A stretch of DNA of 64,000 nt from the NCBI GenBank assembly GCA_052327205.1, contig CM126208.1, forward strand, positions 82,460,001 to 82,524,000. Direction: 5' to 3'. The number at the start of each line of letters is the position of its first letter. Position 1 is the stretch's first letter. Below, piece by piece: positions 1-64,000 of the stretch. The position numbers were made by a program, and so were the translations under genes. The stretch comes from Somniosus microcephalus. Lineage: Eukaryota. A model generated the notes under the pieces. The model saw nothing but the letters and a program-made list of their open reading frames with translations. It was not told where the DNA came from and searched no databases.

Positions 1-249
1 TAGGAGGAATTTCTTCACCCAGCGAGTGGTGAACCTGTGGAATTCTCTACCACAGAAGGCAGTAGAGGCCAATTCATTAAATATATTCAAGAAGGAGTTG
101 GATATATTTCTTAAGGCTAAAGGGATCAAGGGATATGGGGGAAAGCAGAGACAGGTTACTGAATTTGGATGATCAGCCATGATCGCATTGAATGGTGGAG
201 CAGGCTTGAGGGGCCGAATGGCCTACTCCTGCTCCTATCTTCTATGTTG
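1..249 (+). mobile_element. CR1-type LINE 3' fragment (end of ORF2 and 3' UTR)
   Basis: Encodes ...RNFFTQRVVNLWNSLPQKAVEA..., then the CR1 3' UTR GATCAGCCATGATC...GGGCCGAATGGCCTACTCCTGCTCCTAT. Near-identical to 45765-46000. Confidence 0.85.
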
Positions 250-620
250 ATAGAGATGTTCAAGATTATGACAGATTTGGATAGGCTAGACAGGGAAAGG
301 CTGTTCCCACTAGTTGATGGTACAAGGACTAGGGGACATAGATTTAACGTTTTGGGTAAGAGATTCAGGGGGGATGTGAGGGAAAACTTTTTTACACAGC
401 GAGTGACGAGGACCTGGAACTCGCTGCCGACAGAAGTGGTGGAAGCGGAGACACTCAATTTTTTCAAGTGGAGACTGGATAGGCACTTGAGGGAAATAAA
501 CTTGCATGGCTACGGGGATAGAGCAGGGGAATGGGACTGACTGGATTGCTTTACAGAGAGCCGGCACGAACTCAATGGGCCGAATGGCCTCCTTCTGTGC
601 CGTTATGACTCTATGACTCT
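250..620 (+). mobile_element. Second CR1-type LINE 3' fragment abutting the first
   Basis: C-terminus of ORF 169..540 (TRGHRFNV..FFTQRVTRTWNSLP) is the CR1 ORF2 tail; ends in a (TATGACTC)n tail. Confidence 0.85.
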
Positions 621-709
621 TTTTTTGAAATACTGTTATTACAACTGTAGACAATTAATTAGAATTCCCGCTGCTTCATATGTATTAGACAATCTTTCCT
701 GAGTATTAT

Positions 710-894
710 GGGATAGAAATTTGTCTTGGGCGGCAGTGCAAAACGAGCAGTATCGCTTTGGCTGCCCATTTAAATGCCCTGCTCGATATTCAGTGCTTTG
801 AAATCAATGGAACTGAATATCGGGCAGGGAGTATAATGGCAGCCTATATGATACTGTCCATTTTGCACGAATCCCCAAGACAAATTTCTACCCC
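710..894. mobile_element. Palindromic MITE (non-autonomous TIR element)
   Basis: Terminal inverted repeats TAGAAATTTGTCTTGGG..GTGCAAAA / TTTTGCAC..CCCAAGACAAATTTCTA; related copy at 52753-52905. Confidence 0.7.
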
Positions 895-910
895 TATGCC
901 TTTTTGTGTG

Positions 911-1368
911 TCAGCTGTGGCTCAGTTGGTAGCACCCTTGCCTTTTGAGTCAGGAAGGTTGTGGGTTCATGTTCCACTCCAGAGACTTGAGCACAAAAAT
1001 CTAGGCTGACACTCCAGTGCAGTGCTGAGGGAGCGCTGCACTGTCGGAAATGCTGTCTTTCGGATGAGATGTTAAGCCGAGGCCCCATCTTCCCTCTCAG
1101 GTGGATGGAAAAAATCCCATAGCATTATATCGAAGAAGAGCAGGGGAGTTATCACTGGTGTCCTGGCCAATATTTATCCCTCAAATCAACATCACTAAAA
1201 ACAGATTATCTGACCATTATCATATTGCGGTTTGTGGGAGCTTGCTGTGCGCAAATTGGCAGCTGCGTTTCCAACATTACAACAGTGACTACACTCCAAA
1301 AGTACTGTAAAGCACTTTGGGATGTCCGGTGGTCGTGAAAGGCACTATATAAATGCATTTTTTTTTGT
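911..1368 (+). mobile_element. tRNA-derived Deu-domain SINE (SacSINE1-like)
   Basis: Pol III A box (TGGCTCAGTTGG) and B-box-like GGTTCATGTTCC; central GAAGAAGAGCAGGGGAG..GGTGTCCTGGCCAATATTTATCC block; L2-like tail GTGAAAGGCACTATATAAATGC. Several copies in the window. Confidence 0.75.
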
Positions 1369-1499
1369 TTATTGAATATTACTTATAAATACACAGTACG
1401 ATTGAAAATTGCTATTTTATTTGGGAGGTACCACCGAAGTGCATCAGGAGCAGGGGACATCACACTTTTAAAGTATCTGCATAACCTAAAGAGTGTTGT

Positions 1500-2911
1500 C
1501 CCTTTTGGGCTTTAAGGCAGATAAAGTCAGTGACAGACTGCAGTTCAGCCGGGGTGTTGCCCCTCGTGTTGTGTAGATTGACCCGAGTTGGCTGCAACGG
1601 GTGTTATTTTCTTGTTGTTTTGGGGAAGGTGCTGCTGTTGTTTGGAGCAGGTGGCAGAGCCCAGCAGGTGGGGATTGAGCGCCTGGATCTGCGAGGGCAA
1701 CGGCTTCCCCTGACAGGCGGGGCGAGCGGCGCATCCTGTGTGCAGACACTCACAGCCGGCGCTCAGGGCAAAACCAAGGCGCTCTCTCTCCCCCCTACTA
1801 CCCACCGCCCGAGCTGCGGCCCTTCCAGCTGAACGACTAACCAGTATTAGCTTTTATGGTGAAGGCACCTTGGTGAAGTCCTTCGTCTGGCCCATGTAGT
1901 CGAGGTACTGTGCAAATAAGGTGCATATTATACATAGAACAACATGTACGATTTGGGGTCAGTTGAACTTTCAGGTGTTAAAACCCGTACATTGTATTTT
2001 GCATGCAAAAAATTGGGAGCGGAAAATGTAGCAGCTGTGTTTCGTATGGTGTAGCTAGTTGAATGTCGTGAGAGAGAAAAAAAAACCTAGCAGACTGGAA
2101 ATAAGCCAGCAGAAGGGAGATTATGATGCCGATCTCAGAGTAGCTGGATTCTGGAAGTCCCGTTTTAATAGCAGATCGCGATAAGACACAGGGAGAGAAG
2201 CCAGGAGCTCTCGGCTGTAGCAGATGGCAGAGAAGGAAAGTATTTGAGCCGAGCCCGAATGCAGCAGCAGCCCTTCCCTTTGAGCTCTCGGCAGCCGGGC
2301 TTGGGGAAAGCATCACCAGCGATCAAGCTGCACACAAGACACGCACACACAGCCCTCAAACAGAGAGAGTGGGAGAGCAAGAGACACTCTGCCAGTTTAT
2401 TGTTAACATATACTTGACCTCCTGACCCCTTCACGACACAGATGTCTGCTCTACCTCTTTCAACTCCCCCTGGCTAAACCCCACCCACCCCGCACCTGGG
2501 GAGCGAGTTACCAGCGCCAGCCGGCTTTGCAGGCAGGACTCTCTTCAGTACAACTGCTCGCTGCTAACGAGAGTATCTATCCGGCCGGGCACATCTACGG
2601 AGGGCGGCTGCCTGGAGTTTGTCTTCTGATCTGACATCGTGACGATCGATCCTGGTGGCCTGCAAACATCCAAAGGAGGCAACTCGTTTGTATTTTTTAA
2701 AAAAAAGCAAAACAGTTTGTTTTCCCCCTTGCCCCTGAAGTTTGCAATAGTCCTTCTTGTTTGGGGAGATCTGAAGTTTTCAGTATTTTCTTCAGTTGGT
2801 GCTGAGTTTTACGTGTGGACGGATCTGCTTGGCTGCAGGGAGAAACTTGCATTTTTCCTTATTTGTTTTGTGGCCGAGGTCTGGAACTTCTATAACTTAA
2901 TAAATAGGCGA
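1500..2911 (+). promoter_or_regulatory. RUNX1T1: GC/CpG-enriched upstream promoter and 5' UTR region of RUNX1T1
   Basis: Locally GC- and CpG-rich against an AT-rich background, directly upstream of an ATG-bearing exon with a canonical donor. The TSS cannot be determined. Confidence 0.55.
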
Positions 2912-2939
2912 ATGGTTGGAATCTCTGGATCTTATCAAC
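2912..2939 (+). CDS. RUNX1T1: RUNX1T1 alternative first coding exon (MVGISGSYQ + phase-1 C)
   Basis: ATG GTT GGA ATC TCT GGA TCT TAT CAA C|gtaagt; joins exon 28622 in frame as [21 protein letters not shown]. Resembles MVG-type N-termini of the MTG family. Confidence 0.8.
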
Positions 2940-5900
2940 GTAAGTGTGGTTCGCAGCATTTGCCTTCCTATTACTGATATCTTCCCCCGGTGTTAATTTA
3001 GGGCATCTGCGTATTTAAGCAGCAAGTTATTAGTTAAACGGATGCAATTGTAGCGACGTTCTCGTCTTTTGAGCTGTGACATTTGTTTTCATTTTTGGAA
3101 TGCAAATTGTATAAATTTGATTTAAATGATTGACCCAGTTATTTGAAGAGAGGCATTAAACACGAGACATACAGGTTGCTGTTAAAATGATAATGCAAGC
3201 TATAATAAAAAGCTTACACATTGTATAGCGTGAACAGGATTGTGCACTTTTAGATTAATTACCTCTATTTAACAGTTGGAGTTTCACTTGACCTTCGTCC
3301 TTCTGTCAAAACAATTGTCTCATTCATATTAGAATTTTCCAAAAATCAGAAAGTTCACTTACTTGGAAGTATGATGAAATATGATGTATGGATCATCAAT
3401 TAATTCATTTGATCTTTGTAGTGATTTGATTTGATCTATTAACCAGTATTTAACTTGCTTGTCGATGGGCATTTGTTGGTCTATTTTCAGCACTTAATCC
3501 TGTTATCTAGGAAGCTTTACATCTGGCTTTGTTTTGGAACGGCTACAATTATGTGATCTAGTAATATGAGAAAGGGGCATGAGGGGAAATGGCTCCACCT
3601 GGAGAGTGAGTTGCAGGGCAGTCAGCTCTGACCACCCTTTCCTGTCAAATCCTGTTTTCCCCTTATACAGGAGATGCATTCTAAATGCAGAGCGTTCAAT
3701 GCAAAGCCCAATTCATTAAAATTCTTAGTGACTGCATCACTTGTGAGCAGCTCAAACTGAAAGAAAGTTAGCATCTGCAGTTTTGCATTTGAAAACAGTA
3801 GCTGTCACAATTGTCAGTTTCATCTTTTGATTCACTTTGATGATTTTCCCAATGCAGTTCATTAATGGAGATCTTTCAGTTGTTAAATGGAAGGTTAATA
3901 TATTGTTTTGAGCTTTGGATTTCAATTAAAAAGCTTGGTCTTTGTTCTGTGGGAACTTGTCATGTGCTGTGATCAAGATGCCTTATCAGTTAAATAAAAG
4001 GTGACTTAGTACTTGCATGTTGGGGAGGCTGGTTCTCATGAGCACTAGCAGGAGATACATGTGGATAAACAATTGATGTTTGTGGTTTGGCAAAATGTGA
4101 ACATTAGTTTGCACAAATTCATGAGCATATTTTTATTATTGTATATCAGATATGTCCAACTGTTAGTTACACTTTACTAGAAACATCATAAAATTTAAAT
4201 AAATATAGAGAATACTTATTTTGAAATTCACGACTAGTTGCATATTCAACCGTTTCCTTTGAAAGGCTTTTTTTTTGTTTGGCCTAATCAAAGCCTTGCT
4301 TAAATTAACTCCAGTTTTGTGTATAAGAACATCTTTATTAATTTTCTTTTAACATAGTTATGGTACTGGAATTCCTTTTATGTACAAGTGCATTTTTGGG
4401 GGTTTTGGAAAAGGAGCCTGTTTCCCACTTGTCGCACCCAGAAACATTTCCATGAAGTTTGTTTTTGTTTCTTTTGGTGATAAAATAATTGCTGGCCACA
4501 GGGACATGAAAATAGTCGAGTTTTATTCCTACACTAAATTCTCACTTAACTGTTCAATGTCAGGAAGCAATTGCATATAGGACACAAATCTTAACCCACC
4601 AGCAGTGGTCCTTTACTGATCTTTCTTTCATCAGTGTGAGACACTCGTGAAAGAAGATTCACACTACGTTACCATTGCAGGTAAATTTGCTTTTGTCTTA
4701 TCTATAGTTTATTCCAAATTTATGAATGAAATAGAACTTTTTAAAATGATCACTTTCAATAGTGCACCATGCAGTATTGGTTGGAGAAATCTATTCTAAC
4801 ATTGAGGTTTCTCCACTTTGAGGTGAAAGCTCTAATCATTTCTTCCTGCATGGCATTTTGGATCCAATGACACGACTGTAGTTTGTTGGAACTCTAGCTA
4901 TGCCATATAACACACAACAGCATTTTGATGTATATAAATACTGCATGTTATGAGCCAGTGCAGAGTACAAAGATGTAATTGGGTCCAGAATTTACTACAG
5001 GAAGAAGGAACAGCATCCCCTAGTGAGAATACAGTGTTGGAAGTAGTACTTCTTCAGAACACAGCAATATAACATTTGAACCATGATTGTATTTGTGAGA
5101 CTACTATTTGGCATTTACCATTTTATATAAAAAAGTTATCTCTTCAACAAATTCAATAGCTACATAGGTTTGTAATCATTAAGGAATCTGTGAAATGGAT
5201 CTAGTATGCAAGAATTTGAGTTTTAATCAAGAAATAATGCATATGTGCTGAAATTAAAATTGAATTTTGCTTAAGCTTTAATAACAATGACATGCTATAG
5301 TAAATTTTATCTAATTTTTATATTTTTATTTATACTTCTATAAAATGAGGAAAGAGCATGTTTTCTAAGTGATTAAAACACACGATAATGATTTTAATAT
5401 CACTACATATTTTTATATGTTTTATATGCCTTATTAACGTCACATTGGTTAGGTTTGAGTTTGGTCATTTAACTGAGGAAACATCAGTTCAATTTGTTAT
5501 GGGTAATTGTATGTGCTAAGTGTTGAGTAGGGTTATTTACATGGTGTTCAAACAGAACAAGACACTTTGCCCAACTTCAGTAGCCATCTGTAAGTGTAGA
5601 GGGCTTGCACCTGTCAGTCCACACTAATTATAGATTAGGGTCAAAGAAATGAAATATGAGCAGTTGCTGTCGATGATTACTCCAACTCTTCTAGAAAATG
5701 ATTATTTGTGATGTACATGTTTATTTTCAGAAAAAAAACACTATGGCTATATGATAATTATGTAAAAATTTTTAATGCTCATTCCATTTTGAGGTTAATG
5801 TTTTTGGCAATACATGCAAAAACTTCTTCTAATAAAAGCTGCTACTGTAATCCTAAAACTCAAGGAAATCATTTGTCTGGGGAAAAGCTGTTCTCACAAG

Positions 5901-6304
5901 GTCACTTTTTTCAGTTGAATATTATTTTAGTCTGTCGTGTCCACAGTCATATCAATGAGCCTTCCATGTTATTGGATTAGTTGAGGATTTGTGACAGACC
6001 CCTTTTATCTGCCATATTCATAGTGGTGCCAAGCTTTTCATCAGCTCCTTTTTTATTACAGTTCTGCTTTTCCACTCACATTATGGCAATGTGCTCTCAC
6101 AATTTGAGCAGCTTTCCACCAGGTGACAGGTGTCCTGCCCGGCTGCAGTTGGCCGGGAGTCCATTTTCTGTAATCCTCAGTCCGTGTTTTCCCTTTGAGT
6201 TGCCAATTAACTTCTCACACACCCTCTGTTTATTTTCCTGGATCCATCTGGGCTGAGCTGATATTGTAATCACTCTAATGCACATTGCCTTCCCTTCACA
6301 CACA

Positions 6305-6399
6305 ATGTGCCATCATGACGAGCCTTTTATTTTAGATAAGCCGAGGAAGTGTGTTTAATGAATACAAACCCGTTGTGCTGGTGTGCACTCTGCCAGAAG
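6305..6399 (+). other. RUNX1T1: Homolog of the MCH-type alternative first exon of RUNX1T1, frame-disrupted
   Basis: MCHHDEPFILDK.. then, one base out of frame, SVFNEYKPVVLVCTLPE + G|gtaatc. Matches my recall of the human isoform N-terminus MCHPDKAFTSDKLQCVFNEYK...LPE. Confidence 0.65.
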
Positions 6400-9300
6400 G
6401 TAATCTCCATGAATAGGTGCTTTCAGTATTTGGAGGAGATGCATAAGTCGATAAGGCTGGGAGTGAAGATGTAACCTGTTATCTGCTGCTCCTCTTGCTG
6501 GCAGTGAATTTACATTTAAAGATTAACACTGAAGAAAAGCTGCCTTTTGACAAGGTTAGGTATCATTCCTGGTCTTGACAGTATCTGACATCACCTAAAC
6601 CATTTCTGCAGGACTTCTAAAGGTGAGATTACCAGAGTCGTTATCTTTAATTGGGTTTAGCATGCCATCTCGGACTGCTTTCTGTAGTGTAGAACTAAGT
6701 ACTGGGAGATGATAATGGAGAACAAAGGATTATTTATTGATGTGGCTTTATAACCATTAGAATACTAAAGAATATGGTCAGGGTAATGACTTGATTTGCT
6801 ATTTCATTATGTGTAAATTGCCTGAAAATAGTCTTGCCTCTCACAGAAAAACCAATAAAGCTCTTGAATGAAGAGGCAGAAAGCCTTTGTCTTTTATTTT
6901 TGATGGCATACATTTGATAGAACTCGCTCTCTTGTGTTGTCTGCTAGTGAAGCTGAAGAGACCAGTGTGGGTTTGTTTAAATATAGGTAATGGTGCACTA
7001 ACACCATACAACACATGTAAAAATGTTTATATCCCTGGATGTATTCCAATTCAGCAAATAGAATGAAATAAAGCTTAGTTGAGATTTGTTTTTTGCATGG
7101 AGTAAGTATTTTTATTTTAGGGGAGAATTACAACTAGTCAATAGGTCGAGACAATAGAAACCATTATTTACTTCTGAGCATATTGACATTTTGTGTTTGT
7201 GACTGGCTCGGTGTGTGATGAGATATTTTAGGATCTCACTGGTTACAGTACACAAATATTGCTGTAACTGACCTTTATGTCCTTAGACAACCCATTTGAT
7301 GTTTGCAGATTCTTCCTAGGGGGGTATTATTTAAACAAGGGTATTACATTACACAAGATGCAAATATGTGGCCTTGTAACAATTTAAAGCTTCTTTAATC
7401 ATTCCTTGTATTTTATTATGCAATAAAAGTGACGATGGAAATTTAAAGCCTAATGTAATGCTGGCCTGTCTGAATCATGTGTCTTGTAATTGTTGGTATG
7501 CGGGCGACTTTTAAGAATGTTCGAGACTGAGGTTTGTATGATTTTCATGAAATTGTTTTGCTTCTGTTTGATCAGCAGGTGCTGCTGAGATGAAAGCCAT
7601 GTGCAAATTATTTCAAGGATAAAAAGTGTCGATTAAAAATGAATGTGATAAAAGAAAGAGCAATCCGTTTTCTGTTTTCAATTTGTGCAAAGTTTGAAGA
7701 GCTATTCTGCTAAACTGCCACATCTGTTCCTTTTTGAATATTGCAGTACATCCCCCTATAAATAAAGTGCTTTTTATTGGTCTAAATAGCCTGAGTTTTC
7801 AAAATGGCCAAAAATATATTCTGAAGAATCCTGATTGTAATTTGTCTCTCCATGGTATTTTCCTTTTACCAATTATTGATAATTATGGAGAGAATCTGAA
7901 GGTGGTGGTAGCACTTTTTTTTAAAGACAAAATATGCTACTGTAATTTGTTTGAAATGATGCATTTAACTGTGTGCCAATACTGAGGCTGAAAGTAGATA
8001 CCAGAATTATTTATTTATTTTGTTTGGGTTTTAAAGTGGCATACTTTCCAGCTTTTAAAATGGATTCCACTCTTGACATACCTTATTGGAAGCACATGAG
8101 CAGCATGTGTCTTACAGCATTCACCTACTGTATCTTTACACAGTTTTATTGAATTTCATGACTTCGCGCAAATAGAGCTGAGAGTAAAAGCAGCTGACTC
8201 TGAAATCTCATTTCCCCAACAAGCATTCTGCAGTTTAGTAAATAAAGTTTTAATTTTTCACCTTTTGAATAGCTTGTAAACTCCATAATGTCGCACAATT
8301 TCCCAGTTTAAAAAAAATCTATATTAAAATTTCAGCATTTTCACATTCGCAAAGTTTGCACGCACTTTTACTCAGCGATACAAACAAAACTTTTTGTTTT
8401 AGAAATAAAGAGAAAGATGTGGTGCGTTTTGCACTGAAAGGTGATGAGGGTGGGTGAAAAATGTTAATAATGTAACCCACTATGTGATAAATTAATTCTG
8501 AAAAGTAAATGTCCTCTAAAATAGCAAACCCCAGTGAGCTGGAGGGCACTTGCTGAAGAATTGCCTTGGTAGTTTGCTGCAGAGTCCACTGATTGCATTA
8601 GTAATGCAGTTTAAAATCATCATCACAACAGTGAACTGTGCAGGTACAATTCAAATACTTGTAGAAATATTCTGAAAGGAGGAGGAAGGTTTGGTGGGAT
8701 CCATCAGACCAAAGCAATATAAAGAAAAATTACAATATTCTCGTGTTTAATTGTTATTGAGTTGCCTGAAGGCTTTTTAAAACTTGGTTTGCTACATTGC
8801 TTTCATGGTCAGACGCTCAGCAGATGAAATCAGAAAATCATGTTTGCAGCTGGGCAATTACAATGGTGCCCAAGATCTGTGACTATCGAGCATGAACGCA
8901 GATGCCTTCAAAGTTATATTTTCTTGCATGTGGAGGTTGTTGGCATGAAACAGATGCCTTCATTTTTTTTTGAGAAGTCAGCCTGTGGATATAATTGGTT
9001 CTCTCTTCCCATCCTCCAGGGAGAGTCTCTCACAGATGAAATCAGATGAGAAAAATTTTGCACAAAGCAAACGTATTCATGGTTTAAGCACCCTGTGCTG
9101 CAGACACAGTCAATGACTAGATTCCTCATATTTATGGAACAAGAAATAAGAGTGTGTGTACAATTTTTTTTCAATTTTATTCCTGTAATAAAAAAAATCA
9201 ATTTGGTGTTACTGTAGCGAATATGTATACGCATCTGCACTAAATTGTATATATAATAGTGCGGATGATTTTAAAGCCCTTGTTTGACAAAGCAAAGCTT

Positions 9301-10104
9301 TTCCAAAATGAGTGCATTTTAGCATATGGTTGGAATCAATCAAAAAATATCTTGTGTGTGCAACTGATTACATTACCATCTGTCATAAAATGTCCTCAGT
9401 TGGCATCTTTTTTTTTACATAATGTCAGAACCACAAGAACCATTTTATGAAAAAAAACAATGATAGGCTGTTTCTTTATAGTAAGGGAAACTTGGGCTTG
9501 GTTCTCAGATAAACATATGGTTTTCATCATTTCACGAGCTGGTAAGAAAAATGGTTCTGTTTTTTGTTGGAATGATAACATTTCAATTTGCTCCATTTGC
9601 TGACTAATATCTAGTCCATTTTATGGCCTACAGTATTTACATTTTTATATTACAACATATTAAAGTAAAAGTCTAGGGGATAGAATTCCACAAGTTGATC
9701 ATTTTAGTGGAAAATGTCATCATTTCCTGTTTTGTGCTCACCAACTTTTTTGGTAAAATTATTGACATCAGGCATTCATTCCCTTAGTTATTTACTCTAG
9801 TTTGGCAATTCCACAAGTAATTTGTGCTACATTTAAATTGTGAAACTGTTTCTACTTGAAGCAACTTGGCAATCTATTTTGGTTCCTTGTGCTCTGGAAT
9901 TTGCCTCATTTGCATTGTGGGGTGGATACCAGAATGCTGGCAGCAGCACTGCAACAACTGAACATTACATTGCTCAGAATTTGGAATTATAAAGTGGTAA
10001 TTTTTCTCTCCTGGATATTTCTTGATGTTTACCATACGAGGTGCGGTACCTTTCACAATACACAAAAAAAACACATTTCTCAAAGTGGTACTTTGTGTGG
10101 CCAG

Positions 10105-10388
10105 GGCCAATAGAATCATAGAACTTGCAGCACAGAAAGAACCCATTCAACTTGTTGCTTCTGTGTTGCTGCTACTACATTGGAGCTATTTACTCCTAAT
10201 CCTTTTTTTCTGCTCTATCTACATTATTCTTTATATTCTTCTTCATGATTTTTCCAAAACCAAGCTACATGATGTGATCGTACCTGCCTCAATAGCCACT
10301 TGTAGTAATAAACCTCTGCATGAAAAAAATAATCTAACATTCCTCTTTGTCCTTCTAGTGACAATGCTCAGTCTATGCCCGCTTGTTA
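10105..10388 (-). mobile_element. Degraded CR1 3' fragment
   Basis: Starts with the AGAATCATAGAA..CAGCACAGAA tail (reverse strand); decayed ORF2-end sequence. Confidence 0.55.
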
Positions 10389-10389
10389 A

Positions 10390-10770
10390 AGAAAGGAAAA
10401 ACTTGCATTTATATACCACCTTTCATGTTCTCGGGACATCCCAAAGTGCTTTAAACAAATGCAACCATTATGTACTCAAACACATAAGCCAATTTGTACA
10501 CAGCAAGGTCCCACTAACAGAAAATGAATGAATGACAAGATAATCTGTTCTTGGCTGAGGGAGGAATGTTGGCTAGGACACTAGGACAATCCCCTGTCCT
10601 CCTTTAAATAATACTTGGAATCTTTTATGCCCACCTGAGTAGGCAGATAGGACTTTGCTTTAAGGCCTCATCTGCAAGACAGCACTTCCACAGTACTGCA
10701 CTGAAGTGTGAGCCTAGATTATCAAGGGGCTTGAATCCACAAACCACTGATTTAAAGGCAAGGTTCTCTG
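10390..10770 (-). mobile_element. Degraded Deu-domain SINE
   Basis: Reverse complement of the SINE at 911 (CTTGCATTTATA tail; ATAATCTG; GCACTGAAGTGTGAGCCTAGA). Confidence 0.65.
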
Positions 10771-11091
10771 GACTGAGACAAGCTGGCATTCAGCAATTTC
10801 CCAACCAGTGGAAACAACCGTTCAATGTTTACCCTCATGATTTACTAACCAGTGGAAACAATCTTTCATTGTTTACCCTCTCGAAATGCTTCATAATTCT
10901 ATCAGCGTTGCCTTATTTTCACTGCTATGGAGTTGGGATGGTTTACGTAGTAGTGATATAACAGAAATGGAGCAATGGGCACCCAGCCACTACAATAGTG
11001 TGAATAGTAATTGTAACCTAGTCTGTTCTATTTAAGTTTTATGAAAGCTGAAGCTTTCTTTTCATTTATGTGGAGGTTGTTCTGTTAATTC

Positions 11092-11572
11092 CTAGGTTGT
11101 TCTATTGATTCCTGGGATGAGAGGGTTGTCCTATGAGGAGAGATTGAGTAGATTGGGCCTATACTCTCTGGAGTTTAGAAGAATGAAAGGTGATCTCATT
11201 GAAACATAAGATTCTGAGGGGGATTGACAGGAAAGATGCTGAGAGGTTGTTTCCCCTGGCTGGAGAGTCTAGAACTAGGGGGCATAGTCTAAGGATAAGG
11301 GGTCAGCCTTTTAAGACTGAGATGAGGAATTTCTTCACTCAGAGGGTTGTGAACCTTTGGAATTCTCTACCCAAAAAAGCTGTGGATGCTGAGTCGTTGA
11401 GTGTATTCAAGGCTGAGAGAGAGAGATTTTTGGACTCTAGGAGAATCAAGGGATATGGGGATAGGGCAGGAAAGTGGAGTTGAGGTCAAAGATCAGCCAT
11501 GATCTTATTGAATGGCGGAGCAGGCTCGAGGGGCCGTATGGCCATCTCCTGATCCTAATTCTTATGGTCTTA
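11092..11572 (+). mobile_element. CR1 LINE 3' fragment
   Basis: ORF 11190..11483 (ESRTRGHSLRIRG..FFTQRVVNLWNSLP) plus the CR1 3' UTR. Confidence 0.85.
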
Positions 11573-13144
11573 AGTGCATAAGACCATAATGGTAATTTTC
11601 TTAATTGTATAGTCTTGCAGTCTACACCCTTCATTGTCACCAGTGCAAATGCTAAACTATTAATTGCTCATTTGTCTCCTAGCTTCTAGATGGTATAAAC
11701 ATTATTCTTGACTTGTTCTGTTGTAAACATAAATTTTAGATTTTGTTTTGCATATCTGTGTACGTATATATGTACCTTTTCTTGAGTGTACACCCGGACA
11801 AGTCATTAGGACTGATATTGTAAATTTTTTTTTACAATTGTAACAATGTACAGTGTGGCAAGAATGGTTAGTGTTCTGTCGGTACTAAAGGAACTCATTG
11901 TCATGAGATAAAGGAAGATCATGTGCTTTTGTAGTCGATTATATTTAAAGATAAATATATGGGTTGCTTTACAGTGAACCACAGTGATTCGAATCCAGTT
12001 TAGTTGTACTGCAGTAGTCAAATAAAATTCTGAGAAGTTAAACAATTTTGGACTACCTATTTTAAGATTTTGCGCACTATCTTATATTCCTACTAAGTCA
12101 CTGCAATTGCTGCTTTTTTCCTCTGGGAAGCAGCATGAGATGCTTTTCTACTTTAAAGATGCTATATAAATGCAAATTGTTGTTATGGGACTGTGCATGT
12201 GTGCGTGTTTACATGAGCACATGAAACTTCAATGATCATGTATATACATCAGTGCTAAAAATTTAGATGGAAAAATACCTATCTGGAAGACCAGAAGTAT
12301 TCAAAGTTGGAAACTGGTCACTTGTGTTTACATCATAGACACATGTTTCAGGGACACATGTGTTTGAGTATTGTGTATGGTCTTGAGACAGCTCAGTCTG
12401 GAAATGTTTCTGTTTCACAATAAAGTCTAAAGTTAATTGTGCTTTTTGTATTGATCAAATGTAAATCCCAGATAATGCTGGCTTTGTTTACCAACAGAAG
12501 TGAAAGTTAGATGAGATTTATTCCCATCTGTAAAATCAGGGAAGCATCCTAATTATGAGAGGGAGGGTATAGTTTATTATCTGGTTGTGATCTAAGCCTT
12601 TTTTTGTCAGGCTAAAGATTGATATCCAGGCTAGAGGCCAAAGTCATCTATAGCCAGAAAAAGACGTAGGAAATTAGCCAAGGACTGGCAGAAAGCAGTC
12701 TGGTCTAAACAGCAAAACAATTGGAATTCATCAAGTAGAATAGGAAGGCCGGTGAAATGGAGAAAGGAACTTTCATTTGAATAGAGCTATGGGGAGATAG
12801 CCAAAAATGTGACTTTGTGTCTTCAGCTGCTATTTCTGACTCCGGGCATTGTCTCCCAAGAGCTCTTATCTCAAATTCCTGGATATGAACTTCTTACTTC
12901 CTAAAAATGAACAAAACAAAGAGCAGCAAAATAAAAGCAGATGCTGTTGTGAATAACAGTTATGTTTCTTCTGCAGTTAATTTTTTTTAACAGTACAACT
13001 TCTGGAACTATATTTTTTAATGTAAAATGCATCACTTTTTTAAAAGCTGTTATTTGCCAGTTTAAAAAGTTCACCTTCTATTCAGACAAACTGTCAATCA
13101 TCCCCCTAAGTTTTGTTGTAATGAAAATAAAATTTGTGCTGGTA

Positions 13145-13415
13145 GAGCAACCAGCATAAAGTTAGGATTATCACTAAAAGAACGAAAGGGGAAGTTGGAA
13201 GCACATTTTTCACACACAGAATATTAGAATGGAATACTTTGTTACAAATGGCTATTGAGGCCGGGACTATAGCATCATTTAAAAAGAAATTGGGTAAGTA
13301 GCTGAAAAAGAACATTAAAGGTTACAGGGTATAGACAGGTAAATGGGAAATTGGAGCTAACACCAACACAGGTCTGATGGGCCAAACAGCCTCCTGTGCT
13401 TTAATTTCTATGATC
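13145..13415 (+). mobile_element. Degraded CR1 3' fragment
   Basis: Decayed ORF2-end sequence and a GGGCCAAACAGCCTCCTGTGCT..TCTATGATCT tail. Confidence 0.5.
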
Positions 13416-13661
13416 TACTTACTGGTAGCATTCGTTGGTTCCCTCTACTGAAACACATTTTTGAGGTATGTTAAAGTATCTTGTGGAAGTTGCTGTGTAC
13501 TGTCTGGTCTGCTCTGCCTGCAACTCACGTCGTACACAATTCAGTCCCAGCAGTCCCATTATCTTCCCCAGACCTACTGTCGAGCAATTTTTTTTGCGAT
13601 TGGAAGCTCAGTCAACCAAGCTTTAATGAAACATCAAACCACTATATTTTTGTTAGATATT

Positions 13662-14212
13662 TAGACCCAAAATTCGAGCTGGTGGAAGTGCGGACTCCCT
13701 TCCATTGTCATCCACTGATGCAGACCCCGCCCCAAATCATTACCATATGGTCATTACTGTAATCAGGGTGAGTGGCCAGTGCCTGTAATGGTGCATCGTA
13801 GGCATCTAACCTGACATTATTGCAGAAAATTAGATTGCCCCTAAAAAGGAGAGGAAAAGGCCCAGGTGGGATCGATTACCTCTCTGTAGTGCAGCTCTGG
13901 GACCTTTCCAAAAGCCTCAGTGGAACCAGTACTCAGCTGGTGAAAGTTCTATGGGCCTTACAAGAGTGTAATGGCCAAAATATCTTGTGTAGCTCAGGAA
14001 CTCCACCAAACACCTCTCCACCCCCTTGACGTAGGAAGCATGAGTTGTCCTTTCCCTCCCCCCACCTGTCCACTGACTGGAATTTCCTGGGCCTCTTGCA
14101 TGGAGCAGAATCCCAGTGGTACCAGGTTCTGTCCCAAGTTCTAAAATTCTAGTTCCCGGTGGACGATGTGCACTCCCTCTGCCCGCTCAAACCCCTGGAA
14201 TTTTGGGACCTT
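13662..14212. mobile_element. Degenerate GC-rich MITE-like element
   Basis: Imperfect inverted ends GACCCAAAATTC / GAATTTTGGGAC resembling the 59960 element; GC-rich island in AT-rich DNA. Confidence 0.35.
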
Positions 14213-17200
14213 GATCTTCAATGCCTGCATTAATATAATTAACAGCAAAACAAGTTTGAAGATTTTTTTAATGTTAATTGGTTAGGTGTGTTTGAAGCTC
14301 TGTATTTTGACATTACTTTGGAATGGGGAAAGGCAGAAGGGGTGGATCTGAAAGTACTAAACGCAAACTTAATCACATTGTTTTAGGATTAATTTTAACT
14401 GTGACATTGCCTATAGTTTTCCACAGGGAAATGTTTTGAACTGAAGGAAGATTTGATCATATCAGAGTTGACCATAAGTGGGCTTTGCTACACTAATCTG
14501 TCAAACCTATTTTAATCTGTGATGGGGGAGGAGATGGAGAGAAAAATCTATACCGTACATTCCATTGCTTTGGAGTTACTCATTTGTACCATTTTTATTC
14601 AGTGGCCTTTAGTAAATTTGCACAAGCTGTTGTATAGCCCAGAGGAACTGAAGTATTGGAAGCTCCTTTGGATTTTAACCCTCTATTAGGTACTATTTGC
14701 TTATACCATATCCACACAAATTGATTGATTGGACTTCACTCTGAGAAGAAAATGTTTCTGGAAAAGTTTTGAAGTGGGGGAATCTATTTAGTCATGAACA
14801 GACATTGGTTGGCATTCAGGAGATTAAAATGTAGATATCTTTTGATAGTAATCCAGTCTTGCAGGGAAGAAATAACAGGACTGTTTGTTTTTATTTATAT
14901 TTATATAATTAATTAAACCATACCACTGAAGAGCAGGCCTTTTTTGATTTTCAAAACTGCATCTTAAAATGTAACTATTAAGTGCTTTAATTCTATAACT
15001 TGATGCTTCTATCTTCAGAGTTGTTTCAAAACTGTAGTTGTTATTGTCTGTTCCTTCATTGGCACCCTGAATAAATCCATCCTGCTTTACTCTTCTGCAC
15101 TCTCCCTCCCTTCCCCTCCTTTCCCCCCGCAGAAAGAAATGTCAGAATGTTTTAAACTATAAATGACTGGGTAGAGATGTTTGATATTGTCCCTAACCTC
15201 CCCATAAGGCATATCTTTCAAGCCCTTTCCCATGTCCATTTTGACTATATTAACAGCAGCCACGTCTACAGTACACAACTTTTTGTCATGGTGTTTTTTT
15301 GTTGTGGCTCATGGCATTGCGCGAGGCTTTTAAAATTTGAAATCCAGTGATAGTTGTATCGTAGAAGCCAATGAGTTCAGTTTGAAAATACTTTAATACA
15401 TTCATATTGACTCTGTGCTCCAATAAACGACAAGCATTCAAGCTTTCTTAGTAAAGGCTGGGAAAACTTTAGAAGGCTTATTGCATGAATCTGATTTATG
15501 ACTGTTTTGAATGAAAGAATATTGTCTCTTAAAGCAGGATGTTTTCCTAACCAGTTGGCTTTAAGAGACTTCTGTGTGTCTCTGTCATATTTACTTTCAG
15601 AAATATCCAAATAGATGTTGTAGAAGGATAGGTTTTGTCTTTTCCTTGGAGAGTATGGTAACAATTTGCAGACTAAAATACAAGATTAAAAACAAAATTC
15701 ACTGCAGACAAGTGCATTTGTGGTTTAAGCAAACCTATACTGTATGGGTGGTTCAGAGGGGAAAAAAAACTTTTTTTGTTGATGCTCCAGCAAGTTCTAG
15801 CGGAAGCAGCTCGGAGTTTCTGTGGAGCCGTAGCACGGGTCAGACTCATACACAACATTCCTGCTTCCGTGTTTAACAACCTGAGGAGCAAAACATCCAG
15901 TGGCAAGTGTGTGAAAATTCTGTATCTTGGGCCGCAGTTTGTTGCACTGACATCCTGCAAGCCAGTCCTGTCCATTCACAAACGTCAGGGCTGGTTCCTG
16001 ACAGCATGCTATCTCTGCCTGGCCTGGGTTCCTTTCATTCAGGATTCATTGTGTGGAAGAGGGTTTGGTCAGGAATTCGGGTTCCTGCCAGTACTGCTCT
16101 CTCCCAGCCCCTTCAGCACTGACAGATGCCTGTTGTCGTGGACAAAGGAATTGGCTCTTTGCTCCCTCTGTTCCTCCTTGCATCCGAGGTTAGAATTTAC
16201 ACCATCTCTACCCTTTATGGTAACACATGAAAAGAAAGCCATGTAAAACCTGTGTTAAATTTGTTTTACAAATGATGTAGATGTTGTAGAGACTGAATCT
16301 AAAGAACTTAAATTATTCACAAGAAAAAATATTAGCCAGGAATAAGAAAAAAAATTGCACTTGGTTGCATTTGCAATGTCAGTTTATCTGAATTTGGTTC
16401 AATATATATTTTCACTTATCTCCACATTTTGTGAAAAGAATGAAAACATCCTCAACTTAAATAGGCTTGGAACTAAATAGTAAAAACTATGGCTACCTGT
16501 AAAAAGCAAATGTTTTACAGATATGAGGAGATAATGAGCCTACTAGTAGTTTTTGTAAGCAGTAATATCGATAGCCCTCTGAACAGCTGATGCCAACACG
16601 CTCTCCGCCTGTTGTGCTGTAGTACCAGCTCCACCTAGTGGTTATATCTTGCTGCTATTATTAGATTGAATAAGTGGCCTCTTCACAGTATTTCTTGTGA
16701 AATGCTTTGCTAAGATTTGTTGTTTCGCGTAAGATACCGCAGCAATCATTTGTTTTCTACCATATTTGAAGGTTTTAAGCAATCAGTGTGTGATTATAAA
16801 CTTTGGATCAATTTGAACAGTTAATTGGTGCTTATTGGTGCTCTGTTCCGAACATTTCTACACCTATTGTGAAGTGGATTTTTGGTAAATATATTGCTAG
16901 AGTAAATAAGCATTCAGAAAGTAAGGCCATTAGAAAAAATGTCGTATAAGATGCAAGACACTTTATCATTTTTAATCAAAAGCAAGCAAGTGATCAGAAG
17001 CATTTTCGGTCCGGTGCAAACAACCATAACATTTGAATTTAATTTGTCACAAACAGCTCAACAGAATGAGGGAAGGCCTTGAAATTTTGCCTGAAGTGTG
17101 GTGTGGGGGTAACTTTGAGAAAGTGGTCCAGATGGCAACCAACACACTGCAGCCCTATGATTTTTTTTTGTCTCTGGTGCAGAGGAGGGAAAGTTCATTG

Positions 17201-19799
17201 AAGCATAAGCTATCGCCCTTGCATTTCAACAGAGCAAACTCATCATCAGTCAGATAATAAGGGGGGGGAGGGATGATTGAGCTTGTAGAGAAACACTTCA
17301 GCTGTGGTACTGTAGAAGCACAGGAAACCGAACAACACTCTTGGCCTGTTTATGAAGAAGTGCAAGCATCGTCCCTCCCTGACAGATTTCACATGGGTGG
17401 GTCAGCCTTGCCAGCAGGAGGCTTTAAGAAAACACTAATAGCTTCCAGCTGTGTGGAAAATCAGGCTCTTTAGAGTCAAAAATGGGAGATTTGAATTTCA
17501 AAGCATGCTAATGCCTTCATTTCTGTTCACTACCATTTGGCCATAAAAGATTATTTTCCAATATGTCAACCCAATTGATGGCCAGTGGTCCGAGAATGAA
17601 AGGGAAACAAGCAAGCGGGGAAATTTGTACATTGGTGAGTCCGCCCTCCAGCTGGTGTGGCATTTTGTAGAAAGACCTACCATGAGATGAGGGGATCTTA
17701 ATAACCATTCATCAATTGATCATTGGTTGATCATTGAGTGCTATGTTATTCAGTTTATCAAGTCTTGCACAAAAGTCAGAAAAGGCTTCATTCAACTTTG
17801 TTAAAGCAAACTCTTAGAGTAAAATGCTTTATTTGAATTCATTTTGCCTTTTTATTATTATTCTCTTTCCTCTTTTGTTAATGCAGCCTAACTGAGTCCT
17901 TTTATTTGGTGGTTTGAATATATGAAACTATTAATTCCTTTACGAAAGCCCAATGGGAAGCAGGAGCAGATGGGGTAGAAAACTATTTGGTTGGGAGTAT
18001 TGCTTTCAATTTGTGTCAATGAGGTTTCAGTTCTTTTGAATTAACTCACTTAATACCTACTGTGTGAAGCCATGAATTCACAGTGTATCAGATGCATGTT
18101 GGCAATTAGTGGCCAAAGAGTAGATAGGGAAAGTTGAGCTGACTTGTAGAAAAGTCTCGATGCAGCTAGTGTATTGTTACCGAGCCATGATCTCGTGAAA
18201 TGCATTTTGGGGTTTCTTGCTCTCTCTGGGTAAGCAATTTTAGAGTTGTTAATACCTTTATGTCTTTTAGTTTCTCTGTTATTTAATGTGTTTTTGTTTG
18301 ATTTCCCTTCTAAAGATTTTGATTCATACTTTTATAGATAATTATCATCCTGAAATTTGAATTAAAAGCTAGTTCTTGTTTCAATGCTTTTAATAATTCC
18401 AGGTTAGCTCAAATGTGACTTTTTTATTTCTAATATTTAATTAGCTGATGGAGTCATTACTTGCAATACTTTTCTCAAAGCATGACAATATGTTTCAGAT
18501 TAGGATAGCCAAAACTATGATCAATATTTGAAATTAAATTGATGTTGAAATGTTTAAATCAAAGCATTAAAAAAAACACTAAAATGACAACGGTTTAGAA
18601 CTGAATCCATTAATGTTTATGCTGCACACCCATCTTGTAATCTTTGGAATTGCCTTGAATTAAAGTGTGAGCCTGAGGAACAGGGTTGGCCTTGTCACTA
18701 TTTCAGATTGTTTGTGGGTGCCAGTGAATTCTACTCCCATTTCTGACTGCAGACGATGATTTTCCTGCTACTAATATCAAGAGTAGTTAAAGTGCAGTGA
18801 ATCGCATTGATTGTAAATCACAGCCGCCTGGATTAAACCAAACTGGGGGATGCTGCCACATGTGTGGCACCTTTCCTGTAATTAAATAACCTGGAGATAA
18901 AGGCCTGATGCAGCTGACGGTTACAGAAAACACTGGAGGAGTATCCGATGCACAAGCATCCTTGTCTTGTCATTCCTTTCACTGATAGACCACTAGGTGA
19001 GAATCCCGAAGGAATTGGTTCATGTTAATGTGGATCAATTTGAAGCCGCAATTACTGTTGTGAGGATATGGTCCTGGCATTTAGAAGAGCTGTTTCAAGA
19101 AGAAAGACAAAAAAGAGTGAAAATGCTTGTGGTCTGAAATGCATGTCTGTGGTATAATCCTTTGATAGCTGGTGTATGTTGTAGAAGAGCTGACAATTAT
19201 TGCTGTTCATAACCCTTTGAGGTGCTCCTGACTACACTGGATTTTTTTTTCTTAAAGAGCTGCATTACATTAGGAAACAGCTTATTGGCTGCAGCACTGC
19301 TGTGAGTGTTTGTTAACTGACATCAGTTGTCAGAGAGCCATGGATTGATCCATATGTGAACAGAGCATATTCATAGCTCTCAAAAAAAGGTCAGTTTTTC
19401 CTGTGTTCCCACATGGATTTCATCAGCGGTTTAAGGCGGCTACAGGGAAAAAATGCATTTGCATTGACAGAGGCTGAATGCTGGGGGATCTGCATTCAGA
19501 CACATGTGAATCATATGCTGTAAGGAAGGCAGGAGGAATGCTACAAGCAACGTAGTGGAAGGATTGCAAAGAGTGGGGGCAAACAAATCAAAGAAGGAAA
19601 GGTTTACATTTCCGTTTTTGTAAAGAACGACACAGCTTATCTGAGGACTTCACAACAATATATCCCTGTGTCTGGTGCCTTCCTTGCCCTCCCCTGGGTT
19701 GGAGCTAGTAAAAAAGGTACAGTAAAATAAGTCAGATGAGGGTCTCAGGCAGAGATAATTTGTGCATACATCCATGTCATTGTTCTGCCTGAAGAGACT

Positions 19800-20059
19800 G
19801 GGCTTGGTTCAAGGCCACATGTGCTCCTGTCATCATTCACATTTCTGCTCCAAGTACAATTCGGAGTGTCAGCTCTCCATCTGTCTCTGCCTGGCAAAAG
19901 CACGCACCCAGTTTCCTGCCTCTAGGTAGGGTGCCGCAGCAAGCCTTATGGCTGTCTGTTTTCTCTGATCATTCCAGAGCAGGAGACCGTAGGTCTGCTG
20001 ACTAGTTTTGCATTTTTATTTTTTTAAGAAGAGGGTAAAGGTGTGTAGCTCGTTCAATA
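19800..20059 (+). promoter_or_regulatory. RUNX1T1: Probable internal promoter / 5' UTR of the MP-type (MTG8a-like) first exon
   Basis: Non-repetitive sequence leading into ATGCCAG|gtgagt; the 5' limit is a guess. Confidence 0.4.
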
Positions 20060-20066
20060 ATGCCAG
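20060..20066 (+). CDS. RUNX1T1: RUNX1T1 alternative first coding exon, MTG8a type (MP + phase-1 G)
   Basis: ATG CCA G|gtgagt; splicing to 28622 gives [14 protein letters not shown], matching human MTG8a MPDRTEKHSTMPDS. Confidence 0.8.
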
Positions 20067-21485
20067 GTGAGTCTTGTGGAGGTGACCTGTTCACCAAGCA
20101 TGTTTAACATTGACAGGGTATTTTGTTTTAGTTACTGTCAACCTAGAAGTGAAATTATAGCCATTTATTGACTTGATGATAGGGTCTTGTTTTGTGTGCA
20201 ACGTGTCACATTTTATTAGTCATACGTTGTGTATGAACTGTTAAGCCATGTGGCTGATGGTGTTATTATCTTAAGATAAAATATGTATCGAGAGAGACTG
20301 AAAGTGCACAGCTGTCTGTTTACAGATTATTTGGTTAGAAGTCCAGAAGTGGCTGCAGTTTAAAGGAGAGTACACTTTGCAGATGGTGTTTTGAAATTGT
20401 ATCTGCCTGCTTGTACTGCTGTGTGTAGGTATTGCCAGTTGTTGAAGAAGATTTTTCTTAGGGGAGTTGTTGTGTGGTCTTATTCAACCAACATTTTTGT
20501 CCATTTTACAGCGCTATTAAATGCTGCATGTTACATCTGTACCATTGCATAGTATACTGTTTGTTACTAACACATTTTTGTTAATAGATGTCAGGCTCCA
20601 GTTTACTAGGTTGCTATGCACTATTGTTTTCCCAGTGATATATGAAAGCTAGTGTGCTGTGCTGTACTGTACTGTCAGCCCTTGTAATGTGGTACATAAT
20701 CTGCAAATAACAGATGTGTGCAACCACAAGCATGTGCAAGATTTAATCTACTTGAGCATATCTGACACTTGGCTATTTTTTTGACACCCATCTGTACTAT
20801 AGTCTGTTAGGATGGTCTTCACAATCTGCCCCGAGTGCTGTAGTTAAATTTCATTTTCATTGAGAATAGGATTTGTATGATAGCTTTTTTTTAAAAAAAC
20901 CCACAGTAATTGGGGCCATAAACTCTAGCTGCACAATTGTTAATTTGAAAACCTCTTGTAACTACATCTCTGTGTTTGCTAAAGCTCAGATGGACGAGAC
21001 AATTATGTAACTCTCAATTGTGCCCAGCTAGGGGACTTCAATTCTAATGTGGATATATTGGGTGCCTTTTTTTTCTCAATAGGTTGGATTATAACCTTGC
21101 TTTTTTTTTAAATCACATAACTTTTGACCAATAAACCTGCATGCTAGATGCCATGAGTTGACAGCAAAATAAACAGAAACATTCTGGAATGGTCTGTTTC
21201 TATATTTCTACTGTTAAAGCAAAATCTAGCTCACATTATCAGTGGTGCTGAATATAAAAAGTTAAATGGCGAGCTATAAAAGCACGAGAAAACTGTTTTA
21301 ACAAACCTAACATTTTATTGAAAATGTTAAAAATCCGCACTCCCTGCATTTACTTGGGCAGGGCTTTCATTTGGCCTTGTGGTCCTATTATGTTTGTGTT
21401 TCTGCCAACACTTTAAACACAAGACAACTTTAAATTTTTATTGGTGTAAACAGATATTTGTGTGGATCTCTGTCTTTGGGAGTCG

Positions 21486-21508
21486 TGTGTGTGTGTGTGT
21501 GTGTGTGT
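21486..21508. repeat. (GT)n microsatellite
   Basis: Run of about 11 GT units. Confidence 0.9.
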
Positions 21509-24500
21509 TTCAGTACGAGATGTACTAAAGTATGGTTTTAGATATGGTTTGCCCATAAATATGCATGCAGTAAACTATGTGTGTTCTGTCAGGCCGTTGT
21601 ATATAGGAGAGTGTTTGAGTGAGGGGCTACTATAGTGTACAATTTCACAAAGCAAATCTTGTGAACCCTGTACAGTACTTCCAAAGAACAGACGCAGGCT
21701 TATAAATACAGCACCATTAATGCATCTGGCATTGCTCAGGGTCATTTCCGTGAAAGACCATCAGTGATCATGGTCATTGTAGTACAAAATGATACTGTTC
21801 TGTTAGAAAAGGCCTGGCATTAGGTCAGACCACCCTCTTAACTTCTGCTGTCCAGATGTGGCCACAGCTCTTTTTCTTTACATTTCAAAAATTGATTCTG
21901 TTTTCAGAATCTGGTTCTACTTAGGACATCTCCATCCTGGGGCGCATTTCATAAATTGTCCACATATTTTTCTTAGCAGAGAACTTAACTGGCTGTAATT
22001 TTTAACACATGGCTATGTCATGTGATATTTTCAAAACACTTGCAGACAGCACTGAGCAAGTCCCAGTAGAAATAAACAGCCATTCTGCCGCCAGTCTTTT
22101 TTTTAATAAGTATAAAAGAATTATCTGCATTTTATATGTAGAAGAAACTTTATTTTAACACACATTTCTACGGCGCAGTTTGAAATACCTCTCAAATAAA
22201 CAAATGATTGCTTCTTGGATTCAATGAGACTTTTTAAAATCTGTAAACATATATTAAAGTTATTGGGAAATCGAAGTACTTATTATTGTGCTTTAACTAT
22301 TACCAATAAGCAGCAGATCATGCTTTGTTCTGCAAGGTGTCCAATATGTTTTCTGGAGGGCATGTCCGATTGTTCAGTATTTCTGAAAGACGACAGAAGT
22401 CCAGTTTTATTTTTATTTTTATTATTTCTGTACAAATTCTTTCACGTAAGATTAGTTATGGTTCAATCTGATAGTTTAGAGGTTGTCTCAAGTTCTCCCT
22501 AATGGTTTAAGGATTGATTTGTCTACTTTTTTTTAATAAAGTGCTTGAATAATACCAGTCACCCCGAAACACAAACTAAAACATTAGCCTTTTGTTTATA
22601 GCAGGCTGACTAATCTAATGAACCAAATGATTTTCATATTGTGGGTCCAGAGACCTCGTATGCTGCGGCAGCTTTGTTTCAGCAGCATCCTGAAGAGTCG
22701 TCTACCACAGAGTCATGAGGGTCACATATGGCTTCTCCAGACAAGCAGCATCCTACCATGGGCAAAGAATATTCAATATTAAACATTTAGTTTTGAAGAA
22801 TCTAATTAAGTGCTCTGATAAATTTAGAAATTAGAAGCTTTTTTTTTACCTACACAACATCCCCATTTAAAGATTAAATTTATGTTTTGTTCACCTTTTA
22901 CTACAAAAAATCTTGTGCATACATTTTTACTAAATATTGCCCTGTGGTTTCATGCATTTCATTTTATGTTAGTGTATTTAGTGCTGGACTAGGATAGCTT
23001 TCTGTAGATATTCCAGGATAGACAAATGTATACATTGTGAAGGCTGCATAAGAATTGCTAATCAAAGGGTTAATGTACTGTCTACCGCATCTGTGCTGTA
23101 AAAAAAAAATCAGCTTGATTAATGCAAAATGCAATGCAACAAACAAATCGGGCAGTATATTTCTGCACTCTAATGGCTACCCCCCTCTGGATTAATTTTA
23201 AAACAGGGCATGGAATTCTATAAAAAGGTGGATAAATTTTGCTTCGTGTTTCCAAAAATTCAGTTAGCAGAATAGTCTTAAAAAGAATATTGCCTTTTTT
23301 TTCTGGAATTAAATTAAAAGGCCTTTGACCTTGTCTTTAAAACAATATCTGAGCAAGCTTTTGTGCTACAGCAATTGGTAGCTCTCCCGCAGGCACTGTG
23401 CAGATAGCCTGCTGCAGTCCCATAGCCCTCACCTTATTTAATATAATGGAATAAAACTACTTTTGGAACCACCTGGTACAGATGAGGCAACCCGGGGGAC
23501 GTGTACTTCAGGGATCGAGAAACCGAATGCTAAGAAATGTGAAAGTCTAAGGGGACAACTGGGGGATTGCAGGAAAAAAACAGTACAGGGACACTAATAC
23601 ATCTTCCTGACAAGCAGAGGTTTGATGGGACATGTACTGCATACTGTTCCATCTGGTGCTTATGATTGCATGGCATATTAGCGTGCTGCAAGTTCATAAT
23701 GTATTCAAGGCGAGAAACCATCCCCTGCATACCAAGTGAGCTCTCCTTCCCAAGACTGCCTTTGAATCTTGATGATCGTGTCTTGCATGTTCCACCTGTG
23801 TTCTACAGGATGCGATGATTTTTTTTTACACACCACGAGAGACGTGCACCCCATGCATCTGCTGCAGTGGTGGCTCTGCTTATTTATGTAAACACACAAG
23901 TTGGATTGTAATCAGACTTACCAGTGGCTTATTAGAATCGTAAACCAATTCTCCTATCCAACCTCTAATTACAGAGATAATTACGCTCAAACAGCATGAG
24001 TTAAGGGGATGGGTCACAAGTGCCGACATACTCCACACTGGTTACTGAGCCATCATCCCAAGCTTTTTGGCTCATAGCAAGATTTTCACTGCTGCATTCC
24101 CAGGCATTCATACTGAAGAGACCCCAAACTACCACAGTGCATAGTATTCGGGCGTAACGTGACATATTGGCATTAAATTTCAGCATAAGTTTCATTTGTG
24201 TTTGAGGACATTTCCAATTATCCCCCTTGGTTGGTGATAACATTTCTAAACATTAACCTTCATTACAGTATGCTGCCTTTGTAATTAAGATGTACTGTTG
24301 CTTTGCTAAAACAGGCTACTTGCCTGCTAAATTCAGAGAAATCTGTACCGAGTGAGTGTGGGTAATCTGAAATATTTCAGCAAATGTTTACAAGATTCCA
24401 TGAATGTTTCAACATACCACACAAAAACTGTAAATATCTGCTTCTGGAGATACAATGCACACATCACTTCATGCACTTGAACACTATGTGTAATCCCTAG

Positions 24501-26620
24501 AAACCAGACCCCACCAAGTCAGCCTCTCGTATGAAAGAGCACCTTGTTTAAAACAGACTGAATAATTAATATAGGCTGCGTGTAGTGAAGTAATTCCATT
24601 TGCTTTATATAGTGTCATACATTTTCACATATTGGAGGCTGTTAGATAAAGAAATTTGGCAGTCATCTTTTAGACTGCTTCCATTTAAACAATTAAAAAA
24701 AACCCTGCCACAAGCTTGATTTACCTTTTTGCCACTGTCTTTTAATTGTCTTTAACCGATCAGACTCAAAGTTGCTTCGTATTTACCATCTTCTAGAATG
24801 GAAATTATTTCACATTATTACTCACAAACTTTTGTTTCTATTCGGGCTTGGCCATGCAGCCTTTAATTTGAAAATAGTATGCATAACAAGTGAACTCTTT
24901 TTTTTTTTAAAAACCCAGCACTTTCACTTCTAATAAGTGTTTCAGTTTCTAGAGGAAGAGAGGGAAGTTAAATCAACATTCCCATGATTATGCTTTTACA
25001 TTAGGAATAAAGTATTCTTGCAGAAACTCAACATTTTGAGCTGAAAAGGTTCTTTTGTACACTTACACTGTGGCTTTGCTAAGAAACAAATCATCATTCA
25101 GAATGATTGTGCTACCCAGAACAAATGGAACTGATTTACAAATACTCAAACCATATTTTCTGAGTTTACATCAAGTCACTAACTTTACTAGAGGCTTGGG
25201 TTTTTTTTGGATATGGATTAGGACTGGCCCATTACTTCAGCATTATCTCCATCATGAATTGATTGCGCTAAACAGCACTGAATGAGTTGCAGATGGTGGC
25301 ATTACATTTAATTTGGAGGACCTCTCGGCTCTGGCTCCATCTGATCCAGGGCAGGTTGGCTGTGCATGAAACCTTCTGGCTGACACCAAACTGTCAGTAC
25401 AGTAGAAGCATGTGTCTGCCGGGTTGGGGGAGGCAGTTTTAATCCTCAGCAGAGCTGTGCTGCAGATGGAGATGCTTGGGTGACTATTTTGGATAGCTTT
25501 CAAGATTTCATAAGGAAGTTCTGTATTAGGACTAATTGTGTGTGCTAAAGTGTAGAGATACACAGAAGTAACATGATTTCAGATTTATAATTACAGTTTA
25601 TGCTTCAGTACTTGTAGAATGCTGAGATATTTAAGCATGAGGGATATGAGCCTCTTGTATAAGTAACAGATTAATTCCACAGGCTTCTTTCCCATGTGTT
25701 TTGGAGCTGGTTATCTGGACGGTCTTTTTTAACAGTACAGCTTGAGTGTTAGCAGAATGGAAACCAGATGGGCTAGCAGTTCCCACTGTTATCTCCCAAC
25801 CAGCCCTGGCAAGCTCACTGCCCCAGCATGTCAGGAATATTTTCCTTTATTTAGGAGAGCCTGAATTCACTGCTCTGTCTGCAGTAACATGTGGTTGTTA
25901 GTTTTGGGTTTGGAACTGAAAAATATTTATTCCATGTGATTCTAACCACTTGAGGTAGTGAGGTGAAAAGACAGGGTGCACTGTTGAGCAGTGAAGGCTG
26001 GAAAACGACCGAGTATCATTGGCAAGCTTGTTCGGTCCCAAATATGAATTTAGTCATGGTCTTTTGAAAATACCAAAACTGTAAGTTGACATTAAGAATA
26101 AAATCTAGTGGATAAAGAAGTGACAAATAGTGAGAGACCCATTTATTTTTTGTGTTTCATGATCCTAATCTTCTGAAAAAGCTGTGGTAGCAAGAACGTT
26201 GAAACATTTTGGAAGAAGTAAATCTCTGGATAGATATTGGTACTGTGATCCTATGTGCTTTAATAAAGTTAATGTGGATTTTTTAAAAAGCATTTCAGTT
26301 AAAATTGCATTAAAATTAGCCTAATGTCCAGGCTTGTGTGTTACTGATTTACATATTTGTGCCAATTGCCCTATTTTTAAACTTTGCTTAGCTTCCAATA
26401 ATGTGGTGAAGTGTGTGACCAATGAATTGCTGGATTAAACAGAAATCAAATAACGTTTCACAGTAATTATACAATGCATAGACAAAGTCCTATTAATTTT
26501 AATTAGCTATGAGCTGTTCTACAAGAGAGAAAGAGGCACTATATTACACACAAACTATTTATGTTTAGTCACAGTTCAAGGATTCCAAATACCCTATAAT
26601 TTAGGTATGTGTTATATGTA

Positions 26621-26953
26621 CAGGAAACTTCGCGATATCTGGCACCGACGGGACTGAGCTGCTGCCAATCTATCAAAACTTCTGGATAGACCAGTGCTAA
26701 TGTTGAAGGATACGGAGGTTTTCATCTCCGTATCTGACAATAAACACTGTTGCTTAGCAACAGCTTGTAAACACTCGGCCCGTACCTTGGAAGCGTCTCT
26801 GAAGCTGTTGCTAAGTTACAGAGATACTTTCCAGAGCCTGACTGTTTAAAAAAAATGCTAGGAGAAAAAAAAACTAACCAAAACGGCTGCTGATTTCTGC
26901 CGTTAGATCGAGGTTTCCAGACATACAACCTCCGGATAAACCAAAGTTTCCTG
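26621..26953 (+). mobile_element. Tc1/mariner-type (Tigger/pogo-like) MITE, copy 1
   Basis: TA|CAGGAAACTT ... AAGTTTCCTG|TA: terminal inverted repeats with a TA target duplication. Confidence 0.85.
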
Positions 26954-27606
26954 TACGTGGTGACATATTATCGATAAGAAGTAACATTGTAAATAAAATA
27001 TATAGTACAATAGGCCCTAATCATAGCCTCAGACTTTACGGACCCATTTAAAGCCAGGACCTTGGCTGGCCGCCATTCTTTTCACAATTGGATTCCATCT
27101 ATCCAGCAACATTCTTGTTCGGCCAAAATAAAATGACTGCTTTAGTTCTGGATCTGAGGAAAGCCTAGATTATGGCAAGATGGAAAAAGACTGCATGGGA
27201 AGAAAGTAACTGAAACATGAGGAACAATTCGTGAAGGAAAAAGTGAAATCTATCATTGCACTGGGGAAGGAAAAGAAAATGTAGGAAGTAGGCACTGTGT
27301 GTTTGTTACAAAAACTTCTGGGACTTGTCCTGATTAAAATCTTAACTCCGTCCTTTTAAATGGTTTTGCAGAGACAAGAACTCATTGAAAAAGCTTTTTT
27401 TTGTGAACTATTTCAAATTGATAGGTTTCTATAAACATATGAAAATTGAAATATGATATTCAGTTTACAGCTTGGTGGACAGAAAAACAGTGCGGTAAAT
27501 TGAGACTGTTGATGGAAATAGTGTGCAAGAATTAATTATGGCTTATTGTTAAAGTAGCTCAGGAATAAATGAGACACCTATTCATCTGCAATAAATCACT
27601 GATATA

Positions 27607-27933
27607 CAGGAAACTTTGGTTTATCCGGAGGTTGTATGGCCGGAAACCTCGATCTAACGGCAGAAATCAGCAGCCGTTTTGTTAGGTTTTTTTTTCTTCT
27701 CCTAGCATTTTTTTTAAACAGTCAGTCTCTGGAAAGCCTCTCTGAAGCTGTTGCTAAGCTACAGAGACGCTTCCAAGGTACGGGCCGACTGTTTACAAGC
27801 TGTTGCTAAGCAACAGTGTTTGTTGTCAGATACAGAGATGAAAACCTCCGTATCCTTCAACATTAGCGCTGGTCTGTCCGGAAGTTTTCATAGATCGGCA
27901 TCACGTCGGTGCCGGATATCGCGAAGTTTCCTG
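27607..27933 (-). mobile_element. Same MITE family, copy 2, inverted relative to copy 1
   Basis: Reverse complement of 26621-26953 over its full length, with TA TSDs. Confidence 0.85.
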
Positions 27934-28621
27934 TACTAATACAGTATTTTGTAGGCTGTCAGAATCAACCTCAGTCCAGTATTTGTTTTCAATTTTTATT
28001 TAATGAATATATTTGGAACCGCTTATGCATGTTATACTAACATGGTGTTGAAACTAATATACTTTACGTGCTCCCTTTTTAATGTTCATGAGCCGTGAGT
28101 TTCCAGACTGCTGCTTATACAGTTAGTTAACACATGGCACCCTCTGTGCCAAAACAAAAGAAAACAGACAGGCATTAGGTGTTGCCTCAGAGATATTGTG
28201 TATTTGGTTCACATTGTGCCAGTGTCTTACCTGTACATTAGGTTTTTCTATCAAGTTTGTCTTTAGGGGCTTCATTACATTCCCTTTTCTCTTCATCTTT
28301 GTTTTTGGTAATATTTGAGTACTGAACTAGAAGACAATGTTGAAATGGAATTGGGCTCGTGCTTGATGCTAAGGAAGCATCTGTACGTCTTTGAGCCAAG
28401 AACAAAATGACAATCTCTCCACATTACTAATGAGATGACACCATCTGGAACATGCCTCCTTACAATTGTTTTGATCAGGGAATGATTAAAAGATGAAATG
28501 ACTGTTTTTGGCCACTAAAATTACCTTTTTGGAATGGTATGATGGTATTTAACAGTTCCTTGAGCAACTGATGCCCAGAGGAAGAAAAGAATAACACCAA
28601 TTCCTCTTTTGCCTCTGACAG

Positions 28622-28759
28622 ATCGCACTGAGAAGCGCTCCACAATGCCAGACTCACCTGCAGATGTAAAAACACAATCCAGGTTGACGCCTCCAACAAT
28701 GCCACCTCCTCCAACCAACCAAGGAGCACCTCGAACTAGCTCATTCACACCAACAACAT
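28622..28759 (+). CDS. RUNX1T1: RUNX1T1 common exon 2
   Basis: gacag|ATCGCACT...ACAT|gtaatt; [45 protein letters not shown]; 138 nt. Confidence 0.95.
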
Positions 28760-29551
28760 GTAATTAGAAATATTGTATTTTAAAATTCTGTTTCTACTTG
28801 TTTATCTATTTTAGTCTTTATCATTGCTATTCTCTTTTTGCTTTGCATAAAATTACAGAAAGTATTTTACCGTGGTGGGGAGGGGGAGGAAGAGAAGGTA
28901 AGCGAGAAACTGCCTGGTGGTACTACTGTGTAGATCATATGAGTATACAAGGTGTAAGCTGCAGAGAGAGTGCTGTACTATTAAGTTAACTGGCATCTCT
29001 GGGGCTTCCTATATAATACTGTTAAGTTAGTCTGAAAAGCTAAAACTCTTTGAATTAACTTCTGTTGCGGTTTAGGGGTTGAATTTATTTATTTATTTTA
29101 ATCCCTGTAATGCTTTAACCCTGACGGTCTCACTGGAGCTCTTCTGGCAGGTGCTTCGATAAATATAACCTCCGTACTTGGCCTAGTGTTGGGACTGTAC
29201 ACCTGTTTTACTTTAGACTGACAATGCTATTTTCAGATGTTTCCATGCTGTATGTGTCCTCCCCAGCAAATGCAAAGTAGAATTCAGCCTGGCCGTATTC
29301 AGTGCTGTGTAGCATATGTAAGAAGTAGAATTCTTCTTCTGGAACTTTTAGCTGTACACTTAACTAAGACATGCTACACAGCACACAGTTGTTGCTGGCC
29401 TGTTTGACGTATGGTGGAAGAAATTTTCACTGTCATTGTTTGCAAGGTTATTGCTTTTAAAGCATGCTCTCTTTGTATCTGTTATTAATGTGTGGAGCCA
29501 TCTATTCTCAACAGACACAGGCCTAATTTATTTTTATTCCTCTTGTTACAG

Positions 29552-29793
29552 TAACAAATGGCAGCAGTCACTCGCCCACTGCATTGAATGGGGCACCATC
29601 TCCTCCAAATGGCTTCAGTAATGGAACCTCCTCTTCTTCCTCTTCCTCACTGGCAAATCAGCAGCTGCCACCAGCCTGTGGTGCTCGACAGCTCAGTAAG
29701 CTGAAAAGATTTCTAACGACCTTGCAACAATTCGGCAATGATATTTCACCGGAAATTGGGGAGAGAGTGCGAACCTTGGTGCTTGGGTTAGTG
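29552..29793 (+). CDS. RUNX1T1: RUNX1T1 exon 3 (start of NHR1/TAFH)
   Basis: tacag|TAACA...GTG|gtaagt; [67 protein letters not shown]; 242 nt. Confidence 0.97.
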
Positions 29794-30267
29794 GTAAGTA
29801 GGGAATACAAAACTGTTTCAAGTTCTTTGCCACACACCTCATAGTATATCGATGTATGTTTGTGTAAAAAGTCAGTTCTCTAGTTACTGCACTTGTACTG
29901 GCATCTGACTCTCTCAAAACTGCCCCAGTATTTTTGATCAAATTGTGCGATTCAGAATCATTCCTGTACCAAAAACACAGGGCTTTAACTCTCCAGCTCA
30001 GTATCAAAATGCATACAGTGGAGGGGAAAATGCATACCTCGTGCTGTAAGTGACATTAAATTACATACCCCACAAGCTAAGTTGTTTTATTTATAGAGAA
30101 CACTGCAGTGATCAGACTGAGAGACTAAAAATCAAATGGTCTAAAACTTTGTCCATTTTGAATATTATTACTTCAGGCAAATAGCAATATAGAGTAACTG
30201 GTCACAGGTGTGTGACTGTGATTTTCTTTATTCCTCTCCTCTTACTCTTCTCTTTCCTGAAGATAGT

Positions 30268-30389
30268 GGGGGTGAAATTGATCGTGCAAAATTGGTGCTA
30301 GCAAATCAGCAGCCCGTTTTGCACGCAGCCGGAAACTAAAAATTTGACTAGGTTCACTATTGGCCATTTTCAAGACCACTTTCACCCCC
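30268..30389. mobile_element. 122-bp PIF/Harbinger-like MITE
   Basis: GGGGGTGAAA...TTTCACCCCC ends with a 3-bp AGT duplication, inserted in the LF-SINE. Confidence 0.65.
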
Positions 30390-30576
30390 AGTGACTCATG
30401 CTTGTATATATTTGCATAGCCATTAGTAGCTTTCCAGTACTACAACCAACTGGTCATTGCTCACATTCGATAGTGAGTGTTGTGCTATTTGGCTGTGGCA
30501 GCCATCAGAAATTGGCCTGATGCTGTCTTCTCCTGACATTCGCACAAGAACGTTTCCAGTAGTGATCATCAGCGAG

Positions 30577-30905
30577 TGCTCAGTAGAGTAAATAGGAGAA
30601 ACTGTTTCCACTGGCAGGAGGGTCGGTAACCCGAGGACACGGATATGAGGTCATTGGCAAAAGAACCAGAGGGGAGACGAAGAGAATTTTCTTTTAAGCA
30701 GCGAGTTATGATGATCTGGCTTGCACTGCATGAAATGGTGGTGGAAACAGATTGACTAGTAACTTTCAAAAGGGAATTGGATATATAATTAGATAAGGAA
30801 AGATTTGCGAGGCTGTAGGGTAAGAGCAGAGTAGTGGGACTAAATGGATAATTCTTTTGAAGAGCAGGCACGATGGGCCGAATGACCTCCTTCTGTGCTG
30901 TATTT
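30577..30905 (+). mobile_element. CR1 3' fragment
   Basis: Decayed LFPLA..TRGH..FFKQRV; tail GATGGGCCGAATGACCTCCTTCTGTGCTGTA. Confidence 0.75.
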
Positions 30906-31254
30906 TATAATCATTTGCAGGAACTCTAGGTGACTGACTGACTAATTTTCACTTGCCTTAGTCTGGAGACATGGAAGCTAATGTCGTCCCCCGCCTCTGC
31001 TGCTCCAATTGTGATTAGTTAACTTGCTGCAGACTAGGGCACCATAACACATTGCGAATTATGCCCTGAGACATCGGGACAACTTTAATTTCTTTTTGGA
31101 AGGAGGTGTTATAAAGAATGGTGTCTCATAGCTGTAGCATGTACCTACTAGACTAACTTATTTGATAAACTAACTGCATTAGAATGTAATGTTGTTAGCT
31201 GGTTCAGTATCTTATTATTAAGTTAGTGGAGTGGAATGGAATGATTCTATCAAA

Positions 31255-31622
31255 CTTGCAATATGCTGAGTGGGTAAATACTTCAGGTCATATGTTACTG
31301 AGCCATACATGCCAAAAGATGTGAACTCTGCCTGGTGCTAAATTAGTTGATGTCAGCTCAGACAATGGAGGCACTGCAGTTGGCGGAATTCCTGATGTAG
31401 AGAAGGGAAATATGAGCCAGAATACCCACTTCTGATGCACGTGCTGAAAATGTGTGTGCAGATTCTGGTGATCGGACTCTTTTGTGATGGCCCCACTGCT
31501 GAATAGCCTGCTCTTGCTATTCAGGCTCACACATGATGGATAATCAATTTGGTTAAGTTATTGGAGGGCTTATGGAACTGTACCCCAGCATAAGTCAGTA
31601 TCTTCAGGAAAAGAGGGTAAGG
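31255..31622 (+). mobile_element. LF-SINE-like element
   Basis: ACTGAGCCATAC..TTAGTTGATGTCAGC..GAATAGCCTGC..AGGCTCACACATGA..GGAACTGTACCCCAGCATAAGTCAG..CTTCAGGA follows the LF-SINE block order. Confidence 0.6.
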
Positions 31623-31844
31623 AGAGATATTTGGAGAAGAAAAGCAACTTTTGATGCACTTAACTAGTGTGTGCTTATTGAGGCGAAAGCTCATGAGAAT
31701 TCATAGCTGTGAAAGTCTTTTGTGCTCTTGATGGCCGTTATCCAGAGAGAAGAATTGGCTGGTATTTACTTAATGTTTCAAGCTTAGGTTGTCTAAACTG
31801 TTACCCACAGTCTCGTGTACCCTGGTGACTCGCTGTAGGCTGTT

Positions 31845-32222
31845 TTTTTTAATTCATTCACGGGATGTGGACGTCGTCGGCATGGCCAGCATTTATTGCC
31901 CATTAATTGCCCTTGAGAAGGTGGTGGTGAGCTGCCTTTTTGAATACAATGGAGTGGCTTGCTAGGCTATTTCAGGGGGAAGTTTAGAGTCAGCCACATT
32001 GCTGTGGGTCTGGAGTCACATATAGGCCAGACCTGGTAAGGACGGCAGATTTCCTTCCAAAGGACATTAGTGAACTAGATGGGTTTTTACGACAATCTGG
32101 TAGTTTTATGGTCACCTTTTTATTTAATTAATTGAATTTAAATTGGATTTGAACTCATGTCTCCAGATTATTAGTTCAGGCCTCTGGATTACTCGTCCAG
32201 TAACATAACCACTATGCTACCA
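31845..32222 (-). mobile_element. tRNA-headed SINE
   Basis: On the minus strand: A box TAGCATAGTGG and B box GAGTTCAAATCC; tail CAGCATTTATTGC shared with the LINE at 51665. Confidence 0.65.
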
Positions 32223-32530
32223 TAACATTCCCAGTGCCTGCTCCATTTCAAGTTTAGGTTATATTTCTTGTTTTTGGGACTTATTGCAATGATACACTTA
32301 GAGGGAGCAACTCTAAGAATGGATATTTCCAAAGTAGGAATTGCTTATGCTGCTGGACTCACTTATTTGAAATATAATGTGAAATTATTATGGAACAGCA
32401 AATTCAAACAGCTAATTTGTAAGTTAACTGGGATGGGGAGATGCTGTTATGTCTTTAATTGCACAAAATTAATCTACAAAAGTTGCAGACTAGTTTAGTT
32501 TAATTTTAGCAGTTTTAGTGAGTGACACAG

Positions 32531-33775
32531 CAACAACAACAACTTGTATTTATATAGTACCTTTAACATAGTAAAATGTCCCAAGGTGCTTCACAGGAGC
32601 ATTGTCAAACAAAATTTGACACTGAGCCACATAAGGAGAAATTAGGGCAGATGACCAAAAAATTGGTCAAAGAATTATGTTTTAAGGAACATCTTAAAGG
32701 AGGAAAGAGAGATAGAGATGCGGAGAGGTTTAAGGAGGGAATTCCAGAGCTTAGGAGTGGCAATTGAAGATATGGCCACCAGTGGTTGAGCGATTAAAAA
32801 TCAGGGATGCTGAAGAGACCAGAATTAGAGGAGCACAGATATCTCGGGATTGGGGGGTGTGGGGGCATGGTGGTGCTGTGGGGCTGGGGGAGATTACAGA
32901 GATAGGGAGGGACGAGGCTATGGAGGGATTTCAAAATCGAGACGTTGCTTAACCGGGAGCCAATGTAGGTCAGCGAGCACAGGGGTGATGAGTGAACGGG
33001 ACTTCATGCGAGTTAGATCACGGGCAGCTGAGTTTTCAGTGACCTCAAGTTTACCTAGGGTAGAACATGGGAGGCTAGCCAGGAGTGCATTGGAATGGTC
33101 AAGTCTAGAGGTAACAAAGACATGGATGAGGTTTTCAGCAGCAGGTGAGCTGAGGCAAGGGCAGAGACGGGCAATGTTACGGAGGTGGAAATAGGCGGCC
33201 TTAGTTATGCCGTGGATATGTGGTCGGAAGCTCACTTCAGGGTTAAATATGACACCAAGGTTGCAAACAGTTTGGTTCAGCCTCAGACAGATGCTAGGGA
33301 ATGGAGTTTGTGGTGGGGACCGAAGTCAATGGCTTCAGTATTCCCAATATTTAAGTGGAGGAAATTTCTGCTCATCCTGTACTGCATGTTAGACAAACAG
33401 TCTGATCATTTAGAAACAGTGGAGGAGTTGAGAGACGTGGTGGTGAGGTAGAGCTGGGTGTCCTCATCGTATGATGTGGAAACTGAGGCTGTGTTTTCGG
33501 ATGATGTCGCCGAGGGGCAGCATATAGATGAGAAATAGGAGGGGGCCAAGGATAGTTCCTTGGGGGACACCAGAGGTAACAATGTGGGAGTGGAAAGAGA
33601 AACCTTTAGGTGATTCTCTGGCTACAATTAGATAGATAAGAATGGAACCAGGCGAGTGCAGTACCATCCAGCTGGACGACGGTGGAGAGGCATTGGAGGA
33701 TGGAGTGGTCAACCATGTCAAAGGCTGCAGACAGGATGAGGAGGGATAGTTTACGTTTGTCGCAGTCACATAAGA
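32531..33775 (-). mobile_element. L2-type LINE 3' fragment (RT and C-terminus)
   Basis: Minus-strand ORFs [21 protein letters not shown] and AYFHLRNIARL..FVTSRLDHSNALL..ITPVLADLHWLPV; (TTG)n L2 tail at 32531. Confidence 0.85.
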
Positions 33776-34427
33776 TGCAGCATTAACTTGAGTATTCCTT
33801 GAATGGTATTTATATGGTAATTATTCACCAAGGGGCTAGCTAATAGGAGAATGAGTGATCCACTAATAAAAAGTTTAGGCACGGCAGGATAGATTTTCTT
33901 CTTCTGTTTCCCCCCTCACTTGCATCCCATCATAATTTCTTGGGTGTTCCCCAAAGTTCGTGACTGGGTTTGTGCATGGTGTAATGGAGTGGGTGTTCCC
34001 AGCCTCCCACTTCAGTTTCTATTTGACATCTGCTAAAATCTGTGGTAAAGGCCTGCCTGTTAGTTTTCTCCGTCCCTCCCCCCAGGATAGTCTAAAAGCC
34101 TCAGGATGTTGCTCCCTGGCAGCAGTTCAGAAGGACTCGCTGACAGGAGTTCTTCTGTGCTCTGATTTCCTCCCATATGTTTGGATGAGCTTGCACTTGT
34201 AGTACACCTGGGCTGGAAAATGTGTGCACTTGCAATTTCATAGGTGCAGCACACCTAAGGTGACCTGAGGCTGTCGGCTGCCCAGCTAGTGCCCATAGAG
34301 GAAAATCGACTCTTGTAAACCTCACAGAAAGGGTGCAGTGTAGCATGGTCTGAATTAAATGTAAGCATTTGGGCTCTGCTGGCCTTCCACATCATAAGAT
34401 CATGAATTCTTTACTTGGAGAATCCAT

Positions 34428-34616
34428 TCACTAAAACAGATTATTTGGTCATTATCACACTGCTGTTTGTGGGAGCTTGCTGTGCGCAAATTGGCTGCCA
34501 TGCTTCCTACATTACAACAGTGACTACACTTCAAAAGTACTTAATTGGCTGTAAAGCACTTTGGGACGTCCGGTGGCCGTGAAAGGCACTATATAAATGC
34601 AAGTTTTTCTTTTTTC
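34428..34616 (+). mobile_element. Deu-domain SINE 3' portion
   Basis: Matches 1190-1360 (AAAACAGATTAT..GGGAGCTTGCTGTGCGCAAATTGG..GGCACTATATAAATGC). Confidence 0.75.
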
Positions 34617-34960
34617 AATTACTGGTTGGATGTTAACTTAACATGCCTTATGGCTGTTTTTCTTCATGGATAGAAATAGAGTATGTAGGAAAATTACAGC
34701 ATTTTAGCCAATATCTGAAAGACCGAGGTTAAGATTTTGATGCCTTGCATCAGAACTCTTATCATGGCACTGCAATTTGAGGATTAAAATTACGTTTTAT
34801 TGTTTTTCCTTTTATGAGGGGTTAGGGGAAAGAAACAAGCAAACTTGTTCTGTGGTGTCTATCAGTGTTGCCCTATAACTGGGGTGATGCATCCTTCAGT
34901 TTTACCCACCCTTTATGAACAGGCAGCTTGCTCCCTCTTGAGGCTTAACCCTGAATTATT

Positions 34961-35080
34961 TGCCCAGAATTTCCTCTGAGCCACTCCTGCTCCGCCGCCA
35001 TAACTTCACCGGAAGCTCTGCCGAAATCCCGTTCACTGCCAGCCGTCTGGCGAAGTTATGGCCGTGGAGCGAGAGCAGAT
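34961..35080. mobile_element. Truncated palindromic MITE fragment
   Basis: GCCCAGAATTT end and internal inverted repeat GCCATAACTTC / GAAGTTATGGC. Confidence 0.4.
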
Positions 35081-35217
35081 AAAAATGTAGCATTTGAGAT
35101 TAAGGGAGGGTGAGCGTTTTGGACTTTTTTAGGAAGAAAATGGGAGAATGTTAATTTCAGAAGTCCTAACGTGTGGATATTTGTTAAGTCTCAAAGGTGA
35201 TCCAAGCAATATGGGTC

Positions 35218-36828
35218 AGTGGTTAGCGGTTTTAGCGGGCTTAAAAGTGGATAAATCCCCAGGCCCTGACTGGATGTATCCCAGGCTGCTGTGTGAAGCA
35301 AAGGAGGAGATTGCAGGGGCTCTGACACAAATTTTCAGAACCTCTCTGGCCACAGGGGAGGTGCCAGAGGATTGGAGGACAGCTAACGTAGAACCATTAT
35401 TCAAGAAGGGTAGTAGGGATAAACCAGGGAATTACAGGCCAGTGAGCCGAACATCAGTGGTAGGGAAATTATTGGAAAAATTTCTGAGGGACAGAATTAG
35501 TCTCCACTTGGAGAGGCAGGGATTAATCAGGGATAGTCAGCATGGCTTTGTCAGGGGAAGATCATGCCTGACCAATTTCATTGAATTTTTCGAGGGGGTG
35601 ACTAGATGTGTAGATGAGGGTAGTGCAGTTGATGTAGTCTACATGGACTTCAGTAAGGCTTTTGACAAAGTCCCACATGGGAGACTGGTCAAGAAGGTAA
35701 GAGCCCATGGGATCCAGGGCAATTTGGCACTTTGGATCCAAAATTGGCTTAGTGGCAGGAGGCAGAGGGTGATGGTCGAAGGTTGTTTTTGTGACTGGAA
35801 GCCTGTGTCCAGTGGTTACCGCAGGGATCGGTGCTGGGTCCTTTGCTGTTTGTAGTGTACATTAATGATTTAGATATGAATGTAGGAGGTATGATCAGTA
35901 AGTTCGCAGATGACACACAAATTGGTGGAGTGGTAAATAGCGAGGAGGGAAGCCTCAGGCTACAGGACGATATAGATGGGTTGGTTAGATGGGCAGAAAA
36001 GTACAAATGGAATTTAACCCTGAAAAGTGTGAGGTGATGCATTTTGGGAGGACTAACAAGGCAAGGGAATACACAATGAATGGTAGGATCCTAGGAAGGA
36101 CAAAGGATCAGAGGGACCTTGGTGTGCATGTACATAGATCCCTGAAGGCAGCAGGACAGGTAGATAAGGTGGTTAAAAAGGCATATGGGATACTTGCCTT
36201 CATTAACCGAGGCATAGAATATAAGAACAGGGAGGTTATGATGGAGCTGTACAAAACGCTAGTTAGGCTACAGCTGGAATACTGTGTGCAGTTCTGGTCG
36301 CCACACTATAGGAGAGATGTGATTGCTTTGGAGAGGGTGCAGAGGAGATTCACCAGGATGTTACCTGGGCTGGAGTGCTTCAGCTATGAAGAGAGACTGG
36401 ACAAGGACAGGCCGGGGTTGTTTTCCTTAGAGCAGAGAAGGCTGAGGGGGGACCTGATTGAGGTGTACAAAATTATGAGGGGCATAGATAGGGTAGATAG
36501 AAAGGAACTTTTCCCCTTAGTAGAGGGGTCAATAACCAGGGGGCATAGTTTCAAGGTAAGGGGCAGGAGGCTTAGGGCGGATTTGAGGAAAAACTTTTTC
36601 ACCCAGAGGGTGGTTGGAATCTGGAACTCACTGCCTGAAAGGGTGGTAGAGGCAGGAACCCTCACAACATTCAAGAAGCATTTAGATGAGCACTTGAAAT
36701 GCCATAGCATACAAGGCTACGGACCAAGTGCTGGAAAATGGGATTAGAATAGACCGGGCTTGATGGCCAGCGCAGACACGATGGGCCGAAGGGCCTCTTT
36801 CTGTGCTGTATAACTCTATGACTCTATG
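35218..36828 (+). mobile_element. CR1 LINE, 5'-truncated, RT domain with frameshifts
   Basis: ORFs 35148, 35831 and 35989: KSPGPD, NYRPVS, QHGF, DFSKAFDKV, LGPLLF, KFADDT; (ACTCTATG)n tail. Confidence 0.92.
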
Positions 36829-36986
36829 TTCAAGGCTCATTAAGTTGCAAGGGAGCATAACTGCAACCTGTACTAGATTATCAAGAAGTAAAGACTCTTG
36901 CTTGCCAAGTGAGTAGCAGGAATTTGATGTAGACTCACTATCAAAATAAGAAAGGAACATGGGTGTATTCTCCACTTGAAAACTAA

Positions 36987-37806
36987 GGGGTCGATTTTCC
37001 TGGAGCCGTCAGGTGGGGTTTCAGGCGTGTGCGGGGGGGGGGGGGGGGGAAATCCCGAATTTGGGGTTTCCGACACCATCCCGCCCAAAACCCCGCCTCA
37101 CGCAAGTTTCAGGGGCAGCGGGTACCCGCCCCGCACTGGGACCTGCCGAAACCAGGCGGGAAGGGATTAGTGTCAATTAACTGCCTGTTAACAGGCAGTT
37201 TTTAGCCTAATCCCTATTTTGAGGGGTTTCGTGTGGGATTCCCGACAGCTCCAAACCACGCCAGGTTAGAGCAGGTGGGCCGTCGAGTTGGAGGGGTCGC
37301 GATGTCGGTGCTCAGGTGAGTGATGGGTGCACTCATGCACCCATCAGTGTGTTTGGTGTGTCTAAAGTGTGTAAAGAACTTTTACTTACCTTAACAGCCT
37401 TTCTTCCTGTAGCCGTCGGGAGCCCATCACTCAATCGGCACTTAAAGCTGAACGGCTGTGATCTGTGAAATGTGACAGCCTTCAGCTTTGAGTGCTGCTG
37501 AGAGTTCTAACTGAGTCTGTGCCGAAGGACTCATGTTAGAACTCAGACTGTCAGTGTTTCACAGCTTCAAACAGCTGTGAAACACTGATATTTCATCTGT
37601 CAAGAACTCTTGACAGATGAAATTGCAGTCTGTGACGTCACCTGTTGCCGGGTGGCCCTTAATTGGCCTGCTGAGCCCGCTGGGCAGCTTCGACAAGGTC
37701 AATCAAGGGAAAATCGCGCGGATTGGCCGGACATCGAAGTAGGCGGGTCTAAAACCTAAAAGTTGTAGTCCGCCTTCTTCCCGACAGCTTCAGGAAAATC
37801 AACCCC
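36987..37806. mobile_element. 820-bp non-autonomous PIF/Harbinger-like TIR element
   Basis: TAA|GGGGTCGATTTTCCTGGAGCCGTC ... GACAGCTTCAGGAAAATCAACCCC|TAG; no coding capacity; many internal hairpins. Confidence 0.75.
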
Positions 37807-37859
37807 TAGGTGTACAGAATAAAAATACAAAACTTCAATGGTTTAGTTATAAATGCACC

Positions 37860-38200
37860 ACATTGTATGGTTACAGCACTAAGTCATATAGAGATGCAGG
37901 AAGGTTCTAATACAATCCTTGAGCTGATGTAGCTGATTTATGTAGTGGAGGGGGCCATAGCAATTGGCATCAGTGACCCCAAGTTAAAGAGAGGAAAACT
38001 TGCCAGATTTCTTGCTCCTAATCGTTACCATTGACCCCTGCTCAGTTTATGCACATACAGATGTCAGATGAGGACATAATTGAGCTCTGGTATGATGGGC
38101 CTCACAATTGAATAGTAAGTCAACAATCACTGTCCAGGTTGTTGTGTAAGGAATAGCTACTTGGGTAAGGTACCAACAGCAATGGAAAAGATGAATAAGG
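37860..38200 (+). mobile_element. LF-SINE-like element
   Basis: CAATTGGCATCAGTGACCCC..GCTCCTAATCG..TGACCCCTGCT..GATGAGGACA..GAATAG..ACTTGGGTAAGGTACC. Confidence 0.6.
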
Positions 38201-40818
38201 GGGAAATGAAAGCAGAGGGAAACATGTAAGACAAGGGAAAAAAAGAGGATTAAATCAATATTCAATGATTAAACCACCACAAATTGTGAGCATGCCCAGG
38301 GTTGGATTCTAGCACTTTTTAAAAAATATAAGGCCATATTATTTCAGGAGTAGCCTTCAAATGATCTGCTTTCTGCCACTTTAGTTTTGCAATTTACTTC
38401 AGTGTTTATTGCTAGTACCACATGCCCCTCTCGCCTCACGTACTGCAATGGTGATCCAGTGACGCCTGAGGTCAAGTGGAGTGTCAAACTTGTCAGTGAG
38501 CTGTGACAGTTCATGCTGGATGTTGCATTGTAACAAAAACTGGGTCAGTCTGTTTCAATTGGTGGATTTTTTTTTGCTCATGGTATCTTGCTTTTCTTGC
38601 ATGCTTTAGGTGTCGAGATTTAATGGTCAGGGCCATGTATATGCTACGATATGCTATCTACACAGTGCCATTTCCCATCATTCGACATTGTAACTCCTTA
38701 CTCATATGTGCTACAGCCATTTTGATTTTGGTTTCCAAGATTAATCCTCTTTCTTTGATCATTACGCAGTGTAATAATTTTGCTCATGGGCGATGCACTT
38801 CATGTCACTTAGCTGTGCAGTAAATATTACTATTCCTTGCCATTTACTCTACGTATTGTAATGTTTGTATTATTAATGAGCATCTTGATATATCCGCTGA
38901 GGTGTCCCAAATGTTTACTGAGCAAAGTATAGTCTATGTAAATGCAAACTATTGTAGAGTTTTGCAGGGAATGGGAATATTTTGCAAACTTAATTGCACA
39001 GCTAAATGAGCCCAGTTTTTCCATCTGGCAGGAATGTTCTCCACGCATAGTAATATCTGCAATTGTGCTATGGAACTTGAATAAACAAATGTGTGGTGAG
39101 ATTGCTTTTGCTAAGATGGCCCTGGAGTTTTATAGGGGTTGGTGGCAGGGTAATTAGAAACACACTTTTCCTCATCTCTAGTATATCTTTAACTGTTAGA
39201 AAGCCATTGAACCCTTTGAAACATTCTCTGCTGTTTTTTCCCAGTTTGCCGCAACCACCTTCTAGCATTGGGAATGTGTGTTTTTTTTTCTTGTTTCTTT
39301 GGAAACCAGAACTTATAAGGAAACATGGCTACTATATTGGCATAGGATCATATATTTCTTATTGGTGGACAGTGTATGGGTTTAATAATGAATAGTTCTT
39401 TTAAAAATTAATCTATCGCCACAGAACTGAAATTATTTTATTTACACTTTCTAATGGCTCCATCAGCTTAAGTAAAAGGAGGTGCATTATAATTTTCTCG
39501 ACATGAAAGATGCATTTGGTTCTAAAATAAGATATTGTACTAGGTATTTTATTGTCTAGCCTCCAGAGAGTGTCACGGTGTGCACAAGAGGTTATGTTCC
39601 AAATCTAATGTCTGAGCCTGCTGTTTGTATCAGCTGTTTGTTAGATTAACTTTTTTTCTTATTTTGATAATTTTGTTTCTTTGTCATTTTTAATTTTGCT
39701 GCAATATCAAAATGTTTATGTGAAATAAGTGTAATTGAGACTATACGGCCATCTTCTTAGCAGCAGGACCTCAGGAACAGAAAACAAACTGAATTCAGTA
39801 GCTACTCTGACAGTATTTATGCAGGTTTTCATAAAGTATCATTATAGTTTGAAGTGAATGAACAATACAGCATCCACCTACTAGGGAAATACATTTGTTA
39901 ATTTATTTTCAACTGAAAAACTTGAATTATAAAATAAACTTCTGTAACTTTTTTTTAGATTTATAAATTATTACAGAAAATCTGTGTAAAAGCTAAAATA
40001 ATTGCCCATTCATAACAATAAATAGATGGATGATGTCAATAAATTAATTGAACTTCGAAATTTAAATTCATTTTCATCTTCAAAAAAAGTTGATTTAAAA
40101 AGAAATCTGTGTTTCAAATGATCTTCAACTACTTTATTAATTAGATTTTCACTTTTTAAATAAAACTTTGGGCCTAATGTTGCAGGACAATAAGTATATT
40201 ATGCACACTTAAAGCGTTTGCCTGAAATTGCTCTCTGCGATTTTAAGAGGTTTTAAGCCATTTATTTTAAACCGGTTAACGCTGTGCTAAAATAGTGGAA
40301 AGAGGAATTTCAAACAAACCTGTTAAGCATTCATATGCTATCGTGTTCTACAACGTAATTTCAGAGCTATAATTTCTGTAATACAGCCCATTTCCCTTTT
40401 TTAAAGAAAAAAACAATCGGCACAGCCAGAAGCAGGAAATTGTTTCAGTGGTTGAAGGGTTAAGCTGTAAAGACAGTGAACATACTGGTGAATTCAAACC
40501 CTCAAATACATCTGTATTTTAGAGTCACCCCAGGCAGTATATATGGCATCAAGCAATGGAACTTATTATAAGAGAAGCTTTTGTTCATGGATATTTCTAG
40601 TAGAGAAGTGAAAATGTGAGTACAAAGAACACATGGCCTCAGTGTCCACAACTGCTTTTAGTGCTGGGTTCAATATGTGTTGAAAGGTCCTCACTCAATA
40701 TTTTATTTAAATTTGAATATTTATTAGTAATAGAATGCAGAAATGTGTTTTGTTTAGCTTTGTGAATGTGAAAAGAAAATACTTTCACTTTTTTAAAAAA
40801 AAGAAAATTATTTTGCAG

Positions 40819-40908
40819 AATTCTACCTTGACAATTGAAGAATTTCATTCCAAACTTCAAGAAGCTACGAATTTCCCCCTCCGACCTTTTGTTATACCGT
40901 TTCTAAAG
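40819..40908 (+). CDS. RUNX1T1: RUNX1T1 exon 4 (NHR1/TAFH)
   Basis: ttgcag|AATTCT...AAG|gtattt; [30 protein letters not shown]; 90 nt. Confidence 0.97.
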
Positions 40909-42669
40909 GTATTTGCAACATTTCCCATTTATCTTCTAACCATTTGAAAATCTGTCCCTACCGAATTAACTGTGCAATTGGTATAGACAATTCTGTAACT
41001 GGTATTTTAAGGGTTAAAACCTGCTGTTACTGAAATATTAGAATAATAATACTTGCATTTATACTAGAAATTTGCCTTAATGACTTACTTTTCAGAGTTC
41101 AGTGAAGGATTTGTTGGCAAACCTGAAAGTTATGTTTAATAAAGGAAAAGAACATCAGTGTAGGGTTCCAGTTTATTCCAATAGTCCATAATTCATGTCT
41201 GATTCTACAGCTTCTGTTAGTATTTCTAAATCCGTGAAATAATTTCCTTTAGACTGTCGGATCAAATGCATGTTTTCCGCTAAGGATTTCAAATCTATTC
41301 CCACCTCCTCCTTCAAAAGAGTGCAGGAAATTGGATGGATATTTTTTTTCCCCTTGCTATTGCCCCTAAATTGTACCATCGGAAGTTGGGTGCACACCCT
41401 TCCATCATAGAACCCCAAGGAGCAGCTGGCGATCCCCTCTCACTGAACCGCCAGCAAATCCTGACCTAACTCTACAGAGTGGCTGCAGGAATAGGCAGGC
41501 GCATACCAACAAATGACTGACAGATTTTAAATAATAAATTAAAACTACTTTTGAAATGGCTTCAGTCACCAAGGCCCAGCTTGTTAGAAGTATACTTCTG
41601 TATGTGCTTGTTTTCTTGCGTGAACTGCCATTCCTTTCCAAGAACTGGCACGCGAAATCAAGATGGACTAATTGGGATTTGTCTGTGCCACAGTCCAACA
41701 TTCTAAAATATGAGCATCATTTTGAAAGCTTAAGGGTGTTTTGTTTATATATTTTTAATAAAAGCACATAATTGTTGCTTGCTTTTGGCCAAGCAACTAC
41801 AAGCGCTATGTTTGCATTGCATCATGCAAATGCCATTTCCTTTGTGAATATTACTGACTTTTTCATCGTGGAAACCGCTCCCTTTAGGATCAGGTTGGCG
41901 GTGAAAAAAGCCAAAAAAGCATACAAGGACACTTCCAGAATCTTCCCTCACTGCTGTACGCCATATGGTTACCATATCATTTCATAGGGGATCACTGGAA
42001 TCAAAGATGCAACTTTTTCTAATTTTAGTGCCTTTCCTCAAAGGAGACATTAATGACAAAAACCATATGGTTGTGGGAACGTGGACCTTAATAACTGCAT
42101 TCAATCCCAGCTGTAACAATATGCATTAAAGTCTTGTTTTCATTAGGCTAATGTAAGCCACAGACTCTTGATTCTATTTCATGTTACGGGGAATCATTTA
42201 CAGGAAAGATATTAGACACCATTATAATTACTTTCTCTGGTACTGGGATTCCACCCTCCCCCCACTACTTTGTGTTGTCACTTCCTTAGTTTGGTGAAGC
42301 ATTTAAATTGAAATTAACTCTTTGGGTACTGAAATTCAATGGAAATTTGAACATTTAAAAAAATATCTGCAAAAATGATTTTCCTGTGAATTTCAGATAT
42401 TGCATCTGATAAATGTATTGGATTCTCACAGTATTGCTTCTTTCAAGGCAGCTGTTAAAATTTTGATATAACACTACTAAACTTCAATAAACCTCCATAG
42501 TCTTCTACAGAATAACTCTTACAATATCAGTAAATGCATTTGTGCAAAACCTGGCAAAGTTTCTGTTTGTAAAGTAGGATAAGGGTTCAAATGTAGAGTT
42601 ACATGAATGTATTCCTTATTTTGTGTGGGGCACCTCCAGATTTCATATGTGCTGCTGAACCTGGCTCAC

Positions 42670-43290
42670 CAAGACCGTGCACTATTTTAACATCCTATTT
42701 GATCCACCCCACTGGGCTTCAAATCCCATAGCATTTCCATTACTAAGACGGCTTGCATTTGCAATATGGCCACTGCCACCCAAACCTTTTTGTTACCTCA
42801 AGATTTTATTTCTCAATTTCCTCCTCATTCGCTTCCCAACCTATACCCTTGATGAGCTCCTACTTGTCTAAAACACCGATGCTCACGTCATGTTTTACAC
42901 TAGGTCCTGCTTGTCCATCACCTCTGTACTCACTGACCTACAATGACTCCCATCCTAATCTAAAAATTCCTCCACAGCCTCGCACCATCCTACCTCCTCT
43001 AATTTTATGCCCTCTTGCGCTCACTGGTCCTCCGACTCTAGCCTTCTGCGTTTATACCATTCCTTCAACTCCACCATTGGTGGCAGAACCTTCCACTGTC
43101 TCAGCCCAGCTCTCTGGAACTCCCCCTCCATCTCACTGCTGCTTCTCTCCATGTTTAAAATCCTCTTTAAAACTCACTGCTCTGACCAAACCTTCAGTCA
43201 CCTAATGGTTCAGCATCCATTTATTTTTATCTTGTGAAATGCCTGGGATTTTTCTACATTAAAAGTGCTTAGTAAATGCAAATTGTTGAA
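42670..43290 (+). mobile_element. Degraded L2 LINE 3' fragment
   Basis: Decayed ..TIGGRTF..PALWNS..FKILFKTH; tail GTGAAATGCCTGGGA..AAATGCAAATTGTTG. Confidence 0.6.
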
Positions 43291-43329
43291 AAATAAAATT
43301 GCAAAACAACAGAGAAATGTTTTACAAAG

Positions 43330-43760
43330 AAAAGACTTGCATTTATATAGCACCTTTCATGACCTCAGGATGTCCTAAAATGCTTTACACCCAATGAAGT
43401 ACTTTTTGGGGTGTACTCACTGTTGCAATGTAGGAAATGCGGCAACCAGCACAGCAAGATCCCACAACCAGCAATGTGATAATGACCAGATAATCTGCTC
43501 AGTGATGTTGGTTGAGGGATAAATATTCGTCAGGACACCGGGGATAACTCCCCTGCTCTTTTTCAAAATAGTGCCAAAGGATATTTTACATCCACCTCGA
43601 CAGGACCTCGGTTTACCAACACATCTGACAATGCAAGGCTCCTCAGTACGTCACTGGAGTGTTATCCTAGATTTTGTGCTCAAGTCTTTGGAGTAAGACT
43701 TGAACCCACAATTTTCTGACTCTGAAGCAAGTGTGCTACCACTGAGGAATGGCTGATACT
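43330..43760 (-). mobile_element. Deu-domain SINE
   Basis: Reverse complement of the 911 SINE from tail (GACTTGCATTTATATAGC) to tRNA head (GTGCTACCACTGAG). Confidence 0.75.
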
Positions 43761-45156
43761 GTAAATACCAGCTGACATGGTTTTAATAAATTAGACCAGA
43801 AAAGTGAGTTTTCTGGGTGCTCTCTTTCTTCCACCACCTACTTTCTCCTACTTTCTGGATAACTAGGATTAAAGACCTTGTTTTTTTTAAAATAAACTGC
43901 TTTATTGGTGTAGTGTCCGAGGATCAATAATACTCAGACTGCAGGAGAACAATAAAACAGGTATTTACTGAACAGAGAGTAATTCAAGACTGAAATACAG
44001 AAGCCTGCTATGGCTTTATATACAGGGGTGGTCACTGCCGGTACTGCAGTATAGAATCAGTTCTTCTCTTAAAGGCACATACACAACAATTGGGTTTTCA
44101 AGAATTTTACATTTACAAGCTATCAAGTTATTAGTTATGTACATAGATGTACATTTATTTTCTGAAGCATTTGTAAAATGAGGTGCTTTGGGTAGAATAC
44201 AGGAATCTGTACCAATTAAGCTGGAATCCCATCAGTGGGTCAAGGGGGGGGGGGGTGGGTGGAGGTAGCTGAAAGCTGCAATAGCTGATGGTAGATTCCC
44301 AAACCTAGTTTAATTGCCAGCTTCAATATATATTAAAACATGCTTGGTTTTTGTTGGGTTTGTTTGCCTAGACCTCCAGATAAGGAAGAGATAGCCATCT
44401 ATGGATGATGAGACCAGGGCAAGTCTTAATGTGTAATGTACATCTCCTATTGGTCAGTTGTAATGCTGTGGGCGGGAATGGAGAATTAGCCACTCCACCT
44501 ACTTGGCTGAAGAAGACAGAGTGATGGTTGTGTAGCCCTATGGAATGGGAAGAATGTTTTTAAAAGTTTGAATTGATTCAAAAAAATAGAATGTGAGAAC
44601 AACACAATAATGATTTGAATTTCTAGGTTACTGCTTGAAATCTACCAGTGAATAATGATTGTTTGCTATTGGCTTAGATACTTTATAAACTTATCTGTGT
44701 GCAAGAGGTTCAACACATGAACCATTCTTTTTTATTAATTTGGAACTGCTTTCCTTTCAGAAGTTTTATTAATTTTTCATAGGTTTTTTTGTGTATGATG
44801 TTTCCAGGAAGTCAAAGTTGAGCCATGTCTTTGGAGTAGCATGGATTTTCTTTTTCCTGTAGAAAAATATCCTTTCTATTTTTTTGTTTGGAGGCAAGAC
44901 AATATCATTAGTATGCATTCCAAAATTATTCAATTACATTAGATTGGCCTTGTGACACTGCTACACCTGAGCATTTTCTTTTTGTTTTCCATTTGTTGCT
45001 TATTTTCTCCCCTCCCTTCCCCTCCCCATTCCCTGAAATTGTTGCTTTTTTCTGGGGTATAATTACTTTGGCAGCGCTGCCCAAATAGCCATTAATTACT
45101 TGAGCTCAGACGGGGAATGCTAGAAAACTCTTTTGACCACAGAGCATTGCAGACTA

Positions 45157-46001
45157 TGATTTGGACAGGTTGGGTGATTGCAGATGCAATATAACGTGGA
45201 TAAATGCGAGGTTATCCACTTTAGTGGCAAAAACAGGAAGGCAGATTATTATCTGAATTATCTGAATGGCAATAGATTGGGAGAAGGGGAAGTGCAACGA
45301 GACCTGGGTGTCCTTGTGCACCAGTCGCTGAAGGTAAGCACGCAGGTGCAGCAGGCGGTTAAGGCAAATGGCATGTTGGCCTTCGTAGCGAGAGGGTTTG
45401 AGTACAGGAACAAGGATGTCTTGCTGCAGTTATACAGGGCCTTGGTGAGACCACACCTTGAGTATTGTGTGCAGTTTTGGTCACCTTATCTGAGGAAGGA
45501 TGTTCTTGCCATGGAAGGAGTTGAGCGAAGATTCACCAGGCTGATACCTGGGATGGCAGGAATGACGTATGAGGAGAGATTGGGTCGATTGGGCTTGTAC
45601 TCGCTGGAGTTTAGAAGAATGAGAGGGGATCTCATTGAAACTTATAAAATTCTGACAGGACTGGACAGACTAGATGCAGGAAGGATGTTCCCGATGGTCG
45701 GGGAGTCCAGATCCAGGGGTCACAGTTTAAGGATAAGGGGTAGGCCATTTAGGACAGAAATGAGGAGAAATTTCTTCACCCAGAGAGTGGTGAACCTGTG
45801 GAATTCTTTACCACAGAAGGCAGTAGAGGCCAATACATTCAATATATTTAAGAAGGAGTTGGATATATTTCTTAAGGCTAAAGGGATCAAGTGGTATGGG
45901 GAGAAAGCAGGGACCGGGTACTGAATTTGGATGATCAGCCATGATCGCATTGAATGGCGGAGCAGGCTCGAGGGGCCGAATGGCCTACTCCTATCTTCTA
46001 T
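45157..46001 (+). mobile_element. CR1 LINE 3' fragment with 5-bp TSD GACTA
   Basis: ORF 45178..45924 (YNVDKCEVIH..RPHLEYCVQFWSP..); GACTA at 45152-45156 and 46002-46006. Confidence 0.9.
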
Positions 46002-46027
46002 GACTAGCCCAATCTTGTTCTTGCCCA

Positions 46028-46664
46028 TCTTCTTCTTAGGCAGTCCCTCGGAACTGTGAATGACTTGCTTCCACATTAAAAATGAGTTTGCAGGTGACCG
46101 ATGAGTCCAATGCGGGACCTACAGTCTCTTTCACAGGTGGGGCAGACAGTGGTTGAAGGGGCGGGTGGGTGGGGTGCTTGGGTTGACTTGCGCTGCCTGC
46201 GCTTGGCTTCCGCTTGCTCCCGGCAAAGAGACTCGAGGTGTTCGGCGCCTTCTCGGATGCTTCTCCTCCACTTTGTGCGGTCTTGGGCCAGGGATTCCCA
46301 GGTGTCGATGGGGATGTTGCACTTTTTCAAGGAGGCTTTGAGAGTGTCCTTGAAGTGTTTCCTCTGCCCACCTGGGGCTCTCTTGCCGTGCCAGAGCTCC
46401 GAGTAGAGCGCTTGTTTTGGGAGTCTCGTATCAGACATGCGGACAATGTGACCCGTCCATCGGAGTTGATTGAGCGTGGTCAAAGCTTCGATGCTGGGGA
46501 TGTTGGCCTGAGCAAAAACACTGACGTCGGTGCGCCTATCCTGCCCAATGGATTGGCAGGATCTTGCGGAGGCAGCGTTGGTAGTACCTCTCCAGTGCTT
46601 TGAGGTGCCTGCTGTACATGGTCCATGTCTCTGAGGCATACAGCAGGGTGGGTATCACTGCTGC
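46028..46664 (-). mobile_element. RTE-clade LINE, 3' part
   Basis: AAVIPTLLYASETW..LRWTGHIVRMSDTRLPKQALYSEL..CPTCERDCRSRIGLIGHLQTH; (AAG)n tail. Confidence 0.85.
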
Positions 46665-49600
46665 CAGGGTTAAGGACATCTCCTCTGGGCTGGAAAGAAA
46701 CTTGCAGTGGGAGGGGGTGGATCCAGTTGTCGTGGTCCATGTTGGTACAAACGACGTAGATAGGACTAGGAAGCCAGTTCTGTTAAAGGAGTATGAGTAG
46801 CTAGGGGTCAAATTCAAAAACAGAACCTCAAGGGTAATAATCTCTGGATTATTACCTGAGCCACGAGCGAATTTGGCTAGGACAAATAAAATTAGAGAGT
46901 TAAATGCGTGGCTCAAAGACTGGTGTGGGAGAAATGGGTTTTGCTTCCTGGGACACTGGCACCAGTACTGGGGCAGGAGGGAGCTGTTCCGTTGGGACGG
47001 GCTTCACTTGGCCAGTGCTGGGACTAGAGTCCTGGTGGATCATATAACTAGGGCTGTAGAGAGGGCTTTAAACTAATTAGTGGGGGGAGGTTCCTAGAGA
47101 GCAAATAATAAAAATGACAACAGAGAAGGTCATAGACTTAGGTAGCAGTGGGGAAATTAAAAACCAGAGCGTGTCAGGAAGGGACAGAAGGTATGGAGTA
47201 AAAGGTAAAGTAATAAAAAGGGCAAAAGCAGGAACTAAGTGTCACAAAACATATTTGAAAGTTCTCTATCTGAATGCACGTAGCATTCGTAACAAAATAG
47301 ACGAGTTAATGGCACAAATAACTACATATGGGTATGATCTTGTGGCCATTACAGAAACATGGCTGCAGGGTGACAATGCCTGGGAATTAAACATACCAGG
47401 TTATTTAACGATCAGGAAGGACAGGCAGGAAGGAAGGGGAGGTGGGGTGGCTATGTTAATAAAGGAAGGAATCACTGTAATACAGAGAAATGATATTGGG
47501 TCAAAAGATCAGGATAATGAAACAGTTTGGGTGGAGATAAGGAATAATAAGGGGGAAAAAACACTAGTGGGCGTAGTCTATAGGCCTCCGAACAGTGGCA
47601 ACTCTGTTGGACGGAGTATCAATCAGGAAATAGTTGAGGCTTGTAATAAGGGAACATCTATAATTATGGGGGATTTTAACTATCATATTAATTGGACAAA
47701 TCAAATTGGGCAGGGCTGCCTTGAGGATGAGTTCATTGAGTGTATTAGGGATGGGTTTCTTGAGCAGTATGTAACTGAACCGACCAGGGGGCAAGCAACC
47801 TTAGATCTGGTCCTGTGTAATGAGACAGGATTAATTAAAAATGTCCTAGTAAAGGCTCCCCTTGGAATGAGTGACCATAACCTGGTTGAATTCCATATTC
47901 AATTAGAGGGTGAGAAGGTTGGATCTCAAACAAGCGTGCTAAGCTTGAATAAAGGAGACTATGAAGGTATGAGAGCGGAATTGAGTAGAGTGGATTGGGA
48001 AAATAGATTAAAGGGTAAGACGATACATGATCAGTGGTGTACATTTAAGGAGTTATTTTACAACTTCCAAAAAATATATATTCCACTGAGAAGAAAAGGG
48101 TGTAAAAGAAAAGACAGCCCTCCATGGCTAAGTAAAGAAATTAAGGATAGTATTCGACTAAAAACAAGGGCATATAAGGTAGCCAAATCTAGTGGGAGGA
48201 TAGAGGATTGGGAAAACTTTAAAAGACAGCAAAAAATAACAAAAAGATTGATTAAGAAAGGGAAGATAGATTATGAAAGTAAATTAGCAAAAAATATGAA
48301 AACAGATAGTAAGAGTTTTTTATAGTTATATAAAAAGAAAAAGGGTGGCTAAAGTAAATGTTGGTCCCTTAGAGGATGAGACCGGGAAATTAATGGTGGG
48401 AAATATGGAGATGGCAAAAACACTGAATGAATATTTTGTATCAGTCTTTACAGTAGAGGACACTAAGAATATCCCGACACTGGACAAACAGGGGGCTATA
48501 GGGGGGGAGGAGCTAAACACGATCAAAATCACGAAGGAAGTGGTACTCGGTAAAATAATGGGACTCAAGGCGGATAAATCACCTGGACCTGATGGCTTAC
48601 ATCCTAGGGTCTTGAGGGAAGTGGCGGTAGGGATTGTGGATGCATTTAGTAATAATTTTCCAAAACTCCCTGGACTCAGCAAAGGTCCCGGCAGACTGGA
48701 AAACTGCTAATGTAACACCATTATTTAAAAAGGGCAGTCGACAGAAGGCTGGAAACTATAGACCAGTTAGCCTAACATCTGTGGTAGGTAAAATTTTGGA
48801 GTCCATTATTAAGGAGACAGTAACAGGACATTTGGATAATCATAATTTAATAGGACAAAGTCAGCATGGTTTTATGAAGGGGAAGTCATGTTTGACAAAT
48901 TTGCTGGAGTTCTTTGAGGAAGTAACATATAGGGTGGATAAAGGGGAACCAGTGGACGTAGTGTATTTAGACTTCCAAAAGGCATTTGACAAGGTGCCAC
49001 ACAAAAGATTATTGCTTAAGATAAAAAATCACGGGATTGGAGGTAATATTCTGGCATGGATAGAGGATTGGCTATCTAACAGAAGGCAGAGAGTTGGGAT
49101 AAATGGTTCATTCTCAGGCTGGCAATCAGTAACTAGTGGTGTTCCGCAGGGGTCAGTGCTGGGACCCCAACTCTTTACAATCTATATTAACGATTTGGAG
49201 GAGGGGACCGAGTGTAACGTATCAAAGTTTGCAGGTGCTACTAAGATGGGAGGGGACGTAGTGAGTGAGGAGGACATAAAAAACCTGCAAGGGGACATAG
49301 ACAGGCTAAGTAAGTGGGCAGAGATTTGGCAGATGGAATACAATACTGGAAAGTGTGAGGTTATGCACTTTGGCAGGAAAAATCGTACAGCAAGTTATTA
49401 TCTTAATGGCAAGAAACTGGAACGTACTGAAGTACAAAGGGATCTGGGGGTCCTGGTGCACGAAACTCAAAAGGTTAGTATGCAGGTGCAGCAAGTGATT
49501 AAGAAGGCCAATGGAATGTTGGCTTTCATTGCTAGGGGGATAGAATATAAAAATAGGGAGGTATTGCTTCAGTTGTACAAGGTATTGGTGAGACCGCACC

Positions 49601-50281
49601 TGGAATACTGCATACAGTTTTGGTGTCCATACTTAAGAAAAGACATACTTGCTCTCGAGTCAGTACAAAGAAGGTTCACTCGGTTAATCCTGGGGATGAG
49701 GGGATGGACATATGAGGAGAGGTTGAGTAGATTGGGACTCTACTCATTGGAGTTGAAGAATGAGGGGCGATCTTATTGAAACATATAAGATTGTGAAGGG
49801 GGTGGATGCGGGGAGGATGTTCCCGATGATGGGTGAAACTAGAACTAGGGGGCATAGTCTTAGAATAAGGGGCTGCTCTTTCAAAACTGAGATGAGGAGG
49901 AACTACTTCACTCAGAGGGTGGTAGGTCCATGGAATATGCTGCCCCAAAAAGCTGTAGAAGATACATCATTGCATAAATTTAAAACAGAAATAGACAGTT
50001 TCCTAGAAGTAAAGGGAATTAAGGGTTACGGGGAGCGGGCAGGAATTTGGACATGAGTCCATGTCCGATCCGAACCTAGCCCTGTGGGTAGCGGAGCGGG
50101 CCCAGGGACCGTGTAGCCTGATCCTGCTCCTATTTTGTGTGTCTAATTCTGTTAGATTCAGGAGATGGTTCTGTAATAGTAGATTGGCGGTTAGGATCAG
50201 ATCAGCCATGATCTTATTGAATGGCAGAGCAGGCTCGAGGGGCCGATTGGCCTACTCCTGCTCCTATTTCTTATGTTCTTA
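46665..50281 (+). mobile_element. Near-full-length CR1 LINE (ORF1 esterase end, ORF2 APE endonuclease + RT), inactivated
   Basis: ORF1 SGNH-type VHVGTND..DGLHL; APE motifs YLNARS, AITETW, VYRPP, MGDFN, SDH; RT motifs QHGF, DFQKAFDKV, GVPQGSVLGP. Catalytic FADD reads FAGA and ORF2 has about 3 frameshifts; (TTCTTATG)n tail. Confidence 0.93.
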
Positions 50282-50404
50282 TGCTCTGTAGACCATGGGC
50301 TTAGTGCCGGGTTTGAGGTCCTGGTCTTCAAACACTCTCTCTTCCTCAAGCGACCGAAGGCTGCATTGGCAGACTGAAGGCGGTGTTGGACTTCGTTGTT
50401 GACG
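50282..50404 (-). mobile_element. RTE LINE, 5' continuation of 46028-46664
   Basis: Minus strand reads EVQHRLQSANAAFGRLRKR/VFEDQDLKPGTKPMVYRA, which joins AVIPTLLY at 46664. Confidence 0.8.
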
Positions 50405-50732
50405 TATGATATACTTCCATCTGGCCTCTTGATTAGTAATCACGAGTCCTGGTGATTTTCCATCTCCCCAATCCAGGGGTGCTGAGCACTTCTGCAATTG
50501 CTTTGGTTCCAATCAATTCACAAGTTAATTACAAGTTTGGAAAGCCATTCAGCCAATCTTAGTCCATCCATCTAGGAAAATCCTGAATTCTGAATCCAAG
50601 TGAATGATCTAAATTCAAACCAGTGGCCCCATCACCAATCCCTGGGGCACACCACTTAATTCTTACCTCCCCACCCTGACCTCAACTCCTCCACTATGTA
50701 TCTGTTATTTTCGATCCTTCAGCCAATTTCTT

Positions 50733-50933
50733 CACCAGGACCCCCAGATCCCTTTGTACTTCAGTACTTTCTAGTTTCTTGCCATTAAGATAATAACTTG
50801 CTCTATGATTTTTCCTGTCAAAGTGCATAACCTCACACTTTCCAGTATTGTATTCCATCTGCCAAATCTCTGCCCACTTACTTAGCCTGTCTATGTCCCC
50901 TTGCAGGTTTTTTATGTCCTCCTCACTCACTAC
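50733..50933 (-). repeat. 201-bp inverted copy of CR1 internal segment 49258-49458
   Basis: Reverse-complement match with about 5 mismatches by eye; no LINE tail. Confidence 0.85.
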
Positions 50934-51143
50934 TTTTATTAACTGTCTTTTGGAATTCTATATATATTACATCACAGGACTTGCCACAGTCCACTTGGCT
51001 TGCCATTCCTCCACAAAGTTGAGCATATTGGTCAGACAGGACCCTTGTTGAATCCATTTTGACTGCTGTTTACTGTTATTATTATACATATAATCAATTT
51101 TACTCCTGGTAATTGATTCAATTATTTTGCCAGGCTATGATAT

Positions 51144-51590
51144 AAGACTTGCATTTATATAGCGCCTTTCACAACCTCAGGACATCCTAAAGCGCTTTAC
51201 AGCCAATGAAGTGTAGTCACCTTTTGTATTGTAGGAAACGCAGCAACCAATTGCACGCAGCAAGCTCCCACAGACAGCAATGTGATAATGCCCAGATAAT
51301 CTGTTTTTGTTATGTTGATTTTGAAGAATAAATATTGTCCGGGACACCGGGTGTACCCCCCCCCTACCCCCCCCCCGGCTCTTCTTCAAAATAGTGCCAT
51401 GGGATCTTTTACATCCACCTAAGAGAGCAGTCATCTCATCCAAAAGATGCACCCAACAGTGCAGCACTCCTCTCAGCACTGCACTGGAGTGTCAGCCTAG
51501 ACTTTTGTGCTCAAGTCTCTGGAGTGAGACTTGAACCCACAACCTTCTGACTTGGAGGCGAGTGTGCTACCCACTGTGCCACGGCTGATA
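51144..51590 (-). mobile_element. Deu-domain SINE
   Basis: Full-length reverse complement of the 911 SINE. Confidence 0.8.
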
Positions 51591-51664
51591 TGTAGTTGCC
51601 TGTGTCTGTGTTGTTGCCCTTTTTGAATATGAACGCTGTTAGCCTGTTTCCAACTTTTAAAACT

Positions 51665-53215
51665 TTGTTATTTGGATGTTGGTGACCCTGGCAAGGCAGC
51701 ATTTATTGCTCATCCATAATTACCCTTGCAATCCTTGTGGTGATGTGCTCCCACAATGGTGTTATATAGGTAATTCCAGGGTATTGACCTCGCAATGAAG
51801 AAGAAATGGTGGTATATGTTCAAGTCAGGCTTATATGTGACTTGGAAGCGATGTTCCCTGGCATTACTGCTCTTACTCTACTTGGTGGTAGAGCTCACGA
51901 GGCTGGATGCTGCTGTTAGAGTAAGCTTGGTGAGTTGCTGCATCCAAAGTGTGTTGGTGGTGGAGGGAGTGGGTATTGAGTTCAATGGCAAGGTTGTTGA
52001 TCAAGTGGCTAACTCTGTCCCAAATGATGTTGAAGTTTTTGAATATTGTTGTGGCTGCACCCATCCAGGTGAGTGGTGAGTATTCCGTCACACTCCTGAA
52101 TTGAGCCTTGTAGATGGTGGATAGGCTTTGAGGTGTCAGAAGATGATCCATTCATCAGCATATCCAATCATTACTCTGCTGTTTTAGGCAGGGTGTTAAT
52201 TTGGCTGGGCAGTCCAGTTATGGTTCTAGTCAATGATGAGCCCGAGGATGTTGGTGGGAGCAACTTGATGATGGTACTGTTGAAGATCAGTGAGGTGGTT
52301 GGGCCATTTCTTGTTGGTTATCATTGCCAGGCACTTGCGTAGTGCCAGTGTTACTTGCCACATGTCAGCTCAAGTCTAGGTGTTGTCCATGCCCTGCCAT
52401 AGGCTTACAAGGGCTGCTTCATTATCTGAGGGGTTGTGGATGGAGCTGAACACCAGAATCATCAGCAAACGGCCATACTCTTGACCTTATGACAAAGGAA
52501 AAGTCATTGATGAAGCAGCTGAAGATAATTGAGCCAAGAGCACTGCCCTGAGGAACTCTAGCAGTAATATTCTAGGGCTACGGTGATTACCGTGACCATC
52601 TTCCTGTGTGTCAGGTATGACTCCAGCTATGGAGGGTGTTTCTCTGACCTCTCCTTGCATTTAGCTCTTGTGCCCATGCCTGTATAAAAGCTACGATGAG
52701 GTCTGGTACCCAATTGTTCTAGTGGAACCCAAGTTAAACATTAAACATGATGGCCTAGAAATTTGTCTTGGGCAGTGGCGCAAAACGGACAGTATCGGAT
52801 CGGTCGCCCGATATAGCAGCACCTGATACTCTGTTCCATTGCAGTCACTGGTACTGAATGTTGGGCGCTGCGTATAACGGGCAGGCCCGAGACAAATTTC
52901 TAGGCTGATGTGTCTAGGAATGTTGATGGGAGGAGCCTGGGATGTTGGCTAATAGAAATAACTCTGAGTGCGACTATGCCAGTCTGTTGCAGGACTAATT
53001 TTTGAGACAGTTCTTGCAATCTGGGCACCAATCATCAGTTGTTGTTGAGAATTTTGCAGGGTCACCTGGGCTGGGATTACTTGACTAATCCAAGGTCTGG
53101 TTGCTGCCAATAGGACAATCCAATATTTCTCTCATTGTTCTGTTTAATATTGGTTGTTTTAGAACTGTGGCTTGTTAGGCCACCTCAGAGAGCATTAAGA
53201 GTCAACCACAATTTG
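51665..53215 (-). mobile_element. Degraded non-LTR retrotransposon (RT C-terminal region)
   Basis: Minus ORF LLTPQSLSTIYKAQFRSVTEYSPLTW; decayed VPQGS.LG and FADD-like regions around 52455-52560. Confidence 0.6.
52753..52905. mobile_element. Palindromic MITE, same family as 710-894
   Basis: GCCTAGAAATTTGTCTTGGGC / GCCCGAGACAAATTTCTAGGC inverted ends. Confidence 0.75.
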
Positions 53216-53917
53216 TCAGACTCTTGCCTCCCCATATATTACATATATATTATAATATATATACTTGTTTTGTGCTTTTTTTTGTTTGTCTAGGACTAAC
53301 AAGTCATTACTGAAATCAGTATTGACTTGTTAGTTCTAGACGGGAATCATTTATAAAAAAAAATCTAAGTGGATCTTTAATTTATTGCAAACTACCAAGG
53401 ATCACACTATCTTCCTTTTGCATGGTAAATCTTTGATTTTGTGTATTTCAAATAAACTTGTACAGAGCTAGTTAGCTCCATAACAATGGACTGATCAGCA
53501 TTGAAATGTATGATACTTGTGCCTCCTGTTTGCTAATCAGATTGGTGCAGCATACAGCTTCCTACCAGTGCCGTCGCCATGACAACCACCTTGGTTGTTC
53601 CAGGTCTGGTAGCACACTTGCTTTCGTGCTGCATATTACTACTGGGACAACACTGTGTCTTTTCATGTGCATATGGCTGCAGAGCTCCAGTGTGGAATTG
53701 CAGCCAAATGCAATCTATGCTTTACCACATGATGCTACAGCAGTGGTGGGCAAAATACAGCCTGTGGGCCATATCTGGTCCACCAAGTCATTCTATCCAG
53801 CCCACTGGACGGGACAGAAATAGAACGCGAGCCGGAGCTCGAGCTGCACATTAGTCACTTTCACTTCTCGTGGGTCAGAGACGGACCCGAACTGTAGCCA
53901 GGAAACGCCCCGTAATA

Positions 53918-54250
53918 CAGGAAACTTTTTTTATCCGGCACCGACGGGACCAACGTGGTGCCGGTTCATCAAAAATTCCGGATAACCGAGAGCTATAGTA
54001 AAAGATAGAGAGAGCTGAGAGCTCCGTATAAAGCAACAAACCCTGTTGCTTAGCAACAGGTGCAGAACAATGGCCACAAGTTCCAAGTGTCTCTGTAGCT
54101 TGGCAACAGCTGCAGCCACACCCAATTGCACAGCAACAGATCGAGGAAGGCAAGTAATATGAAGTAAAACTTACCTGAACCTACTCCTGAATTTTGCCGG
54201 TTAACCGAGATTTCCGGTTATTTAGGTGCCGGTAAATCGAAAGTTTCCTG
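53918..54250 (+). mobile_element. Tc1/mariner-type MITE, copy 3 (diverged relative of 26621)
   Basis: TA|CAGGAAACTT...AAGTTTCCTG|TA; shares GGCACCGACGGGAC and CTGTTGCTTAGCAACAG. Confidence 0.8.
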
Positions 54251-54395
54251 TAATTCAATTTATCAATTCGCAAAAGTGATTCTCCCCAGCCTGATCTTCA
54301 AAGGATAATGTTCCGCTTCTGGGCCCCAATGGCAGATGCCCACACCCTGAATGCACTGCACACTCGAACATACCCTATCATTTTAGAGTCGAGTC

Positions 54396-54536
54396 ATGGC
54401 TGCTCATCTCCATCTCTCCTTTACCAAAGAGACTGGCACTGCATCTTTCCTCTCCCGGTACTCCGAGTATGATGGCAGGGGGGTTCTCATCGCCGTCTTA
54501 GATACTGGAGTGGATCCCGGAGCACAAGAACTCTAG
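54396..54536 (+). pseudogene. TPP2: Captured fragment of tripeptidyl-peptidase II exon 1 (46-aa ORF)
   Basis: [46 protein letters not shown] versus human TPP2 [37 protein letters not shown] (recalled); followed by gtaatg. Confidence 0.85.
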
Positions 54537-54788
54537 GTAATGGCACGCGATTATAGATACTGCGCATGCCTCACTGCTTATAGAGCAATGTGTTTAGTCT
54601 GCCACCAGTTTTGTGGTCAATATTGTTTCTGTCTTAATGGAGGGCTCTTCATTTCAACCTTGCTGTTGCAGGGGGACCATGATGTGGGCTTATTTCTGCT
54701 CACTGGGTCAGTGTTCATGCTAATTGGAACTTCTGTTGAGTCTGGACTGTGCTGAGGCTGATAAAGGGTTTTGCGCACTGAATCGCTT

Positions 54789-55572
54789 AGAATCATAGAA
54801 TGGTTACAGCACAGTAGGAGGCCATTCAGCCCTTCGAGCCCATGCCAACTCTATGCAAGAGCACTTCAACTAGTCCCACTCCCCCGCCCTTTCCCCATAG
54901 CCCTGCAATTTTTTTCCCCTTCAGGTACTTATCCAGTTCCCTTTTGAAAGCCATGATTGAGTCTGCCTCCATCACCCTTGCATTCCAAATCCTAACACTT
55001 GCTGCATAAAAAAGCTTTTCTTCATGTCGCCTTTGGTTCTTCTGCCAGTCACCTTAAATCTGTGTCCTCTGGTTTTCGACCCTTCCGCCAATAGGAACAG
55101 TTTCTATCTACTCTCTCTAGACCCCTCGTGATTTTGAACACCTCCATCAAATCTCCTCTCAAAGTTCTCTGCTTTAAAGAGAATAACCCCAGCTTCTCCA
55201 GTCTATTCACGTAACTGAAGTCCCTCATCCCTGGAACCACTCTTGTAAATCTTTTCTGCACCCTCTCTAAGGCCTTCACATCATTCTTAAAGTGTGGTGC
55301 CCAGAATTGGACACAATACTCCAGTTGAGGTTGGACCAGTGTTTTATAAAGGTTCATCGTAACTTCCTTGCTTTTGTTCGCTATGCCTCTATTTATGAAG
55401 CCCAGGACCCCATATGCTTTTTAACCACTTTCTCAGCCTGCCCTGCCACCTTCAACGATGTGTGTACATATACTCCCAGGTCTCTCTGTTCATGCACCCC
55501 CTTTAGAATTGTACCCTTTAGTTTATATTACCTCTCCTCATTCTTCCTACTGAAATGTTTCACTTCGCACTT
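54789..55572 (-). mobile_element. CR1 LINE 3' fragment
   Basis: Minus ORF NLYKTLVQPQLEYCVQFWAP..LEKLGLFSL; AGAATCATAGAA tail. Confidence 0.88.
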
Positions 55573-55752
55573 CGAGGATAGCCTCGTACAGAGGTAGCCT
55601 TGAAATCAGATAGCAAAATAAGGAACAATGGATACCTGCATGGGGTACTGGAAATAACATAGCAAACGGCCAGCTGCACAGTCAAATATGTAACCCCTGT
55701 ATGTTTTCAAAGACCGTGCAAATGTAGCTGGTTCATTTCAAATGCTCTTACT

Positions 55753-55963
55753 CAGGGGTGGCCAATTATTTGGGCTGGAGGGGCACTTAACAGTACTGCA
55801 CGCGCAGTATCTCTTCCAGCTGCAGGAGCTGGTGAGAGGCTTGTGCGGGACTTCGTGATTGGTGTGAGACCACGCACCTTTGGGGGAACATTGGTGTGCG
55901 GCCCTCAACAGCTCGCCAAAACTTGTTAAGTGGCCCTCCAGCCCAAATAATTGCCCACCCCTG
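55753..55963. mobile_element. 211-bp hAT MITE forming the right end of the composite element
   Basis: 40-bp inverted arms (CAGGGGTGGCCAATTATTTGGGCTGGAGGGGCACTTAACA), 38/40 matching; its own flanks (CTCTTACT / TGCTACAG) do not form a TSD. Confidence 0.8.
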
Positions 55964-56172
55964 TGCTACAGCAATCCATGCTGACTAGCATCCCATCACT
56001 ATGAAAAGCCTGTGCAAAAACGCAGCTTCCAAGGGCAGCAAATAACTCATTGTGTTGTCAGGCCACTTTTGTTATTTGCTTATTCATTCATCTGTAAGGT
56101 CAGTGGGGTCTAGCAGTTCTCCCTATGTGGCTGCGCTGACTGATATTGTTTTGTGTGTCATTCTTCTTGCAG

Positions 56173-56354
56173 GCCAACCTGCCCCTGCTGCAGAGGGAGC
56201 TACTTCACTGCGCGCGCTTGGCCAAGCAGAACCCGGCACAGTACCTCGCACAGCATGAGCAGCTGCTGCTGGATGCCAGCACCACCTCACCCGTCGACTC
56301 CTCCGAGCTGCTGCTTGATGTTAATGAAAATGGGAAAAGGCGAACTCCAGACAG
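56173..56354 (+). CDS. RUNX1T1: RUNX1T1 exon 5 (end of NHR1; NLS region)
   Basis: ttgcag|GCC...AG|gtgaga; [60 protein letters not shown]; 182 nt. Confidence 0.97.
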
Positions 56355-56993
56355 GTGAGACAAATGGCAGCAATTTATCAACAGAATGGTTTCTTTTAGA
56401 GCCGAAATGTATCTGCGCAGATGCATCATGGGGGCAAAAAAGCATGCGAATGAATGCTGACTTGTGCTTTTTCTTCCTTAAATTGCAACAGCTTGTTGTC
56501 AACTGTGGAAATTAATTCTGAGTCAGGAAGCTCTTTTTTCTTTCTTCTTTGTTGAGTTAATTAATGAACCCATGGTACTGTGTTTAATCCTATCTCTAAT
56601 CTTTTTATGATGGCAAGAGATGAGTAACTAGGAAAATGCTGGTTTAAGGGAAACAACTGACAGTTTTGCTGCTTCTCTTCCTGCATATGGTCAGCTATGG
56701 ATGAGTAGCTACAGCGAGGCTCTGAGTCCATTAAAATAGCTCATTAAAAAGATCAATCTGTTTCTGTTTCTGCACTATCCTAGGAATGCATCAGTCATTG
56801 TACCTAACAAAATTTGACATTGGTATATAAGAGTAAATATGGTATCTACTTGAATTAGAATTTGGCAATATTGGAGTTAGGAGAGCCCCATGCTAATAAA
56901 GGAATGCTTTGTAAGCTTCTTCTTTTAGTACTACATTATAGTAGCTAGACCTTCGTCTTGAATTTATCTTTGATCATCTTGCCTATTTTGCAG

Positions 56994-57244
56994 AACCAAA
57001 GAGAATGGCTACGATCGTGAGCCTTTGCACTCAGAGCATCCCAGCAAGCGGCCCTGCACTATAAGCCCCAGCCAACGGTTTAGTCCAAATAATGGGTTAT
57101 CCTACCAGCCCAACGGCCTGCCTCACCCAACACCACCCCCACCTCAGCACTACCGTCTGGATGATATGGCCATGGCTCACCTCTACAGGGATTCATACAG
57201 ACATCCCAACCACAGGGACCTCAGGGACAGGAATAGACCTCTCG
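56994..57244 (+). CDS. RUNX1T1: RUNX1T1 exon 6
   Basis: ttgcag|AACC...CTCG|gtgagt; [44 protein letters not shown]; 251 nt. Confidence 0.96.
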
Positions 57245-57614
57245 GTGAGTATCAGTTGTGGGTCTTTGTCACTGCATGCAAAAACTTATAAAATAACCGT
57301 TCCATTTTCTTGATTTATTGTCAGCTGAACTGCCAAAGGCACGATAATGTATTAGATATCTAAAAGGATGAGTCGTGTTGAGATGATATATGTTTATTAT
57401 TACTAGTGAACATTGCAAGTGCAATGGGCCAAGGCTTGCCTATAGACATTTGTGGTAAACTGGTGTGTTTGCTGAAGGATGGATGTGTCACTTTTATGTC
57501 AGTGATGAGAATTGCAGGGATGGTGGTGAGTTACTTGATGGATAATATAAAAAAATGGCATGTTTTCCAGCAGAATAGCTTTGGAAGTCTGAAATTATTT
57601 TCCACTGTTGGCAG

Positions 57615-57700
57615 GGATGCATGGCACCCGTCAAGAAGAAGTGATTGATCATAGACTAACGGATAGGGAATGGGCAGAGGAGTGGAAGCACCTTGATCAT
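57615..57700 (+). CDS. RUNX1T1: RUNX1T1 exon 7 (start of NHR2)
   Basis: ggcag|GG...CAT|gtaaga; [28 protein letters not shown]; 86 nt; not in the ORF track. Confidence 0.96.
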
Positions 57701-58146
57701 GTAAGAAAATAAATCAATTTACTGAAAAGCTAACCTGAAGGGAAACAACTGCAATTTTATATTTACACTAACATATTTTGTGTGTTTGTTCTTTAAAGTC
57801 TGAATGATTAATAATGTAATTTAGTGCTATTTATGCTTTAGAGCTGAATACTGGAAATTTGCGTCCTGTGTAAATGCTAACATTATGTAAATACGCAATA
57901 TATTAGATTTTTAAAAATTAATTTTTCATTTTCTGATTACTAAAGGATGCATCTCTATCATAATTGCACTTTAAAAGTATTTAAATCTATTAAAGCTTGA
58001 CTGAATTTTAGCTTCCAAGTTTGGAACAGTAATGGTATGATTAACATTTAGTAACTGTTTATGTTGTTCTGATGTAACTTTATTATATGTAGAAGTATGT
58101 GATCAGTTTTAGTGGCTCACTGATGTACCTTGATGTGTTGTTTCAG

Positions 58147-58345
58147 CTTTTAAACTGTATCATGGACATGGTAGAGAAGACGAGGCGGTCACTAACGGTC
58201 CTTCGGCGCTGTCAGGAAGCTGACCGCGAGGAGCTTAATTACTGGATTAGGCGATACAGTGATGCGGAGGATATTAAAAAAGGTAGCGGCAGCAGCAGCC
58301 ATTCCAGACAACAGAGTCCTGTGAATACAGATCCTGCCCAACTAG
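58147..58345 (+). CDS. RUNX1T1: RUNX1T1 exon 8 (NHR2)
   Basis: tttcag|CTT...CTAG|gtaaca; [42 protein letters not shown]..; 199 nt. Confidence 0.96.
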
Positions 58346-59027
58346 GTAACAGTCATTAGGTACCATAACCTACTCTTTAATGTGGTGCAGTAAAGCTTAT
58401 AATGCTACCGTTACACTGTAAATCTGGTACTGACTTCACATCAATATAAATTTAGCACTAACACTTCTAAACCCATAACCGGTACACCTAAACTGCCTCA
58501 TCCATCTAAGTGGGTGATCTGACACTATAGTTGCTTTGTGCTGGTTCCAGAAAACAGCTGAAGCTGTCACTGGACTTCAGAAATCCAACCTCTTGCTCCA
58601 CCAGCCCCCCCCCCCCCCCACATACCCCTAGGCTGATCGACATGTGTCAGTTGAACGATTAAAGCGTTTGCAGTCAGATGAAGCAGCCATACACACTGGG
58701 TCCTCCAGTTCCCTCTGAACCTGACGACAGATGAACATGATCAGTGCTGGTCAGGGAAACAGAAAAATGCAGGAAGCTATTGCTATGAGTTAGTGTAACT
58801 ATGCGGGCATGAGTGAATCAGTGCCGTTGAATGTGCCTCATTCTTACAGGTGCCCTGAGATATGACAATGGAATGAAATAGTTTATTGGTTGCCATGCTC
58901 CACTCTCTCATTTGCCCTGGGAAGTTCCCAACACTGCACACAGTGTTGAAGGGAGTCATCTACTGAAAAAACATTTATGAAGTTACCCAGAAATGGCATT
59001 GTTCACAGTACTTTTTTTCTTTTCTAG

Positions 59028-59093
59028 ATTCCCATCGGGAGTTCCTTCACAGGCCACCTGGCCATCTGCCGGAGGAAATATGGAAAAAAGCTG
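59028..59093 (+). CDS. RUNX1T1: RUNX1T1 exon 9 (last coding exon in the window)
   Basis: ttctag|ATTCC...GCTG|gtaaat; DSHREFLHRPPGHLPEEIWKKA (human DAHREFLHRPASGYVPEEIWKKA); 66 nt. Confidence 0.93.
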
Positions 59094-59959
59094 GTAAATG
59101 CTATTATGGGAAGGAGGGCGGGGGCAGAGGGTGTGTGTGTGTATATATGTATGTATGTGTGTATCTCAATAAATGTTACAGTATGGTGAATTATCATTAA
59201 TCTCCACATTAAATAAAAATCACCTGGGACATTGCCTCTTTAAGGAAAGCCATGGCTTGAGTGATCATAAGAGGCAGTTATAATTCCTCTTTTTTAATTT
59301 AAAAAAAAAATGGGAGATTGCCTGTTTTTCTCATCGGTGCCTTGGTAGCAAAATTATGGGAACTTGTGGTTCTGAAACCTGATTTCTGAAAATTCAGTTT
59401 CATGAACGGTTATTGATCAAGGAGTAAAATGAGCATTTTGTTTTGTATCCCACATCTTCCCCACATTGCACTGTACAAATGACTTTACTTTGGGCCATGT
59501 CTTCAGTTTGTTTTCTCATCAGCAGCAGTTAATGCCTTTGATATCTGCCACACTGGCAAGAAGTTTGAATCACTGTTTTATCAACTAACTAGTATGAACA
59601 GTCTTAAACACAAACCTGGGCACTGGGCTCAAAGAGGAAGTTTTGTCAGTTTGTTTGAGCTGCTTGAGTTTAATTAGTAATTTTAGTCTGGAAAGTGTGC
59701 TTTCTTTTTATCAGCACCATCTTCAATTGCAATCTATTAAAACTGGACTGATCCTAGTTCACTACTCTGTGACGGCCAACTCCTAGCATTAAAACTTGCC
59801 AAAGATGCTGTCCAGCAATTGACTCCAATGATACCTGCCTCTGTGATTGTCCATTGGTCACAGAACTATCCCCAAATGTGCAGCCTGTTTCTAATTTGGC
59901 AATAGTGACCAACTCACCTGCTGGAAGGTAATCATTGGCACCCAGGATGTTAAAGATTG

Positions 59960-60728
59960 TGGCCCAGAAATTCGGGTCCCAACGCGTGAGTACGCACGGG
60001 GTACTCACGCGTGGACCCAATGGAAGTGCCGGTTTCTTGCATGCACTGCGCATGCGCGGGAAACCGGCACTTCCGTTCCTCTGAACGAAGGGGTTCAGAG
60101 GTCGAATGCGTGCACGCAGGAGTCTGCGCGTGCGCATCGAACTTACGTTTTTTTTACAGGTTTTGCCGTGAGGGCAAGTCTTTAGATTTTAGAAATGTAA
60201 AAACCAGGCGTAAGGCCTGCATTTTAAAAGGTAAGTGGTCAATTAATTAAAATTAAAACATTTTTTCTACAGGTTTATTATTTTTAAATACTTTAAAGCA
60301 AGGTAAGTTTATTTTTAGCCCTGTTTTTTTATAAAATGATTTTTTTCAAAAATTTAAATTATTGTTTAAAATAGTTATTTAATGTAATTTATAGTTTATT
60401 TAAAAAGTGTGATGATTTTTTAAAATTTATTTGAAGGTTTACTACTATTTTTTGGGGCCGGAGTATTCATAAGTTTAGACAGGTCTTCCTGTCAATCTTA
60501 TGAATGGGCTTTTCCCTCCTCCGATTGGCTGCCCATGGCTCACGTGATCCCAGGGGATGCATCGCACTAACTACGCCCCTGGGACACGCAAGCACAGCGC
60601 GCCAGCAACTGGGCCAGGCCCCGGAGTGGAATTCCATGGGAGCCCAGAGCTCAACTGCCGGCGCGCAAGGTAAGTGCAGGTCAGGGGCTTGCACCCGCGG
60701 GAAGCCCCTGACCCAAATTTCTGGGCCC
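59960..60728. mobile_element. About 770-bp non-autonomous TIR element (Harbinger-like ends), CpG-rich palindromic arms, AT-rich core
   Basis: GGCCCAGAAATTCGGGTC / GACCCAAATTTCTGGGCC inverted ends. Confidence 0.75.
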
Positions 60729-62683
60729 GTGCAGAGAGACCTTAGCCTAAAGGTGGTCTATCGCTAGGTGCCATAGGAAATCGATTATTAATAGGGAGCC
60801 TTTGGAAAACATCTTTAACGAAGCACTGGCCAAGTCCCATCCTGTTTCAGCTCGTTGGGCAGGGGAGAGGTTGAGTGGCAGTGTCTCCACATTCCATGCA
60901 ACTTAATTCATCGTTGGTCACAGATTGGCCCTTCCCTTTGAGTTCATTCAATAGTCTGGTATACACAAAACGTGACTCCAATAAACTTCCACGAGGGACA
61001 GCTACCCTATTATTATGTGTATTTCCTTCTGCAATTCTGTGGAGTATTTTTCTTGACTGTCTTAAGGGTGCATGGCTAGGACCCTAATGAGCAAGGAGGA
61101 GCAGAACATGCTATTTGCTAGAGCCTTTAAAAGGATATCACCCAGAGAGGAAAACTTATTACATTGTGGTGCCCCAAAATATGGGAGACTGTCTGCTAAT
61201 CCTGTATCTCTGTGTCCTGGAGAAAAGGATCATTTGGATGGCTTGGTTGTCGGATGAACTTACTGCTGGTGGCCCAAGCAATGCATACTAACACACCCGA
61301 ATAAAGGAAATCCACAGCTTGGGTTCAACATTGGCAGAGTTCATCAGCCATACAGATGATTACTATTAAGCCTAACATTGATCCAAGGTTATTACCAAGC
61401 GTCTGTCTCATGGCAGTAGCCTCCCTGAAACAGTAGTGGTTTCACATTTACATCTATCTGGTTTCTTATGGCAGGCTTATCAAAGATGGTCGCTGTAACA
61501 ATTCAACAGCCTCTGACACTGCTGGAGTGACTGGAATTTATAATTACTGGATCTAATGCCCACTTCGCCTCGACATAGGCCATGCTCTCAATAAATGCTC
61601 AGTTTCACATGAGTGAGGGCAGCAGCCGCATTCTGCCAGATAGGTTTGTCACCATACACCCTAAATGCTTCTAAATCTAGGCAAAGTATAGAATATGGGC
61701 GCTGGGCTGCAAGCGGGTCCTGAATCTGACAGGAGCTGCCATCTTTGTGATTCTGCATGCAAAGCTTTTTATGCAGCACCTTCAGCAGAGCCTCCTTGCA
61801 CAGTGGTAGGTGCTTTCTCCCATCTGTCCTGGGACACTACAGTAGAAAGAATGTCCAATACCTGCCAGTGATAATCGTACAGCTAACAGTTACTACAAGT
61901 TCTACAGCTTTGTTTTACTGTCATGAGCTTTTGTGGCCAATGCCAGCCTGTCACAGGATGGGGTTTCACTTTAAATTACAGGAGGTTTTGGGACCCCTCT
62001 GCTATTTATTGCCTGGTACATAACAACCTTGGCTCTGGGCTGTGTAGTTGGCCCAAGGATAGTTCAGGAATACAGTCTACAGCAGGACATGGAGAGTGTA
62101 GACTGACAACATGCCTGTTGAAATAGTTGACAGTTAAGATGGAATACACTTCTGCACCTCTTCACTGATTCTGTGCAGATATGGTATTGGTGCAGCGTGA
62201 GCTCCATTTCATTGCGTGAATTGACCCCTTTCATTGTAGTGGTCAATTTATTTATTGTCAAATAGGGTTATCTGAAACTCCCTCACAGCCTGTCCTTCAT
62301 TTCTCACTGTGTTCTTCTGTGGCTTGAAGCTACTTCCATTTTTTTTTTGTTTGAATGTTCTTAAGCACAAGGGTCTTAATGCTGCTGCTTTCAGACAAAG
62401 AACTGAGGGTGTGGCCTCTAGCAGGATCTGTCATACAGTGGAGCAGGGGAAGATCATGTGATTGCCTCTTTATGAAAAGCAATGTCCCAGATGATCTTTA
62501 TCCATGTCGCAAAGGTGTACATTTTATTCATATTTTATGTAGAGCTGAACTCGAAAGAGTGAAATAAACCCTTGCAAAGGTGGGTAGGTAATTATAATTT
62601 CTCATCTTATTAGATTAAGAAACATAATATGTCATAAATTGCATATTTTAATTTATTGCACAATAGTCTACGTCTACTTTTCT

Positions 62684-62878
62684 CTGGCTCATTGAGTATT
62701 GTCACCATCTGGCGTGATACTGAGCCATTCGAGATCAGGAAGGTCCCAGGTTCAATTGTTGGTCTCTGCTAGGTCAGCTGATCACTATTTTGAACAGCTT
62801 ACCAACACTTGCAAGTGAAGAATGTCCATTTTGGATTAGGTACAAGAGGGCTACCAGTGCCTGTATGAATTACTGCAT
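62684..62878 (+). mobile_element. Internally deleted LF-SINE-like element
   Basis: TGGCTCA..ACTGAGCCAT..CAGGAAGGTCCCAGGTTCAA..CAGCTGATC, then GAAGAATGTCCA..AGGTAC. Confidence 0.55.
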
Positions 62879-64000
62879 TCGGCGGGGGGGGGTGGGGGGG
62901 GGTGGTGGAGAGCGCAAGCACCGAGAATTGAACAAGGAGAAATAAAAAGTCTGTCAACCTGGTTAATTTCATTCTGAAAATATTTATTCTGTATTCATTC
63001 TGTGACTGCAAGTAGTTTAGCTGACTGATTTTGTGTGCTAGTGTGCCCTTTCTCATTGTACACTTTTGTGCACGATGATGATGTCAAGGTACCCATATTT
63101 TTTTTAGTCTGATAATTAATGTGCATGCTTTGAACAGCCCTCATTTACAGTATAAATCAAAAACTGGATAGTTGATTGAATTAATTTTTATTTTTATTTG
63201 GTGAGGCACTGAATCTTAAAGGGTCAGAGAGTGGCACATGCCTAATTTAGGTTGACATACTGATTTTTTTTAAAAACCGCATTGTAGCATGAGGTTTGTC
63301 TATGTATGGAATTGTTGTTCCAGTCTTTTGAAGGAAAGTTAAATGCTTATTTGTAATTTGCAGGAATTATTCAAGCACATTACTGACATCCCACCAAATC
63401 TCTTTACTGATCCCATGTGCCAGTGAGGCTCGAATGGAAATGCATAATTTTAATATAAATTGCCTGATTTGCATAGACAATTAGTCAAGCTACAGTTCTG
63501 ATCGTAAGCAAAATTGTTTTCCTGTTTTGCCATTGAGCGAGAATTTCAATTCACCTTGAATATTTACAGAAAAATTGACACAGATTAGAGGATTGAAGGT
63601 GATTTTTTAAAAACAACATATCTGTGTATGTGCAGAATTAATCTATATTTGTAAAATGGTGCACTTTATATGCAGAAGATTACATTGAAAAATGGGCCCA
63701 AAACCCATGTGCACAATATATGCAAGTGTGCATAATGGCTACATTTTTTAATTAAAGTGTATATCAAAGTAATATTTCCATATAATATGCGCTACTTTAC
63801 GAGTTTGAAAAGGACCCCAAGCCAGGGTCACATTAACTATGAGTGTGTTGCTTCTGGTGAATGTTGTATGCAAAAAAAAAAGGTGTGAATTTTAATAGAT
63901 ATGAAAGCAACATGCCAAGCCTATCTTAACAAAGCCAACAGTGTGGTGCAACCTACATTGATAAGTTGTACCATAGTTGATGATCATAGGGAGTATTACA

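Follow-up and report, generated by a model that had tools for sequence, protein, structure and literature searches.

The segment that lies in a RUNX1T1 intron of Somniosus microcephalus is very probably an old copy of a non-autonomous hAT family, which spread the 5′ end of the TPP2 gene through the genome by cut-and-paste transposition. The genome contains at least 274 extra copies of TPP2 exon 1, and a transposase supplied in trans likely drove the spread to several hundred sites. The element reached the RUNX1T1 intron ready-made, the capture of TPP2 DNA having occurred elsewhere. Gene-carrying TIR transposons (Pack-TIRs) are already known in animals; a vertebrate family of several hundred copies lies far above the low-copy cases described so far.

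Structure of the element in the RUNX1T1 intron

The window, that is, the whole 64,000-nucleotide stretch of DNA that was analysed, corresponds to C7:82460001-82524000 in an assembly of 6.45 Gb. Within it, TGCTACAG flanks the segment 53741-55963 on both sides (53733-53740 and 55964-55971), and the 2,223 bp in between end in terminal inverted repeats (TIRs) that match at 12 of 13 positions (left CAGTGGTGGGCAA, right CAGGGGTGGGCAA, the latter as reverse complement). The first-pass annotation of this DNA had proposed a hAT Pack element with TPP2 exon 1 as cargo, and its 8-bp target site duplication (TSD), segment length and inverted repeats were all found as described. Since the same hAT ends, with different TSDs, occur at dozens of loci, the window segment is not a product of chance. 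The host intron belongs to RUNX1T1 (CBFA2T1/ETO), whose sense strand the element follows, and lies between exons at 40819-40911 and 56173-56355, after the third RUNX1T1 coding exon found in the window; the host gene named at the outset is thus correct, and the intron is number 4 provided that the three coding exons in the window are preceded by one short first coding exon. The layout is as follows.

53733-53740, no strand: left TSD TGCTACAG, fitting nnnTAnnn
53741-53804, plus strand: hAT left end, a 13-bp TIR (53741-53753) and subterminal sequence, family-wide
53805-53854, plus strand: TPP2 5′UTR piece, 98% identity to C10:106321490-106321539
53855-53915, plus strand: cargo B part 1, of a ~200-bp insert within the captured 5′UTR; CpG o/e 1.21 (column majority); donor not found
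53916-54252, no strand: Tc1/mariner-type MITE of 333 bp between two TA, a later and young insertion
54253-54385, plus strand: cargo B part 2
54386-54536, plus strand: TPP2 exon 1 copy, with the final 10 nt of the UTR and the ATG at 54396
54537-54556, plus strand: TPP2 splice donor with the first bases of intron 1, in the family variant with a 5-bp insertion
54557-54569, minus strand: short (13-bp) inverted copy of a palindrome internal to the element, with an AG microhomology at the join
54570-54787, plus strand: cargo C part 1 (~400 bp in total; subfamily-defining; donor not found)
54788-55570, minus strand: 3′ fragment of a high-copy LINE (CR1-like), a later insertion, 88-90% identity to the best copies
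55571-55752, plus strand: cargo C part 2
55753-55792, minus strand: internal inverted duplicate of the right end's last 40 bp, subfamily-fixed, without its own TSD
55797-55893, plus strand: older nested hAT MITE, right half only
55894-55963, plus strand: hAT right end, TIR 55951-55963
55964-55971, no strand: right TSD TGCTACAG
56173-56355, plus strand: following RUNX1T1 exon (phase 0), 200 bp further downstream; part of the host gene, outside the element

Excluding the nested repeats, the core of an element of this type measures about 1.1 kb. Alignment of the cargo to the real TPP2 gene, which had been proposed as a check, accounts for ~235 bp of the window copy, while ~600 bp more are cargo for which no donor was found among the candidates inspected. 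The internal DNA had also been described as GC-rich and unique, a description that did not survive: apart from the two nested repeats, every part of it is also present in other copies, and its GC content (0.43-0.57 vs 0.41 for the whole window) is only mildly raised. The exon 1 copy bears a family-wide 17-bp deletion and a subfamily 4-bp deletion, and its last codon has changed from CAG to TAG. No RNA families were found in the element. Sequence words of the region are shared by 20 sequencing runs from 9 studies, with no RNA run listed, an overlap that bears neither on presence nor on empty sites or expression.

Both nested repeats (53916-54252 and 54788-55570) are missing from the 29 other family copies compared, and so were inserted later into the window copy. 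The repeat at 54788-55570 is present as first annotated, a high-copy element whose CR1 label is that of the first reading; the pattern of its 3′ tail presumably fits this label. The Tc1/mariner MITE, likewise recognized at the outset, has TIRs, is flanked by TA on both sides in 30 of 31 full-length matches at other loci and is 96-98% identical to its other copies; a TA target duplication is tied to the Tc1/mariner superfamily (PMC8277862).

A dispersed family with hAT hallmarks

A 22-mer from exon 1, allowed up to two mismatches, has 275 matches in the genome, including the TPP2 gene itself, and none for the reversed control. Its sensitivity, as judged from two samples of copies chosen independently of the pattern (22/29 and 20/29 detected), brings the corrected estimate to about 360-400 copies, and part of the count of 275 likely represents segmental duplication rather than transposition. 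In a search with the TPP2-containing segment 54260-54787, the best 40 of 393 candidates comprise about 40 loci at 77-93% identity, and 29 other loci (several of them partial) are colinear with the window element once the two nested blocks are left out. Copies are spread over more than 25 contigs, with a mutual divergence of ~10-20%. A right-end 22-mer has 580 matches (control, 1); on contigs C1-C3, a near-exact exon match lies upstream of 13 of 42 exact right ends, where 45% would be expected if all carried the exon, so that, very roughly, two thirds of the right ends would sit on TPP2-bearing copies. Conversely, a hAT end of the family lies within 2.5 kb of 19 of 20 exon 1 matches inspected, a non-random set taken from the zero-mismatch list. 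Matches of identical score were noted on C35, and two loci (L208 and L209) form a near-identical pair.

Homology between copies ends at the TIRs, beyond which the flanks differ and the TSDs are individual. Both ends are recognizable in 39 of 46 copies examined, and in 26 of these 39 the flanking 8-mers match at 6 or more of 8 positions, a level reached by 3.8% of mismatched flank pairs; the suggested search for extra copies with different 8-bp TSDs therefore bore out the proposal. Among the remaining 13, three seem to be displaced by a single base where an end is damaged and five belong to an outer-end subfamily in which the inner end had been scored; at the true outer end of this subfamily, the TSD matches at 7-8 of 8 positions in all five copies with the outer end matched. 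Target sites are biased towards T at position 4 (64/78) and A at position 5 (58/78). An 8-bp TSD and a short TIR of 5-27 bp characterize the hAT superfamily, and nnnTAnnn is the TSD consensus of its Buster family (PMC3517528); the elements described here have all three features. The family is likely a Buster/Charlie-type hAT, a label drawn from target sites only, because no transposase remnant was found in Pfam among the 11 open frames from cargo blocks D and E.

The donor gene and the capture

The TPP2 gene lies at C10:106.32-106.54 Mb, and the window copy is 98% identical to it in the 5′UTR and 88% in exon 1 over 115 bp. The first-pass claim that TPP2 5′ DNA had been transduplicated is accordingly upheld as to the donor, and fails as to the place, the capture not having happened at the RUNX1T1 locus. 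A more distant TPP2 paralog on C1 was considered and rejected as donor, its exon 1 having 64% protein identity and no DNA match. The full-length TPP2 proteins nearest to the exon copy are those of sharks and rays. Two short Mustelus proteins that top the exon search retain residues lost in the TPP2-carrying family, and hence do not belong to that family as it stands. A partial TPP2 duplicate is present at C10:119.3 Mb.

Longer members of the family carry up to ~500 bp of intron 1 together with the splice donor, which identifies a DNA-level capture and not a retrocopy; TPP2 gene sequence upstream of the 5′UTR piece was not captured. Of 47 copies whose alignment spans the site of the 17-bp deletion in exon 1, 44 were scored as having it; the donor gene lacks the deletion, and the stretch is intact at only 1 of 236 loci, the TPP2 gene itself. 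This shared deletion indicates that TPP2 DNA was captured once and amplified afterwards. The left junction joins hAT end and TPP2 UTR at a shared GC, a 2-bp microhomology; copies of the outer-end subfamily have this left end too, there continuing into other sequence. Neither an inner TIR nor a frozen TSD was found at the hAT/TPP2 junctions. Around the donor, no BLAST match to either hAT end was found in the 20 kb surrounding C10 exon 1, where the best 20-mer motif match to the ends reaches 15/20.

Subfamilies, cargo and the right-end unit

At least six structural subfamilies are recognizable. In the long forms, the left end is followed by UTR and exon, and 500 bp of intron lead into a block D, also of 500 bp, which a nested hAT MITE separates from the right end; the short forms have lost internal sequence. 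Insert B (200 bp, in the UTR) is present in many copies, and a GC-rich insert F in a few. The whole nested hAT MITE of the long subfamilies is ~155 bp long, with its own 8-bp TSD (GTGTGCGG). In the outer-end form, a second left end and a block E lie upstream, and the inner left end follows a frozen 8-mer, mostly TTCTAGCC; with the true TSD at the outer end and the frozen 8-mer at the inner one, two elements have here been taken by their outer ends. The co-mobilization of two different ends, which had been proposed for the window locus, is thus seen in this sister subfamily (5/5 copies with the outer end matched), whereas the unlike left and right ends of the window copy are the normal asymmetric pair of the whole family, and no two-element composite is found there.

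The window subfamily numbers ~40-50 copies; it keeps B, and a block C replaces most of the intron, D and half of the nested MITE. The left border of C is the 13-bp inverted copy of the internal palindrome, at an AG microhomology, and its right border is an inverted copy of the right end's last 40 bp. This inverted copy creates an apparent 211-bp MITE (55753-55963), with 40-bp inverted arms matching at 38 of 40 positions, which the first-pass annotation had taken for a complete element. Of 17 subfamily copies, 9 have CTCTTACT as the eight bases to the left of the unit's inner TIR, and the other 8 have close variants; agreement of these bases with the right TSD reaches only 0-5 of 8 positions, so they are constant element sequence. 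The middle of the unit is mostly half of a different nested hAT MITE, the best full-length matches to the unit that were examined have subfamily sequence alongside, and no stand-alone copy was found among the matches examined (40 of 1123 candidates scored). A complete 211-bp MITE is therefore not what the right end contains. Read on the other strand, the block is a right end followed by ~400 bp, such that C may once have flanked a progenitor copy; this flank may have been captured by template switching or by an alternative transposition like that of maize (PMC4270019).

The origin of the cargo was pursued by several searches. For B, the best 30 of 184 candidate loci are all family copies. For C, a pattern search gave 27 matches, comprising 26 known subfamily loci and one new locus that is another copy, and a DNA search revealed no recognizable outsider (40 of 50 candidates scored). 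As these searches returned no donor, a host origin of B and C is a matter of inference. The CpG o/e by column majority (B 1.21, E 1.05, F 0.74) suggests that B, E and F may derive from unmethylated DNA. Either state of the 5-bp intron marker can accompany B, and likewise F, which indicates exchange between copies and makes a simple tree insufficient. A cargo-free parent was not found via D, which is preceded by TPP2 intron at 18 of 20 loci; of the two exceptions, one resembles a deletion derivative and one has unrelated upstream sequence.

Decay and reading frame

The subfamily majorities differ from the TPP2 gene by 3-5% (9% for the small F group), and individual copies differ from their own subfamily majority by 7-9%, with 22-26% at CpG sites and 5-9% elsewhere. 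The copies keep 55% of CpGs (1097/1986), the TPP2 gene 25 of 30, and 711 of the 889 losses are to TG or CA. The non-CpG divergence used for dating is 3.5-8%; a rate of 7e-10 per generation, with a tenfold interval (PMC10587355), translates this into tens of millions of generations, a figure too loose to use. The family is old, and no age in years is assigned.

The family-wide 17-bp deletion shifts the reading frame, and in most copies of the window subfamily the 4-bp deletion brings it back. Between ATG and splice donor, 9 of 33 copies of this subfamily are still open vs 4 of 37 others, and 12 stop changes are present among the 70 copies. Out of six base-matched site-class tests, one hints at fewer non-synonymous changes (p=0.019, uncorrected), and a pooled count leans the same way (0.053 vs 0.076, in a sample partly chosen by protein similarity). 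These sequence comparisons suggest no consistent selective constraint on the copies. The window copy, ending in its TAG stop, is likely a dead relic.

Proposed history and alternative explanations

In the history that we propose, one capture would have fused TPP2 5′UTR DNA to the first 64 bp of the hAT left end across ~2 bp of microhomology, copying UTR, exon 1 and ~500 bp of intron 1, most likely through template switching during replication or gap repair. Amplification came after this one capture, as the common 17-bp deletion indicates. The subfamilies differ in internal deletions and in the extra cargo B, C, D, E and F, and in the window subfamily most of the intron piece has been swapped for C, on either side of which lies a short inverted stretch copied from the right part of the element; this swap may have been a multi-step template switch, and C possibly a progenitor flank. 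The copies occupy separate sites with 8-bp TSDs of their own, and the RUNX1T1 intron copy later acquired the LINE fragment and the young MITE; the copies would have become methylated and decayed neutrally.

Template switching as the founding event is somewhat better than an even bet, and we favour it over a birth in which two hAT insertions flanked TPP2 exon 1 on an allele since lost, the outer ends being used and the inner ends later deleted. This two-element birth, which concerns the capture step only and follows a model described for plant Pack-TYPE elements (PMC8903248), is a tentative possibility: such a pick-up did operate in the outer-end sister subfamily, and D with the right end could be the remnant of a right-hand element, but the junctions lack the inner TIR or frozen TSD that inner ends would leave, the left one has microhomology, and no hAT remnant was matched within 20 kb of the donor exon. 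The original proposal, joint mobilization of a left hAT end with a separate, complete 211-bp MITE around TPP2 DNA at the RUNX1T1 locus, is now very improbable. It drew on the 40-bp inverted arms of the unit and on the differing subterminal sequence at the left, yet the flank of the inner TIR is element sequence rather than a TSD in 17 of 17 copies, other subfamilies share the left and right ends without an inner TIR, and the examined matches contain no independent unit.

Least credible of all is the reading in which the copies of the TPP2 5′ region arose by segmental duplication or retrocopying, or are artefacts of assembly. A few copies are indeed near-identical to each other, and a partial duplicate of TPP2 exists on C10, but the abrupt end of homology at the TIRs, the individual TSDs in differing flanks, the retained intron and splice donor, and the wide dispersal and divergence of the copies refute it for those sampled. 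Selection on the copies as exons or regulatory modules, for instance as a TPP2-derived first exon for host genes, is unlikely. The frame is restored to an intact phase-0 donor and stays open more often in the window subfamily than in others, and the next RUNX1T1 exon is of phase 0 and on the same strand; against this, one random indel in three restores the frame anyway, many copies have stops or frameshifts, the non-synonymous deficit is not consistent, the window copy ends in TAG, and gene sequence upstream of the 5′UTR piece was left behind. Slightly less doubtful is a broader proposal, that one hAT lineage serially took CpG-island 5′ pieces of several genes (TPP2 and the donors of B and F), and that a subfamily with restored frame and intact splice donor gave some host genes a TPP2-derived first exon. 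If true, it would amount to a plant-style Pack system in a vertebrate, with hundreds of copies and new host first exons.

The preferred reading, an old cut-and-paste family, has several implications. In the available survey of Pack-TIRs, vertebrate gene-carrying TIR transposons are nearly all single-copy relics (PMC8277862), and the TPP2 family stands about a hundredfold above the multicopy example shown there. A family of this kind would likely escape the filters of that survey (≥90% identity to the parent and a unique top hit), and the finding suggests that unique-hit filters and repeat masking conceal families of high copy number. The subfamilies of the TPP2 family record deletion, new cargo, inverted end duplication and two-element pick-up, so that capture mechanisms can be read from one genome, and a question derived from plants, whether silencing of the exon 1 copies spills onto TPP2, becomes testable in a vertebrate. 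TPP2 annotation and read mapping will be confused by these copies.

Comparison with known systems

In the open-access literature, searched by title and start of abstract, no high-copy vertebrate Pack-TIR was found, nor any paper linking TPP2 to transposons in sharks. Tan et al. (2021, PMC8277862) report 370 Pack-TIRs in 100 genomes, of which four (frog, alligator) are multicopy, the example shown having three copies; none is listed for the elephant shark in their survey, which required ≥90% identity to the parent and a unique top hit. The TPP2 family, with 88% identity over the exon and hundreds of similar matches, falls outside this filter, which is not a definition of the class. As in a Pack-TIR, an insert of 100-5,000 bp of non-TE DNA lies between the ends of one TIR element, the parental locus (C10 exon 1) has no BLAST match to the element ends in 20 kb, capture was at the DNA level, and each copy has a distinct TSD, as in the multicopy class. 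The closest likeness is with Pack-hAT-N8_XT of Xenopus tropicalis (PMC8277862), in which hAT ends enclose a gene 5′ piece, with distinct TSDs and a transposon-free donor; unlike it, the TPP2 family has at least 274 copies, a coding exon with intron and at least six structural subfamilies. An origin by template switch followed by transposition (FoSTeST) has been proposed for Pack-TIRs (PMC8277862).

Plant Pack-TYPE elements (Pack-MULE, Pack-CACTA and Pack-hAT; PMC8903248) are likewise non-autonomous TIR elements that carry gene fragments, form subfamilies differing in cargo and can arise when the outer ends of neighbouring elements are mobilized together. The TPP2 family differs in being vertebrate, and capture from several genes is suggested with TPP2 as the only donor identified. 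In Pseudocercospora fijiensis, a hAT-captured histone H3 offers a parallel in that a housekeeping gene has hundreds of inactivated copies beside an intact original, but that case is fungal and involves a complete hAT inactivated by RIP (PMC6710886). The TPP2 family is non-autonomous, carries a first exon only and decays by CpG loss.

Helitrons are rolling-circle elements that are not known to have TIRs or 8-bp TSDs, unlike the cut-and-paste TPP2 family. Those of bats nevertheless resemble it in their vertebrate host and in their cargo, captures of promoter, 5′UTR, first exon and first intron being favoured and reaching the highest copy numbers (PMC4224331). Finally, composite insertions of maize Ac/Ds combine hAT termini with duplicated flanking DNA and offer a possible route to the inverted TIR and block C; they have been shown experimentally in maize, whereas the likeness of the TPP2 family to them is structural only (PMC4270019).

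TPP2-related sequences in the genome

A second, multi-exon TPP2-like gene is found in the assembly (G000) at C1:456.14-456.28 Mb (loci L092, L093, L095 and L158-L162), with an exon-wise identity of 57-82% to shark TPP2, and the genome therefore harbours two TPP2 paralogs. Contig C10, which carries the gene itself, also holds a partial inverted duplicate of three middle TPP2 exons at C10:119.26-119.30 Mb, and the C-terminal 100 residues of TPP2 have a separate match at C3:364414405-364414692.

Spread and rearrangement of family copies

Copies of the TPP2-carrying hAT family are clustered at C35:38.9-56.3 Mb and C32:0.8-1.8 Mb, those of the C35 cluster having near-identical scores, and both clusters have likely spread through segmental duplication following insertion. 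In one subfamily copy, L183, an extra inverted duplicate of the copy's own left end (L183:4570-4642) takes the place of part of exon 1; it is a private recurrence of a fold-back type event. A GC-rich insert, cargo F, is located at L148:4197-4500 and also in copies L135, L152, L156, L164 and L168. This 300 bp segment (59% GC), which contains a splice-donor-like site and displaces most of the TPP2 UTR, is likely derived from the 5′ end of another gene.

MITEs and MITE-like arms within and around the element

Just inside the right end of L127, L125, L141 and other long copies lies a nested hAT MITE, which is older, measures ~155 bp and is flanked by an 8-bp TSD of its own; it became a fixed part of the family prior to the family's amplification. 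At window positions 53916-54252 is a member of a young, TA-flanked 333-bp MITE family, whose copies are 96-98% identical and reflect recent Tc1/mariner-type activity; a query containing this MITE returned 3956 first-look candidates. The MITE-like inverted arms at 52753-52905 (21 nt, spacing 111 nt, 95% complementary) are unrelated to the TPP2-carrying hAT element.

TPP2 exon 1 in Mustelus asterias

Several short gene models of another shark, Mustelus asterias, are found among the matches (P0001, P0003 and P0242-P0246). The two that were read, P0001 and P0003, carry a near-intact TPP2 exon 1 fused to unrelated sequence, and the short models in this species possibly represent an independent amplification of TPP2 exon 1.

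What the first reader, a model, noticed from the sequence alone, without database searches (positions are those of the whole stretch)
54396..54545. TPP2 fragment looks DNA-derived (ends at the exon 1 donor) and keeps an intact 46-aa ORF with the catalytic Asp motif
Seen: Kozak-like GTCATGG and an open frame through [19 protein letters not shown]. Homology stops at the position of TPP2 Gln55 (here TAG), followed by gtaatg and no VTTDGKPK. Known: DTG carries the subtilase catalytic Asp (Asp44 in human TPP2). Inference: the breakpoint is the exon 1/intron 1 junction, so this is an unprocessed genomic capture rather than a retrocopy. The ORF is below the 60-aa track cutoff.
Basis: partly seen in the sequence, partly recalled or inferred. 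Interest (0 to 1): 0.75.

Follow-up and report, generated by a model that had tools for sequence, protein, structure and literature searches.

The report
Shark transposon carrying TPP2 first exon
The peptidase fragment is not a mini-gene but cargo: a cut-and-paste transposon picked up the first coding exon of the TPP2 gene and spread it, probably to tens or hundreds of places in shark genomes, and this decayed copy sits in an intron of RUNX1T1.

Summary
The TPP2 match is real and ends at the conserved exon 1 donor, but the frame is open, not intact. It has lost 7 codons, 4 of 37 aligned positions differ at residues invariant in 12 chondrichthyan TPP2s, and its TAG is a private C>T (other copies read CAG). 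The fragment lies inside a ~1.1-kb non-autonomous hAT (Buster-type) element at 53741-55963, with 13-bp TIRs and a perfect 8-bp TSD (TGCTACAG), in a RUNX1T1 intron. A Tc1/mariner MITE and a CR1-like LINE inserted into it later. In contigs of three related genomes the flanks are single-copy and the element is multi-copy: roughly 20-30 copy-equivalents over the internal parts and 300-400 over the exon end. Copies differ from this one by about 12%, and in 8-10 contigs per run the left end joins the exon directly. So this is a multicopy Pack-TIR carrying a coding first exon. The kind is known, but vertebrate cases I read of have 3-5 copies, and none was reported in elephant shark. Not shown: the parental intron 1, an empty site, other copies' TSDs, any function.

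The parts
53733..53740 (.). Left target-site duplication TGCTACAG (nnnTAnnn)
   Evidence: identical to 55964-55971
53741..53915 (+). hAT left end: 13-bp TIR (12 of 13 match to the right TIR) plus subterminal DNA
   Evidence: depth rises from single-copy or zero to about 220-270 copy-equivalents at 53799
53918..54250 (.). Nested Tc1/mariner-type MITE flanked by TA (53916-17 and 54251-52); a later insertion
   Evidence: two more copies near 26620 and 27608; two other family records start at 54251 (table 8); superfamily label inferred from TA target and TIRs
54253..54395 (+). Internal DNA upstream of the ATG: candidate TPP2 promoter/5' UTR (origin untested); skipped in a short derivative
   Evidence: 17-18 contigs in X1; joint 53856 to 54386 in 10, 8 and 9 contigs
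54396..54536 (+). Captured TPP2 exon 1 coding part: 46 codons plus private TAG, net 7-codon loss, DTG at 54501-54509
54537..54784 (+). GTAATG donor-like site and downstream internal DNA (candidate TPP2 intron 1; origin untested)
   Evidence: contiguous with the exon in other copies (X3 records 54426-54623 and 54440-54651); no protein homologue
54785..55570 (-). Nested 5'-truncated LINE 3' end (CR1-like label recalled); a later insertion
   Evidence: 65-70% similar to LINE copies elsewhere in the window; joint 54784 to 55571 in 2, 3 and 2 contigs, i.e. LINE-free copies
55571..55752 (+). Internal DNA, continuation of 54537-54784
   Evidence: X6 record 19 covers 54634-54784 plus 55571-55730
55753..55963 (.). 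Right end: a 211-bp unit with 40-bp 95% inverted arms; the outer arm carries the right TIR
   Evidence: embedded in other copies too (records 55588-55836 and 55617-55840); about 2000-2800 copy-equivalents at 55915, shared with other elements
55964..55971 (.). Right target-site duplication TGCTACAG
   Evidence: depth falls to 0-3.5 beyond 55977
40819..40908 (+). Host gene RUNX1T1-type exon upstream of the intron (ends in phase 0)
   Evidence: TAFH/NHR1 hit on the exon before it; the RUNX1T1 versus paralogue label rests on recalled peptides
56173..56354 (+). Host gene exon downstream of the intron (starts in phase 0)

Best explanation
The fragment is one decayed copy of a multicopy non-autonomous hAT (Buster/Charlie-type) element, a Pack-TIR of about 1.1 kb, whose founder took up the 5' coding exon of the host's own TPP2 at the DNA level. 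Steps: (1) Inferred: template switching or gap filling, or joint use of two nearby hAT ends, placed TPP2 exon 1 with its donor and probably some flanking DNA between a hAT left end and a right end supplied by a palindromic 211-bp unit. (2) Supported by two other copies: the 7-codon loss happened early, before amplification. (3) Shown as multi-copy depth and linkage, inferred as to mechanism: a trans-acting Buster transposase spread the long form and deleted derivatives. (4) Shown: one copy landed at a TA-centred 8-mer in a RUNX1T1 intron and duplicated it. (5) Shown: a Tc1/mariner MITE, a LINE and a CAG>TAG change are specific to this copy or a minority of copies. The 46-codon frame is a passenger with no protease function: from established knowledge of subtilases it holds only the Asp of the Asp/His/Ser triad.
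For: TIR 12/13 with a perfect 8-bp TSD. Chance identity of two window 8-mers is 4.6e-5, or 7.2e-4 given TA at positions 4-5 (about 0.004 after allowing for the roughly six end pairings I looked at). Depth steps at both TIRs: flank bins 0-40 against 790-12,400 in non-nested internal bins in X1, with the same shape in X3 and X6. Rough copy-equivalents: 17-32 for internal parts and 337-429 at 54534. Contigs showing the variant at 54534: 61, 58, 48; at internal sites in X1: 15-19. The left end joins the exon directly in 10, 8 and 9 contigs, and LINE-free copies appear in 2, 3 and 2 contigs. Eleven listed non-LINE pieces differ from the window by 8-17%, mean 12%, against 2.9% (12 of 409) for the orthologous flank in organism D. 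Two records across the deletion are 266 vs 268 and 209 vs 211 letters, so they lack the 21 nt too. Under a neutral simulation at 5-7.5% per-copy divergence, ATG is kept without a stop in 66-76% of runs, DTG in 61-73%, and 3.6-5.4 amino-acid changes are expected in 36 codons against 3 seen plus the stop. Buster TSD consensus nnnTAnnn and hAT 8-bp TSD with 5-27 bp TIRs: PMC3517528 passages.
Against: No parental shark locus, no empty site and no TSD of any other copy was seen; 469 joints and 5457 loose ends were hidden behind LINE noise. No contig spans the whole element. The tool warns that depth is not copy number, and none of the runs is shown to be the window's own species (best holder 47% of words). 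The roughly 10-fold excess over the exon compared with its neighbours is unexplained: no joint from the exon end to the right end is among the 15 shown, so part of it could be TPP2 5' segmental duplicates as in Mustelus. No transposase remnant was found, so the Buster assignment rests on the ends alone. At 10% per-copy divergence the simulation would give 3 or fewer changes in only 6% of runs, so mild constraint is not excluded.
Confidence: 0.84

Rival explanations
1. One-off capture: TPP2 exon 1 was copied by gap filling into a hAT already resident here (a single-copy Pack-TIR, the common vertebrate case), and the high depth comes from ordinary hAT ends plus tandem duplicates of the TPP2 5' end.
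For: Most vertebrate Pack-TIRs are single-copy (PMC8277862 section 7). Mustelus has several exon-1 duplicates annotated on the same 128-Mb contig as TPP2. Exon depth exceeds its neighbours about 10-fold.
Against: Every internal segment has about 15-19 distinct contigs in X1, 8-17% diverged. Separate contigs link left end to exon, exon to downstream DNA, and downstream DNA to the right unit, and some lack the LINE. The Mustelus duplicates keep the stretch deleted here and share the Mustelus residue at position 27, so they are a separate event.
Confidence: 0.07
2. The copy has been exapted, as a 46-aa micropeptide or as a 150-nt cassette/poison exon (54387-54536) of RUNX1T1, which is in frame with both flanking exons and ends in TAG.
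For: AG at 54385-86 has 63% pyrimidines upstream (the real neighbouring acceptors have 32% and 74%), GTAATG follows, the length is 150 nt, phase 0-0, in sense orientation. The insertion seems shared with organism D: its flank contig runs 22 nt into the TIR, below the tool's 31-letter bridging rule.
Against: All 4 changes hit invariant residues, 7 codons are lost, and retention fits neutrality. In RNA run X23, 13 of 13 reads over 54534 carry C and the cleanest has 4 other differences. RNA:DNA depth over the exon (2e-4 to 1e-3) is no higher than over the LINE (8e-4 to 1.2e-3). This is weak, because the run is probably from another species and 24% of it was read.
Confidence: 0.05
3. The TPP2 piece came from mRNA (a retrocopy fragment) and was then enclosed by the hAT element.
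For: Shark exon 2 can begin with GTN, so the GT after the Gln position also fits mRNA. Parental intron 1 was not seen.
Against: Homology ends within a few bases of an intron position kept in 47 of 47 loci that break off there. Retrocopies are typically 5'-truncated and keep the 3' end (established knowledge). No exon-2 peptide or poly(A) follows.
Confidence: 0.03

Closest known systems
Multicopy Pack-TIRs of vertebrates, e.g. Pack-hAT-N8_XT of Xenopus tropicalis (PMC8277862; saw abstract, passages, sections 7 and 10, and a term search of 12 supplements)
   Same: hAT ends around a host gene fragment of a few hundred bp from the 5' end of a gene; TSD; several dispersed copies; often inside a host gene.
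   Different: That survey found only four multicopy cases (1.4%), with 3 or 5 copies in the examples I read, and the example cargo is 5' UTR. It lists 0 Pack-TIRs for elephant shark and has no TPP2 entry. Here the cargo is a coding first exon with ATG and donor, at an estimated tens to hundreds of copies in three related genomes.
HelibatN3 Helitron of Myotis bats carrying NUBPL promoter, 5' UTR, exon 1 and part of intron 1 (PMC4224331; saw passages)
   Same: DNA-level capture of a housekeeping gene's 5' end amplified to high copy (about a thousand there). One such copy splices into a host transcript and adds a premature stop.
   Different: That is a rolling-circle element. This one has TIRs and an 8-bp TSD, so it works like HelibatN3 in outcome but is not a Helitron.
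Non-autonomous Buster-family hAT MITEs such as Drosophila Mar (PMC3517528; saw passages)
   Same: 8-bp nnnTAnnn TSD, short TIR beginning CAG, no transposase.
   Different: The interior carries a host coding exon, and the right end is a separate palindromic unit.
Mustelus asterias TPP2 exon-1 partial duplicates (NCBI gene models)
   Same: TPP2 exon 1 cut at the same Gln.
   Different: They keep the full exon, continue into a new peptide in the gene models, are annotated mostly on the TPP2 contig, and carry the Mustelus-specific residue: a separate, younger event.

Membership tests
hAT superfamily, non-autonomous | 8-bp TSD | tested here: met
   TGCTACAG on both sides
hAT superfamily, non-autonomous | Short TIRs (5-27 bp) | tested here: met
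   13 bp, 12 of 13 match; range from PMC3517528
Buster family | TSD consensus nnnTAnnn | tested here: met
   TA at positions 4-5; one site only
Buster family | Cognate Buster-clade transposase | not testable with these tools
   No genome held; no Pfam hit in 5 internal frames
Pack-TIR | Host-gene sequence between TIR ends | tested here: met
   TPP2 exon 1 between 53741 and 55963
Pack-TIR | Captured at the DNA level (intron or flank retained) | tested here: inconclusive
   Break at the conserved donor, but parental intron 1 and UTR not available
Pack-TIR | Parental copy not itself flanked by the TE | not testable with these tools
   No shark TPP2 locus could be fetched
Multicopy Pack-TIR | Several copies carrying cargo and ends | tested here: met
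   Left-end-to-exon joint in 10, 8 and 9 contigs; 15-19 contigs at internal sites in X1
Multicopy Pack-TIR | Distinct TSDs at other copies | tested here: inconclusive
   Loose ends at the element's ends are not among the 24 rows shown; 5457 hidden
Functional TPP2/subtilase | Complete S8 domain with Asp, His and Ser | tested here: not met
   Only Pfam S8 positions 1-16 of 288 match, below the cut-off
Helitron gene capture | No TSD and no TIR ends (recalled definition) | tested here: not met
   TIR and 8-bp TSD present

The most novel reading that the evidence does not exclude
A vertebrate cut-and-paste transposon family has scattered a ready-made first-exon cassette (TPP2 ATG, phase-0 donor and perhaps promoter) to hundreds of sites across several shark genomes, a scale I found described in vertebrates only for bat Helitrons, and some copies, possibly this in-frame 150-nt unit in RUNX1T1, have been recruited as new first, cassette or poison exons.
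Probability: 0.15. Interest if true: 0.75.

Novelty: new variant of a known kind. Interest (0 to 1): 0.5.

Why it matters
Multicopy gene capture by TIR transposons is reported as rare in vertebrates (four cases in a 100-genome survey) and absent from the one cartilaginous fish screened. A shark family with tens to hundreds of old, slowly decaying copies gives a natural panel for testing how capture happens (template switch versus use of two ends), why 5' gene ends amplify best, and how often a mobile ATG-plus-donor cassette is exonised. It also warns annotators that short TPP2-like hits in shark genomes can be transposon cargo.

Tried and rejected
Own-genome search: no genome is held. No RNA holder was listed for 53700-54800; this is not used as evidence. 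An exact 22-nt donor-region pattern gave 0 matches in metagenome contigs. The 80 loci from the protein scan match the element only over the exon, at 68-86% identity, so none is a family copy or a shark parent. A read-through search (119 aa, 65-209 aa targets) gave 34 hits among 42 candidates, all through the exon part; no annotated protein of another copy turned up. A second captured exon on the minus strand (open frame 54620-54784) was rejected: 0 of 1 candidate, one weak PKD-repeat hit at E=7.5e-4 judged chance. An inner right TIR at 54349, which would make the left part a complete MITE, was rejected: all depth at 54348 in X1 and X3 and most in X6 reads A, breaking the motif, and its flank does not match the TSD. 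The 22-nt inverted match 54555-54576/55791-55812 is at chance level by a hand estimate. dN/dS could not be computed without parental DNA. Three look-ups of earlier findings returned nothing. Literature: 0 papers for TPP2+transposon+shark, 0 for TPP2+hAT+transposable element+captured and 0 for the tripeptidyl peptidase/hAT query; the listings showed no shark Pack-TIR. Repbase and Dfam could not be searched, so the family may already sit there unannotated. PMC12637253 (passages) added only Buster TIR lengths of 14-16 bp.

Full report
Observation. ATG is at 54396, followed by 46 sense codons, DTG at 54501-54509, TAG at 54534-54536 and GTAATG. The peptide matches TPP2: E=1.2e-7 to PDB 3lxu, and 140 hits among 185 candidates, of which 120 were listed. 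Its GAQ-x-L ending matches cartilaginous-fish TPP2, not the GAPGM of most bony vertebrates. So the window is most likely a cartilaginous fish and the source is its own lineage (inference). The fragment lies in sense orientation in a 15-kb intron of a RUNX1T1-type gene, between exons ending at 40908 and starting at 56173 (the paralogue label rests on recalled peptides).

The frame is open but not intact. I compared 12 chondrichthyan TPP2 N-termini, leaving out four duplicate isoforms and two that lack the N-terminus. Exon 1 has 54 codons in them; the fragment has 47 with the stop, and the invariant FPYQGLLPK stretch is lost. Of the last 37 positions, 4 differ, each in a column invariant in 12 of 12. 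Each can be one transition. A neutral simulation used the substitution spectrum and an assumed indel rate of one eighth of substitutions. At 5-7.5% divergence it keeps ATG without a stop in 66-76% of runs (25-40% after frameshifts) and DTG in 61-73%, and expects 3.6-5.4 amino-acid changes against 3 seen; at 10% divergence, 3 or fewer changes occur in only 6% of runs. The ORF and the Asp therefore need no selective explanation, though mild constraint is not excluded.

DNA versus RNA origin. A metagenome scan kept the best 80 of 245 confirmed TPP2 loci. Of these, 47 break off at GT directly after the Gln position, 33 continue into the exon-2 peptide, and none does anything else (the set is redundant). 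Short ENA/Logan read-through proteins and the Mustelus partial duplicates leave TPP2 at the same place. The intron position is thus ancient and the fragment ends there. GT alone is not diagnostic, because shark exon 2 can begin with Val. I could not obtain a shark TPP2 locus, so whether 54537 onward is intron 1, and 54253-54395 is 5' UTR, remains untested.

Outside the reported coordinates, a 13-bp TIR starts at 53741 and its partner ends at 55963 (12 of 13 match), with TGCTACAG on both outer sides. Two random window 8-mers are identical with probability 4.6e-5, or 7.2e-4 if both have TA at positions 4-5. An 8-bp TSD, short TIRs and nnnTAnnn define hAT and its Buster family (PMC3517528 passages). 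Two later insertions sit inside: a TA-flanked MITE at 53918-54250, with two more copies in the window, and a LINE 3' piece at 54785-55570. Without them the element is about 1.1 kb. Its right end is the outer arm of a 211-bp unit with 40-bp inverted arms.

It is a family. I laid three DNA contig sets (organisms A, B, D) and one RNA run (A) on 53345-56150 at 80% likeness; these were 4 of the 24 runs listed. Flank bins have depth 0-40 in X1, 0-14 in X3 and 0-21 in X6. Depth jumps at the left TIR and falls to 0-3.5 just past the right TIR. Against single-contig depth, internal parts stand at roughly 17-32 copy-equivalents, the left end at 218-274 and the exon end at 337-429. The tool warns that depth is not copy number, so these are rough. 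Contig counts agree in direction: 15-19 at internal sites in X1, and 61, 58 and 48 at 54534. Linkage is direct. The left end joins the exon (53856 to 54386) in 10, 8 and 9 contigs. Records run from 54251 into the exon, from the exon into the downstream DNA, across the LINE site without the LINE (2, 3 and 2 contigs), and into the right-hand unit. At 54534 about 99% of depth reads C, so the family has CAG before the donor and the stop is private. Two records across the deleted region are 266 vs 268 and 209 vs 211 letters long, so they share the 7-codon loss. Eleven listed pieces differ from the window by 8-17% (mean 12%), while the orthologous flank in D differs by 2.9% and runs 22 nt into the TIR. 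The amplification is therefore several times older than the split from D, and the insertion is probably shared with D.

Limits. No record spans the whole element. No empty site and no other copy's TSD was among the rows shown (469 joints and 5457 loose ends hidden). None of the runs is shown to be conspecific with the window. The 10-fold excess over the exon is unexplained: a short derivative is my guess, but no exon-to-right-end joint was shown, and TPP2 5' segmental duplicates could contribute. Such duplicates exist in Mustelus asterias, where several gene models consist of TPP2 exon 1 followed by a new peptide; they keep the full exon and the Mustelus residue at position 27, so they are independent.

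Expression. In RNA run X23 (24% read), 13 of 13 reads over 54534 carry C, from about 2 start sites, and the cleanest has 4 other differences. They may be parental mRNA or other copies. RNA:DNA depth over the exon is no higher than over the LINE. This is weak evidence. The stretch 54387-54536 is bounded by AG and GT, is 150 nt long and is in frame with both host exons, so a cassette or poison exon is possible; it is untested.

Mechanism. Most likely (0.84): a founder hAT element took up TPP2 exon 1 at the DNA level (inferred: template switching, or pairing a left end with a neighbouring palindromic unit), lost 21 nt, and was amplified in trans by a Buster transposase. One copy entered this intron and decayed, receiving a MITE, a LINE and a stop. 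Rivals: single-copy gap filling plus tandem duplicates (0.07), exaptation (0.05), retrocopy (0.03).

Comparison and novelty. It meets the tested criteria for a non-autonomous hAT and a multicopy Pack-TIR; intron retention and other copies' TSDs are inconclusive. In PMC8277862 (abstract, passages, sections 7 and 10, term search of 12 supplements) multicopy cases were four, with 3 or 5 copies in the examples I read, elephant shark had 0, and TPP2 does not occur. In outcome it works like bat HelibatN3, which amplified NUBPL exon 1 to about a thousand copies (PMC4224331 passages), but it is not a Helitron. Searches found no report of this family (searches returned 0; the listings showed none). Repeat libraries could not be checked. 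Verdict: a new variant of a known kind, interest 0.5. The ORF itself is ordinary decay; the carrier is the finding.

Noticed in passing
window 54387-54536: AG..GT-bounded 150-nt stretch in frame with both flanking RUNX1T1 exons: frame-preserving with the family's CAG, a poison exon with this copy's TAG.
   Followed up: partly
P0001, P0003, P0121-P0125 (Mustelus asterias gene models): At least five gene models made of TPP2 exon 1 followed by a novel peptide, several on the same 128-Mb contig as TPP2: an independent, young duplication of the same exon.
   Followed up: partly
window 53918-54250, about 26620-26955 and 27608-27935: TA-flanked MITE family, three copies in the window; very high depth in organisms A and B but over ten times lower in D, suggesting a lineage-specific burst.
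   Followed up: partly
window 52753-52905 and about 712-890: Two related short elements with about 21-bp inverted ends, another MITE family.
   Followed up: no
window 53288-53341: Near-perfect 54-nt hairpin (26-nt arms, 92%).
   Followed up: no
window 55753-55963: The right-hand unit has 40-bp inverted arms, but only its outer end is very high copy (about 2000-2800 equivalents against about 30 for the inner arm), so the right end is shared with other hAT families.
   Followed up: partly
window 44023: Another CAG-GGG-type TIR-like start after a TA-rich 8-mer; no partner end found.
   Followed up: partly
window 54620-54784 (-): 55-codon open frame inside the element with no credible homologue.
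   Followed up: yes
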